NCBI GenBank assembly: GCA_024704765.1
Contig: JAKMXF010000343.1
Coordinates: 1-64,000, forward strand
Direction of reading: 5' to 3'
Origin: Oopsacas minuta
Lineage: Eukaryota; Animalia; Porifera
Length of the DNA stretch: 64,000 nt
How positions within the stretch are numbered: position 1 is the stretch's first letter; each line of letters opens with the position of its first letter. The notes beneath the pieces are model-generated. The model saw only the letters and a program-made list of their open reading frames with translations. It was not told the DNA's origin and did no database searches. Of the stretch, positions 1 through 64,000 are shown in pieces. A program made the position numbers and the translations under genes.

Positions 1-1686
1 ACCCGAGATAGGTAAATCTTTGTGTCGAGTCAGAAGACAAAATGGAAATTTGGGTGGTTATAGGACAGATATTTTGGTTGAAAATATTTCAAAGACAGAG
101 ATGGCTGCATTGGTTTGTAAACGTTGTCAAGGAATCTTAAGGAAGGCATGTTTTTCGGCTACTAGCGGCGAGCATTTTTGTAAATGTTGTAAGAATTTGC
201 TGGAACAAGCACAGCCAAACGGACAAGTGAGGAAAATAATCCACTCACTGAAAAGCTCGTGTCCTTTATACGACAGAGGTTGTGAAGGAATAGGAAAGCT
301 AGGAAAATGTGCTAAGCATCTCAATATATGTGAGTATGTTTATGAGCAATGCGAACTAGGCTGTGAGATAGTATTACCACGTCATGAGCTCAAAATACAT
401 ATGAGAGAACATTGTGTAAAACGTGAAATTACCTGTGAGTATTGTGATCAATATTTCAAAGTGTGTGATATGGGTTACCATATGACTCAGTGTGACAAAA
501 TCCCACTAACACGTGAACTGGGATGTGACACAGTGATGTGTCGCGAGAATATGGCCCAACACCTAGAAAATTCTTGTCGTGTGGAAGAGGGAATGTAAAC
601 TAGGCTGTAGAATGGTGTTACCACGTGATGAGCTCGACATGCATGTGAATGATGAGTGTGTACAACGTATGATACCTTGTAAGCATTGTAAGAGAGATTT
701 CAAAGTTTGTGATATGCGCAACCATATGGAAGAGTGTCCAAAAATGCCACTAACATGTGAACTAGGATGTGGCACAGTGGCTTGTCGAAATAATATGGCA
801 CATCACATAGAGGAAGAGTGTGGTCGTGTGATGGAGAAATGCAAACTAGGTTGTGGAATAGAGTTACCACGTGATGAGCTCGATATGCATGTGAATGAAA
901 AGTGTGTACAACGTATGATACCTTGTGAACATTGTCGCATAGATTTCAAAGTTTGTGATATGCGTAACCATATGGAAGAGTGTCCAAAAATTATGCTAAA
1001 GTGTGAACTTAAATGTGGCACAGTGGTGTGTCGCAAGGAAATGGCACAACACTTAAAGAAAGATTGTTGTCGTGTGATAGAGCATTGCAAACTAGGTTGT
1101 GGAATAGAGCTACCACGTTATGAACTCGATATGCATGTCAGTAAAAAGTGTGTACATCGTAAGATATGTTGTAACCATTGTAAGAGAATTTTTAAAAGCA
1201 TGTAGCATGTCTAACCATTTGGTAGGGTGTCCGAAACTGCTACTGGCATGTGAATTAGGATGTGGCACAGTGGCTTGTCGTGAGGACATGGCACAACACT
1301 TAAAGAAAGATTGTCGTCGTGTGATAGAGCATTGCAAACTAGGATGTGGAATTGTGTTACCACGTGATGAGCAGGATTTGCATGTGAATACAATGTGTGT
1401 ACGACGTATGATACCTTGTAAGAATTGCAAGAGAATTTTACAAGCATGTGATATGTCAAACCATCTGGTAGAGTGTCCGAAACTGCTACTGGCATGTGAA
1501 TTAGGACGTGGCACAGTGGTTTGTCGTGAGGACATGGCCCGACACCTAAAGGAGGAGTGTGTAGAAATGATGATAGAATGTCCGTTTAGAAAATACAAGT
1601 GTGAAGTAGGACTAATCAAGAGGAAAGAACTCAATCAGCATTTGGAGGAGAAGAGGACTGAACACACAGAATTGAAACTCAGTGCT
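1..1686 (+). pseudogene. TRAF-like gene copy 1 (degenerate RING + tandem TRAF zinc fingers). 5' end lies just outside the window, two +1 frameshifts, 3' end cut by the N gap
   Basis: ORFs 20-598, 579-1205 and 1120-1770 are colinear pieces of one TRAF ZnF protein closely matching copies 3 and 4. There is an extra G at ~590 (gaagagggaatgt vs gaagaggaatgt in copy 3) and an extra T at ~1190 (gagaatttttaaaagc vs gagaattttacaagc in the next repeat). Both lie in homopolymers, so sequencing error is possible. Confidence 0.75.
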
Positions 1687-1687
1687 N

Positions 1688-2829
1688 TCTTCCATAGCTC
1701 TGAGTTTCAATTCTGTGTGTTCAGTCCTCTTCTCCTTCAAATGTTGATTGAGTTCCTTCCTCTTGATTAGTCCTACTTCGCACTTGTACTTTATAAACGG
1801 GCACTCTACCTTCTTCTCTACACATTCTTCCTCTATGTGTTGTGCCATGTCCTCACGACACACCACTATGCCACATCTTAATTCACAAGATACTGGCATT
1901 TTTTTGCACGTTTTATTGTGGTTAGATATGTCACAAGCTTTGAAATCTATGTGACAGTACTTACAGGGCATCATACGTTGTACACACTTTGTATTCACAT
2001 GTATGTTAAGTTCATCACGTGGTAGCTTCTTTCCACATCCTAGTTTGCATTCCTCTAGCACACGATGACAATCTTTCTCTAGATGTTGTGCCATCTTCTC
2101 GCGCTCCACCGTTGTGCCACACCCCTTTTCACATTTCAGTGGAAAATTTGGACATTTTGCCTGGTGCTGAAACGTATCATAAGCTTTGAAATCTTTCTTA
2201 CAGAACCCACATGGTACTTTACGATGATCACACTTATCATTCATATGAATTTTCAGTTCCTCACGTTGTAACACAATTCCACATCCGAATTTGCATTTCT
2301 CATGAACATAACTACATATATCAAGATGGTTCTCACATTCTCCTAGTGTTCCTAGCCATTCACAGCCACGCTCTTGTAAAGGACACGAGCACTTGAGAGA
2401 GAGGACTGTGTTCCTCACATGTGTATTCGGGATGGTTTTTTCATAGTTTTCATACAAGTTGTAAAATTCTTCACGTTTCCTACAACACTTACAAAATTGT
2501 TCCCCGTATGTTGATATGCAAGCCTCTCTCATAATTCCTTTACAACGATTACATAACAGGAATGTACTCTCTCTTTCTGCTAAATTTTCTGTTAGAATAT
2601 CTCTCCTATAACCTCGCAATTCTTCTCTGTCTGATTTATATCCTGTGGTCCCTGGGCTCCTTCCCATATTACGGGAATCTATTCGGATAATCTGTCCTTC
2701 TCCCGAACCCTGTTTGCCTTTCACGTCCGAATCTCTGACTCGACACAATTCTCTTCCTATCTCGGGTAGGAGTGGTTGTTTTAGATCTCTTAACAATTTC
2801 GGTGCCTCTCCAATGGACTTCTCTGCCAT
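1688..2829 (-). CDS. TRAF-like gene copy 2 (RING-like + TRAF zinc fingers), 3'-truncated at the N gap
   Basis: LLCNRCKGIMREAC...FCKCC RING-like segment, CPLQERGCEWLGTLGECENHLDIC, then repeated CxxGC...H...C TRAF ZnF modules. It stops at HTELKLRAME at the N (1687). Confidence 0.8.
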
Positions 2830-4132
2830 TTCATATTATTATATTAACAATTCAATTCTTATTATTTATACTTTGAGTTTATCCTTAAATTTGTAACCAA
2901 ACACTTTAATGATGAAGATTGTACTGGGATATCGTAATGACTGGCATAATAATAATAATTATAACTGTGAATCATCTCCAAAGACAAATCCGCCATTTCA
3001 AAATATCTAATCTATCAATGAATTTGTTCATTTTAGAGATATGTGAGTATCACGTTGAGTCTGTAATCAGACACTTAAGGCTGTGGATAAATTCATAATC
3101 ATAGGTTATCTGTTAATGCATACAAATATACAGAATTTGTAGAGTATTTATTAGCTACGATTAATCAGCTCATCACTTAGACGTTATTATATTAGACCTC
3201 TGTTAGTTGAGAACACGATTCAGCTCCACCACCCGCCTCTGATGTGGCAACCCACGAATATTGTCATTATTTCACCATATAATCAATGTAATTCAGCTAC
3301 AAGGTGTATTTTACTAGTAAACACATCTGGTCTAGCATAAATACCTTCCAACCTTAGAATCAATAATGTCAACAAATTCACCTACCCAAAAATTGAGTTT
3401 ATCTAACGGGAGATAATCGTTCCCATTTTTATGGTTCTGTTTCTGTCCAAGTGACCTGATTAACCTGTAGCTCTATTAAGGGAATTTGATTATTCAAATG
3501 CGAGTTTTGAATATGAAAGAAAATATTTGAAATGATACAGAAAGAATGTAGTAAATGCAGTAGTATATTGCTACAGTTGTTCAAATCGATGCTGTCTATG
3601 CAACTGATGACAAGTTTAAGATGGCGGAATAGATTTTGAAATATTCGTAATTTTGTGTAAATACTGAATTATTTATTAATACTATAATAATGAATAAAGG
3701 ACTTGCTTAAAGATTAAATGGAATACAATGGAAGCTTCTAAAGTGGAGGTTGGAGTGGGCAGCAGACAATATTGATGAAATCGTATACAAAGTTAGATAT
3801 TTCCAAAGTGGGTCAAAATCCATTAGAAACTGCTGAATTCAGGCATTTTAAGATGGGATGCCAAGCGCTTCATATATGTCAAAACATCTGCAAATCTTAA
3901 TAAAATGATAGTCGTGAAATTCGTATGTCAGATGTGGGGGCTTTCCCAAAACAAGTGCAGAGTCTTGTAAATACAGGCACACAAAGTTTGCATTCTCCCA
4001 AGTTGCTACTTGCAATAATCATAGTTATAACAGGGCTAAATATGGCTCTAATAAGTTGCAATGGTATCTCATTACAATTTAATATAATGTCCTCAATTAA
4101 TTGATATACTAGCAATGAATGAATTATAAGAA

Positions 4133-5865
4133 ATGGCAACTGAGTGTGTGGAATATCTCGAACCCGAGAAAGGTAAATCTTTGTGTCGAGTCAGAAGGCA
4201 AATGGAAATTTGGGTGGTTATAGGACAGATATTTTGGTTGAAAATATTTCAAAGACAGAGACGGCTGCATTGGTTTGTAAACGTTGTCAAGGAATCTTAA
4301 GGAAGGCATACTTTTCGGCTACTAGCGGCGAGTATTTTTGTAAATGTTGTAAGAATTTGCTGGAACAAGCAGAGCCAAACGGACAAGTGAGGAAAATAGT
4401 CCACTCACTGAAAAGCTCGTGTCCTTTATACAAGAGAGGCTGTGAAGGAATAGGAAAGCTAGGAAAAGCTGAGAAGCATCTCAATATATGTGAGTATGTT
4501 TATGAGCAATGCAAACTAGGCTGTGAGATAGTGTTACCACGTCATGAGCTCCAAATACATATGAGAGAACATTGTGTAAAACGTGAAATTACCTGTGAGT
4601 ATTGTGATCAATATTTCAAAGTGTGTGATATGGGTTACCATATGAATCAGTGTGACAAAATGCAACGAACAAGGGAACTAGGATGCGACACAGTGATGTG
4701 TCACGAGATTATGGCCCAACACCTAGAAAATTCTTGTCGTGTGGAAGAGGAATGTAAACTAGGCTGCGGAAGAGTGTTACCACGTAATGAGCTAAAAATA
4801 CATATCAGTGAAGAATGTTATTATCGAAAAATACTGTGTGAGCATTGCCAGAGAGATTTCAAAGTTTGTGAAATGCGTAACCATTTGGAAGAATGTCCGG
4901 CAATGCTACTAAAGTGTGAACTGAAATGTGGCACAGTGGTCTGTCGTGAGGATATGGCACAACACCTAGAGAAATATTGTCGTCGTGGGATAGAGCATTG
5001 CAAACTAGGTTGTGGAATAGAGCTATCGCGTGATGAGCTGGAAATGCATGTGAATGATGAGTGTGTACAACGTATGATGCCATGTGAGTACTGTCACATA
5101 GATTTCAAAGCTTGTGACATGTCTAATCACAATAAAAAGTGCCAAAAAATGCCAATATCTTGTGAACTAGGATGTGACATACTGGTGTGTCGCGAGGACA
5201 AGGACCGACACATAGAGGAGGAGTGTGTAGAGAAGAAGGTAGAGTGTCCGTTTATAAAGTACAAGTGTGAAGTAGGACTAATCAAGAGGAAGGAACTCAA
5301 TCAACATTTGAAGGAGAAGAGGACTGAACACACAGAATTGAAACTCAGAGCTATGGAAGAGACTGTTATGAAACAGAGCGAAATGATTAGAAAACAGAGC
5401 GAAATGATTGCTAAACAGAACGAAATGAATGATAAACAGAGTGAAATGATTGCTAAACAGAGTGAAAGAATTTGTATACAGAACGAACAACTTAAAACGC
5501 TATTTTTCATCACAAATACCATCAAGCTAGAATGGAGAATTCCAAACGTGGTAAAATTTATAAGATATTGCACTCCCTCAACTTTTCAACAATTTCAAGT
5601 TGATAGGTTTAACTTTACTTTAGAGCTAATATATGACTCAATATATATTCATTACCCGCGCCAGGAACTATCTAAAGTCAAAGTACATTTTATATTTCGT
5701 ATTATTAATCATAACAACTCTGATGTCATTTGGGAATCCAAAGGTAATATAACAGAAATAAAGCAGACAGGTGGCGATATTAATGCTATCGCTAAAATCC
5801 CTGCAAGAGAAGAATTCATCAGAGATGATGGTATAGATCTTGAAATATTAGTAACTCTACTCTAA
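4133..5865 (+). pseudogene. TRAF-like gene copy 3 (RING-like, TRAF ZnFs, coiled coil, divergent MATH-like domain) with a -1 frameshift about 65 nt after the ATG
   Basis: ATG at 4133 (MATECVEYLEPEKGKSLCRVRR) matches the copy 4 start. agaaggcaaatgg vs agaagacaaaatgg in copy 4 shows a 1-bp loss in an A run, which puts the long ORF 4183-5865 out of frame with the ATG. Either a pseudogene or a sequencing error. Confidence 0.7.
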
Positions 5866-6416
5866 ACATAGTTATTATAATTACCTGTTATTAATACATA
5901 TGTATATTGCTGTTCATTACTTATCGTGATCCCTGAAAATTATATTACTATCAGATTTGAGGGCTAACCATGTACAGTCAAGCTAGCGGGGGCATTGTAC
6001 AGGTGGCCGCTATAAAGAGCTCGATTTCAATCCAAAATTCTTCCACGGGACTATACAAATTTTATTGTTGTATGATATAATTACATATTTCCTCAACTAT
6101 GAGCGAAGAAATCTCGTTCAAATTCTGTCCAAGTAAACTGATTTTACTTTCCAAATAGACTCTGGGTAACAGGCCGTTTAACCTTATTAATTTATCCACA
6201 GACTTAAGTGTCTGATTACAAACACAACATGATACTCACTTATCTCTAACTAATCATAAATTCATTGATAGATTAGATATGTGGAAATGGCGGATTTGTC
6301 TTTTGGAGATGATTCACAATTTTTATTATTATTATTATGCCAGTCATTACGATATCTCATTACAATCTTTATGTATTGAAATGATTTATAACCAACCAAT
6401 GAATGTATTATAAGAA

Positions 6417-8216
6417 ATGGCGACTGAATCCTTGGAATATCTCGAACCCGAGATAGGTAGATCTTTGTGTCGAGTCAGAAGACAAAATGGAAATTTGGGT
6501 GGTTATAGGACAGATCTTTTGGTTGAAAATATTTCAAAGACAGAGATGGCTGCATTGGTTTGTAAGCGTTGTCAAGGAATCTTAAGGAAGGCATGTTTTT
6601 CGGCTACTAGCGGCGAGTATTTTTGTAAATGTTGTAAGAATTTGCTGGAACCAGCAGAGCCAAACGAACAAGTGAGGAAAATAGTCCATTCACTGAAAAG
6701 CTCGTGTCCTTTATACGACAGAGGTTGTGAAGGAATAGGAAAGCTGGTAAAATGTGCGAAGCATCTCAATATATGTGAGTTTGTTTATGAACAATGTGAA
6801 CTAGGCTGTGAGATAGTGTTACCACGTCATGAGCTCAAAATACATATGAGAGAACATTGTGCACAACGTGAAATTACCTGTGAGTATTGTGATCAATATT
6901 TCAAAGTGTGTGAAATGGGTTACCATATGAATCAGTGTGACAAAATGCAACTAACAAGTGAACTGGGATGTGGCACAGTGATGTGTCGCAAGAATATGGC
7001 CCAACACCTAGAAAATTATTGTCTTGGGGAAGAGAAATGTGAACTAGGCTGCGGAATAGTGTTGCCACGTCATGAGCTCAAAATACATGTCAGAGAAAAG
7101 TGTAATTTTCTAAAAATACTGTGTGAGCATTGCCAGAGAGATTTCAAAGCATGTGATATGTCTAACCATTTGGTAGAGTGTCCGAAACTGCTACTGGCAT
7201 GTGAATTAGGATGTAGCACAGTGGCTTGTCGTGAGGACATGGCCCGACACCCAAAGGAGGAGTGTGTAGAAATGATGATGGAATGTCCGTTTAGAAAATA
7301 CAAGTGTGAAATAGGGCTAATCAAGAGGAAAGAACTCAATCAGCATTTGAAGGAGAAGAGGACTGAACACACAGAATTGAAACTCAGTGCTATGGAAGAG
7401 ATTGTTACGCAAAAGAGCAAAATGAATAATAAACAGGACGAAATGATAGCTAAACAAAACGAATTGATATCGAAACAGAAAGAGATTATAAAGGCAAAAA
7501 ATAGATTTGATTTGAAACAGGGCAAGGAGATAAAGGAACAAAAAGATTTGATTTCGAAACAGGGCAAGGAGATAAAGGAACACAAGGGTTTGATTTCTAA
7601 ACAGGGCGAGGAGATAAAGCAACAAATGTATTTGATTTCGAAACAGGGCGAGGAGATAAAGGAACACAAGGGTTTGATTTCTAAACAGGACAAGGAGATA
7701 AAGCAACAAATGTATTTGATTTCGAAACAGGGCAAGGAGATAAAGGAACAAAAGGATCTACATACTAATCAAAGCACCATGATTGAACAATTATCTCAAA
7801 GGTTTATAACACCATGCTCCGTCACTAAAACCACTCATCTAGAATGGAGATTTCAAAACTTGGGAGGTAGATCATACTATGAAAATTTAGAAGTTGCTGG
7901 TTTTAAATTCGGTTTAGATTATAAATCCGTTATAGGTGTATCAAATGCTGTCTCAATAAGTTTGCATTTCCCACCTCAGGTAATCTCAAAAGCTACTAAA
8001 CTAGAATGGCCTTTCAGGGCAATATTTGTAATTCGTTTGCTATGTCATATCAAGCCGTGTGATCCCTGGGAATTCACAAGTAAATTGATTGAAGTAAAGC
8101 AAAAAGATTGTACTAAGAACCAGTACAGTTGTCAACTTGTTGAAATGCCTGCAAATAATGAAATCTTTCTCAGAGATGGAGGCATCAATCTTCAAATATC
8201 TGTAGTATTACAATAA
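6417..8216 (+). CDS. TRAF-like gene copy 4, intact (degenerate RING, TRAF ZnFs, repeat coiled coil, MATH/TRAF-C-like domain)
   Basis: 599-aa single ORF. Contains TRAF ZnF modules, (KQGKEIKEQKDLIS)n coiled coil and a C-terminal LEWPFRAIFVIRLL motif resembling the TRAF-C 'WPF' strand. Confidence 0.85.
   Translation: MATESLEYLEPEIGRSLCRVRRQNGNLGGYRTDLLVENISKTEMAALVCKRCQGILRKACFSATSGEYFCKCCKNLLEPAEPNEQVRKIVHSLKSSCPLYDRGCEGIGKLVKCAKHLNICEFVYEQCELGCEIVLPRHELKIHMREHCAQREITCEYCDQYFKVCEMGYHMNQCDKMQLTSELGCGTVMCRKNMAQHLENYCLGEEKCELGCGIVLPRHELKIHVREKCNFLKILCEHCQRDFKACDMSNHLVECPKLLLACELGCSTVACREDMARHPKEECVEMMMECPFRKYKCEIGLIKRKELNQHLKEKRTEHTELKLSAMEEIVTQKSKMNNKQDEMIAKQNELISKQKEIIKAKNRFDLKQGKEIKEQKDLISKQGKEIKEHKGLISKQGEEIKQQMYLISKQGEEIKEHKGLISKQDKEIKQQMYLISKQGKEIKEQKDLHTNQSTMIEQLSQRFITPCSVTKTTHLEWRFQNLGGRSYYENLEVAGFKFGLDYKSVIGVSNAVSISLHFPPQVISKATKLEWPFRAIFVIRLLCHIKPCDPWEFTSKLIEVKQKDCTKNQYSCQLVEMPANNEIFLRDGGINLQISVVLQ
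7507..7760 (+). repeat. Coding tandem repeat, 6 x 42 bp (14 aa), forming the coiled coil of TRAF copy 4
   Basis: aaacag anchors at 7515, 7557, 7599, 7641, 7683 and 7725. Confidence 0.9.
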
Positions 8217-8424
8217 ATGAGTTTGTATATTAGAACACTCATTAGTTTTAACTTCGTATATTATTATTTATTTCTTATCTAATCCTTCGGTATATTATTA
8301 AACAGATATTAATACTTCACACAATCACACCTTATATGTAGAATTACTAGAATATAAATTCATATTATTTGCATATAAAATTAGAAATCCAGAGATTTCA
8401 AGGAAATTTCTCGGGAAACAGTCA

Positions 8425-8646
8425 CATGGGTAAGGTAAGTATCTCCATTTTCAGGAATTCCATGGGTAAGGTAGGTAACTCCATTTTCAGGAATTCCATG
8501 GGTAAGGTAAGGTATCTCCATTTTCAGGAATTCCATGGGTAAGGTAGGTAACTCCATTTTTAGGAATTCCATGGGTAAGGTAAGGTATCTCCATTTTCAG
8601 GAATTCCATGGGTAAGGTAGGTAACTCCATTTTCAGGAATTCCATG
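8425..8646. repeat. Minisatellite, 6 units of 36/37 bp alternating between two variants
   Basis: Units catgggtaaggtaggtaactccattttcaggaattc (36 bp) and catgggtaaggtaaggtatctccattttcaggaattc (37 bp) are directly abutting. Confidence 0.9.
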
Positions 8647-9007
8647 CTACATAATTAGATTAATAACACTTTGAATAGTGTCTTGATTGACTTATCAAGC
8701 TTACTACTGTTTACCATACAATACATTGCACACTTGAATTCAGTCATGAATTTATCAACCACAGGATTATCAATTCAATAGTGAATTGTCTAATCTTGAT
8801 ACCATAAAATCTAGGATCCACGGATTCCATTTTCTCAATAGGCTCAAAAACTATGACAATTCAAGTCCATTCAACCGTGTTTTCAGCTAAAATTATAAAT
8901 ACAAATTGTCCTTATTATGAACCCATATTCAGTATTACTTATTTACGAGTGGTAAGCTATTGTGAATCTATTATACAAAATTCCCATTGAAATATAATAA
9001 TCACAAA

Positions 9008-9388
9008 ATGCCACCAAAACCTGTTACCAAGTCGGATTCGAAAAAGCGGTCAAAGGCAATTTCAAAATCTCTCCGTTCTGGGCTACAATTTCCAGTGGGT
9101 AGGGTACACAGACATTTGAAAAAACAGTCCTCAACGAGCCGACGGGTCGCTGCGACCTCTGCAGTATACTCCGCTGCTATTTTGGAATACCTTACAGCTG
9201 AGGTTCTAGAATTAGCTGGGAACGCGTCGAAAGACCTCAAGATGAAGCGTATCACCCCACGACACTTACAACTAGCGATACGAGGCGATGAGGAGCTCGA
9301 CTCGCTTATAAAAGCCACCATCGCCGGCGGTGGAGTTATGCCACACATTCATAAAAGTTTATTCCAAGGGGGCAAGAAACACAAATAG
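9008..9388 (+). CDS. H2AZ: Histone H2A.Z-like variant, intronless
   Basis: [14 protein letters not shown]...[67 protein letters not shown] matches the H2A.Z-specific core and docking domain. ATG at 9008. Confidence 0.92.
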
Positions 9389-10098
9389 ACGGAGACCCCC
9401 AAATCTTCCTAAATACAATCTATATATTCCTACATAGCTTTTATATGATAAATAATTCTACTATTGTTATTGTTAGTTCTCGTATAGCACACAAATTTTA
9501 GCCACACTTACTAATGTATCTGATTTGTTTTACTTCTTATTATTAGCATTTTGAGGGGGTTTGTATACTAGTAAGTGTTTGTACATCTAACTTGGCAACA
9601 ATATTTCCCGGGAAATTCGAAACATTCACTGTTTTACATCCATAAATAACAATTTGGGGATATTATATGGGAAATACGGACATAAAATTGTGAATATCTC
9701 ACTGGATTTGTTGTAAATCCTCGGGGTAATACAAGGACCCTAGGAGGTTGGCAAGCATGAAGTATGCCTATTTCCACGCACATGTATATGACTCATCGAA
9801 GAAAATTGCGGGGATTGTTAAATTAGAGCGGGATATGCATATCGTCTTTTGTCTAGCCTGCAAAAAATGCGGGACTTTCGTTTTTACCGTTTCGGCGTGT
9901 ACATGACACTCAATATATATGAAGTGCAAATTCTAACAAAAATACTTAGAATTCTGACAATATTGACTAGACGAATGAAAATGACAAGGGAATCTAATAA
10001 TTGGCTAATCTCAATCCACAACATACATCTTCCTCCAATTGACAAATAAAGAAACTCAATTACTAAATTACAATAAATATACAAACAAATAAATAATA

Positions 10099-11652
10099 CT
10101 AACAATCAAATATTTGAAAAGATGTTGAAAAATCACCTACATGACTATCATAATAATATGAGTAGATGGAACGTGAATTAGATTTATCGCTGAAAATAAC
10201 CACAGCTGCTGAATACCTTACCAAATTCACATCAACCAAACAAGACAGACCCATGTCCTTTGTCTGGGGGAATAAATCGTTATGTGCGGTCACCATTGGG
10301 GTAAGTCCATGCGAAAAAATAGCTGAAATATACTCGAAAAGAGTCGAATTTGGGTAGGAATCAAATTCCAGTGAAAATGGGTGGAATGCATTGGTTATCA
10401 CGAGACTGTAATATCCATGGTTCTTAAATCGAATCGTATAGTAGAGTTTGTCAACACAAACATTGAATTCGTGTACGGACAATTTCATTTTGAGGTCGTG
10501 TAAATATTTTAAATCGATAACAGCTGTCAAATACGAATACAACGGATAGTACATTGATGCTAAATACCGCTTGGTTGCCCTGGTTACCATATCTGACATA
10601 GGAATGATAAGAATGTGGTCATGTAGCGTGTGGTTTAGTGTCAATTTGGTGTCTAACTTTGTCTGAGTGGTGTCCTGATAGCCCCTCCAGTTGACGAACA
10701 CGATCGTACTTCCATTATTATCCAAATCCAATTCTCTGAAAAATGTATGCAACGAAACTGGTAGCATGGCATTCACGCAAATTACACTTTTTAGTTCCAT
10801 ATTGAAATTATTTAATTTAATTAGTTCACGCATAATTGAAACTGAAAGTCTTTTCAAAAAATATCCACAATCGTTTGTATAGTTGCCGCGTAGAATCCTC
10901 TCACTTTTCACATACGAGAATTCACTCTGCCACTTTTTAGAGCCACTATTCGTTGGTGGTGGAGGATTAGGAATCTCGACTATATCATTATTATATACAA
11001 ACAGAACAATTGTCACCTTTGGAAACAAGTTACTAACCGCGTTTTCACTGCTTATAAATTGATGGAGGGAGTATGAAGCAAGGATTGATTGCAATTTCTC
11101 GATATTGAAATATGATTCGATGGGTAAGGGACTACGTACACGGGAAGTCCTGTATGTACAATTAAGAGTGTAATATAAACCGTTCTCTACTTCCGGTAAA
11201 ACCGTGAGATATCCTCTCGACGAAAAGAGCCTCTGTAAACTCACAAAACGCCGAAATCCTTCTATTGGGTCAGCGGGAAATTCGGTTTCTAAAATATAAA
11301 CTAATCCGTTCGCATTGACGATATTTTCAGTCGTTTGGAATTTTCTTTGGAGAAATGTTAACACCTCTTGCTTGTTGTTGATTTGTTTACTTATACTAGA
11401 TTCATCAACAAGAATATATTCTGATTCAGAAAAGATGTGTAGTCCTTTCTTCACAAAATATGCCAAATCGGTTTTAACCTTAAGATCCAGGTTAATAATA
11501 TATACACACGAGTTGAAAATTATGTAAAACACGGCGAATATGATATAGCATTTCAACAGTTTACGTGACAACAGTCGTAAACAAACAAACTGTAGTGTAT
11601 ATTTACAATAATCAGGTAACATATTAACAACAAACAATATTTTCTGATTCAC
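10099..11652 (-). CDS. Uncharacterised single-exon type II membrane protein, possibly Golgi glycosyltransferase-like (O-fucosyltransferase-like fold)
   Basis: 517-aa uninterrupted ORF with an N-terminal hydrophobic anchor (CYIIFAVFYIIFNSCVYII) and a large lumenal domain. The functional guess rests only on loose resemblance. Confidence 0.4.
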   Translation of the reverse strand: MNQKILFVVNMLPDYCKYTLQFVCLRLLSRKLLKCYIIFAVFYIIFNSCVYIINLDLKVKTDLAYFVKKGLHIFSESEYILVDESSISKQINNKQEVLTFLQRKFQTTENIVNANGLVYILETEFPADPIEGFRRFVSLQRLFSSRGYLTVLPEVENGLYYTLNCTYRTSRVRSPLPIESYFNIEKLQSILASYSLHQFISSENAVSNLFPKVTIVLFVYNNDIVEIPNPPPPTNSGSKKWQSEFSYVKSERILRGNYTNDCGYFLKRLSVSIMRELIKLNNFNMELKSVICVNAMLPVSLHTFFRELDLDNNGSTIVFVNWRGYQDTTQTKLDTKLTLNHTLHDHILIIPMSDMVTRATKRYLASMYYPLYSYLTAVIDLKYLHDLKMKLSVHEFNVCVDKLYYTIRFKNHGYYSLVITNAFHPFSLEFDSYPNSTLFEYISAIFSHGLTPMVTAHNDLFPQTKDMGLSCLVDVNLVRYSAAVVIFSDKSNSRSIYSYYYDSHVGDFSTSFQIFDC

Positions 11653-12191
11653 TCATAAATACCTAAAGTGCATATATGTTGTTATACAGATTCTATTTGA
11701 ATACTAAGGTATTGGGAAGAATTATATGTTTCGTATCAAAGGCTTTGTTTGGTATATTGGTGAATTAATTGTTTGGAGGGGCTTTGTTTACCACTTCAAG
11801 AAGTGAGAAAACTATATTAGGTATTTGCTGAAGTAGGAAAAATCAAAAATGTAAGAAAACCCCCTCACTACTCCACTGATGGAAGGTATTTATGAGTTCT
11901 TAGCGTGCAAATATGGGACATTACCTCCCCCCTCATTCTATGAGCTATATTTTCACTCAGTTTCCACTGCTCCCCTTGTGGAGGTTACACTGTATTACAA
12001 TTTCTCAACTTATTAATAATGTCTTCCTAATTGATATATAGATAAATACATTACATACGCATATCAACAACAAACAAACAAACAAACAAACACTAAGACA
12101 AATGTCCCTCTTAGCTCTAAAGATAATTTCTATACAAAAACAAGCATAACTGATACATCAACAACAACAACAAGCAATGTACACAAGCAAT

Positions 12192-12869
12192 TTAATCAAC
12201 TCTCTTATATTTCTTCGTCTTCTCTTTCCTACCAAATAGCTTAGGTACTACAAGTCCTATACTTGCTCCGCACGTAATTGCATAAAAGATAATATTAACA
12301 TAGAACATATAAGGATATTCTGAGATATACTCGAACCATGATGTATAGCATGACGTCACGAATACGGTGAGTATCTCCGCGATTAAGGAACACCCACTTA
12401 ACCGATGTAGATATTTAAGAGTCTTTGGGGCAACCAAACACAAGACTATCCCCCAATCGGAGATTAGTAAGAACCACCCCGCGAAAAATTGCAATAAAGC
12501 ATGTGAATATGTGATTATCCCAAAGGTCCCATGCCATGATACAAAATGCGTCATTTCATCTTTCTCTTTCTTAAACAAAATAGCTGAAATACCAATGGTT
12601 GCCAGGGTAACGCCTAAAATATTCAACCCATAATGAAACCATTTTCTCTTCGGGAGAGGATATTGGAACACCCAAACGGCCTCGTTTAAGCAGATCATTA
12701 GTCCAATACACATGCAGAATGGGTGTATTTTAAACAAATCAAGATCTGTAAGGGGGTCATCTAATGTTAGTTGGATGGTCGGGCAATGGTATATAGTAGT
12801 TTGTATTAGAAAAATTACTAAGAGAATTTGAAGGAGGATCTGGATTGCTGGAGATTTTAAAACAGACAT
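12192..12869 (-). CDS. Cytochrome b561 domain protein (CYB561D1/D2-like transmembrane reductase)
   Basis: Multi-TM protein with HPFCM, FHYGLN, HFVSWHG and YLHRLSG heme-ligand His motifs. Confidence 0.85.
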   Translation of the reverse strand: MSVLKSPAIQILLQILLVIFLIQTTIYHCPTIQLTLDDPLTDLDLFKIHPFCMCIGLMICLNEAVWVFQYPLPKRKWFHYGLNILGVTLATIGISAILFKKEKDEMTHFVSWHGTFGIITYSHALLQFFAGWFLLISDWGIVLCLVAPKTLKYLHRLSGCSLIAEILTVFVTSCYTSWFEYISEYPYMFYVNIIFYAITCGASIGLVVPKLFGRKEKTKKYKRVD

Positions 12870-13280
12870 CTTTGATTGCTAACTTGTTAACTGTAAAAGA
12901 ATTGTAAATTTGACTACGGTGGCGGTTTATAACCAGGAGTTTCCTTAGGGATTGATCAGCACCAGCACCTGCCAATTCAGTAGTCAAAAGTCTCTACTGT
13001 GAGACTATTTCCAACAAGAGTGCTAGTATCTGGATAAACCCCTGATTACAAGATCGAATTTTATGGAATTTTTACTGTTAAGAAAAGCTTGACAATACAT
13101 GTTTGGCACATTTTTACGTGGCATGACACTCCAAAGATATTCGAAAAGAGATATGGACAACAAAAACAGGTGCATATAGCAATTATGAAATATCTCATTG
13201 CTGCTCGACGTCTATTTTAGGAAATATAACTATTAATTCAATAAAATATCAAATGAACTAACACAAAAATATTCTCTCTG

Positions 13281-16094
13281 TTATGACAGTACATTCTCTG
13301 TCATCTTTACAGTATTTCTATCTCTAACTTTTCTACACATTATCCGGCCTAACTGTTTCAAAACCTGCGCCTGGAAAATCTGTACAGGATAAACTTCACC
13401 GTCGATAGAATAAACTCCGTCTAGATCTTGCGGGATAAATCGAAACGCTTCAACTTTGATGATCTCAACATCACTATGTCTCTCTTTTTCCCAATCACGC
13501 ATAGCTTGGAGTATAGCTATACGTGTTTGGCCGCCTCGTGCCATTACAAGGGTGATATAGCCGCCACCTATATTGATGGACGGTGAATAATATATAAAGA
13601 GATCATGGATAAGATTACGCCATAAATGTCCAACAGCCCAACTATCGAAGAAAATGCTTTTATGAAAGTAATTCACATTTACGTGCGTTTTCCAGAAATA
13701 ATTGTCTGATATTGCTATTTATCGGTGTAAAACTTGGAATGTATCTTCACGATTTGCTAAAGTTGGTAGAAATTGAAATAAAGGCATAATTCCGTTCAAA
13801 GGCTGTATTATATGTACAAGACTACTATTGAGAAACCTAGTGTAGTCTTAATACTCACCCATAGCGTGACTTGGAGCTATCTTCATACTCCGAGTAAGGT
13901 AGGGTAATAAAGTTGGATTGAAAATTGTAAACAAGCTATCTATGGTAACCCAATCCCCAGAAAGTTGGTGTTCGAACGGCTCCAAGAGATTCGCATTTGG
14001 TACCTCAGGTTCTTCTATAGGGCCAGCTGATGTTTGGGGTGTGTTCGTATCAGGGAGTTGTCGTTGTGGACATATAACACCTTGTAAATAATATAATTAA
14101 ATAAACTTGGTAAGTTTAACCTCCACAATCGGTGCCTGTGGAAACGGGGTAGCATTTATTGGTGTTCCTGGGACCTCCGTTTGTGGCTGTTACACAGTAA
14201 AAACAAATCTTACCCATCATTGGCTTCATTCTAACACTTTCCTCTCCAGATAACATATCTCTAAAACTCTCCAGTCCTGTCGAATCATCAACAGACTGTA
14301 CAATATATTCCCTGTATGGTAAATACTGTAGAATACCATGATACACTTTATTAATCATACAACACTTTATACCCGCTAGTGTGAAGCGTATTTCCCCGAG
14401 GAATCTCAATTTCTCTGATTCTATGTCAGAATCTGCTATCATCCCCCAGCTAAAACCTAAAGGGGAAGGGGAAGGGTAAAAGGTGTGAAAATGTGGAAAT
14501 AGCGCATGCACATATCTTTGGTGTCTGCGGTACATCGTGATACCCCGATGGGTGAGGACATGTCCCCCATTAGCTATCAAACTTACTCATAAAGAAGTAA
14601 AGCTTCTCAGTCTTAGTTTCAGCTAACGCAATATCAAAAGGGACATAAGCTCCTAAAACTGCCATTAGTGCAGAGTTAACTACACTGTATTCCTCTCCAG
14701 CTTCCTGGAGTGCTGTCTTAGCTAATGCATTTCCTATATAGAGAGCATGTATGGTAAATTTGTTTGTTGTTTGTTTGTTTGGTAGTTAGTTTGTTTGTTT
14801 GTTTGTTTGGTAGCTAGTTTGTTTGTTTGTTTGCTTGTTTGCTTGTTTATTTTAGTTTGTTGTTTACTTATTAAACTATCCATCAACCTACCAGAACCAC
14901 ATGGTATAGGACATATAGGCATTTTAATAGCATTTCTCCAATCAGGTCTCCTCATGAGTCCATTTATAACCTCATGAACAGTCCCATCTCCACCTACACA
15001 AACTATCCCCTGTAGAGTAGTTAGATCATAGTTCTTGATTAGCTCAAGTGCATGGCCTTTATACTCAGTCCTTACTACATCAAGGTGTAACTCCGCATCA
15101 TCGAATATAGGTAATACCTACAATAGATCCTCGTTAGTACATACACAAGGTATCAGAGACGGGTTATCCGTGAGTCTCACAGATTCTCGCGGCTCTAACT
15201 GTAAAATTTCACAGGTTTTTGGCTCCTTAACAGTTTGCGTTAACGAGCGTAACTTCATTCATTTCCACCAAACTTTCGATATTTTTACACTTGGAATCTT
15301 CAAAAATTCCGGTGAATATTTTGATGTGGAGATACCAAATCTCACGGATTGCTGAGACACCAAGTTGGCATCTATGGGCCTGTAGATATATTCAAACATC
15401 TAGCGGGACATTATTATTCTTGACGGGATATAGCAATCAAAAAGCTGGCAAGTGCGTTATTGCCAAGTTTCGGCAGGACATAACACTCAAAATGCATCCG
15501 AAAAATAGTTCATAAAGTATACATAATTAGGATAAATTATGAAAAATAACTTTCCTCTTCCTTAAATATCTTTGGACAAGTCCCCTTCCCAGAGACTGGG
15601 TTCAAAATAACCAACAGTTTCCTATCTTTGAATGGATCCACCACCTCAACCCTAGAATCCACATCGAAATATTGAAAATATTTCAATAGATAGTTATGAT
15701 AAATTTTCAACAGCTCTTCTGTCCAGTTTATAATTACTTTCTTCTCATCTGTCTGACTTGACACCTCAATAGTTGCAGCTGTTTTTACAATAGTTTCAGT
15801 TCTAGTCCTATACCTCCCGCGGAAATAACTTGTAGTTTCGGGGTAACTGATAATAGACATCGCTCCATAGTTACTTTCTATAAATCCTCGTGTCTCATAG
15901 ACCTTCACAAATTTGATACCAACAATATCACTGTAATTTATCCATAAGACAATCCTGTTATTGTCTGTCGAGTAGAAAGCTATCCCGCTGGACTGGTTCG
16001 CTTTCAAGATTATTCGTTCCGTAAATTTGGGGTAGACCAACTGGACGTCAATCTCAAAACATTTTTCACTTGTGGATGGATCAACACAGGCCAT
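13281..16094 (-). CDS. SPHK: Sphingosine kinase (multi-exon, DAGKc family)
   Basis: Exons carry LLVILNPVSGKG (~15600), GIVCVGGDGTVHEVINGL...PIPCGSG (~14890-15119), LGFSWGMIADSDIESEKLRFLGEIRF (~14400) and IDGEVYP...QAQV (~13400). GT-AG introns. Confidence 0.9.
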
Positions 16095-16252
16095 TTCACC
16101 CACTATATATTTTCATAAAGTATGGCTTGAATTATATGCATTCTGAATTCAGTTATTTAGAAATTTGATACCCCGACTTCTTTTCACAAATTCTAAAATC
16201 TATTGACTATTGATTGTAGCCCCTAGTGGCTTCGCATAATCGCTTCCCTTGC

Positions 16253-16440
16253 TGAGAGGCGTAGCTAAATACCAACGAGGTAACCATGGAAACTGGGACA
16301 TAACACGTCACAGAATCACGTTAGGGAGTTGGTGAATAGATTCATGTATAGAATGCTATGATTCATGGAATGTAGTATGTGATTATATGTTATGTCCCCT
16401 GTCCAAGGGTGTTAAAATATGAATAATCACCCCGGCTACT
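16253..16440 (+). mobile_element. Dispersed repeat family B (~190 bp). Other copies at ~20925-21118 (reverse), ~43345-43502 (reverse) and partial ~56480-56560
   Basis: Shared ggcgtagctaaataccaacgaggtaaccatggaaactgggacataacac...caagggtgttaaaatatgaataa sequence across the copies. Confidence 0.7.
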
Positions 16441-16485
16441 ATTTTAATCGTGCATATTATTCAAAATAGTTGTAAACACTTTAAA

Positions 16486-18487
16486 ATGGACGGAAGATCT
16501 CTGAATCCAGAAGCGGTAGAATTCAGACCGCAAAACTTACCAATAACGAATCCTCCGACGTTCCTCCCCGCGCCCCCTGTCCTCGAGAACATTGCCAGCC
16601 TCCTGTGTCGTTCAACAGACTCTCCACCTCTTCAACAACTGATTGAGACATATAAATGTGTCCTCACCTTCATAGCTTCTAACCCAGAATCTTTTGATTT
16701 ACAAACTGAGTGTCTTAGAAGTGAAATTCATTTGGTGAGTTTGAAATTGTTATTTTATTGATAGACTTGTAAGATATTCTAGTTACTTGACACTTTCAAA
16801 GGTGACAAATACAAATACTTGAGGGGGGGCTTACGCCTTGTGGGCTCCTCTGGCGGTGATGTTTCTGTGGAGCTGGGTTGGGAACCGCTATTTTAATTGG
16901 TAGTACAGTTTGCCCGCTACTGTGCAGCTATTGACCTGATCATGCAGAATTTCCCGCTACTGTGATTTTGATATCATAATACTCCCCGTGAGCTAAAATT
17001 TCTTCTAATAGATACCACGTGATAAAGAAATAACTAAACAGATAAAGGAGGGTATCATAAAGATGAATATCGAACTAGCTATCATAGAACCAGAATACAG
17101 GAGTCAGTCTGCTAGATTATGTCTAAGGATTGATTCATTCTTTCAAGAATATTATCAGAGAGAATTTCAGGAATATCAAGATTTGAGTATGGATTATCTA
17201 AAGAAAAGGTTTGTTGGGCTAGAGTATCTGTTCCCGACTTGGCGGTTCGCAGACAACAGCAGGGGTCCACATAATGCGTTAAATTGGCATAGGGGGTTGA
17301 CGCGATGGGTGAAAAGGTTGGGAATTCTGGCCTAGAGGATCGATATAGGTTCCCCACTTTATTACACCGTACCATTCCTGAAGCTTTAGCCTTCCCTCAG
17401 GATCCGCCCCTGAATGTTGTCTCCTTATTTTTAACTGTTATAGGTATCTATCATTTGGTGATAAGATAGTACTGGAAGCCCCAGACCTTATAGAAGAGCT
17501 AGTAGGCTATGCTGCAACTCTGGCAGACTATTTAACTCGATTCAAGGGTCAGAAAAAATCAGTAGAGAAGTTAGGAAAAGCAATGATAGAGGTAATCTCC
17601 GCCCGATTAAGCGAGGTGTGGGTCTCGGCGCCAGGATTTGGGAACCGGCGTATATCAAAGTGTGAAATTGTGCAAATATGGTCCCAAACCGTTAAAGTAA
17701 CAGATACTTCTGTTACATCAAAATAATTATCACGGTCCCTTGAGCTTCGATATTACGGGAGTTGACTGTATTTGTATTATCTAGGTCCTTCTAGAAGCTC
17801 TGAAACGTAAATTCAACACAGATAACATTAAGACTATATATGATACAGTAAAGATGTCCTGTAGGACGCTATTTAATGTAGAAAAATTGAATGCAACGTT
17901 CGAGGAGCTTAGAGATAAACTTAGAGACATTTTGGTTGAACAATCAACTGATGAACAAGTGAAAAAATTGGTGAGTTGATTATCTTTGTAAATGATCCAC
18001 TGGAGATAGCCACATAGGGCAACCCCCTTTGGGTGTGCGAGTCGACACAGAAAGTGATTTGAGATTTTTATTTAAACTGCTTAAAGACTGCTTAAGAGGT
18101 TGTTAATCATATTCCCAATTTTCACACCTATTTATTATCTATTAGGTTTTGAAACTCCTGGAGTATATCTCTTATAACGAAGGCACCAGAGACTGTCTCA
18201 TACAAACAACAGACAACAACCAACAAATCAAACAAAACGGGACCACTATCAACAGTGAACCAACAAATCCAGAAGAATCGGACGATTATATGCCAAACAG
18301 TTTCATCCCTGGTCCAGAGATACCGGTAACAGACGCAGAGGAGTGGAGCGATTTTATCGATGAGTTCGGCAAACCGATAGAGTCACCATCCGACGAGTGT
18401 GGAGACGACCAGTTTATTGTAGGTCACGATTTGTTAAGCCCGTCTGTTGCGAGAGACTTTGTACAGTTTAGCTCAGAGCAAAAATAA
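16486..18487 (+). CDS. PAIP1-like protein (N-terminal PAM2 motif, helical MIF4G-like middle, acidic C-terminus), multi-exon
   Basis: Starts with SLNPEAVEFRP (PAM2 consensus LNPxAxEFxP). Helical exons at ~17090-17208, ~17390-17590 and ~17785-17970. Acidic tail DAEEWSDFIDEF. Internal exon boundaries are only partly resolved. Confidence 0.6.
17650..17770. mobile_element. MITE family A copy (partial), in a PAIP1-like intron
   Basis: caaatatggtcccaaaccg...aattatcacggtcccttgagcttcgatattacgggagttgactgta. Confidence 0.75.
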
Positions 18488-19057
18488 GGAATTTCCCTGG
18501 ATTACTTATTTAATGAACTTGGTATAAATTCATTGTTTGAATCGTCTCTTAAATGGAAAATTAAATAAAACTGGTTGCTATTGTGAGTATATTTCTAGTT
18601 ACAGTAGACTCTGATTAATAGTGTCACTTCTGGTTACGATTATTAAGGTGTTGGCTGGGTTAACCAGAGTTTACACTATTTTTTGATCGTTAGGGTTTGA
18701 AAAAGAGAGTTGTGAATGCAAAATTTGGATATAATCTGTGTAGTTAGTATAACCTCGTTAATGTGAACATCAGCGGACCGTCAAATATGTTCGCTTTAAC
18801 CGGAGTAATACCAATTGAAGAAATATTGTAGGGAACTGATTTTGTGTGAAGATTTGTTAGTCTTAACCTGAAATTCGTTTTTAACGAGGTTCCGCTGTAT
18901 ACTGAAATTCATCACCAGAATTATATTTTAACTGGCATGACTATATCTAAGTGTTTAATGTTATTAAATTCTAATATTTTAAATGATCAATCTCAATAAA
19001 TCTATTACAAATCCTGTTTGCGGACTTCCTTTTCCTTTTCCTTTTCCATCTCCGCAT

Positions 19058-20401
19058 CTATTTCTGTCGTATAATTTGTAATTTTAATTCTACATTCCCA
19101 GAAGTTTGTGTATTCCATCCTAACTTACTAATATTCTGATCACTAAACTCGAAAGGAAATCTGATTCTATCCAAATTTCCTAACACAGGAGTTATACCAA
19201 GAAAATATTCGCTCATTTGTTCCCATTTCGTCCTAGGGAGTAGCCTCCAAGTTGTCACAGTTTCTGAATATGTCCCAGGGGACAAATAGATTCTGAATGA
19301 TCCATAGCCTATATTCATATGTCTCCCCCATCTGTCTAAGGAATTTACTTCAAATAAAAATACAGGTTTATTTAAAGTCGGGAGTTCAGAGTAATTGTCC
19401 GCTGCTTTGAATTGATACTCGAATAAATGTCCAATTGAAATTTTCGTAGGTGTGAAAAATGATGACTGTGAAGATAAGTTCGTATAACATTCTTCGTTTT
19501 CACTCCCTAGCAACTGAAATGCACCTGGCAATGCTAGAAAATATTTCACATACACAGAAGATTTTGTGAAACCATAACAACAAGATATCTCTCCAAAAAT
19601 GTTGAAAATAGCTTCATCTGCCTTAATTTCGGGTTTATAGAACTTTTCCCGCCCAATTGCATTTGATAACGCTGTGTTTTGGCGCTCAAATATTTCATTT
19701 AAAATATTCACTTCTTTTTCAATATCTTTCCGAGAGGGGAGAATCGAATTGTGTGTCAATTTATACTCCCATGTGTCGCCGATAAAGTTATCAACTCGCA
19801 CCCATTTCTCCGAAAAATCTGGCTGTACCATAAGCGTCCCTTTTTCCAAAAGTGTAATTGTACAAACTACTTTCTCGTCGGGATGCTGACTGTCCTTTCT
19901 TCGTAAGTCCGCAAGTATATACATAACAGTTTTCGCTCCAACTTCAACATTTTTCAATGGTAAATTGACTACAGGGTTACTGCTAATACATTTATCACGT
20001 ACTAGTGTTCTTCTGGTCAAAGGTGTTTGTATATTGTCAGTTAATAAAGGAGGGTTTGAGTGAGTTATGTCGTGGAAATTATCTATATCCGTGTATGAGA
20101 ATAATCGACCGTTCGGTCTGGTGCCTAGCTCTCGAATTTGTACAATTTTTTGGTGATAAGATTGTGTCAAATTTGTGTGACAATTCCTGAAATCGCTATA
20201 CAATTCCTCTTCAAATTGACTGAACACTTTTTCCTGCCATTTGAACTCCCAAGTTTCGTATTCAGGTTCTGATAATACTGTTGTTTGTTGTTGTTGTTGT
20301 TGTTGTTGTTGATCCTGAAGTGTGAATAGAGGTGATAATCTCCGAAGTTCGAGTTTAACCACAAAATTTTTAAGCGGGTCTTTGAAATGATATAGTGTCA
20401 T
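19058..20401 (-). CDS. MKS1: Meckel syndrome type 1 protein (B9 domain, ciliary transition zone)
   Basis: DPLKNFVVKLELRR, WQEKVFSQFEEELY and LFSYTD motifs, plus a B9 domain (FEVNSLDRWGRHMNIGYG...PGTY...TWR). Confidence 0.88.
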   Translation of the reverse strand: MTLYHFKDPLKNFVVKLELRRLSPLFTLQDQQQQQQQQQTTVLSEPEYETWEFKWQEKVFSQFEEELYSDFRNCHTNLTQSYHQKIVQIRELGTRPNGRLFSYTDIDNFHDITHSNPPLLTDNIQTPLTRRTLVRDKCISSNPVVNLPLKNVEVGAKTVMYILADLRRKDSQHPDEKVVCTITLLEKGTLMVQPDFSEKWVRVDNFIGDTWEYKLTHNSILPSRKDIEKEVNILNEIFERQNTALSNAIGREKFYKPEIKADEAIFNIFGEISCCYGFTKSSVYVKYFLALPGAFQLLGSENEECYTNLSSQSSFFTPTKISIGHLFEYQFKAADNYSELPTLNKPVFLFEVNSLDRWGRHMNIGYGSFRIYLSPGTYSETVTTWRLLPRTKWEQMSEYFLGITPVLGNLDRIRFPFEFSDQNISKLGWNTQTSGNVELKLQIIRQK

Positions 20402-20575
20402 TATCTAATTCATAGCGGCGCATGTAATGCAGAATTTTATCTGCTTAAAATATAGTAGACTGCCATTGACCTGATTAACCGGAGTCTACTGTAATATTCG
20501 CCAGTTAGTTTAGATGGTTATATCCAACATGTACTGAGTCTAAATTTACATAAGAATATACAACAACTCAAGTTA

Positions 20576-23500
20576 CTATATTGGAATGAAGAATAAGGCA
20601 ATTACTACTACAATAAGAATCAGCAAAATAACAATAACAATAAGCTCCTTTTTCTTTCCACTTAGCTCCAGTACTCTGTTCATTTTAGCAGATACAGAGC
20701 CTAAACGGGAGTGAGTGTTAACTAGATCTGTGTGTAGGTCGTCTAGCATTTCATTGTGATCATCTAGCTCGTCTCCGATAGCGTATGATACATCTTTCAA
20801 CACACCGACACCTAGATAAGAGATAACATACGTCAGCTCATCCGCTTATACCGAAGTCTTAAATTAGGAATTATCGCAGCCCCTTTAGCTTCGATATGAC
20901 AGGAATTGACTGTAATGCCTCGAATAGTCCCCGGTGTTTGTGAATTTTAGCACCCTTGGAACATATTTATAATCACATACTCATACCATGAATCATAGCA
21001 TTGTATACATGAACATATTCACCAAATCCCCTAACGTGCTTCTGTCACGTTTAAAGATAAGTTATGTCCCAGTTTCTATGGTTACCTCGTTGGCATTTGG
21101 CTACACCCCTCAGCGAGGGAGGACCTTATGGGATCAAAATGTGTTTACCTCTTGATATCGCCTCTAGTTGATGGTCTTGTGATTTAATCATTTGCTCTTG
21201 CCTCTGTTTATTCGAGTCTATATAAATCTGATTTTGCTTTTCCATATCTGCTTCAAGTTTAGCGTAACGACTATCACTTACAGAAGAGGTTCTCTTCTCT
21301 TCTGCTCGCTTCTCTTCAAAGCCCACCATTAAGTCACGGATAGTCTACACCATTATATCAATTAATCTCGAGGTATAATGATCATGGAAATTGTGTTCCA
21401 AATAAAATTCTCGATGGCAACACAGGAATGCAGTATAGTATAAGAATTATTGTTTGTGTTGTTATTGAGCTAAATATACATTCAGAAAATTGCTATTTGT
21501 TATTATGAAGTTTTCCAAATATCTTAAAATGTGGCAAATGTGTCGACCTATCCGATTTAAGTGTCATGATTCACGAAGCTACCGATATACGTGATGAGAT
21601 CAGGCCACTGTTAGTTAGAAACTTGTTTAAGCTCCACCGCCCGCATCAAGTTTACCTGCATGAATATTGTCATTATTTCACCATTTTATCTGTGAAATTC
21701 AACTACACAATATATTTACTAACTAACGCTAGGGCGTAACTAGCATTGAGACAGAGGAGGCAGTTACATCATCTCCCAATTGTAATCGCCATTATATTGA
21801 GACAAATATCCATCCTTACCTCCTCGCTCTGGTATCTCTAGTTACGCCCCAGCAACGGATGAATAGTAGTGATTTATCTTCACAGACCGCCTTTAACAAG
21901 CTTAATTAACATATTTAAAAAGTAGAGTCATTGACATTACCATGAATGCCGTCCCCTCGCATGTTTAGATGGACATCGTGTAACAATGGTTATACAAGAG
22001 CTGCTGAAGGGTGCCCGCAAAAAAATATCTAGGAGCGCTGGACGCTCATTCAGGCGCATGATTTTAACCTATTCCATGTTTAGGAGCGTAAAATCTTAAG
22101 AAAATTTGAGAGGAGGAGAGCTAGGAGGAACTCCGAATAACCTGTATAACTCAGTGGTGCCCGCATAGCGCAAATAGCGAAGCAGCTTGTCCTCATAAAT
22201 AGAGTTTGAATACTTTCTCAAGATGTTCAAAGTAATCGATAATTACTCTATTCTAATGCAATATCAGTAATTTTGCAGATGTTTGTAAGAATTATTAATT
22301 TCTTAGAAGATTAATAGCATGAGGTTAAAAGGTTAAAATAATCTGTCTGAACGAATAAACTATTACAGAATACGAGTAATAACTTTCAATCCCGTGAGAG
22401 AACTTCATAAATCTGCTTACAGACACAAATACAATTAATCTGTATTCTATTACACACGAGACTCTACCAGCTGTACGGTCTACTATCTCTTCTATAAGTA
22501 ATGCAATTTATCTACTCAACCAATTCTACACAAATAGCAAAACAAATTCAACAAATGGCTGCAAGATATCCAGGATTAGAAGCTCCTCTCGTCATGGACC
22601 CAACAGAGGCAAGTATTAACAACACATTCGACCGTCTGGTACTTTGTCTCAACGATAGACGAGTACAGCTCATCAATGAGTTCAAACAGAAACAGAAGGA
22701 CAGGCAAGCTGCAGAAACAGTTCGCATTAAGAGTCTAGAAGAGCTGTCCAACGCTAAAGCAAATCTCCAAGCAGAGATGAAGCAGAACCTGCTACACTCC
22801 ATGAGAGAGAACATGATGAAGGAAATCGAGACAAAGATTAAGCAACTGGAGGTGAATATGAAGGAAACAGAAGTGTTGTTTGACTGTAACGCTCAAAAGC
22901 TGGAGGAAGCTATCTCTGTGTTAGGAAAACTGGTAGAGAGGGAAATCATTTCAACTCCTAACTACCCCGCACTCCTACAGCCTTCAATATCAGTAGGGAA
23001 GAGATTCTGTGTTGAAGGTATAGCTTATGATGAAACATCTCAGCGTATCTACGTAGCAGATGGTAGTATCTGTGTATTCTCTATCACAGGAGAATACATT
23101 GATGAATTCTTTCTGGGACAGGTTAATATACCAACAGGTATAGCAATAAGTGGTGAGGATATTTATATCACTGACACAGGGCTACATTGCATATTCCGGT
23201 ATAAATTACCCAATTTCAATCTAATAACTAAAGTAGGAAAGAAAGGATCTGGTAAAAGAGAGTTCGATTTTCCTAATAGCATCACCATTGCTCCTAGCAA
23301 GGATGTATTTATTACAGATAGTAATAACAACAGAGTTGTTGTTATGACACCTCAACTGAAAGACAAACAATACATTACACATAGCACAATGACGAAACCA
23401 TCTGACCTAAAATTCCTTGACAATAAGGTTTACATTCTGAGCTCTACAGACAATCCGTGTCTACATGTATTCAATAGTACTGGTGAAAAGCTCCGATCAT

Positions 23501-24575
23501 TTATTTCATGTGGTAAACAGGGTAATGAACAAGTTAGAAATTGCTATTCATTCTGTTTCGATAAGAAACAGAATATTATCATGGGTGACTGTTATGCTGA
23601 AAACATAAAAGTATTCTCTCAGGAAGGATCTCTGTTACACACACTGGGAGATACTCAGGAAGAGGACAAGAGAATCACACCTTGGAGTATTGTAGTTACT
23701 AATGATAACAAAATTATTTGTACTTCTTTTGGTACTAAATTTGGATTACACATTTTCTGTTAATTATATCTATTAAAGCTCCCTAAATACCAATTGTATT
23801 CAATGGTTGTCAAGCAGGGAAGATTAAGTACAGGCTAAGCTACCGATATACATCATGTTATCTATTTTTATTGTTATACATGAGGTTTCCGAAGGGCGCT
23901 TTCTACTGACAAGAGGTGTTCACAAGCCGTGCAGCACTTCGCTTCGTGTCTATTATACATTCTCCAGTTAGATCTGGTCTTTGTACTTCGGACAAGGCAC
24001 ACACTCAGTTAATATAATTTGTTCCCCGAAGAGTACGTCTTATAGGAGTTCCACTGTATAATCGGATATCTGCTTCACTACTGAGACACCCACAAATCTG
24101 ATAAGGGGACACACTTGTCACCTTTTCTCAGAGAATTGTCTTAACAATTCTCTGAGAAAAGGTGTTAGAAATGTTCCTAGATTTATCACATCCCACACAT
24201 GCGAAATTGAAGTTCATAGCTCTTACCAGTTCTTCAATCATTTCAAACAAACAAACTAATAAATAATTGAGTTACCTTCACTCTACTTGCACTTTTTGAA
24301 ATAAAAACCTTCCTCCTATTCAACTCTCCAGGATCAACACGGTATCTCTCAGGATTACTCTCCACCACCTTAACCGTCTCATCCAAGTCCTCCAAGTCCC
24401 ACTCAATGCCCTTCAAGCGCTCTCTCAGCTGTTTTGTCACCTGTCCTAATTCCTGCACACTCCCTAGATACGGCTTGGAATGTATGTCAGTCCAACGTTG
24501 GAAAATATCTTCGGTCTCGACCAAGGATTTTGATACAGCGTCTCGTACCATAATGAATGGATCATTTTGTGACAT
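20576..24575 (-). CDS. STX6: Syntaxin-6-like Qc-SNARE. Exons 24276-24575, 21149-21344, 20576-20811
   Basis: N-terminal DPF...WDLEDLDETV.VVESNPERY domain, SNARE helix QDHQLEAIS.GVGVLKDVSYAIGDELDDH and C-terminal TM. Splice phases 0 and 1 join in frame at canonical GT/AG sites. Confidence 0.9.
21728..21851. mobile_element. Small MITE with a 16-bp TIR, in the STX6 intron
   Basis: gctagggcgtaactag ... ctagttacgccccagc (1 mismatch). Confidence 0.6.
22555..23763 (+). CDS. Coiled-coil + NHL beta-propeller protein, intronless, nested antisense in STX6 intron 1
   Basis: N-terminal coiled coil followed by NHL repeats (PTGIAISGEDIYITDTG, GKKGSGKREFDFPNSITI...DVFITDSNNNRV). It lies wholly within intron 21345-24275. 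Confidence 0.85.
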   Translation: MAARYPGLEAPLVMDPTEASINNTFDRLVLCLNDRRVQLINEFKQKQKDRQAAETVRIKSLEELSNAKANLQAEMKQNLLHSMRENMMKEIETKIKQLEVNMKETEVLFDCNAQKLEEAISVLGKLVEREIISTPNYPALLQPSISVGKRFCVEGIAYDETSQRIYVADGSICVFSITGEYIDEFFLGQVNIPTGIAISGEDIYITDTGLHCIFRYKLPNFNLITKVGKKGSGKREFDFPNSITIAPSKDVFITDSNNNRVVVMTPQLKDKQYITHSTMTKPSDLKFLDNKVYILSSTDNPCLHVFNSTGEKLRSFISCGKQGNEQVRNCYSFCFDKKQNIIMGDCYAENIKVFSQEGSLLHTLGDTQEEDKRITPWSIVVTNDNKIICTSFGTKFGLHIFC

Positions 24576-24611
24576 TCTAATTAGTACTAACAATATCGAT
24601 ACATAATACAT

Positions 24612-24790
24612 TACAGTCAACTCCTGTTATATCTAAGCTCAAGGGAGTTGAAGGGGCCGCGATAATTACTTAGATATGTCTGATGAAACATGTTACTTCG
24701 ACAGTTTGGGGCCATATTTGTATAATTTCAGGCTTCGGTGCAAGCGGATATTTCAATATATCCGTGTTAGACATAACCGGAGTTAACTGT
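24612..24790. mobile_element. MITE family A copy (Tc1/pogo-like, TA-CAGTCAACTCC...GGAGTTGACTG-TA ends), just upstream of STX6
   Basis: tacagtcaactcctgttatatctaagctcaaggg...gacataaccggagttaactgt. Confidence 0.8.
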
Positions 24791-24998
24791 GAATTCTGGA
24801 ATTTTGTACTTAAGGGACAAAGGGAGGCATTTCCCCGCCTAGATGGGCACTCTGGACTTAAATTCTATATCCAAGGATGCCTCCTTGACAACAGAAAATA
24901 TGTAACACCTTCAACTGATTATCATTAAAAAGCAACAACAATAATAATAATAGAATAATTCGAATTAATCAAACAGATTATTATTACTAAACAAATAT

Positions 24999-26786
24999 TT
25001 AAGTTTTGAAAACACCACGTGAAGCAGCACGTGTTATAAAGTGGACAATGATGTCACGATCTAATTGTGCAAATGCATCGGTTGCAACTACATCCGTCAT
25101 ATGATTCATCGCGAAGCGAAAACAAAACTCTTCCAAACTTTCTGCCTTATATTTCAAAGCAACCGAAAGAATCATTGAAACATTTTCACGTGTAATACCT
25201 TTCTTAATGATATCCTCACAAATACGTTTCAACTTCATTTCACAATAGCAGTTCCCGAGATCTAATAATCCTATCGCGTCATCAGGCGATAGCTCCACTG
25301 TATCCGTGTATAAATATCTGAGGAACGCGTAATAGACCGTATAACTAAAATCGTTAATTTCAATTGTCTTTTTCTCAGATTCATCCCAATGCTGACTGAA
25401 CATGGTCCTGAAATGTGTGCACATTATTCGAAGAATTGATCGATGGACATATACCGGTTTGCCTTCAATGACGAATGTTATGTCTGAACAATCCTTATCA
25501 TTGAAAGAGGTAGCGATTGATTCACGCACGCCTGAATCCGTTTCCGGACGAACTGTTAAAGTCCGCCACATTGAAGGGGGTGTGGCAAATGAGGCGAACA
25601 CATCATCGATATGTGTAAATCTGGTTTCAGCGGGTAACATAACACATTGTCCTCTGCATTGACCCCACATATATACCTTCCCATTTTGGGAGGTTGCAGC
25701 CGAAATATGTGAATAATGGTTTGCAGCGATCTCATTTATACGACCAACTTCTTTACCAATACGCTGGGGAGTTACCAAGTTGCTTTTCGATCCGTTACCT
25801 AGCTGTCCGTACGAATTAGCACCCCATGTAAATAAACATCCCGTATCAGTCAAAGCAAGAGCGTGCGCATACCCACAGACTATGTGTGTAACGACAAGAG
25901 TATTGAGAGAGAATACTTTGCATGGCGTGGGCTGATTCGTGTTACTTCCAATACCAAGTTGTCCATTACCGTTATAGCCCCATGCAAATAGTTCCCCTTC
26001 GTCTGTAAGTGCCATACTTGATGTTTGTCCACAGGCTATTTGCTTAGAATACTTGGAAAGTAAGTTAGCGCCAACTTTACGAGGTGTCTGTTGATTTGTA
26101 GTATTTCCTAGACAGAGTGTTTGTTTGTAAATATGAGAAATCAACAATAACAAATAGACCACGAACGACAGCAGGGAGTCCACTTGTGAAAAGGTTGGGA
26201 ACAGCTGATCAAGATAAAACCCAGAATTTAGTGAACTTACACAAATTTGATTGTAGAAAAGTAACACAAAATACACTCAATTACCTGAACCTATTTGACC
26301 GCAGTTATTATAGCCCCAGGCAAATACTTCTCCATCATTATTAAGAGCTAGGGAGTGATGACTTCCGCAAGCTATCTGGACGACTTTCATGCCGGTAAGG
26401 CCCGATACCCTGGTCGGTAAAACGGGTTGAGTAGACCCTGAGTGTCCAAGTTGTGAGTACCCATTATGCCCCCATGAATAGAGGTCTCCTGATTCTGTTA
26501 TAGCTAAGACATGTGGTCCCGTCCCGTATGCGAAATCTGTTACTTTTTTCTGGCACAGAACATCAACACGTCTGGGTTCAAGGCCGCTCTGCATATCGCC
26601 TAGTCCTAGACATGAACTGCAGTTACTACCGAGGGAGTATACGTCATCTTCTTGTGTAACAATCATTGCTTCATTGCCGGCACCTCCGAATACGCTGACT
26701 AACTTAATACTCTTTATAAAGAGAGGATCCAAAAGGGAAAATATCGGCCATTTATTGAGATTAGGATTCTGTGGGATTGTAGCCAT
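24999..26786 (-). CDS. RCBTB: RCC1 and BTB domain protein (RCBTB1/2-like). Exons 26285-26786 and 24999-26107
   Basis: RCC1 repeats (IACGSHHSLAL...VFAWGYNNCGQIG) and a C-terminal BTB (SDITFVIEGKPVYVHRSIL). A 177-bp phase-1 GT-AG intron joins the two ORFs. Confidence 0.92.
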
Positions 26787-26834
26787 GAAAAGCCAGTTTG
26801 TGATTTGGAAAGCTAGCAAAAAAGCGTGAAAATA

Positions 26835-26979
26835 TACAATTAACTCCAGTTATATCGAAGCTCAAGAGACCGTGATAATTACTGAGATATATGTTAGTTT
26901 GGGGGCCATATTCGTGCAAGACTTTGATATAAGCGGGTATTTGATATATCCGTGTTAGATATAACAGAAGTTGACTGTA
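26835..26979. mobile_element. MITE family A copy, just upstream of RCBTB
   Basis: tacaattaactccagttatatcgaagctcaagagaccgtgataatt...gatataacagaagttgactgta. Confidence 0.8.
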
Positions 26980-28310
26980 ATCTCAGGAAGATTTGCAATT
27001 TTTTGCTATATTTCTGAATATTTACAGGTGTAATATAACGAATAATGTCAAATTCAAGAAAATGGAATGAAAATCAAGGACAATTGGCAAGCATGCTACA
27101 CTCAATGAGGGTCCAAACAATATGTCTACAAATTTCTCATAATAGTGTGTAAATCGCACCTGTTTACAACTTTATAATCAGCAACAATATCTTGTATCCC
27201 TACAACAAACAAATGACATTAGAAGTACACTAAAGAAGAATTAGAAACCAAAATACACATTTATTTCATTTGAGGTTGTGCCACATGTTAGCAAGTTGGC
27301 TTTATTCAAAGTTATGGTAGTGTAGAACTTTAGAATTTGCTATGAAGAATTATCTCTAGCAGAACTGTTTTCATTGAATGTATCCTCCCACAGTGACGGT
27401 CCGTAGGGGAAGAGGCATTTGCCCCGGGACATGCTGGTACTGGGATCGCCCCAGACCCCCCCCCGTTTATAAATTATGGAATGAGAAAAATTTTCAGGAG
27501 TGCTCTTATATTCATCCCAAATCTAATTTTGTTGTCACTTTGCAAAAAATGTATAGGATGATGTTGATGCTATGGTCAAAATCCCACTAGTAAACAAATA
27601 AACAAACAAACAAACAAACAAATAAATACTCTCTCAAATTTGTGTAAATCTCGTTGATAAATTGTATATCTTCTCTGGATATAAGATTTCTTAAATTATC
27701 AACACGAGATTAGAATACAAAATATTGCACTCTGCAATGATTCTTTTCTAGTAAACACCTTTACAATGGCTTTTTGGAAAACTACAAAATTTTGTAAAAG
27801 TGTAACACAGGTTTATTCAAACTTACAGACTACAGTGTAATCTCCACAAACGGAGTGCCAGAAGGAATATTATTTGTATGGGAATAGGAAGCATTTTCTA
27901 TATTTTTCTCTCCGTTTAGACGTTTTCAGAGGCCTCGTTTATGAAGGTTACACTTCACTCTTAATAGGATCACCGGTTTATCGGGTCACTAGCCAGAGAA
28001 TCATGCAAACACCTCCAGTTAATCGGAGCCAAGCCTGGTGCAAAAGTTACCATATTAAGTGAGTCTTATAACAGACCTAAAAAGCTGTTAAGAATTAATC
28101 ACACCTCACACAATAGAAATTTAATTTCTAAGAACTGATTTAATAGCAAACAATGCAAAAGTATTAGGAAATAATATTGGGACTTCAAAGTCTGTTAAGT
28201 GAATGGCAATTTGAATACAGTAATTAGAATCCAATTTTTGTATTACATCTGTTTATCGAGTGCAGACTACTATTTAAATGTGTCCAAATTGAACCAAACA
28301 ATTCACAAAT

Positions 28311-29360
28311 ATGCTGTCCACATTGTGCATTGTTGTTTTAGCCTGTTTACAAGTTTTTTCAGCATCGCTTGTTGAAGAAATAAATCGAAACACTTTCCTA
28401 ACCCAAGGGCAAGATTGGGAAATTGAAAGCGGGTTAATTTTAGCGCCAACGACACAGGAAAATAATGTTTTAATCACAGTACTGCCTTTGGGGGATGGCG
28501 ACTCGACAATTATACAATGTCCCGATGGAGATGTTATCCTTATTGACATGGGGCAGGAGGCCTCATCACCTGGGTGGACAATATCAATGGTGCAATCATA
28601 TCTCCGTAACGTCGTCCATCGAATTACAACGGTGTTGGTTACCCACGCAGACGAGTCGCATTATAACTTCATAAGTACAGTCTTAGACCATTCGATCTCA
28701 CAAAACTTGGATAGAATAATTCTAAGCGGATATAGCCGGGATTACACAGATAGTGATTTCAATATTTGGGTAAACCAGCGTGCAAACATTGTTGAGTATG
28801 TTAACTACCAAATGCCGTGTATTACAGATTGTGTCTCACAACCACCTCTATGCAGGAATGCAAATGGTACGATTAAGTTCAAATATCTCGGTGCTAATCT
28901 AGGGAATAGTCGGTACGGACGTGGCACGGTGCTTCTCTTGCAAACGGTGTCACAAAGTGTATTTTTCCCGGGAGATTCTGAAGGTCTGGATATAGAATCT
29001 TTGATGGTGGAAGATTGGCAACGAGTAGGTAAGAATATAACCGCCACACACATGAAACTATCCAGACACGGGTCAAAAGCATATTCAAATTCTGAGATAC
29101 TTATCAAAGCAGTCGCGCCACAGATCGCATTCTCATCCAACGCATACCCTACTACGCCATTTTTCACACCTAGTTGTGGGGTAATCGATAGACTACTGAG
29201 TGTCGGATCTATCACCAAACGAAGCCACTCAATGTCCTACGCATGTGGCGACGAAGATGTCGGTAAAGTCAAACAGTACTCTAATTGGCCGTATGAGATA
29301 TACACTACATCTCCTTCACAGTACCAGTGGCAGTTGTTGACATTCAAACTAAATATATAA
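28311..29360 (+). CDS. Secreted ComEC/Rec2-like metallo-beta-lactamase-fold hydrolase, intronless
   Basis: Signal peptide MLSTLCIVVLACLQVFSA. Motifs LPLGDGDSTIIQCPDG, ILIDMG, VTHADESHY, FFPGDSE, MKLSRHGS and AVAPQIAFSS follow the ComEC C-terminal MBL motif order (GQGD / IDxG / THxHxDH / TGD / HHGS / P..A.IS). Confidence 0.75.
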   Translation: MLSTLCIVVLACLQVFSASLVEEINRNTFLTQGQDWEIESGLILAPTTQENNVLITVLPLGDGDSTIIQCPDGDVILIDMGQEASSPGWTISMVQSYLRNVVHRITTVLVTHADESHYNFISTVLDHSISQNLDRIILSGYSRDYTDSDFNIWVNQRANIVEYVNYQMPCITDCVSQPPLCRNANGTIKFKYLGANLGNSRYGRGTVLLLQTVSQSVFFPGDSEGLDIESLMVEDWQRVGKNITATHMKLSRHGSKAYSNSEILIKAVAPQIAFSSNAYPTTPFFTPSCGVIDRLLSVGSITKRSHSMSYACGDEDVGKVKQYSNWPYEIYTTSPSQYQWQLLTFKLNI

Positions 29361-29787
29361 GTGTGAATTGTTATGTATGTTTATATGTGATACTATTTGT
29401 GATTCTAATACATTCAAATCAATTAATATATTATGGAACTTTGTGAAAAGGGCAAAAATGCTAACTGCTAGAGCGTCTCGCTTTCTCGGGCATAGAACAG
29501 CTATAGTCAACTCCTGTCATATTGAAGCTGTAAGGACCGTATTTGTACAATTCAGACTTCGATATAACGGGCGTTTACTGTGATTTGTTTAATCTGGCTT
29601 TAGCAACGTCGTCCTATTTCGTCCTCAAGACGAAAGATAGAATATTCTTAAATATAGAAAACTATAATATCATAATTATTGACATACAAACACTTAGTAG
29701 AAAGTATAGATATGTAAGTGTGTGTATCCCAAAGGAGTGATACGATTACAACTAAAAAGCTAATCTAAAATAGCTAACAATATACAA

Positions 29788-32700
29788 TCACTTGAAATAA
29801 TTCAAACTGTCCAGTTTGTCTGATTTAATACGAGTCTCCGGGTCGAATTCAAGCATAGCTTCAACGCCTTGCAGCGCGGCCACGGGGGCTGTCGGAATAA
29901 ACTGATGTAGAGGCAGGCAGGCGTTGTTCCTAAACTGGTCATATTGAACCGGAGAGTCAGATGACCATTTATGCCGGGGGGGCAAACCAATACGAGAGAT
30001 TATCAAGCTCAATTGTGTGATTTCAGAAGTTCCCTCGAAAAATGGGAATTTATTGTAAAGCTCTGCGAAAATACAGCCTAGGCTCCAAACGTCAACAGCA
30101 AAATCGTACGCACAGTTCATTAGAATTTCAGGCGCACGGTACCACAGAGTAACAACGTGAGGTGTCAAAAGTTTCAAATATTTGTAATGTTTCGCCATTC
30201 CAAAATCAGCGATTTTCACAACACCGTTATGAGAGATTAGAATATTGGCCGGTTTAAGATCACGATGCATAATACGGAGCACCCAATTTAGATGCCCGAT
30301 TGCAGCTGATAATTGTACCATTATCGATTTGATCTTTTGTTCCACTAGCAAATGAGGGGACTTTTCTATATACACTTTCAAATCCTGGTCAATGAATTCC
30401 GTAACTAGATGCAGAAGTGGAAAACCACAAGGACCATTTTCTGTTTGTATCACTTCAATACTCTCGAGTAGTCCAGGATGAGACTTGAATTGGAAAGTTC
30501 TAATTTCACGGTATGTATGTTGAGGAATGCCTCTATAAGGCTCGTGATTTACAAATGTTTTTATTGCAACGTATCTTTGGCAATCAGGGTCCCAAGCTTT
30601 CTGAACGTGACCGTAAGTCCCGGACCCTATTTGGTCGGTTATCCGGTATTTACCTAAATACTCATGTTGTTGATTAGTTTGTCGTTGTTGACGGTGTGTA
30701 ACTATAGGAGGGAATTCTGGTACTTGAGAAGAAATGATCTCATGGCAATGATATTTCGAAAAAAGATTGATGCTTGAGAGTTTTTCAGAGGAAATAGGAT
30801 CAAGGAATTTCTTGTCAGGCTCTTTCTCTGGGGTGTGATAAAGTAGAGATTCTTCAGAGCTACTGCGACTTCCAGAACTGACTGAAGTACAAGAACGGGG
30901 TAGGAGAGGATAATTTGAAGTGATTCGGGTTGTGGAGACATCGGAAAATGACATCATAGGTCCGTCGTTCAAAGAGGGTAAGTCTTCGAGTGAGTGGTAG
31001 ATTGATGCCTGCGACAGAGGGAATACTTTATCTTCAGCAGGGGAAGTGGATAATACATCAGAACTAATTGTATCATTTGGTTCTGGTTTGGCGGGAGTTG
31101 AGCTGCTGAATGGAGAATTAGGAAATATAGACGGGAAACTGATTGGAAGGTTATCTTCAAGATTATAAGAGGCCAGTTCTGTCTGTGACTGGGATGTTTG
31201 GAATGCGAGTGGCGTCTCGAGGGACGATCCTATACGAGGGAGAGGTGTCAGAGGTCGTTTGAAAGATTGCGTCGATTTCGGCGAGAAAAAGGGGCTTTTG
31301 TTTAGTATACTCGGGGATTTAGAAGGTAGTCGGTATGGATGTGTTTGAGTACAGCGTGATGTGATTAACTTTGAGCGACGGGGCGGGATGGGAAAGAACG
31401 AATGGGTAGTGATAGTCTCTGGGGCGCTAGTCTGTCTTGAATGTTGTGCATCTAATCGGAGATCTGTCGCAGCGGAGAAAATCAATTTTGAATCGTTCGG
31501 AGAGGTACATGAGGATCTGTATGAATCGAATTGAGAAGAATCTGGTGATAGGATGTCTGAGAAAATACCGGAGTCTTGAGACGAGAGAGAGTTTATTCTG
31601 TTACGATATTTGTAAGAAGTTGGACCTGGAATGAAATTTGGAAAATGTTGGATCTCAATTTGTAGAAGTGTTAGAAAAATGTATACAGTAAACTCCAGGT
31701 ATAACCAACAGGATATACACAAGCTGACAGTGAATAATGTGGCCAAGGAAGGTTAACCTCCTCCAAAATCAGCTGAAAAATATTTTGTTATAAAGTAACA
31801 CCTCAGCAATGCGTCTGTCACACCTCTGACATATTCCGCATTATGTAATAACAACAACAAACTTCAAAGAAATTCGTAGATACTTCGTTGGAAATTCCAG
31901 TTCCATTTACAAATAAACAAATTGTAGGAAAGATGACTTGTATCAATAATGTGTATGTCATGTAATTATTATTGTCGTAGCGTGTGATATTAATAGTTCC
32001 TTGTCGTAATCGATCATTCAAAATATGATTACACCCCTCGTCGGGAAACATAAATTAGCACGTGTTAACCGAGTGTACGTCTTGAATAACTTGCTAATAG
32101 GCGAATAGTACAGTATTTCACGCGATGGACCTGAATTTTTATACACTATGCACTTTAAAGTTGGTCCGCTTGAAACTTGACTGACAGGATCATCTCCTAT
32201 CCAATGGACCTAGTGGGACACATACAGGCAAACTGTGAGAACATATAATACAGCAACCTCACGTTTTAACGAAGTTATTCTTTACCACCGTAGGAGACGA
32301 TCCGGTTTGTCAACCTGACAAATAGAAAACTGCCTGCTACGGGCCTGCCCTATATTGATTTTACTCCACTTATAGCGAAACGAAACCGCGGAATTTAGCG
32401 AATTGCGTAGATACAATAAAGTAGAATGGAATGCAAGATGTTACAATAGATGTATTGTTGAAATGAAATGAATAACTAATATTAACACCTGAACTAATTA
32501 TATGGAATTTTATGAAATAATGGGATATAATTAGATCTAGTGCTACGCGGTTAGTAATTCCTTTTCAAATATTCGTTGTCAAGATATTGAAAAATGAGTT
32601 CAATAATATATTCTGTTGATTTGAAATTCGGAAACACTACGAATACTAGTTTTCCCTCTTGGTTGGTTACAAAAATGACACAACCGATGAATCAACACCT

Positions 32701-33017
32701 TTTTGAAAGAATGTGATAAATTCTAGTAAATAACATTAACAAACGAAAGTTAACTTACCTCCGTAAATTGGTGAAATAGTTCGTTGTACAAAATGGCTTT
32801 CATCGTCAACATAACCAGTTTCAAAGAAGTTTGATTCTGTCAAACTCGGGGATTTTTCGAGAGTGCTCTCCGGAGCAGTATTCGGCCGTTTACGACTGTC
32901 GTCGTCAAACGGACTCTCAGGCAGAAATCCTCCTTGTGATGAACTTGTGGATAGCGAAGCGAATGTCGGAATATTTGTTGAGGAGACCCAATCGTGTGAA
33001 GAAATAGGAGAAGTCAT
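29788..33017 (-). CDS. CDK4/6-like cyclin-dependent kinase with a long Ser/Pro-rich N-terminal extension. Predicted exons 32759-33017 and 29788-31625
   Basis: Kinase domain with GSGTYG, VAIK, PQHTYRE (PSTAIRE position), HRDLKPANIL, DFG and VVTLWYRAPE. A phase-1 donor (G|gtaagt at 32758) matches the acceptor ttccag|GT at 31626. Predicted length about 698 aa. Confidence 0.75.
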
Positions 33018-33521
33018 TTATGAATGTTTATTAGTCACATAATTTCTTGAATTTATATACTATTAATTGTGTCAGCTGATGACGAAACTAGGGATTCACT
33101 GTAGCATATAATTTCACGAACTTTATTATGATATGGAATACTATTCAAGGCGCCAATTGTTTAATTATGATAATTGGATGAGGAGAGGTGTTATGTGCGT
33201 TCAGACAATATAGTGATTGTTGTTGAATGAGTAGTGGTTTCGTATTTCTAGGCGGAGATCGGTTTCTCTTTTGCGTTTTGGAAGCAGTTTATAAACTTGC
33301 AAACTCAATTTCTCGGGATTTTCATTGCCGAATCCTTCGATTTCAATACATTCCATAGATTGGACGTTATTTCCCATATTACACCTAAAAATGTGTAATA
33401 ATCGTGTCTCACTTTAGGTACTTAGCTTCCACCTAGACAAATCCCTGAATACTTCCCAGGGAGGATTTGCAAGGTGATCCATCCCTGCTTCTATTCATGT
33501 GATAACTCCATTAGATAGTAA

Positions 33522-36500
33522 ATGCATTTTTCAAAGAATTTCCTCTTCATTTTCATAAACATAATTCCTGTAATATTCTGTACCGAAGAATTCACGAATT
33601 TCTCTGAAAATCAAACACGGTTTATTGGAGATGAAGCTGCATTCCATTGCAAATTCAAAGTAACTGAGGATGATGGGAGTATTGGTATATTCGGAGCACA
33701 ATCTTGGGAGTATAAATTACTGAGAAGTGATACATTTATCTTACTTGACCATGAGGCGGACAACTTTACACTTATAGATATAAGCGGAGTTACAGGTCAC
33801 TCGATTATAATACTAAACACAGTGAGTTTTATTACTTATAACGCCAGTGTCGCGCCACAAAAGCCATGTTTACTGTGCCCACCAGAGGGGGGACTGCCGG
33901 ACTGGTAAGTACTATAGAACTGGGACTTATTGTGGTAATCTGTCCGTAATTTATTCGACAGGCCCTTCATGTTAAGTCCCCATTACAGTTTACCTTATGT
34001 ATGAGCAAGTGTCCTAAATCATACTAAAGCCCAACTGAACTCTCACCTGTTCACAATCTGGCAATGCTGATTCTGACACCTTTCAGTGGTTAATTGAATT
34101 CTAATATGGAACTATAGACACTTTAGAGAATTACATTTTGATTGAACTCATTCATTGTCTATTTTAAAGTTTCAATATACATATACTGGCTTTATGACAT
34201 CACTACATTCTTAATACCCTTATAGGTAACCAGGAATGAGCATGGTCTAGCTATCCGTTGTACTCTAGCGTCACTCTCACGGACAGTATTCCTATTCGTA
34301 TACTCTCCACCAGGACTGTCTCTATCTGATAATAGTTACCAGGTCAGTGAGGGACAGGAGGAGCCTCTAGTTGTCACCTTCCTTACAGAAGGATACCCTG
34401 ATCCTATTTATAGCGATAGATTTGATTGGTAAGTTATACAGAGGTATTTTGTAAATATTCATACCACAGTATATCAAACACTGATACATCGAACTCTGCT
34501 TATATCGACGTAATGATTGGGGTCCCTTGAGCTTTGATATAACTGGAATTGACTGTGTACAATAACACTGTTCCCTTTGGGTGTATAAATTTACACATCT
34601 GATCCACTTGGTCAAGTATTTGCCCATTTGTCTACACAGGTTCTACAATGATGAATTACTCGAGGAATCGTTATACATAGAATTGAAGTCCATCTCCTTC
34701 ACACTAACCTATCCATTACGGACACATACCGGTACCTATTCCCTGACAACGCATACGCCTGCTGGGAATGCTACTGCTGACTTCTACGTAGACGTTGTCT
34801 ATCAACCAGAAGTAGGGATTGGAATTTTATGTTTGACAGAAGAATATGCAGTAATAGGTGATAGGGTAACTTTATCATGTGGTGACGACATACAAGGCAA
34901 TCCAACTCCTACAACTATGTGGTACAAGGTGTGAAATTATACATATAAAATTACTCCACCCAATTATCCTACATCTCTTGCTAAGATACCCCGAAAATAT
35001 CCTTGCTATCTCGCACTTGTCCTTTAATTATTCAAATTTTACGTTTCATCTTTCGAATACTATTTTCCCTAGTTTCATTGCCAAACGGTTAGAAGCTCTT
35101 ATGATTTTGTCTGTTTACTATAACTTCCGAGAGTTTGTCATCTATCAGGTTACTAATCTATACTCAACAATATATTTTTAGAACAACTCCCTCGCATCTC
35201 TTTCAAACACAAACACACTAACTTTTGACAAAGTTACCGTCTCTGATACAGGCCTATATACTTGTAACATCAGTAATCCTCTGGGATATATTACAACTGA
35301 AACACAGCTGTATGTGTATGGTTCTGCTAGCCCTCCTGTATGGGATAAAGATGAAAACGTTGTTGGAGCTACTAATATACTGTTTGTGTGGGGAATTCCT
35401 TTGGAAACTTATGGTCTCGAGGTTGATTCTTTTGAATTGAGAGTTCAACACACTTCAGGTAAGTTTATACAGCCAGCTCTCGTTATATAGAAATGCCTAT
35501 AACGAAGTGTGAAATTGCAAATATGGTCCCAAACTGTCAAAGTAATATATAAGCCATCGGTTATATCTGAGTAATTATCACGGCCCCTTGAGCTTAGATA
35601 TCATAAGTTGACTATATTTTTCATAGTTTTGATCTTTTAATAGATTCAAGTTTATTATTTGAAGTGACTATTCCTGGTCAGAACTTATCTTTTTCAATAT
35701 CTTATAAGGATGGAATACTGGTGAGTTGAAGTACTGGTGAGCTGTATCAGTGGAACTAAAATTCAAAATTCCCTCCAGTTTTTTAATGTATATTGGTGAG
35801 GGGTCCACAGTAATTCGATGGAGGTGTTGTTCAGTGGTGGTCCGAGGATCTGGCAAACGAATCCGAGCCGCGGGATAAAACTCTTAACCTGGAGGGAAAT
35901 ACTGGTTTGCTTCCCCTAGGACGGCCCCTGGAATTGTCCTTATATGAACTCCAAGTTTAGGAATGTTTTCATTTAGGTATATCCTGATACTCTGTATACA
36001 GCTTATATTCGTTCATACACATATAACAATACTATACAAGGAAATACATCACTTCCATTAACCATAAGAACTCTCCCTTCTGCCCCAATACTTACATCTA
36101 TATATTCACAAATTATCACCTCCAACCTGTCAGCTGGTATATACCTAGATTGGCGCCTATACTCTTCTGGCTTAGCCAATGAAAGCGTAGACTATTATCA
36201 ATTAGAATTTCGTATGAATACCACAATAGAATTTGCAATACAATTACAGTCTCGTGATTTTCTTATTAGAAATTTCAGATCTCATTCGACGTACTTTGCA
36301 AGTGTTCTAGGTAACAGAGATGGGCTGGACGGTGAGCCGCTACACACGGAAATATACACAGGGGGCTACGGTGCACCCCCAACACCTCAATCAATCCTGA
36401 CTTCACAGATTTTGTTTGAGAATCATACAAATGTCATGTTGATGTTCAAAAGCGTTTTGACACCTTATATAGATTTTACTGTCCGAGTTTCATGTCGAAA

Positions 36501-37023
36501 TGTACACAAAAAGAACGTGTCATTGCCCGTGACATCAATTAGGACACTTCCAGATTATTTAGGCGGGAATTTAAGTCTGAAACTAACACCAATTAAGTTT
36601 GATTCAGTTTATAATTGTACAGCTGAGACTTCGAATATCTTTGGCAATACTTCCAAATTCTTCCGTCATATCGGCCCAGGATTTGGTCATTCAGCGACTA
36701 CGAGTACTACGACTACTACTACAGTTCGTCCTCCTACTTCTAACACATTGGCAGCATTCCTAATCATCCTTACCGTTGTCATAATATTACTTTTAATTAT
36801 CCTACTCTCTATTTCTGGTGTCATTATTTTAGTCGCTTATTTATGTTATAAGCGATCGCATTACACTGATTACAAACTTGAAAATATCGAAGTCCCGAAG
36901 AAAACTACAGTGAAGTTATCAAAACCTGGGGAATTTGATTATGAGGCAATGGGGGCGAATGAGGAGCTGTCAGTTAGAGGGTCTGTTGATATTGTAGCTA
37001 GGTGTGAAACAACATCTATATAA
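33522..37023 (+). CDS. Ig-superfamily single-pass receptor/adhesion protein (signal peptide, several Ig domains, FN3, TM, short tail ending in PDZ-binding TSI), multi-exon
   Basis: Ig motifs (VTLSCGDDIQGNPTPTTMWYK; DTGLYTCNISNPLG), FN3-like YPDTLYTAYIRS, Thr-rich stalk and TM LIILTVVIILLLIILLSISGVIILVAYLCY. Confidence 0.75.
35468..35616. mobile_element. MITE family A copy, in an Ig-receptor intron
   Basis: tacagccagctctcgttatatag...caaatatggtcccaaactgtcaaagt...ccccttgagcttagatatcataagttgactata. Confidence 0.75.
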
Positions 37024-37482
37024 ATTTATATCACTTCTGCATGTTTATCACTTTTACTTTTTTGATTCGCATATTTCTACTTTGTATCATATAGGTCGTA
37101 TTTCTATTATTAAAATTAGTTTTTTCTTAACTGCGATTATTTTGAAATAGCGATACAGTGGATGGTTCTTATAACCGGAAGCTACTGTATTATTGGTCAG
37201 GAACAGGACTATACCAATTCTGCTTAATTTCATAACTTGCTAACTGTCCCGATTTTTGGCAGTCGTCTTATGCTATATCCACGAAGTCCCGCTAAATCTA
37301 TTCCTACTGTCCTTCTTAAAATTTGAATTTCTCTCAAAATGTGTGAACTAATGATTCATCATATGAATATGCCCTCTGTCCAATATAAATACAGTAGCAC
37401 CAGATAAACCCGGGAAAAATGTCCCTTCTAACATCCCAACCAATTAGTACACCATATACCCAATTTGTAACGTTCTCTATAT

Positions 37483-37635
37483 TACAGTCAACTCCCATCA
37501 TATCAAACACGGATATATCAAAATATTAATTATACAAATATGGCCTCAAACCGTCAAAGTAACATATACTCCATCTGTTATATCAAAGTAATTATCATGG
37601 TCCCTTGAGCTTCGATATGACGGAAGTTGGCTGTA
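37483..37635. mobile_element. MITE family A copy
   Basis: tacagtcaactcccatcatatc...tcccttgagcttcgatatgacggaagttggctgta, with TA at both ends. Confidence 0.8.
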
Positions 37636-38420
37636 TTTACATATACATTCTTGTTACTAAATTTAGATATTATTTCTCATCAAAATGCAGAGACATCTCC
37701 TTGGTGGTAGAAACATGGTATTTGATTGGCTAACTCCGGGACGTATAAAAGGAATTATTTACTCATTCTACAAAGACTCAACCAAAATGAATTTTATACT
37801 ATTTTTAGGTACAGTTCTAATTATAGAAATAATCTACCCTCCTATACTCGAATCAGTAGCTACCAGTCCTACTACTAGTTAGTTATGTTAGAATGCTAAT
37901 TTCACACCTAAAAGTAGAAGCAAGAATTCTTTGTTACTTGTCACTTAATATTTTAGCTCAATATTATAATTATTATCAATGATGTATTAGAAATTACAGA
38001 TTGTTATTGATCGTTATCTTTAGTATAGTATCCAATACTGCCCTGTCCTCCAGGGTGTCTTGTTACCCGTGGTACACCATATAATTATAGTTATCCCTTA
38101 AGTGTGTATAATTTATGATACTTTGCTTTATAATATTTAATAATTCATAATATTATTATAATCGAATACGTTCAGTATAAATTTAGAATCTATAAATATC
38201 TGTGCTTGCTTATTGAACAACTGGAGGAGAGGCGTATTTGAGAGAGAGAGAGAATTGTACTTGCTTCTGTTTGTGAGTGGAGGGGGAGAAGGCTTGTGAC
38301 GTCGAATGGAGAGGTGTTAGGTGGTATAGAGACACTATATGCAGGGAGAAATCAGGTTATATAGTTCAGTTATATTTAAGAACGAAGATACGAGGTAAAT
38401 TGAATTGTAAATTAGATTAG

Positions 38421-38497
38421 GCGGTTGGTCCCTCAGGGGATGCAGCGATTTCGCTGTGAGTGCACTTGGGACACACTCCGTACCTTTCCCCAACCGC
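38421..38497 (-). ncRNA. Putative twister self-cleaving ribozyme (P1-type topology with a P5 stem)
   Basis: Minus strand GCGGTTGG-GGAA-AGGT-AC-G-GAGTGT-G-TCCCAAGT-GCACTC-A-CAGCG-AAAT-CGCTG-CATC-CCT-GA-GGGA-CCAACCGC. Manual fold gives P1 8 bp, P2 3 bp plus a mismatch, P4 6 bp, P5 5 bp, T1 TCCC/GGGA and T2 AC/GT. The conserved AA at the cleavage site, the catalytic GA and the L4 AA are all present. Confidence 0.7.
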
Positions 38498-38825
38498 GAG
38501 CCTATACGATTGGAGAGTGACAAGGGGAGCATGCATCCCATAATTGGGATGCACCTTCCTAGCTCTTGTACCTATACGTTGCCCTTGTCACCATTACAGT
38601 TACCTAGGCTCTCGCTTCGTTAATTGTATTTACATGGCTTACCCAACAGATCCACCCCCCACTTATAAACTGAAAGACCTATCGAACTTATCCACCTATA
38701 ACTGAAGGTGTTACTAGTTAGTATCCACCACCCAAGATCCATAATCCTCAAATAGTTGATCAGGCTAAGAGAGGGTACAGACCATGGATAATGAATACCA
38801 ACTAGTGTTACATGCGTTTCGTTTT

Positions 38826-39075
38826 AACGTATTCGTATTCGTATTCGATTCGATTCGATTCGATTCGTATTCGATTCGTATTTCGTATTCGATTCGTATT
38901 CGATTCGTATTCGATTCGTATTTCGTATTCGATTCGTATTTCGTATTCGATTCGTATTCGTATTCGATTCGTATTCGATTCGTATTTCGTATTCGATTCG
39001 TATTCGATTCGATTCGTATTCGATTCGTATTTCGTATTCGATTCGATTCGTATTCGTATTTCGTATTCGATTTCG
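38826..39075. repeat. Low-complexity tandem array built from ATTCG/GTATTCG subunits, followed by ~23-bp 'cgacacaactcgacac' repeats to ~39175
   Basis: Directly visible, e.g. gtattcgattcgtatttcgtattcgattc repeated about 250 bp. Confidence 0.9.
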
Positions 39076-39640
39076 TTTCCGCGACACAACTCGACACACC
39101 ACCGCGATACAACTCGACACACCACCGCTACACAACTCGACACAATACCGCGACCAACTCGACACAACACAACACGAATCATCTCCTGGGCATCAAATTC
39201 ACAGGCGCTAATGAATGGTTTATTGGCCGTTTCCATTTCAATGTATGCCAATGGTATCTCCGAAGTAGTAGGCTGCTTGTAGTTGAATGGCAAAGAAGAT
39301 ACGAAGTACTGCCTAGTTATTTATCTCTCCTATTTAAAGTTGACATATTCTAGAAATGTATCTCTCTATTTGACAAGAAATAAGTAATCATATATGGTGA
39401 ATGAACCCCATCATTAATTCACACCTTGTAGCCGTTAAGTTGTATTAATTTAAAGTCCACTGAGTGTCAAAAGTGGTTTGTTCACCAAATCATTGCTTAT
39501 TTGACAAATAAAACGATACATATCTAAAAAATTCCAACTTCCTGTACTATAATATGTGGCTATTATGGGATGCATTACACGTAAATGCTGCGTTACGTTG
39601 CTACGTGGTTATGTTGCGTTGCGTTGATGCGTAGTGTATG

Positions 39641-39674
<34 letters not shown>

Positions 39675-39696
39675 TACACAAGAAATATCAAATTAT

Positions 39697-39862
39697 TTAT
39701 ATTTAGCTCAGCTATACTATAGTACAGTTTTTGTGTATTAGCTTTTTTATGTTCGATGAAAGGTCATTTTTGGGATTAATGAAAGTCACATTTGGGACGA
39801 GTGTATGGGGTTTTTATTATTGCAAAAAAACTGTAGTATACTATAGCTAAGCTAGATATAAG
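39697..39862. mobile_element. MITE-like element with ~35-bp imperfect terminal inverted repeats
   Basis: Left end tatatttagctcagctatactatagtacagttttt pairs with right end aaaaaactgtagtatactatagctaagctagatata (about 4 mismatches). Confidence 0.55.
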
Positions 39863-40289
39863 GAATCTCAAAATATATACACCAATACACCTGTGGATGA
39901 CCTTTGCGCGATGCCCCCATCAATAAGTATGCCAAAGGAGTAACATCGTAACCAAGGAAGAGCAAACATCAATATCAAGACCAAAAGAGTAAATAACAAA
40001 CATCAATATCAAGACCAAAGAACACCAAAAAGAGAGATACAAACAGTAAACAGTTAATATTATTTAATTATAATAATGAGTTGACTAATAAAGCCAAAAT
40101 AAATTCAATAAATTTTACTGCAAATTTGTTATAATTAAATATTAATTTACAAACAATCCATATTGATAAATACCAAATGAATAACAGCGCTATTACACAT
40201 TTGGAATGTATTAATATGAGTATTGGATGGTAAATTAGTATTTAGTAAACAATAATGAAGTAAATATTTATGAATAATACCATATGACA

Positions 40290-40779
40290 AGGTGTTAGAA
40301 TTAATAATATTATTGTAGCGGGACAACAAGTAACACATAACAAGGTGTTACTATTAATAATATATGAATCGGGACAACAAGTAACACATAATAAGGTGTT
40401 ACTATTAATAATATATGAATCGGGACAACAAGTAACACATAAAAGGTGTTACTATTAATAATATATGAATCGGGACAACAAGTAACACATAAAAGGTGTT
40501 ACTATTAATAATATATGAATCGGGACAACAAGTAACACATAACAGGGTGTTACTATTAATAATATATGAATCGGGACAACAAGTAACACATAAAAGGTGT
40601 TACTATTAATAATATATGAATCGGGACAACAAGTAACACATAACAGGGTGTTACTATTAATAATATATGAATCGGGACAATAAGTAACACATAACAAGGT
40701 GTTACTATTAATAATATATGAATCGGGACAATAAGTAACACATAACAAGGTGTTACTATTAATAATATATGAATCGGGA
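40290..40779. repeat. Minisatellite, about 9-10 units of 50-51 bp
   Basis: Unit aacaaggtgttactattaataatatatgaatcgggacaacaagtaacacat, with anchors at 40321, 40372, 40423, 40473 and onward. Confidence 0.92.
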
Positions 40780-41421
40780 TTTGATAATCAAATATAATTT
40801 TGGCGAAATTTCAAAAAGATGATAGTTACTTTAAAATTGTGTAAATAAAATCCGTAAATAAAATACATTTACAAGTTACGTAACAAACTGATTATCCTGA
40901 TTCCAATTTGAAGCCATGTCAGACATCAATAACAAACAAACAATCACGTTGACATCAATAAAAGACCAACTCAGTCTTGTAGAGGAGAATCGCGAGTAGT
41001 AGAATCTTCGTAACCGGTACCAAATAATAGATGAAAAATCCGTTCCTATTTATACTAATTTCTCAGATGCCTGCAAAACACCTGCAAACAATTTCCTGAC
41101 CACCTGCACCTAGTGCAACACCTGCAATAATTTTCTATGTAAAATATAATACTTTAAGACAGGTTACAGCACCTGCACTATATATGTTACTATAGTAGCG
41201 GTATAGTATTTGTATTGAATTAATACTGTAATGCAATTTCTATTGAATATTTGGGCTTATTTTGCTGTTAATTAATTTGAATATTACCGAATATTTACTA
41301 TTTATTTGAAGCTAACAATAGAGGGTAGACTCTGCTTAATAGGGCTCTCGATAAATAGTGTTAATACTTCACTTAACCTGGCCCCGAAGTGACCCTATTG
41401 AGCGGAGTCTACTGTACTTAG

Positions 41422-43230
41422 ATGTTATCTAGCCTTTCCTCTTTCATCTCAACAACAACAACAACAACAACAAGATTTTTTACAATCAAACACGTCAACA
41501 GACCAGCTATGAAATGGATATTAATTCTAGGCATTGGGAGTGTGAGTATTTTAATTGGGATAAGTTGCTACCTACGCTTTAGGAGGAAGACTAAACCGAA
41601 AGCCTTGCAAGCTACACAATTAATGCAATCTGGAGTTTGGAAGTCTTTTCACTCAGGGGCAGCTTCATCACCGGTTACACATGTAACAGTTGCAACCAAT
41701 CATACAAGTGATCAGCTGTTCAATAATGGAGTGATTGCATTCCAGCAGGCTATTGCTTCCTGGAGAACTTGTTGTGAAGTGTTAGATAATCAGGAAGTAG
41801 AGATAGGTGAGTTGACAACAAGAAAACAAGCTAACAAACAAACAAACAATTAACTAAGATATCTATACCACTAGATCCTACTCCAGAAGATAGTGATTTC
41901 TCAGACAGTATAGCAACAATTAACTCAATTCCTATCGTCCCTAAGAGTAACATCAATCAGCGTGGAGTTAGAGCTCTACTAACACAAGCTGAATATCTAT
42001 CACAGTTTGTTGATCGTATAGTCATGAGGTCTAGGAGTAGCATACAAACTAATGGGAGTATTGGGGAAGTCTTGAGGGTAGAGAGTTGTAATTCTGATCA
42101 CGTTGATTATGACTATAAGGTTTGTTTGTTTGTTTGTTTGTACAGTGTATGCCGGTTATATGAACACCCTTGGGAGTAGCAATACATGCTCTTATAACCT
42201 GCATCCACTGTGTATATGCTTGCTTGTTTACTTGTTTACTACTTATTTGTTTATTTTCTTCATAATTACATTCTAGGGTTTACCAAACTCTCCTCTAACT
42301 TCACATCCCTATTTTTCAGATGACATCAACAACAACAAACGAATAGAATATATCTCAGATACAGATTCCTACGAGTCTGCCACACTACAATCAGACACAA
42401 ACAGTATTTGTTTATCTTCAAACATAAACACAGATAAACAAACAATTCCTAGAATAATACTAACAACAAATGTCTTATACAACGAGGCGATCTCGCTGGC
42501 AAGAAGTAATAGAATTTTTGTAAGACACATGCGTAGTGAAATGCTGCACTGTGAGAATGATATTGATTTTATAGCCAAATTGCATTGTATCCGAACAGCC
42601 TTCGATTATTTGATCGAATCAGAGGAAAATTGTTTATTTTTTGAGAACATAACTATAGAAATGATGACGCGTTTTCTTCTGAGCGCCAATAAGGATGCAA
42701 ATGCGTTTTGTGATGAATTCAAGAAAATGGTAAATTTCGTGAAGAATCCTCAAAATGTTCAAACAATCAAGAAAGAACTCAATTCACGGAATCTCAAAGT
42801 AGTCGGTTTTTGGGATGTCGCAATAGACTTTGCGCTTTTAGATGCGTTCACTGATTTAGAAAATCTTCCAGCGCCTGTAACCATGGTAACACAAAACAGA
42901 TGGTTAACACCTGGGCTTAGAGAATCGGCCATGACAAATGCTGTCTGGGCCATTATGCAGGGGAAAATGAAAATGTTGGAAAACCCCAACGGCTTTATGT
43001 TACGCTTTTATAAACTCGGCGAGACATTTATGTTCACTCTTGCTTGGGGGTTTTTGGGTACGGACGAAGTGCTCAAGGAGACTTGTTTTGTTTTGAAGAA
43101 TGGTATTTTAACATTTCTGAGGGACATCTTTGATGTCAGGGTTGCTAACTATTCAAATATCGAAACTCTATCAGATGATATTCTAGCGATTGGTCGTGAC
43201 AGACTGAATTTACTCAAATCACACTTATAA
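41422..43230 (+). CDS. MIGA: Mitoguardin (MIGA/FAM73), multi-exon
   Basis: N-terminal TM (WILILGIGSVSILIGISCYL) and C-terminal lipid-transfer domain DFIAKLHCIRTAF...DFALLDAFTDLENLP...NRWL...AWGFLG...DDIL. Confidence 0.88.
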
Positions 43231-43550
43231 TTATTGACTATTCTATTTGTGTATTTTTGTGAGTTATTTTGTATACGAATTTTGGGATTTATATGGATCT
43301 GGGAATATGTTTATCGACACCTTGTGGTTCCAGTTTCAATACACCTGACGGGGGTGATTATTCATATTTTAACACCCTTGGACGTGGGACATAACATTCT
43401 ATATATGAATATATTCACCAAGTCCCCTAATGTGCTTCTGTGATGTGTTATGTCCCAGTTTCCATAGTTACCTCGTTGGTATTTGGCTACACCTTTCAGG
43501 GTAGGAAATTATTTGTTTATTAACACTTTTATACATTTGTTTAGTAAATC

Positions 43551-45032
43551 ATGGCTACTGAATATATTTACGAAAATGAAGGAGTTATTGATGACCCAGC
43601 TGCAGTGCCTCCCCCACTTAACCCGGATTATCCATCTGACACTGTAATATATGAAGTATTCGAAGCTGGTATAAAGGCCGAACAATCTGGGACGATTGGG
43701 ATTAATCCGGTTGTAGCTTATGAAACGATTGAAGAAGAGAATTATATTCCACCTGGTTTACAAACTGGAGAACAAAATCCCCCAACAATCGGCGAACTGA
43801 TCACTCAAAATCAACCTCGACAACACTCCATTTTCCATAGGCTTATATTATTTTTATTCGAGTTCTACACTCTACAAATTATCGAAAAACTACCTTTCGA
43901 CATTCCCAAAGTTATCTATAAACGAATCAAGGTTGTTATCCAGCTGATAACATTCCTATTAACCATTGTAGTAACCATAGAAACTAATCGAGAGCTATTC
44001 TTGGATTATAGGGTCGATACAAATATGAATGATACTCCATCCGCACACATTGACAGCGTTACGATAATCATTTCAATCGCGTTTTCTATTTTAGCTATTT
44101 GTTCTTTGGCGTTTCTATACATTTTCTCGAATATTTTGAGTTCATCTGGTGTGTATTTCATACCCTGGAGTGTGCATTCCTTTCGTGCATCTTGGTTACC
44201 AAGTTGTGTACTGGTCCTTGCGTACTTGGTGTTAGTCATTCTATTTATAATTACTATTGTTTGGAAATGTTTTTTGAATGTTTATATAATATCTAAGCTT
44301 GGTATTTCAATTGCTCCAGGCATTATCATATATTTGCTATTTCTAATTCACGCAGTAGTTCTGCAATCTTCTCCATTCGTGTTATGCTTCACTATCAGAG
44401 CCATATGTAACCAGTTGCGTTTTGAAACGGATAACGAGATCGGACGGGTGAAAGAGGTAATTTTAAAAGGGGTGCTTCAGGAGAGGAATCTGACTGTTAG
44501 ATATTTTGAGAATATCGAACGAGTTCTTTGTTTATCTTCCCGTCTTAAGATTATTTCTACTTTGAATATAATTATTGTTTTTCTCATTGTTTCAACTATT
44601 TTTCTGAGTGCATTTAATGAAGAAGGAGGAATTCTTGCAGTTAGAGAAGAAGGATTCAAGAAAGGCAATTTGCCTTATGTGGCCTATTTATGGCTTGTGT
44701 TTGTGAGTATTTACTTGTTGTTATTGACGTTATTATTCACTCAAAATATTACTGCACTTAACGGAACAATAAACAAATTCTCTGATTTGGTATTAATCGA
44801 CAAAAAAGTTCGTGAAAAATTGACAATTCTTGCAAAGGAAAATCGAAAGTTTCTGACTGAGATTCTTAGAAATCTGCATTTTATCTCAAGGAACAAATCT
44901 CGTTATGAAATACATATTTTTGGTGATTTATCCAACGAATTATTTCCCAGTATTTTAGTATTTGGTTTAGTGATTATGCTTCCTTTCGTATTAGAAGTCC
45001 CCGATTTCTTGCAAGAATTCAAGATACTTTAA
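43551..45032 (+). CDS. 7-TM membrane protein with gustatory-receptor-like (GRL/7TMIC) architecture, paralog A, intronless
   Basis: No signal peptide, long polar N-terminus, 7 hydrophobic segments, long helical loop between TM4 and TM5, and terminal hairpin YEIHIFGDLSNELFPSILVFGLVIMLPF. Clearly paralogous to 45742-47235 (shared RASW, PF.LC.TIR.IC.QL..ET, YLWLVF.S motifs). Confidence 0.55.
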   Translation: MATEYIYENEGVIDDPAAVPPPLNPDYPSDTVIYEVFEAGIKAEQSGTIGINPVVAYETIEEENYIPPGLQTGEQNPPTIGELITQNQPRQHSIFHRLILFLFEFYTLQIIEKLPFDIPKVIYKRIKVVIQLITFLLTIVVTIETNRELFLDYRVDTNMNDTPSAHIDSVTIIISIAFSILAICSLAFLYIFSNILSSSGVYFIPWSVHSFRASWLPSCVLVLAYLVLVILFIITIVWKCFLNVYIISKLGISIAPGIIIYLLFLIHAVVLQSSPFVLCFTIRAICNQLRFETDNEIGRVKEVILKGVLQERNLTVRYFENIERVLCLSSRLKIISTLNIIIVFLIVSTIFLSAFNEEGGILAVREEGFKKGNLPYVAYLWLVFVSIYLLLLTLLFTQNITALNGTINKFSDLVLIDKKVREKLTILAKENRKFLTEILRNLHFISRNKSRYEIHIFGDLSNELFPSILVFGLVIMLPFVLEVPDFLQEFKIL

Positions 45033-45741
45033 TTGTGTTGTTCCCTCTTGTTTATTAACATTTTACTTTTTATATTTCGTAAATAAATATATTCTAGTTT
45101 TGACTACAAATTCATATTTGTTGCTTTTTCGAGCAAATAAAGTTGAAATGAACGATTTGGTAAGGTATAGGGGTGTTAATATTGTTTATAGCATAGTTTG
45201 TGTCCGTTTCGTTTGCTACGCTTGTTATAGTCAAAATATATTTTATCCTCTAATTGAATATTATCCATACCCAATAGCTCTAATTGAATTTATTAATTAA
45301 CCACAAGTATAAACATTTTGTTCAAAAATTCCAGGTCTTACAGAATATATAATCAATAGTTATGGTTGTATTTTATAATTTACATTTTAGCTTCGTGTTC
45401 CAGTTATATATTCTCTTTTTGAATTTCTATACATTGCAGGACATCATTGATTGTAATCAAGAAAATTGCAGCGATTATCCGGTTATCCGCTATTATCTAA
45501 AAGGTTTTTAATATTCAAATTCTTATCGGAATTCCTACCGTGTTTGTATTAATGAGGTTCCACTGTGTTATCTAGAAATCTGTTGACGTAGCCCACTATT
45601 ATCACCTATAGTATCTCCGTTCGCGTCAATTTTCAGGAACGTAACCCCCAAGGCATACCTGTAATCATTGCCTTGTTATTATTCAAAACTTGACATAAAT
45701 ACATACATACTACTTTAGAATAGTGTTAAAATATGAATAAT

Positions 45742-47235
45742 TTATGGTTGAGTGTATAAATATAACACTTGCTCAAGATGAGTCACAAAATACTCAAATC
45801 TCCATAAGAAAGGTATCGTAAACGTCAGCGCTGCCACTATTAATGTATAGAACACCCCATAGGTGAAATCACCGAATAACGCCGCAGTAAACCGTATCTT
45901 ACTGCTAGAAATAAGAAGTAGATTGTCCTGTATTTCATTGATGTTTTGTCCGTTCGCCTGATCATTCAAATACTCTAATACTTCCTTATCTTGTAATACT
46001 ATCTCAGAGAATTTGTTCAAAAGGGAGTTGAGCTTTGATATGCTTTGTGTCATGAATAGGATAGTAATCAGGAACGAATAGCTTGCGAATACCAACCATA
46101 AATACATGAATCTAGGTATCACTCCGTTAATCAAGCTAGGGTCATCTGTAAACGCAAGAATACCACCCTGGTGATTAAAAGCACTCACAAATATGCTAAT
46201 ACACACTGCGAGAGTGGCTAAAATCACTACAGGTATGATGTGACGTAATTTTGACGCAATTCTGTTTACATTCTCTAAGTGCTCGTAGAAAATTATAGCT
46301 ATACTCTCGGTAGATGCCAATTTTCCGGTCAAAATCTTTTGGGACTTTTTAATGAGATCTGTTGTTTCATATTGGAGTTGTTTACAAATGGATCTGATGG
46401 TGATACACAATATGAAAGGGGTGAAATGCCAAACAATAAAATAACAAATAACGAAAGGTGCCACAAATATAAACGCGTATTCTAATCTGAAACTGTAAAA
46501 TAGAAGTGTGAAAAATAGTTTCCATAGCAACGTAAATTCAATAATCGCAATGATTCCGATATAAAGCAGAGCGGGGAATATTTGTTTCCTCCAGGATGCG
46601 CGATTGCATCCATGGAATGTCACATTTGATGACCTAAATATGTCAGAATGTGTGTATAAGAAAATTAGCGAAGCGAAAGACATTAGAGAAAATGCCAGGA
46701 ATATTACTACGGAGTTTGTAAGGACTTTTCCAGTAACGAAATTCTGTGTTGATGGCTCAAAATTGCCTTCTTGACTGTCTAATATAAATTCCCGAGTACT
46801 CTCGGCTGTCAGCACAATAAACAATAATACATTACATATTTGTAGGAATCTCTTAGCAACCACTGGAATGTATTTGTGTATATTAGGGAATGATTCTTGG
46901 ATAAATATATGTACGAGTTGTAACGTTATTATGTCGAGGGTGGACAACAGACAATTATGGTATTTACTGGCATTTCTAGGTGTCAGAATAATGGTTGTGT
47001 CAGGCTTTGTGGCACATACGGTGGGTTGTGACGTAGGAATAGCAGATCTCTCAATTTCAACTCCGATGTTTTCAAATACGGTTTGTCCTAAAGTTTGAAT
47101 CTCAGAGGTTTGTAGGACATCTGTAAAACCGATTTCCGTTTGGGTATTTTCAGGAATGTTGAATAATCGCCGCGGTTTAGGAATAGGAGTGGCTTTTTGT
47201 TCGGGAGAGGTATTTTCATAAACAATAGAAGACAT
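45742..47235 (-). CDS. 7-TM membrane protein with gustatory-receptor-like (GRL/7TMIC) architecture, paralog B, intronless
   Basis: Same layout as paralog A. C-terminal RFTAALFGDFTYGVFYTLIVAALTFTIPFLWRF resembles the GR TM7 pattern F(S/T)AxGFFxxxxxLL...TYxxxxxQF. ATG at 47235 (MSSIVYEN). Confidence 0.55.
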   Translation of the reverse strand: MSSIVYENTSPEQKATPIPKPRRLFNIPENTQTEIGFTDVLQTSEIQTLGQTVFENIGVEIERSAIPTSQPTVCATKPDTTIILTPRNASKYHNCLLSTLDIITLQLVHIFIQESFPNIHKYIPVVAKRFLQICNVLLFIVLTAESTREFILDSQEGNFEPSTQNFVTGKVLTNSVVIFLAFSLMSFASLIFLYTHSDIFRSSNVTFHGCNRASWRKQIFPALLYIGIIAIIEFTLLWKLFFTLLFYSFRLEYAFIFVAPFVICYFIVWHFTPFILCITIRSICKQLQYETTDLIKKSQKILTGKLASTESIAIIFYEHLENVNRIASKLRHIIPVVILATLAVCISIFVSAFNHQGGILAFTDDPSLINGVIPRFMYLWLVFASYSFLITILFMTQSISKLNSLLNKFSEIVLQDKEVLEYLNDQANGQNINEIQDNLLLISSSKIRFTAALFGDFTYGVFYTLIVAALTFTIPFLWRFEYFVTHLEQVLYLYTQP

Positions 47236-47545
47236 GACAAATATGAAATATTTAGTAAACAGAGATATATATATATTTACTGTGATGCTAGATGCATACA
47301 CGATTGCGGTTTATTGCAACTGTTAAAAATGTTCAACTTCATGGCTTCTTAACTCAACTCATTTTGTAAGGGAGAGGCCCTTCAGGCGTTACTGAACGCT
47401 AATTCCCTGAAATTTAACACCCCCCTCCCATGTCACGCTTTTCCAGTTTTCTAATACAACGAATGGGGCTGTCACACTTCGCATGTAACAAATTTATGTG
47501 TGAATAATTATTCCCTAATTCTTTCCATCAATAGCTTATTTCCCA

Positions 47546-48754
47546 ATGGCAGAAGAGGTTACCTACTCCATAGATGACATAATACAAGGAGAAGTAGAAC
47601 TTGAACAAGAAGCTAACGTGATACTAGGTTCAGCTAGTGACCAGCATTGTAGCTATGAGCAGGGATACTTATATAGACAGCCAGTATTTTCCTGTATAAC
47701 CTGCCGGTCTAATGAACCGAACAAACCGCCCGGTGGAGTTTGTTTAGCATGTAGTCTGGTCTGTCATAACAAACACGAGGTCGAGGAATTGTATACGAAA
47801 AGGTTTTTCCGTTGTGATTGCGGGAACAAAGATAAATTCGGGCATTTACCTGAAGCGAAATGTCAACTACAACCGAATAAATCAGATTGCAATGAATTGA
47901 ATATTTATTGTGATAATTTTAGAGGTCTCTATTGTACTTGTAAAAAGGTATTTGATGGAGAAACAGAGATGATACAATGTATTATATGTGAAGATTGGTT
48001 TCATTTACAGCACTGTGGATTGGAGAATTCTGACTGTATTGATGAGTTCATATGTCCGTTATGTATGGATGATAACACGTTCTTGAGATTTTATGTTGAT
48101 AATGCGAAAACTGAAGAAGCGACTAAGAAAATTGTTGAAAATATAGGAAATAAATCTGTCAATGAAGATCTAGAAGGTACAAAAGTTTTGGCTGATTCTA
48201 ATCCTCCTGCTTCTGTCGGAAAAATGCAAGAACCATCGCCTGATCGTATTGAGAAACCGAGTGAAGCTTCTCCACATCATAATTTAAAACGGAAAGCTCA
48301 AGCCGAAGAGCCAGACGCTAAACGGGTAAAAGAATCACTCTGTAAAATTGAAAACTATATCAACATTCCAGAATCAAAGCCTGGTATCTATAACAACGCA
48401 TGGAGACAAGAGTTATGCAGATGTGGAAACTGCCTTTTGAAATACAAATCAAACAAAATAGAATTCTTACTTGAACAAACTGACACTATTACTTATTACG
48501 AACAACAGGCAAAGCACACCAGTTCATTCTCAAATAGTGTAGAAGCTTTCAAGGAAATTCTTAATCCAACTCAGAGAAATGAACTGTTATATCAGTTCAA
48601 TCATATGAAGGAGGATTTGAACGATTTTCTAAGACCGTTTGCTCAAGAAGGGAGAGTTGTTAGTAAGGAAGATATACAAAAGTTCTTTGAAGATTTGACA
48701 AAGGAGCGAGAGAGATTGAGAGATTCCGGTATACCACCAGATACTTGTAAGTAA
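47546..48754 (+). CDS. UBR7: UBR7 E3 ligase (UBR-box + PHD)
   Basis: CSYEQGYLYRQPVFSCITC...CLACSLVCH..HEVEELYTKRFFRCDCGN, and PHD-like MIQCIICEDWFH. Confidence 0.92.
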   Translation: MAEEVTYSIDDIIQGEVELEQEANVILGSASDQHCSYEQGYLYRQPVFSCITCRSNEPNKPPGGVCLACSLVCHNKHEVEELYTKRFFRCDCGNKDKFGHLPEAKCQLQPNKSDCNELNIYCDNFRGLYCTCKKVFDGETEMIQCIICEDWFHLQHCGLENSDCIDEFICPLCMDDNTFLRFYVDNAKTEEATKKIVENIGNKSVNEDLEGTKVLADSNPPASVGKMQEPSPDRIEKPSEASPHHNLKRKAQAEEPDAKRVKESLCKIENYINIPESKPGIYNNAWRQELCRCGNCLLKYKSNKIEFLLEQTDTITYYEQQAKHTSSFSNSVEAFKEILNPTQRNELLYQFNHMKEDLNDFLRPFAQEGRVVSKEDIQKFFEDLTKERERLRDSGIPPDTCK

Positions 48755-49113
48755 TATACACATATATTCCGCACTAATTATTGTAATTGAAACTATATCA
48801 AATCTGTATTCAACTTAATTAGAACAATCGCAACACAATTCACGCAATCAGGTCTCTATAATGATTATTCAATTGGTATTACTCCGATTATAGGACTCCT
48901 GATAAAGCGAATATATTTTGGCCTGTCTGTTGGTGTTCGTATTAACGAAGTTCCACTGTATTTAGATCAGCTGTTCCCAACCCTCATGGACTCTTGTTGG
49001 TCCACAGAATGTGTTAAACCTTAAAATTGGTATAGGGGGTCCCCTGGTGAAAACTGCTGGTCTACTCTACTTGATTTCTAAATATTTACAAAGTTTGTTT
49101 ACACTAATTAGCT

Positions 49114-52100
49114 ATGCACGTATCAATAATCATATGTTTAATCATCTCATTACTAATTCCTCTATCAACTACACAAACACCAAGTTGTGGAGTAGAGTGT
49201 ATATGTGAATTTACATATATCACATGTAACGGTGCTACTGTTACAGAAATACCTTCAGAGGTGTTAGGCGCCATATTGAGCGATCTCGATCAGTTTATCT
49301 GTAGTACATGTGCTATATCGATATTAACAGCTGACTCGTTTATACTTTACACTTCACTAAACACGATTACTATTCTGAATTCAGGGCTGAATGAAATTGA
49401 AGCTGGCGCATTTTCCGGGATTTCTTCACAGCTGAATTATCTTGATTTATCAAGTAATTCGATCACGACTATTGAACAACATTTTTTCACTGGGTTAACG
49501 AAGCTAGGCCACCTCGATTTACAACAGAATTCTATTACTCACATAGAACCCGGGTCATTCAATGATTTAACGAGTCTTTCTACAGTTACTCTCAAGAACA
49601 ACTTAATAACGAACTTGCCAGATTTCCTATTCACTTCCACCATTCTAACGCAATTCGATATAACAAATAATGAACTGTTCGCTCTGACAAGTCGTCCATT
49701 TCCTAATACCGTCTACACTATATTCTATCTGTCTAATAATAATATAGCGAGACTACACTCCAATCTTTCCAGTATATTTAATACAGCTAGCCGAATTCTA
49801 TTGAATAGCAATCCTTTGATTTGTGATTGTTTTATCAAAGATTTACAATCGGAAATATCCGTCAATCCAAGCAGATATGGTGAGAGCACGATGCCAGCCA
49901 AATGCGGGTACCCACCATCACTAGTTAATCAAAAAGTTAGTGAAGCAAACATTCCATCTGGCGGTTGCTATAGTGCGTGTCTAAATATTCAATGCCATAC
50001 TTCCGCGACGTGTATCGACGTAGATGATTGGCCAGTATGTGTATGTAACGCAGGCTATGCAGGTGATGGTTATAATTGCGTGGATGCCTGTGACGGATTT
50101 GGTTGTCAGGGTGTATCGGTATGTAATTACGATACTGTTACGATGAATACTTCATGCGTTTGTCCTACAGGATATACGCTAGACATGACAGGAAAGGATT
50201 GCACACAAATAAATGAGTGTCTTATTGAAGGCTCGTGTCCTGTTAACTCTAACTGTTCGGACACGGTTGGGAGTTATTTGTGTGACTGTTTCGATGGATA
50301 TGAGGTGAATACTGGGCCTTTATCGTGTGATGATATCAATGAATGTTCGTTAGTCAATAACTGTATTACAAATACTACTTGCTTGAATACTATAGGGAGC
50401 TATCAATGTGATTGTATTCCAGGATATGTTGAGAATTCGACTGGATTTTGTGTGGATATTGATGAATGTTCTAATAGCACCATTTGCCATATAAATTCAT
50501 ATTGTAATAACACCATAGGGGCTTATATATGTAAGTGTAACCCTGGTTACGAGGGGGATGGTCTGGAATGCATGGATATTGACGAGTGTCAAAACGCGGC
50601 CTTATTTAATTGCCCGCCTAATTCTGCTTGTCAGAATGAAATGGGGAACTATACCTGCGTTTGTGACCCTGGTTACGAGAAGATAGTGATGGAATGTGTA
50701 GATATAAACGAGTGTGATAACATGTTGCTATTCGATTGCCCTACGAATTCGATGTGTCAGAATACTTTAGGGAATTACACCTGTGATTGTGACCCAGGTT
50801 ACGAGAAGATAGTGATGGAATGTGTAGATATAAACGAGTGTGATAACATGTTGCTATGAATACTTTAGGGAATTACACCTGTGATTGTGACCCAGGTTAC
50901 GAGAAGATAGTGATGGAATGTGTAGATATAAACGAGTGTGATAACATGTTGCTATTCGATTGCCCTACGAATTCGATGTGCCAGAATACTTTAGGGAATT
51001 ACACCTGTGATTGTGACCCAGGTTACGAGAAGATAGTGATGGAATGTGTAGATATAAACGAGTGTGATAACATGTTGCTATTCGATTGCCCTACGAATTC
51101 GATGTGCCAGAATACTTTAGGGAATTACACCTGCGTTTGTGACCCTGGTTACGAGAAGATAGGGATGGAATGTGTGGATATAAACGAGTGTGATAACATG
51201 TTGCTATTCGATTGCCCTACGAATTCGATGTGCCAGAATACTTTAGGGAATTACACCTGTGATTGTGACCCAGGTTACGAGATGATAGAGATGGAATGTG
51301 TAGATATAAACGAGTGTGATAACATGTTGCTATTCGATTGCCCTACAAATTCGATGTGCCAGAATACTTTAGGGAATTACACCTGTGATTGTGACCCAGG
51401 TTACGAGAAGATAGGGATGGAATGTGTGGATATAAACGAGTGTGATAACATGTTGCTATTCGATTGCCCTACAAATTCGATGTGCCAGAATACTTTAGGG
51501 AATTACACCTGTGATTGTGACCCAGGTTACGAGAAGATAGGGATGGAATGTGTGGATATAAACGAGTGTGATAACATGTTGCTATTCGATTGCCCTACAA
51601 ATTCGATGTGCCAGAATTCAATTGGAAATTATTCCTGCATTTGTGAGACGGGATTTGAACCAACATCCCCGAATATTTGTCAAGATATTGATGAATGTTC
51701 AAACGTCACGATATGCCAGAATAACTCACATTGTAACAACACTATAGGAGCATATCTCTGTGAATGTAACCATGGTTACGAGAAAATTAGTGATGAATGT
51801 ATGGATGTAGACGAGTGTCAAAACTTGATGTTGTACATATGCCCGGAAAATTCCATGTGCCAGAACACTTTAGGGAACTACACCTGTGTTTGTGATCCTG
51901 GTTATGAGGAGATTGCTCTGGAATGTATAGATATAGACGAGTGTCTAAATGTGTCCCTATTTACTTGCCCGCTTAATTCTACTTGTGAGAATGAAATGGG
52001 TACTTACAGGTGTGATTGTAACTATGGTTACGAGATGATGGGGATGGAATGCATAGATATTGGCGAATGTGCAAATGCGTCACTTTTTAATTGTCCACCA

Positions 52101-55100
52101 AATTCCAAGTGTCAGAATGACATGGGCAGTTACTCTTGTGAGTGTAACCTTGGTTACGAGAATATAAGCCAGGAATGTATAGATATAAACGAGTGTCAAA
52201 ACGTTTCCCTATTCATATGCCCGCCTGATTCCACATGTGAGAACGAAATGGGAAATTATAGGTGTGATTGTGACCCTGGTTACCAAGAGATTGCTCTGGA
52301 ATGTTTAGATCTAAACGAGTGTCTTGATGTATCTCTATATACTTGTCAGGAGAATTCTATTTGCAACAATACTAGAGGAAATTATTCCTGTATTTGTGAG
52401 ACGGGATTTGAACAAACATCCCCAAATATTTGTCAAGATATTGATGAATGTTCAAACGTCACAATATGCCAGAATAACTCACATTGTAACAACACTATAG
52501 GCGCATATTTCTGCGAATGTAACCATGGTTATGAGAACATTAGTGAGGAATGTATGGATATAGACGAGTGTCAAAATGTCCTGCTGTTCAGTTGCCCACC
52601 TGATTCCATGTGTCTCAATGAAATAGGCAGCTACATGTGTGAATGTGATCCTGGTTACGAGAATGTCAGTGAGGAATGCAAGGATATTAACGAGTGTCAA
52701 AACATATCTCTATATACTTGCCAGGAGAACTCTATTTGCCAGAATTCAATAGGAAATTATTCCTGTATTTGTGAGACGGGATTTGAACAAACATCCCCAA
52801 ATATTTGTCAAGATATTGATGAATGTTCAAATGTCACGATATGCCAGAATAACTCACATTGTAACAACACTATAGGAACATATTTCTGTGAATGTAACCA
52901 TGGCTACGAGGAAGCTGCTGGAGAATGCATTGATATTAATGAATGTAGTAATACACTAATCTGTCCATCTAATTCAAACTGTTCGAATTCTATAGGTGGA
53001 TTTGATTGTATCTGTCAATTGGGGTATGAGGAAAGTGTCAATTTATGTGTCGATATCGACGAGTGTTTAACCGAAGTGTGCCCGCCAAACTCTGCCTGCA
53101 CGAATTCCAATGGCTCATACACTTGTCCATGCAATGATGGGTATGAAATTATGGAAGGCAAGTGTGTTGATTATGATGAGTGTACTCTAGGGACACATTC
53201 CTGCACCCTCTTTGAGAATTGTACCAATTTACCGGGGTCTTATACTTGTGTCACATGTCCTACAGGTCTCAAATTTGTTGACGACACTTGTCAAGATATT
53301 GATGAGTGTGCCATGTTCACAGATTTGTGTCTGTACCAAGGTGTTACAAGTGGTTCATGCATGAATACGAATGGTTCATATGTCTGTGATTGTCTAATTG
53401 GATTTGAATCACTCGATAACAACTGTATTGACACAAATGAATGCGGGAATTTACCAAGCGTTTGCCATACAAACTCTGTCTGTGAGAACTATATAGGCGG
53501 ATTCAATTGTACCTGTTCATCGCCTGGATATGAATACACAGGATTATCACAAGGGTGTAGCGATATAATAGAATGCATGTTGCCTGAAACCTGCTTACCT
53601 ACTGAATATTGTACAAACACAATTGGGAGTTTCACCTGTTCATGTCTGGGCGGATATTTCCGTGATATCTCTGGTGTATGCACTGATAACAATGAATGCA
53701 TTGCACAGAGCGATCAATGCAATAGAACGTCCACAGATTGTATTAATACAGATGGTAGTTACACATGTATTTGTAAGCTAGGTTTTATCGAAACTGCGAA
53801 TGAATTGTTCTGTGAAGATATACATGAATGTGGTATGGCGTTTTGTGGTGTATCTGCTAATTGTGTTAACTCTATAGGGAGCTATTCGTGTAATTGTGAG
53901 GTTGGCTATGAACTCGATCTCTCCAAGGAATGTATCGATATAGACGAGTGTAGCATGAATATTTGCCCTCAGAATTCACTATGTTATAATAACCAAGGTT
54001 CACATGCTTGTGTATGTGATGTGGGCTTTTATAATCTACAAAGCGGATCTCAAAGTTATTGTGCGAATTTCTTGAAAGCTCCTTCTTGCGAATCGATTAC
54101 ACAATCTGGATTTACATGGCCTGATGCGTCGAGCAATAGCACAGCTATGATAATTTGTTCGAACAATTTGCAGAAGTTCGCTAGTCGATATTGTAGTGTA
54201 GACGGTGTATGGGAACTACCTGATATTTCAAAATGTGTCTCAGAAGAGATTTTACTGATATCCGATCACTTAGCTAGCCTGTCTCCAATTGACCCTCATT
54301 TTACCGCAGAAATCACACAAATATCTGTAGACTTAACATCTGCATTGAATACCACAGGGCTACTACCAAGCGATTATCTATACGCAGTTGAACTCTTCCA
54401 AACACTAACTTCAACATCTGAAGACTTTATCCTATTACAGATGAGTTTTATACCTACAAACGTGGCCACTGAATTATTTGAAGTTGCAAGCGCGATTGTC
54501 AACACAGAGGTCTTAGAACAAATCAATGAATTCGATTCGGGAGCAGTATTGACCGCTATTACTGATATTTTGGGAGCAACTGAATCCTTAACGCAAAATT
54601 TAGTTTACACACTATTTTCCGAAGGCAATGTATCACAGATAATAATCGAGACAGACAATATTTTGGTCGATATTCAGAAGTTTGAAACGGAGGAAGGTTT
54701 TGTGATATCGTTTAACACTTCTTCGGGAGATACTGTCATAGATATACCTTATGATTCCATAAATTCTGCGAATTTTGTCGCGCTGGATGATACTCTTAGA
54801 AATGCTTCGATTGAAAACTGCCAGACTGCCGCGGCGTTTTTTAACATAAAAAATATTCAACAGTTTTTGGATCGTAATCAGATTATAAATATTGTCTTTG
54901 ATTCTTGGTATTGTGGTATGATTGAAGAAGAAGAAACTCCAGGGCTTGTCGTGAACAGTGATCACGTTTCCGCGGCGATAACAGCAGCTAAGTGTTCTGT
55001 AAATACGGAAAAGTTATCCCAAGGTATTCTAGTTGTATTTGAACACACAGACACTTCGCTAATAAACGCACAATGCGTGTATACTACGAATTACACTGTT

Positions 55101-56327
55101 GGGCAATCCGGTGACTTAGAATGGGAAACAGTTACATGCACGAAATTACCAATATCGAACTCAACACACACTTTTTGCAACTGCACTCACTTGACAAGTT
55201 TCGCTATCCTCATGAGCCCTGACCCGTATTATTCCAGCGGTACTGGCATGTCCATATTCAGTTATTTTAGCCTCGCTGTGTCGATCATTTTCCTGATTAT
55301 ATCCCTTGCTCTTCATTTCATGAAATTGGCTATAACTGAAGCAGTGCTATTCGTACATAGAAATTTGATATTTTCTATTCTCTTATCGCAAGTGATTTTC
55401 GTGTTTGGCATAGAACGGAATGAGATAGAAACTTTATGTTTGATAATCGCAGCTCTCTTGCATTACATTCTACTCGTTTCGTTTCTATGGATGCTAATTG
55501 AGGCATTAAATGCACTAATTTTAATCAAAAGACCTTTTACTAATCAACTTTGGCTGAAAATCTTCTATGCTTGTATCGCATACTTCACTCCGTTGGTTGT
55601 AGTATCAGCGACTTTAGGGGTGTCTATATGCGATTATGGTCACTACCCGATGGCCAGCGGCGGAATAGTTCAAGGATCGGCTACTAATTGTTGGCTGCCG
55701 CGAAGAAACGGTCGGTACTGGGCATTTATTGGCCCTGCACTTTTGATAATCGCTGTAAACTGTATTCTGCTTTTCGCGATTTTAACGATCATAATAAGAT
55801 TACATTTTAAGCGTAGACAAATGCGTGCTGCGTCTATAAAATCATCACAAACAGAAACATTAGTAAAGGGCCTTGCCAGCGCAGTGCGTGCTACTATTTT
55901 GATGGTCCCTGTCCTTGGCATAACTTGGATTTTCGGTATATTTGCCCTGAATTCTATTAACGTTGTTGTATCACAAGTTTCTCAATGGCTTTTCCTTGTG
56001 TTTAACTGCTATCAGGGCGTATTTATTTTCATATTTTATTGTCTTATGAATGAAGAAGTACGAGCGAAATTTCAACTATTAATTTTGGAGAAAATTTTAA
56101 GAAAACGGACTAATCAGGACGATTTGAAAGAATACGGTTTCTTCCTGATAGCCAGAGGTGGAAGCTTGTCTCGCTCTCCGATCCTGAACAGGAGAAGTTC
56201 ACAACTTTCGACGGAGGAAGATTTTAAAACTACTAAACCAAGTATTCGCCTGAATGTTATGAATGTAAGTGGAAATGCTTTCTCATCAGAAAATCCAGAA
56301 GTTCTTTCAAACAATTTCAAATATTGA
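49114..56327 (+). CDS. Giant adhesion GPCR: signal peptide, LRRs + LRRCT, ~33 EGF/cbEGF modules, HormR-like domain, GAIN/GPS, 7TM. Frame broken by a 28-bp deletion at ~50855
   Basis: LRR motifs (LNYLDLSSNSITTI), NPLICDC, 33 EGF modules counted by eye, WPDASS...C...GVWELPDISKC, GPS CNCTHL|TSFAILM and secretin-like 7TM (CWL, FIGP, LGITWIFG, FNCYQGVFIFIFYC). Confidence 0.9.
50701..51615 (+). repeat. Coding tandem array of 8 near-identical 126-bp cbEGF units
   Basis: gatataaacgagtgtgataac anchors at 50701, 50827, 50925, 51051, 51177, 51303, 51429 and 51555. The second unit is 28 bp short. Confidence 0.93.
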
Positions 56328-56679
56328 AGAATTCCCGATTTTATTACTTTTGCGATTTACAATTTATAATAAATATGTTATTAAAACTTTTTATTTTGTA
56401 ATTTGTGTTTTCCTCTTTGTACTGTAACATATGTTGCCTTGTATTTTGATACTTTTCCATGAGTGGTAAATATCTCTTGCATACTTTGGTTGCCATGTTA
56501 CCTCGAATAGTTGCCGGCGTGTTTATTCATATTTTAGCACCCTTGAGCGGGGGACATAATAGATAACTACATACTACATACAGTTTGACCATCCGATGGT
56601 GTTCGTATTAACGAAGTTCCACTGTAATTTATCCTCTATTTACAAGGCTCTGGAATCGGTCAGGCCTATGAGAACCAAA

Positions 56680-56848
56680 TACAGTAGGTCTCCGAATAAC
56701 GGACATTTCGGACATCGCTGCTGTCCGTTTTCAGAAGTTGTCCGCTTCTCGGAGATGCTTAAGTATTACATTTATGATTGCCAATTCATTCCGTTGTAGA
56801 GGGATTGTCCGCTTTTCAGAGTTTCCCTTTTGGGAGACTCCACTGTAC
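56680..56848. mobile_element. Pogo/Tigger-like MITE family C. Related copy at ~60635-60738
   Basis: tacagtaggtctccgaataacggaca...tgtccgcttctcggag...tgggagactccactgta, shared with tacagcagagtctccgaataacgaaca...tgggaactccactata. Confidence 0.65.
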
Positions 56849-56965
56849 ACTGCCTAAAAAGTACTATACCAATTACTGAATACTCCTATTTACTCATAAC
56901 TTGATAAACATACAAACAAATCAAACTCCATACAAACTCCATACAAACTCCATACAAACACCTTA

Positions 56966-57937
56966 TTAATAGCTCTCAGTAGCAAACTCATTCTCTATAA
57001 GCTCAGGAGCTAATTTCCCAGCCAAATCGATCCAATATCTAATCTCCTCCCGCTTCATTTGTACCCATTTATCCTCAGATTTCCGGCATTTGGGGGCCTG
57101 GCTCCAAGTGCGACTGATCAATTTTGTCACCAACCGGTTGTCCACCACCATATCCTCCCGCTCGTGCTCTGAATTAAACAAATATGACGTCAGCACCTCT
57201 TTGAAAGTGTTCCTCATTTTGACACTAAACCTTAGAAAACAATTCGGATTTTTCTTAATTTTTTTCCCAGGAATATTATCCTCGTTATAATCACGGAACG
57301 GTTTCAATGACTCGACGTATTCGTTTCCTTTCCGTGTGGATATTTCTCGTTGTAAGCTCTGCAGGAATTCGGCAGCTGTTGTTAGGATCGCATGTTCTGT
57401 CCATCGACCTTGTCTTGGTTTGATTCCACTCGTTTCTAGAACATATTTCAGCTCTTTTTGGTGATCCTTAAGACCGGCGACTCGCATTCTCTCCTTCCAA
57501 TTTTTCTGTTCTCGGAAGCCCGTGAGCATTTTGCAGAGTTCAGCATTGCATCTTGTTGCTCGATGTAGATGCTTTGTAGCCTCGAGGTTCAAATATTTAC
57601 ATTTACAACGGTGGCGGACGTACGGAGCGCGGCCTGATAACTTCCGGAGATTCTGTTTCCGAAGCGAAATTTTTTCGTCCTCCCGTTTCTCACATTCCGG
57701 CCACAGCCCTTCCATAACAGCCTGGGACAACGCCATGGTCGTACTGTCCTGTTGATGTTGATACAAAACCGGAAATATCAACTCGTTTGGAAACCGGGCC
57801 ATGGGGAGTTTGGGTACCAAGGGTGGCGGTGGAATATTGTGTCCTGCATATGGAATATTTTCAGTCTTAAAAGTAGACATTTCTACTCTACTGAAGTCCA
57901 GCTTAGGCAAGAGAGGTGATAGTTTGTTGAATTTCAT
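56966..57937 (-). CDS. Putative transcription factor combining a divergent bHLH domain and an HMG-box-like domain, intronless
   Basis: KNWKERMRVAGLKDHQKEL...TEHAILTTAAEFLQSLQREI (basic ExxR, helix 1, helix 2), then KIKKNPNCFLRFSVKMRNTFK...DNRLVTKLISRTWSQAP (HMG PNxF..F...R / N..vsk.i...W pattern). Confidence 0.55.
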   Translation of the reverse strand: MKFNKLSPLLPKLDFSRVEMSTFKTENIPYAGHNIPPPPLVPKLPMARFPNELIFPVLYQHQQDSTTMALSQAVMEGLWPECEKREDEKISLRKQNLRKLSGRAPYVRHRCKCKYLNLEATKHLHRATRCNAELCKMLTGFREQKNWKERMRVAGLKDHQKELKYVLETSGIKPRQGRWTEHAILTTAAEFLQSLQREISTRKGNEYVESLKPFRDYNEDNIPGKKIKKNPNCFLRFSVKMRNTFKEVLTSYLFNSEHEREDMVVDNRLVTKLISRTWSQAPKCRKSEDKWVQMKREEIRYWIDLAGKLAPELIENEFATESY

Positions 57938-58458
57938 TGGAATTATAGTTTTGTATTCATATTTTAATTCTTTTATATTTTACTTACGAAATATGTAAAT
58001 TTGAGCGCGCGCTGAAAATCTATTTTAGAACATATTTTGGAGGTTTTCATGATATCTGATTGGTTGAAATCTGTACGTTTGAGTTTTTGTTTTCTTGATT
58101 CTGTGAAACTTTCAAATTCGCCGTTCCCTTTCTTATATTTACACCGTCAGGACGGTTTTATTACCATTGTATAATTATTAATGAATTGTTATTGTGGTGT
58201 TCGCTGATTAATCAGGGAATTGGGATAGGAGTTGCTGACAATTCCCCTAGGTACTAGGGTGCTAGTAACACCTAGCGACCGCCTACCCACGCCCATGAGT
58301 GCCTGTAACATTTGTGTCACAATTACTTGGTATCAACTGTAGTCCGTTTACTTATAACTTAGACAAATTATGTATTATGTATACATGACAATACATTAAT
58401 ATTTCATATTATAGACCGCTATTTTGAATATTATTTGGCGTTGTATATGAAAATAAAT

Positions 58459-58582
58459 TACAGTCAACTCTCCTGATATCTGACATTGTACAAATATGGT
58501 CCCAAACCGTAAAAGTAACATGTAAAGCATCTGTTATGTCAAACTGATTATCGCGGTCTCTTGAGCTTCGATATAACGGAAA
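58459..58582. mobile_element. MITE family A copy (partial), just upstream of CHIC2
   Basis: tacagtcaactc...caaatatggtcccaaaccg...tctcttgagcttcgatataacgga. Confidence 0.7.
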
Positions 58583-58632
58583 TAATATTATTTATTATCG
58601 AATTAGTGTATATTTGTATATTCATATAATTC

Positions 58633-60139
58633 ATGGATGTTGATGATGTAATAAATCCTCTACCCCCATTACCCACTGATCCTGTGTCATATCCACAGAT
58701 ATCCACAGTACCTGATCCAATCAGATTACAGGGTGTTGGTTCTACTACCATGTGAGTTTGTTTGTTTGTTTACTTGTTTGTTTGTTTTCTAGTTTGTTTG
58801 TTTTCTAGTTTGTTTGCTTATTCGTTTGCTTGTTTGTTTATAGATTTGGTCTAAACAATCGTTTCAGTATGGATTACCCTACAGTACTCAATGGAAAGGT
58901 GACAATAATTATCCATATGAATAAACAAACAAACATGTAAACAGCAATCTTGTTTCTAGGTAGCGGAGGAAGAATTCCAGAAGACAGTATACCGAATAAA
59001 TAGAATATTACAGTATGAAATAAGTCAGAATGTAAAGTGGTTATTATGTGGATGTTTCTGTTGTTGCTGTACTCTTGGTATCTCTATGGGACCTGCTATT
59101 ATACTATCCAGGAATGTGAGTACTCTATGCACGCTAGACTCCGGTCACGTGACCAGAAACAGAACCTTAGCTCCAATTAATCTGTCCCAAATAGCATGGT
59201 CCCGAGCGGAGTCTACTGTAACTAATCTATAAGGGATGTACTATACATGGACAATATATGACCTCCGGTTCGTGCGCTCTGTCCTGAGAAATCTACTCCG
59301 ATTTGCATGAAATTAGTGCATGGTTACATTTTGGTGTATAGATATGCACCTCGAGTATAGAATTCTTCTAATTTGAATTTTTCACACATTTTTGATAGTT
59401 GAAGTTAGACAAATCAGATTTGAGGCTTTTGACTCTGTAATTTTTCCTATTTTCACTGTTTTGCTAAGATTTGTATATATTTTGTTAATTCAATTACTCT
59501 TCTCTATTAGACACGGAATAAAGTTCAAAAGGAGTTAAGCTATGAAAATGTCCGTCTGTATCACAAGGTAGTAATACAGTATTAATCCTATTAATTCCTG
59601 ATTTTTATGTTTTTCCATTTACAGATTGGATTACATTGGAAGCTAGAGAAAGAATCTTTAGATGATTCACATTTAAGACATTATGTAAGAAGACAGTCAA
59701 CTCCTATTATATCAAACTACCCGCTTATATAGAAATTTGAATTTGTACAAATATGGTCCCAAACCGTCAAAGTAACTTATATTAAGCGGTTATATCTGAG
59801 TAATTATCACGGTCTCTTGAGTTTAGGTATAACAGGAGTTGACTGTAATTGATTTTGCAATTCCTTATGTGGAAGTCAGTTCCAAGAGAACCTTTTAAAA
59901 TCCATTTTGAATACATACAGCCAACTCCCGTTATATCTAAGCTCAAGGGACCGTGATAATTACTCAGATATAACCGATGATATATATGTTACTTTGACGG
60001 TTTGTGACCATATTTGTGCTTCGATATAAGTGGCAAGCGGGTATTCCGATATAACGGGAGTTGGCTGTATAAATATTACCTCAAATAGGTACTCGTGTTG
60101 GAATTTCTTCCTAAAGAACCAATTCTCTATCCTGATTGA
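58633..60139 (+). CDS. CHIC2: Cysteine-rich hydrophobic domain protein (CHIC1/2). Exons 58633-58751, 58844-58898, 58960-59115, 59511-59567, 59625-59684, 60089-60139
   Basis: Not in the ORF track. Manual splicing at GT-AG sites gives PDPIRLQGVGSTTIFGLNNRF...GKVAEEEF...NVKWLLCGCFCCCCTLG...ENVRLYHKIGLHWKL...YVLVLEFLPKEPILYPD, matching the CHIC2 pattern. Confidence 0.9.
59694..60069. mobile_element. Two MITE family A copies in opposite orientation (59694-59847, 59916-60069) in the last CHIC2 intron
   Basis: Both have CAGYCAACTCC/GGAGTTGRCTG ends. The internal caaatatggtcccaaaccgtcaaagtaac is forward in the first copy and reverse-complemented in the second. Confidence 0.85.
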
Positions 60140-60787
60140 TCTCTGGCTTTTATACTTTTGTCAATAAGCCTATTGGCTTGTCAACTGTCTCAGCCAATCA
60201 TATTCTTCCCCAGGGCAGCAGCAGTTTTATCAACAATCTATTTTTATATTAGTGGAACCTACATGTGTAGTGAACAAAGTTTTATTTCTACTGTGCTATG
60301 CTGATTCGTTTAATGATGTACATTTCAATTCACAATATTATGGGTGTGTAATGGGGAATTAGAATCTGGGTATCTGTGTTGATATCAACGAGTAATATTC
60401 ATAGATAATTTTAATTGAATTGAATTTTTCGTATTTCTTACTTACCAACCCTCACGGTGTCCTTGGATTATCCAGGATCTCACTTCATATTCGGGAAAAT
60501 TATGCTTTATTTCTGGATATTTCGGATGTAATAGGCGGATAGTAGACATCCAGGGATTTGACAATGGAAATCCTTATTCGAGCTATTTATTTTTCACTCC
60601 TTTTCCAGAAGTTCCCCGTTTATGAGGTTACACTATACAGCAGAGTCTCCGAATAACGAACACGTTGGGGATATCGCTTCTGTCCGTTTAAGGAGTTGTC
60701 CGCTTCTCGGAGTGTCCGTTTTGGGAACTCCACTATACTAGAGTATCATATTTGAGTCTACTTTATGTTATACACAAATTAGCACCT

Positions 60788-62345
60788 ATGGCATATAGCA
60801 ACCCGACAGAACCACCAGTAGTAGCATCAGCCCCCTTCTCATCGGGAGGGGGACAAGCTGGTACCCCTGTTGACAAATTATTCCAGGTACCAGCGACACA
60901 CGACCCTCCTCACAACGCCACGACCATGGTGATAGGACGTAAACCATCAGGAGGTACCCCCGGGGGTGGTACACGTGACGCAATGGGTACAGGAAATAAC
61001 TTGAAAGAATACGGTACCCATCAATGGAAGATATTAAAACAGTATGTCAATGAGAAAATAGGAAAAGCGAGTAGGACAGTAGATCAGAGAGTTGATGAAG
61101 AAGTAATTAAGTTGAAAGAGACACAATTAAGGTGTGTTGTTTGTTTGTTTGTTTGTTCGTTTACTTGTTTATTTACTTGTTTACTCCAGGTATAGAGAGA
61201 TTCTCACCCTCAGTAATCAATACTGTACACATCTAGAGAGACTCCTACAAGTACAAAAATCTCTATCAGAGAATTTCTCTCAATTAGCACTTCGTGATCC
61301 AGATTTAAGAATGTTATTTGAATGGAATTGTGAGACACAGAAAGCTTCCTGTAGGCAAGGTAAGTATGAAACTTGTTTCAAGCTCCACATGATGTCCATC
61401 TAAGCATGAGTGCAGGCGGCATTTCATTATCATTACTTTGTGACGTTATCATAATACAAAATGTCCAATTCATGGAAAATTTCAATGATTCTACTTCTAA
61501 ATATGTTAATAAGAGTGTTTAAAGGCGGTTTGTGAGTATACAATCATTACTATTCACCCGTTAGTTAGTAAATATATTGTGTAATTGAATTCCACTGATA
61601 AAATGGTGACAATATTCGTGAATTCCCATTAATAATATGTCATATATATTATTATTTGCAGGAGAACAGCTACTCTTGAGTATAGCTCACTTCTCAAATG
61701 CTCTATACACACTATCTGAAAAGACTATAGAAGACACTAATCAAACTATAAGACAGTATGAAGCTGCTCGTGTATTGTATGATGCTTGTAGAGGAGATTT
61801 GGAGATAGCAGAGCTAGCTCAGACACAAGGGAAGTCTGTTTCTAAATCTAAGTTAGATGCGTTACAGATTGAATTAGAGAAAGCGAGAGAGAAGTTTGAT
61901 AAATTAAAATGTGACGTCACTGTAAAGGCTAAACTACTGGAAGAGAATAGAGTAAGTTATTTATTTATCACACCTTTTTAGTGATTAATCATATTTTCAC
62001 ACCATTGATGTAACACAAAATGATACTAGAAATATCTTTTCAACTGCTAACTAGGAGTAATCGTATCCAGAGTTAGTCTGTGGATTATTTGTTTGTTTGT
62101 TGTTATTTACTCCCTCCCTGCAGCTAAAGGTAATGTCACAACAACTCAGACTTCTCTCAAAAGCCTTCAGTACCTACTACTCCGGCTGCTACACATCAAT
62201 AGAACCGATCTTAGACGCTATGGAACAGAATATGGACGATATGAAACATGCTCGAAATCAATCCCAAATGAGTTTAGCTATTTGGCTGGACACAGTTAAT
62301 AGGAAAACTTCATCCAACAACATAGAAGATACAAACTCAGTCTAA
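60788..62345 (+). CDS. ARFIP: Arfaptin (AH/BAR domain), 4 exons
   Basis: EKIGKASRTVD, NCETQK, KTIEDTNQTIRQYEAARVLYDA, KFDKLKCDVTVKAKLLEENR and KVMSQQL motifs, with GT-AG introns. Confidence 0.88.
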
Positions 62346-63001
62346 CCAATCTCTTCCTTCTATAATATGTAAGGTGTAGTCTAGTTTGATGTACCCCTGA
62401 ATTTCCAAATTTCACATAACTTTATTGATATAAGTTTGTTGTTATGTTTTCTTTCTGTAAGTAAAGAATGTTAGGGATTTGTTTAGGACAATTTTTGCTT
62501 GATAAGCAACTTGTGGAATTGTTGAATCCAAAGTATACAGTGAATTCATCTACAGGACGTAGTACCGATGAAAATGAGAATATTATTACTAATATACTTG
62601 GGGTATAGAATTGCATCAATTAGGGATTCATAATAATAATAAGTATCGTTGCTATGGGCAAGATATACAGGAATGTGCAATATAAGGAGAGGAGAAGAAT
62701 TAAGATTGAACTCATGGATGAGATAGAACCGTTCTATCAATTCCCATTTTTATACCTTAAAATTTTTACAACTTTTTGGAGTGTGTCAGTTACAAATATT
62801 CTTGTTTATATTCTGTATTTAGAAAATTCTACATACTTTTGATGTGTGTTGTTATTTGTTGTCAAATTTGTTTGTTGTTACACTGAGTTAATCAGATCAT
62901 GTCAATTATGACAAAATATCGGTGTGTTTATTGATGTCAAGTTGAGAAGTTTTTTGGATAAAAAGGATGAAAAATGGCAGAACTAAACAAATAAACAAAT
63001 A

Positions 63002-63859
63002 ATGGCGTCACAATTCTACCCTACCAAACCGGTGTTCTTTTCTCTGACAGAATCCTATAAAGTGTCAGAGAGCCACTTCACACCTCGGCTTGACGAATAC
63101 TTCTCAGAGAGATTACGTCATCTGTTGGGGATAGAGACAGCTACACTTGTCCGTAGTGACTACATGGATCTGCAACCAGAACTAAGTCCAGAAGCGAGAC
63201 AAACCCTCTTGAATTGGATCATGAAGGTACACTTTGCTTACCAGTTGTCCCCACAGACTCTCTTCTTATCTGTTCGTCTTCTAGACCGCTTCTTGTCGGT
63301 GGAACAAGTCCAAGTGGAGGAGGTACAGCTGTTGGGAATGTCATGTCTCTTGATTGCCTCTAAGATGGAGGATACTCTCCCTCTCTCCACTCGTGATCTG
63401 TGTCTCTGTGTGGGTGACTACTGCTCAGTTAATGACATCATAATAGCAGAGAGGAACATCCTCTGTGTCCTGGACTACACGACAACTCTACCTTCCTCAC
63501 TCAGCTTCTACGAGATGATGATACAAACCCTCTCTCCTGCCACAAACACAAACTTGTATTTCCTAGCTAGATACTTTCTAGAACTTCTGATCTACGATCA
63601 GACAGGAGCTCTCTCGATTCGTCCGTCTCTCCAAGCAGCGGCCTGCGTGTCTCGTGCTGTGGAGATGACACAGTCGAACGGAGAGAACTGGTGTCCCTCT
63701 GTCTCGTTTGGAGTAACGCCAGAAGAAGTACTCGTGTGTAAGGAACATTTATTGACTGTCTACATGACTGCTATGACTACTAAGAATCACCCAGTTAGAC
63801 TTAAATTCTCCTCTAGTGCTTATCAAGGTATAGCTCTATCTCTTTCTTATACAGTTTAA
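63002..63859 (+). CDS. Short A/B-type cyclin-box protein, intronless
   Basis: RQTLLNWIMKVH...QTLFLSVRLLDRFL...QLLGMSCLLIASKMED...AERNILCVLDY cyclin box, plus a second fold (LARYFLEL...PSLQAAAC). Confidence 0.85.
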   Translation: MASQFYPTKPVFFSLTESYKVSESHFTPRLDEYFSERLRHLLGIETATLVRSDYMDLQPELSPEARQTLLNWIMKVHFAYQLSPQTLFLSVRLLDRFLSVEQVQVEEVQLLGMSCLLIASKMEDTLPLSTRDLCLCVGDYCSVNDIIIAERNILCVLDYTTTLPSSLSFYEMMIQTLSPATNTNLYFLARYFLELLIYDQTGALSIRPSLQAAACVSRAVEMTQSNGENWCPSVSFGVTPEEVLVCKEHLLTVYMTAMTTKNHPVRLKFSSSAYQGIALSLSYTV

Positions 63860-64000
63860 TACACACACACACACGCACACACATTTGTATAGTTTATTGT
63901 ACTGTGCATTATTTGTATATTTGTATTCACAATAATTATATATATTAACGAACATTAATTTATCATATTTTCACACTTTGCACGATTAGTTAATAACCAC

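Follow-up and report, generated by a model that had tools for sequence, protein, structure and literature searches.

Twister ribozymes are known from bacteria, viruses and more than 1,000 species of eukaryotes. The class was reportedly set out by Roth et al. in 2014, and twisters of type P1 are represented in Rfam by family RF03160, which belongs to clan CL00120.

The only role demonstrated for a twister in an animal is the 5' processing of Perere-3, an RTE element of Schistosoma mansoni, in which a target-site duplication forms P1 (PMC8501958; see also PMC7761336). These RTE-type Perere-3 twisters, known as T-variants, are found at the 5' end of non-LTR retrotransposons (Liu et al. 2021, PMC8501958). 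Metazoan hammerhead retrozymes, Penelope-like elements and small circular-RNA repeats have been described by de la Pena and co-workers (PMC7761336). The variation that twisters tolerate has been assessed in CHiTA (PMC11662667), where the criteria for acceptance by hand were 'NC' in the 5' strand of pseudoknot PK1 (T2), a complementary 3' strand of pseudoknot PK2 (T1), an 'NA' cleavage site, and the general-acid A and general-base G. In the CHiTA assays all four bases were tolerated at position -1, as were imperfect P1, P2 and P4 helices and L1 insertions, the length of L2 was free, and each P5-bearing twister was more than 0.8 cleaved (PMC11662667). The changes found to be harmful were mutations of A1, A2, the general base and A6 of L4, and non-wobble mismatches in PK1 or PK2 (PMC11662667).

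A twister-like motif was identified on the minus strand of the window, the whole 64,000-nt stretch of DNA that was analysed, from the sponge Oopsacas minuta (contig JAKMXF010000343.1, positions 1 to 64,000). Based on sequence comparisons, we consider it likely that the motif is a genuine twister, predicted to be self-cleaving, of a divergent type P1 that has P5 and lacks P3. This reading is supported by the comparative evidence and by the published tolerance rules; covariance-model scores do not support it. The motif is probably a new member of a known ribozyme class in the Porifera, where the literature searched contains no report of a twister; the paper on the O. minuta genome (PMC10280926) makes no mention of ribozymes.

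The motif occupies 38421..38497 (77 nt; positions 1-77 of the RNA, where position i lies at window coordinate 38497-(i-1)), and the 77-nt minus-strand string and all the pairings listed in the preliminary description are present there exactly as quoted. P1 is formed by eight Watson-Crick pairs between the 5' strand GCGGUUGG (38490..38497, RNA 1-8) and the 3' strand CCAACCGC (38421..38428, RNA 70-77). The 5' strand of L1, G9-G10-A11-A12 (38486..38489), is identical in lineages A, B and C, into which the best-preserved copies of the motif fall, and its spacing to P2 and T2 gives the predicted cleavage site. P2 consists of only three pairs (A13-U63, G14-C62 and G15-C61) beside a conserved pyrimidine-pyrimidine mismatch; its 5' strand is AGG followed by U16 (38482..38485) and its 3' strand is C60, the mismatch partner of U16, followed by CCU (38435..38438). 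The 5' strand of T2, AC (38480..38481), pairs with L4 (A17-U34 and C18-G33) and is invariant in intact copies; T2 is weaker because it includes one A-U pair.

P4 is a helix of 6 bp, five Watson-Crick pairs and a closing U.G, between GAGUGU (38473..38478, RNA 20-25) and GCACUC (38458..38463, RNA 35-40). It encloses the L4 loop, GUCCCAAGU (38464..38472, RNA 26-34), in which UCCC, the 5' strand of T1, is followed by AA and then by GU, the 3' strand of T2. The P5 hairpin, CAGCG-AAAU-CGCUG (38443..38456), pairs RNA 42-46 with 51-55 around the loop AAAU. Directly 3' of P2, as in the canonical GAGGG, lie G64-A65 (38433..38434), the putative general-base G and an A that would pair with an A of L4. The 3' strand of T1, GGGA (38429..38432), is complementary to the UCCC of L4, with U27, C28, C29 and C30 opposite A69, G68, G67 and G66, and is invariant in intact copies.

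An 'extra G' at L4 had earlier been called a deviation from the class; the S. mansoni twisters, however, have L4 = GUCCCAAGC (PMC8501958), and the two loops are identical at eight of nine positions (PMC8501958, Table 1). Deviations that the preliminary description did not list are G9, which lies unpaired between P1 and the -1 base, a T1 that may have a fourth pair, and an L2 that lacks the 'UAAA' conserved on the 3' strand of L2 in the Rfam consensus.

A perfect 9-bp hairpin was identified 34 nt upstream of P1 (38532..38553, minus strand) and is invariant in six near-identical copies of family A. P0 with a linker has been described among twisters (PMC11662667), and the hairpin is possibly its equivalent, its membership of the ribozyme being uncertain. 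It is included in a block without differences in family A, from about -120 to +80 around the motif; since the block exceeds the motif, it is not specific to the ribozyme and is not usable as evidence of selection.

Searches of the genome (61,460,524 bases in 365 contigs; the published assembly has 365 scaffolds, about 61 Mb and 36% G+C, PMC10280926) revealed that the motif is one of a family. Copies were gathered by BLAST and by a covariance model of the family that was run in two rounds; the model gave 22 copies including decayed ones. The genome has ten copies that retain the intact core string, besides L030, in which L1 is mutated, and about 10-11 decayed copies. Covarying paralogues elsewhere in the genome, which had been named in advance as a check on the ribozyme reading, are therefore present. 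Lineage A has six identical copies and one variant (L024). In lineage B one copy is intact (L025), one has a 1-nt deletion in P4 (L027) and one has L4 destroyed (L026), and lineage C is made up of the intact L029 and of L030, where A2 is changed to C. The sequence common to families A and B is the motif alone (72 nt at 83% identity, 40 nt being identical), and homology of the flanks ends either inside the motif or no more than 7 nt from it between L025 and L026, between L029 and L030, and between L034 or L035 and L036. These breaks indicate a module that is present in at least seven unrelated contexts, with a single motif at each locus.

Compensatory changes have preserved the helices of the fold, and the twister core does not vary among three lineages with no other sequence in common. 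Among the intact copies of A, B and C, 28 of the 28 core positions (L1, P2, both strands of the pseudoknots, L4 and the G-A dinucleotide) are identical: four of four in the L1 5' strand, six of six in P2, U16, two of two in the T2 5' strand, nine of nine in L4, two of two in G-A and four of four in the T1 3' strand. The corresponding figures are 2/16 for P1, 3/10 for the P5 stem, 0/12 for the P5 loop and 2/6 for L2. The P2 mismatch is pyrimidine-pyrimidine in all intact copies. Such an invariant core of L1, L4 and pseudoknot strands, together with helices that are free to vary, is the signature of the twister class.

In an alignment of 17 copies, which was fitted to the structure and so favours it, both-sided compensatory changes were found in seven of the eight pairs of P1, and both-sided changes in all five pairs of P5, the loop of which varies freely in length and sequence. 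P4 has two covarying pairs, and in lineage C a compensatory change from A-U to G-C; P2 has both-sided changes in two pairs and at most weak covariation. Paired cells made up 82.8% in this alignment compared with at most 41% when the partners were slid, and none of 500 shuffles reached the observed covariation score. The strands of P1 are anchored unambiguously beside the invariant GGAA and GGGA and can be read directly, as GCGGUUGG/CCAACCGC, GUGGUGG/CUACCAC, AAUUCG/CGAAUU and UUUUCGG/CCGAAAA. P1 was also recovered, with five compensated pairs, by MAFFT and RNAalifold, an unbiased procedure in which no structure was assumed.

T1 and T2 are complementary and lack covariation in the family, being constant in intact copies and broken in decayed ones, so that the tertiary fold rests on resemblance to the twister class. 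The AC/GU form of T2 is, as described previously, a double change from the canonical GC/GC, but the suggestion that it argues for selection on structure is weak, because T2 never covaries in the sponge family and known twisters vary at the first position of T2, which CHiTA searched for as N (PMC11662667).

G.U and U.G pairs are frequent in the family alignment (GU 7 at columns 7/88 and UG 11 at columns 26/36), which settles the strand as minus and speaks for a structure in RNA, not in DNA. On the opposite strand these pairs would become A.C mismatches, and the pairing is thus strand-specific as for RNA. We therefore regard as highly improbable a feature of the DNA without RNA function, such as the palindrome of a transposon end or a recombination site, which would be in keeping with the position of the motif in non-coding dispersed repeats and with the mostly unclassified repeats and DNA transposons reported for this genome (PMC10280926). 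The motif is moreover internal to the repeats and not at their ends, and no terminal inverted repeats were seen around it.

The motif escapes a strict twister descriptor, which demands four perfect P2 pairs, and is found by a relaxed CHiTA-style descriptor (at least three of the four P2 pairs). With P1 of at least 4 bp the relaxed descriptor gives about one match per 120 Mb of dinucleotide-matched random sequence, or about 0.001 per window, and a lone match in a genome of 61 Mb, roughly the number that chance would give, would be unremarkable. What places the motif above chance is the family, in that nine copies in three lineages pass the descriptor, and not the single match. An exact-core pattern found ten copies genome-wide and none in the reversed control. 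A loose twister pattern gave 155 genome-wide matches compared with 136 in the reversed control, no excess beyond the family, and hence no canonical twisters are evident in the O. minuta genome. Metagenome contigs containing the 15-mer of the sponge P4-L4 (at least 120 matches) were considered as a source of relatives; none of the contigs listed fits the twister descriptor, so that these matches are due to chance and yielded no relatives.

A significant covariance-model score, which the preliminary description had also proposed as a check, was not obtained with any of the Rfam twister models. In the whole window no Rfam family reached its gathering score, searches of 321 nt and 81 nt gave no match to the Rfam twister families at E<=10, and RF03160, RF03154 and RF02684 had no match genome-wide. 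The best Rfam matches to the motif region were two miRNA families (13.5-14.6 bits, E 6-9). Hammerhead, twister-sister, pistol, hatchet and HDV-like ribozymes had no Rfam match at E<=10, and the motif, which reads CUGAGGG, departs from the hammerhead core CUGANGA. A tRNA or tRNA-derived SINE was also considered: ARAGORN finds none in 37500-41500, and there is no Rfam match to tRNA.

As a control, viral contigs were scanned exactly for the rice P4-L4 16-mer used in CHiTA, CCGGTCCCAAGCCCGG, which returned many textbook twisters. Twelve of these that lack P3 all fall below the gathering score of RF03160 (type P1), the consensus of which contains P3. A canonical viral twister with P5 and without P3 nevertheless scored 29 bits (E = 5e-5, 80-nt search), so the shortfall of the sponge motif does not stem only from the missing P3; its sequence departs from the Rfam model also in P4, T2, L1 and L2. 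With a model built from the 12 canonical P3-less viral twisters the motif scored 0.8 bits (E = 1.2, 89-nt search) and was outside the top matches of the window. This model is biased and over-specific, and a poor test, because all its training sequences were fetched by one P4-L4 16-mer and its P4 is frozen. The model of the sponge family, for its part, had no match in 18 viral contigs that hold canonical twisters.

These negative covariance-model searches would also be expected of a structured RNA or repeat element with no relation to twisters, such as a three- or four-way junction, with a likeness to the twister core that arose by chance. The minimum free energy of the motif (-31.6 kcal/mol; z = -2.7 against shuffles) is that of a fold in which a competing CCCC/GGGG hairpin replaces P2 and T1, the nested twister structure having -28.6 kcal/mol; RNAalifold also favours the CCC...GGG hairpin, the pseudoknots do not covary, and a match to the descriptor alone is expected about once in 120 Mb of random sequence. 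An unrelated RNA is improbable, however, because the helices that covary are exactly those of the twister descriptor, and the invariant 'single-stranded' segments complement one another as in a twister (UCCC/GGGA, AC/GU and AGG/CCU) and match the class strings UCCCAAG and GAGGG, AA being correctly spaced. Neither the ARAGORN search nor Rfam, where no family ranks above the two miRNA families, offers another identity for the motif.

Measured against the published tolerance rules, the motif shows all four of the features by which CHiTA accepted candidates by hand. All the elements that CHiTA used or found to be critical are there, correctly ordered and spaced (N-A-A; P2; NC with its complement in L4; CCC-A-A-G; G-A and then the complementary GGG), and the positions that CHiTA found to be harmful when mutated are all intact. 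The range of variation that CHiTA found tolerated takes in the G at -1, the A-U pair of T2 and the P2 mismatch.

It is also conceivable that the motif derives from a twister and is now catalytically dead or very slow, its copies being fossils spread by duplication of the repeats; the weak T2, the 3-bp P2 with its mismatch and the missing adenines of L2 would then leave cleavage below a useful rate. The lack of a score with canonical models, set against the 29 bits of the canonical control, is in line with such a loss, as is the visible decay of over half of the family (for example, L4 is destroyed in L026, and L028 and L030 carry a mutation in A2 or in the general-base G). The six family-A copies, identical over about 140-200 nt, may reflect recent duplication and not selection, and PK1 is the helix that CHiTA found most sensitive to weakening (PMC11662667). 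On the other hand, a core that is the same at 28 of 28 positions in three lineages with diverged stems and flanks is hard to explain unless purifying selection acts, or acted until recently, on precisely the catalytic parts. The imperfections that CHiTA found harmful do not include an A-U Watson-Crick pair in PK1, and P2 mismatches and any base at -1 are tolerated (PMC11662667). We consider a dead module unlikely.

If the motif is an active twister, its mechanism can be outlined in steps carried over from the class. A transcript that reads through the repeat would fold P1, P2, P4 and P5, and L4 would dock via the two pseudoknots, T1 (UCCC with GGGA) and T2 (GU with AC). Docking would set G64 as the general base and A11 as the general acid at the G10-A11 bond, and the RNA would be cut between 38488 and 38487, giving an upstream product with a 2',3'-cyclic phosphate and a downstream product with a 5'-OH. 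We infer catalysis and the exact cut site from the class. The 5' side (AA-4nt-NC) and the 3' side (4nt-GA-GGG) are spaced as in canonical twisters, and this spacing predicts a cut between G10 (38488) and A11 (38487). The placement of the scissile bond proposed earlier, between 38488 (G10, -1) and 38487 (A11, +1), agrees with this canonical spacing.

The surroundings of the motif are the gene-free repeat island that had been described, about 5 kb without recognisable genes and with tandem and simple repeats, among them a microsatellite, 23-nt repeats and a 50/51-nt tandem array. The motif is carried by the window copy (38018..40846, no strand assigned) of the non-coding family A repeat, a low-copy repeat with seven copies; the microsatellite of this copy is at 38828-39096 and its 50/51-nt array at 40291-40846. 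Repeats of family A are 1-3 kb long; each flank is present in 6-8 copies, and the motif lies inside the repeat. Logan contigs from four runs, which belong to one sample and study and none of which is recorded as RNA, break inside the repeat.

A link to retroelements had been suggested; there is no ORF or Pfam domain of a reverse transcriptase, endonuclease or transposase near the window copy or the family-B copy, and the copies are homologous both upstream and downstream of the motif. ORFs nearby either lack a domain or belong to ordinary genes (Mitoguardin, eIF3g and an NHL-repeat protein). The role of the motif is not the 5'-end processing of a retrotransposon that encodes a reverse transcriptase, as in Schistosoma. 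The most likely role is the processing of transcripts of non-coding repeats.

If it cleaves, this hexactinellid twister would extend the class to the Porifera, and it would be a natural variant with weakened T2 and P2. The sponge family and the 12 P3-less viral twisters escape the gathering threshold of RF03160, so surveys that rely on RF03160 under-report twisters. The presence of the module in several unrelated non-coding contexts, without a retrotransposon gene, does not fit 5' processing of RTE elements and offers a new system in which to study the function of genomic twisters. It is possible, though on balance doubtful, that the sponge motif is a distinct sub-type of twister, with an A-U pair in T2, a P2 closed by a conserved pyrimidine-pyrimidine mismatch, a minimal L2 and an obligatory P5, which is invisible to current covariance models and is found in many unrelated contexts as a self-contained module of about 80 nt. 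Were this so, the ribozyme itself would be the unit that moves or is selected, or the host would have recruited it as a general RNA-processing signal, and twisters would be substantially under-counted in early-branching animals.

Compared with canonical twisters of type P1, in which the P5 stem is optional (viral L136:10242-10310, rice and S. mansoni), the sponge motif has the same order of elements, namely P1, L1 (N-A-A), P2, the T2 5' strand, P4, L4, P4', P5, P2', G-A, the T1 3' strand GGG and P1'. Its UCCCAAG in L4, GAGGG and AA are identical to the class consensus, and the spacings of AA-4nt-NC and 4nt-GA-GGG are common to both. Unlike the canonical twister, the sponge motif has G as its -1 base, after an extra unpaired G; its P2 has three pairs and a conserved U.C or U.U mismatch; its T1 can extend to four pairs (U27-A69); and in its L2 the 5' side is reduced to a single nucleotide and the 3' side lacks UAAA. 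T2 is made of A-U and C-G in the sponge and of G-C and C-G in the canonical twister, and the sequence of the sponge P4 is unrelated to the common canonical CCGG/CCGG.

Like the hammerhead retrozymes and Penelope-like elements, in which the small motif is self-cleaving, the sponge motif is embedded in non-coding dispersed repeats. It differs from the hammerhead retrozymes in belonging to another ribozyme class and in being present once per locus, and not twice in direct or tandem repeats; a locus with one motif would not be expected to yield a unit-length circle, and a circular-RNA retrozyme was rejected as an explanation on the same ground.

Among animal systems, unlike the T-variant of Perere-3, the sponge locus has no endonuclease or reverse transcriptase ORF downstream or within several kb, and its copies share sequence both upstream and downstream of the predicted cleavage site. 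The sponge P1 is intact and covarying, whereas that of Perere-3 is supplied by the target-site duplication, and the sponge motif has P5 where the T-variant has P3. Like the T-variant, the sponge motif has an L4 of the form GUCCCAAG-N with a leading G and variable bases around the cleavage site, and in both cases a twister core is carried by repeated DNA in the genome of an animal.

Homology between some copies of the motif on other contigs of the O. minuta genome is short-ranged. Between L025 and L026 (both family B), between L029 and L030 (both family C) and between L034/L035 and L036, it ends at most 7 nt from the motif or within it; in L036 the homology with L034/L035 breaks off at position -1. 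Judged from these sequence comparisons, the unit common to the different contexts is the ~80-nt module itself and not a larger element. Families A (at about 38400-38410 in the window), B (L025) and C (L029) share a ATTTACAAT / AATTACAAT string, located 9-28 nt downstream of P1. The flanks carrying this string are otherwise unrelated, and its presence could be due to chance in AT-rich DNA.

Upstream of P1, at a distance of 34 nt on the minus strand, lies a perfect 9-bp hairpin, TGCATCCCA-ATTA-TGGGATGCA (window 38532-38553), which does not vary among the six family-A copies and could be the equivalent of a P0 with a linker. Its loop-proximal string, UCCCAAUU, is similar to L4.

The surroundings of the window copy are repetitive. 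An (ATTCG/TATTCG)n-type microsatellite (38828-39096) is followed by three 23-nt repeats (39079-39153), the whole repeat region spanning 38828-39190, and these repeats give rise to spurious ORFs on both strands (38765-39353). A tandem array of ~11 copies of a 50/51-nt unit (40291-40846) recurs at a second family-A locus (G000:C111; L012, about 4535-6020). A 57-nt repeat (TTATATC...GGTCCCTTGAGCTT...GATAT), possibly a MITE-like element, occurs three times in the window (34500-34556, 35561-35617 and 37578-37634); copies of it also lie close to several further twister-like loci (L011, L014, L016 and L017).

At window position 38453, read contigs from two runs of one sample (X2 and X4) fork at a shared 40-nt core into P5 variants missing from the assembly, for example one in which the P5 loop is longer; the number of copies or alleles in the sample may therefore exceed that in the assembly. 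In addition, GGGGTGTCTCCCAAGCACTCTGG at G000:C30:13858-13931 (minus strand) is similar to the sponge P4-L4, and this locus may represent another decayed family member.

Canonical twisters from IMG/VR viral contigs were used as controls. In one of these contigs, L109, a type-P1 twister (2812-2874) lies 2.3 kb from a twister-sister (5163-5234). Rfam model RF03160, with a P3 in the consensus, has a gathering score of 67.2 bits, and all twelve textbook P3-less viral twisters (contigs L049, L060, L062, L072, L102, L109, L115, L129, L131, L135, L136 and L146) score below it.
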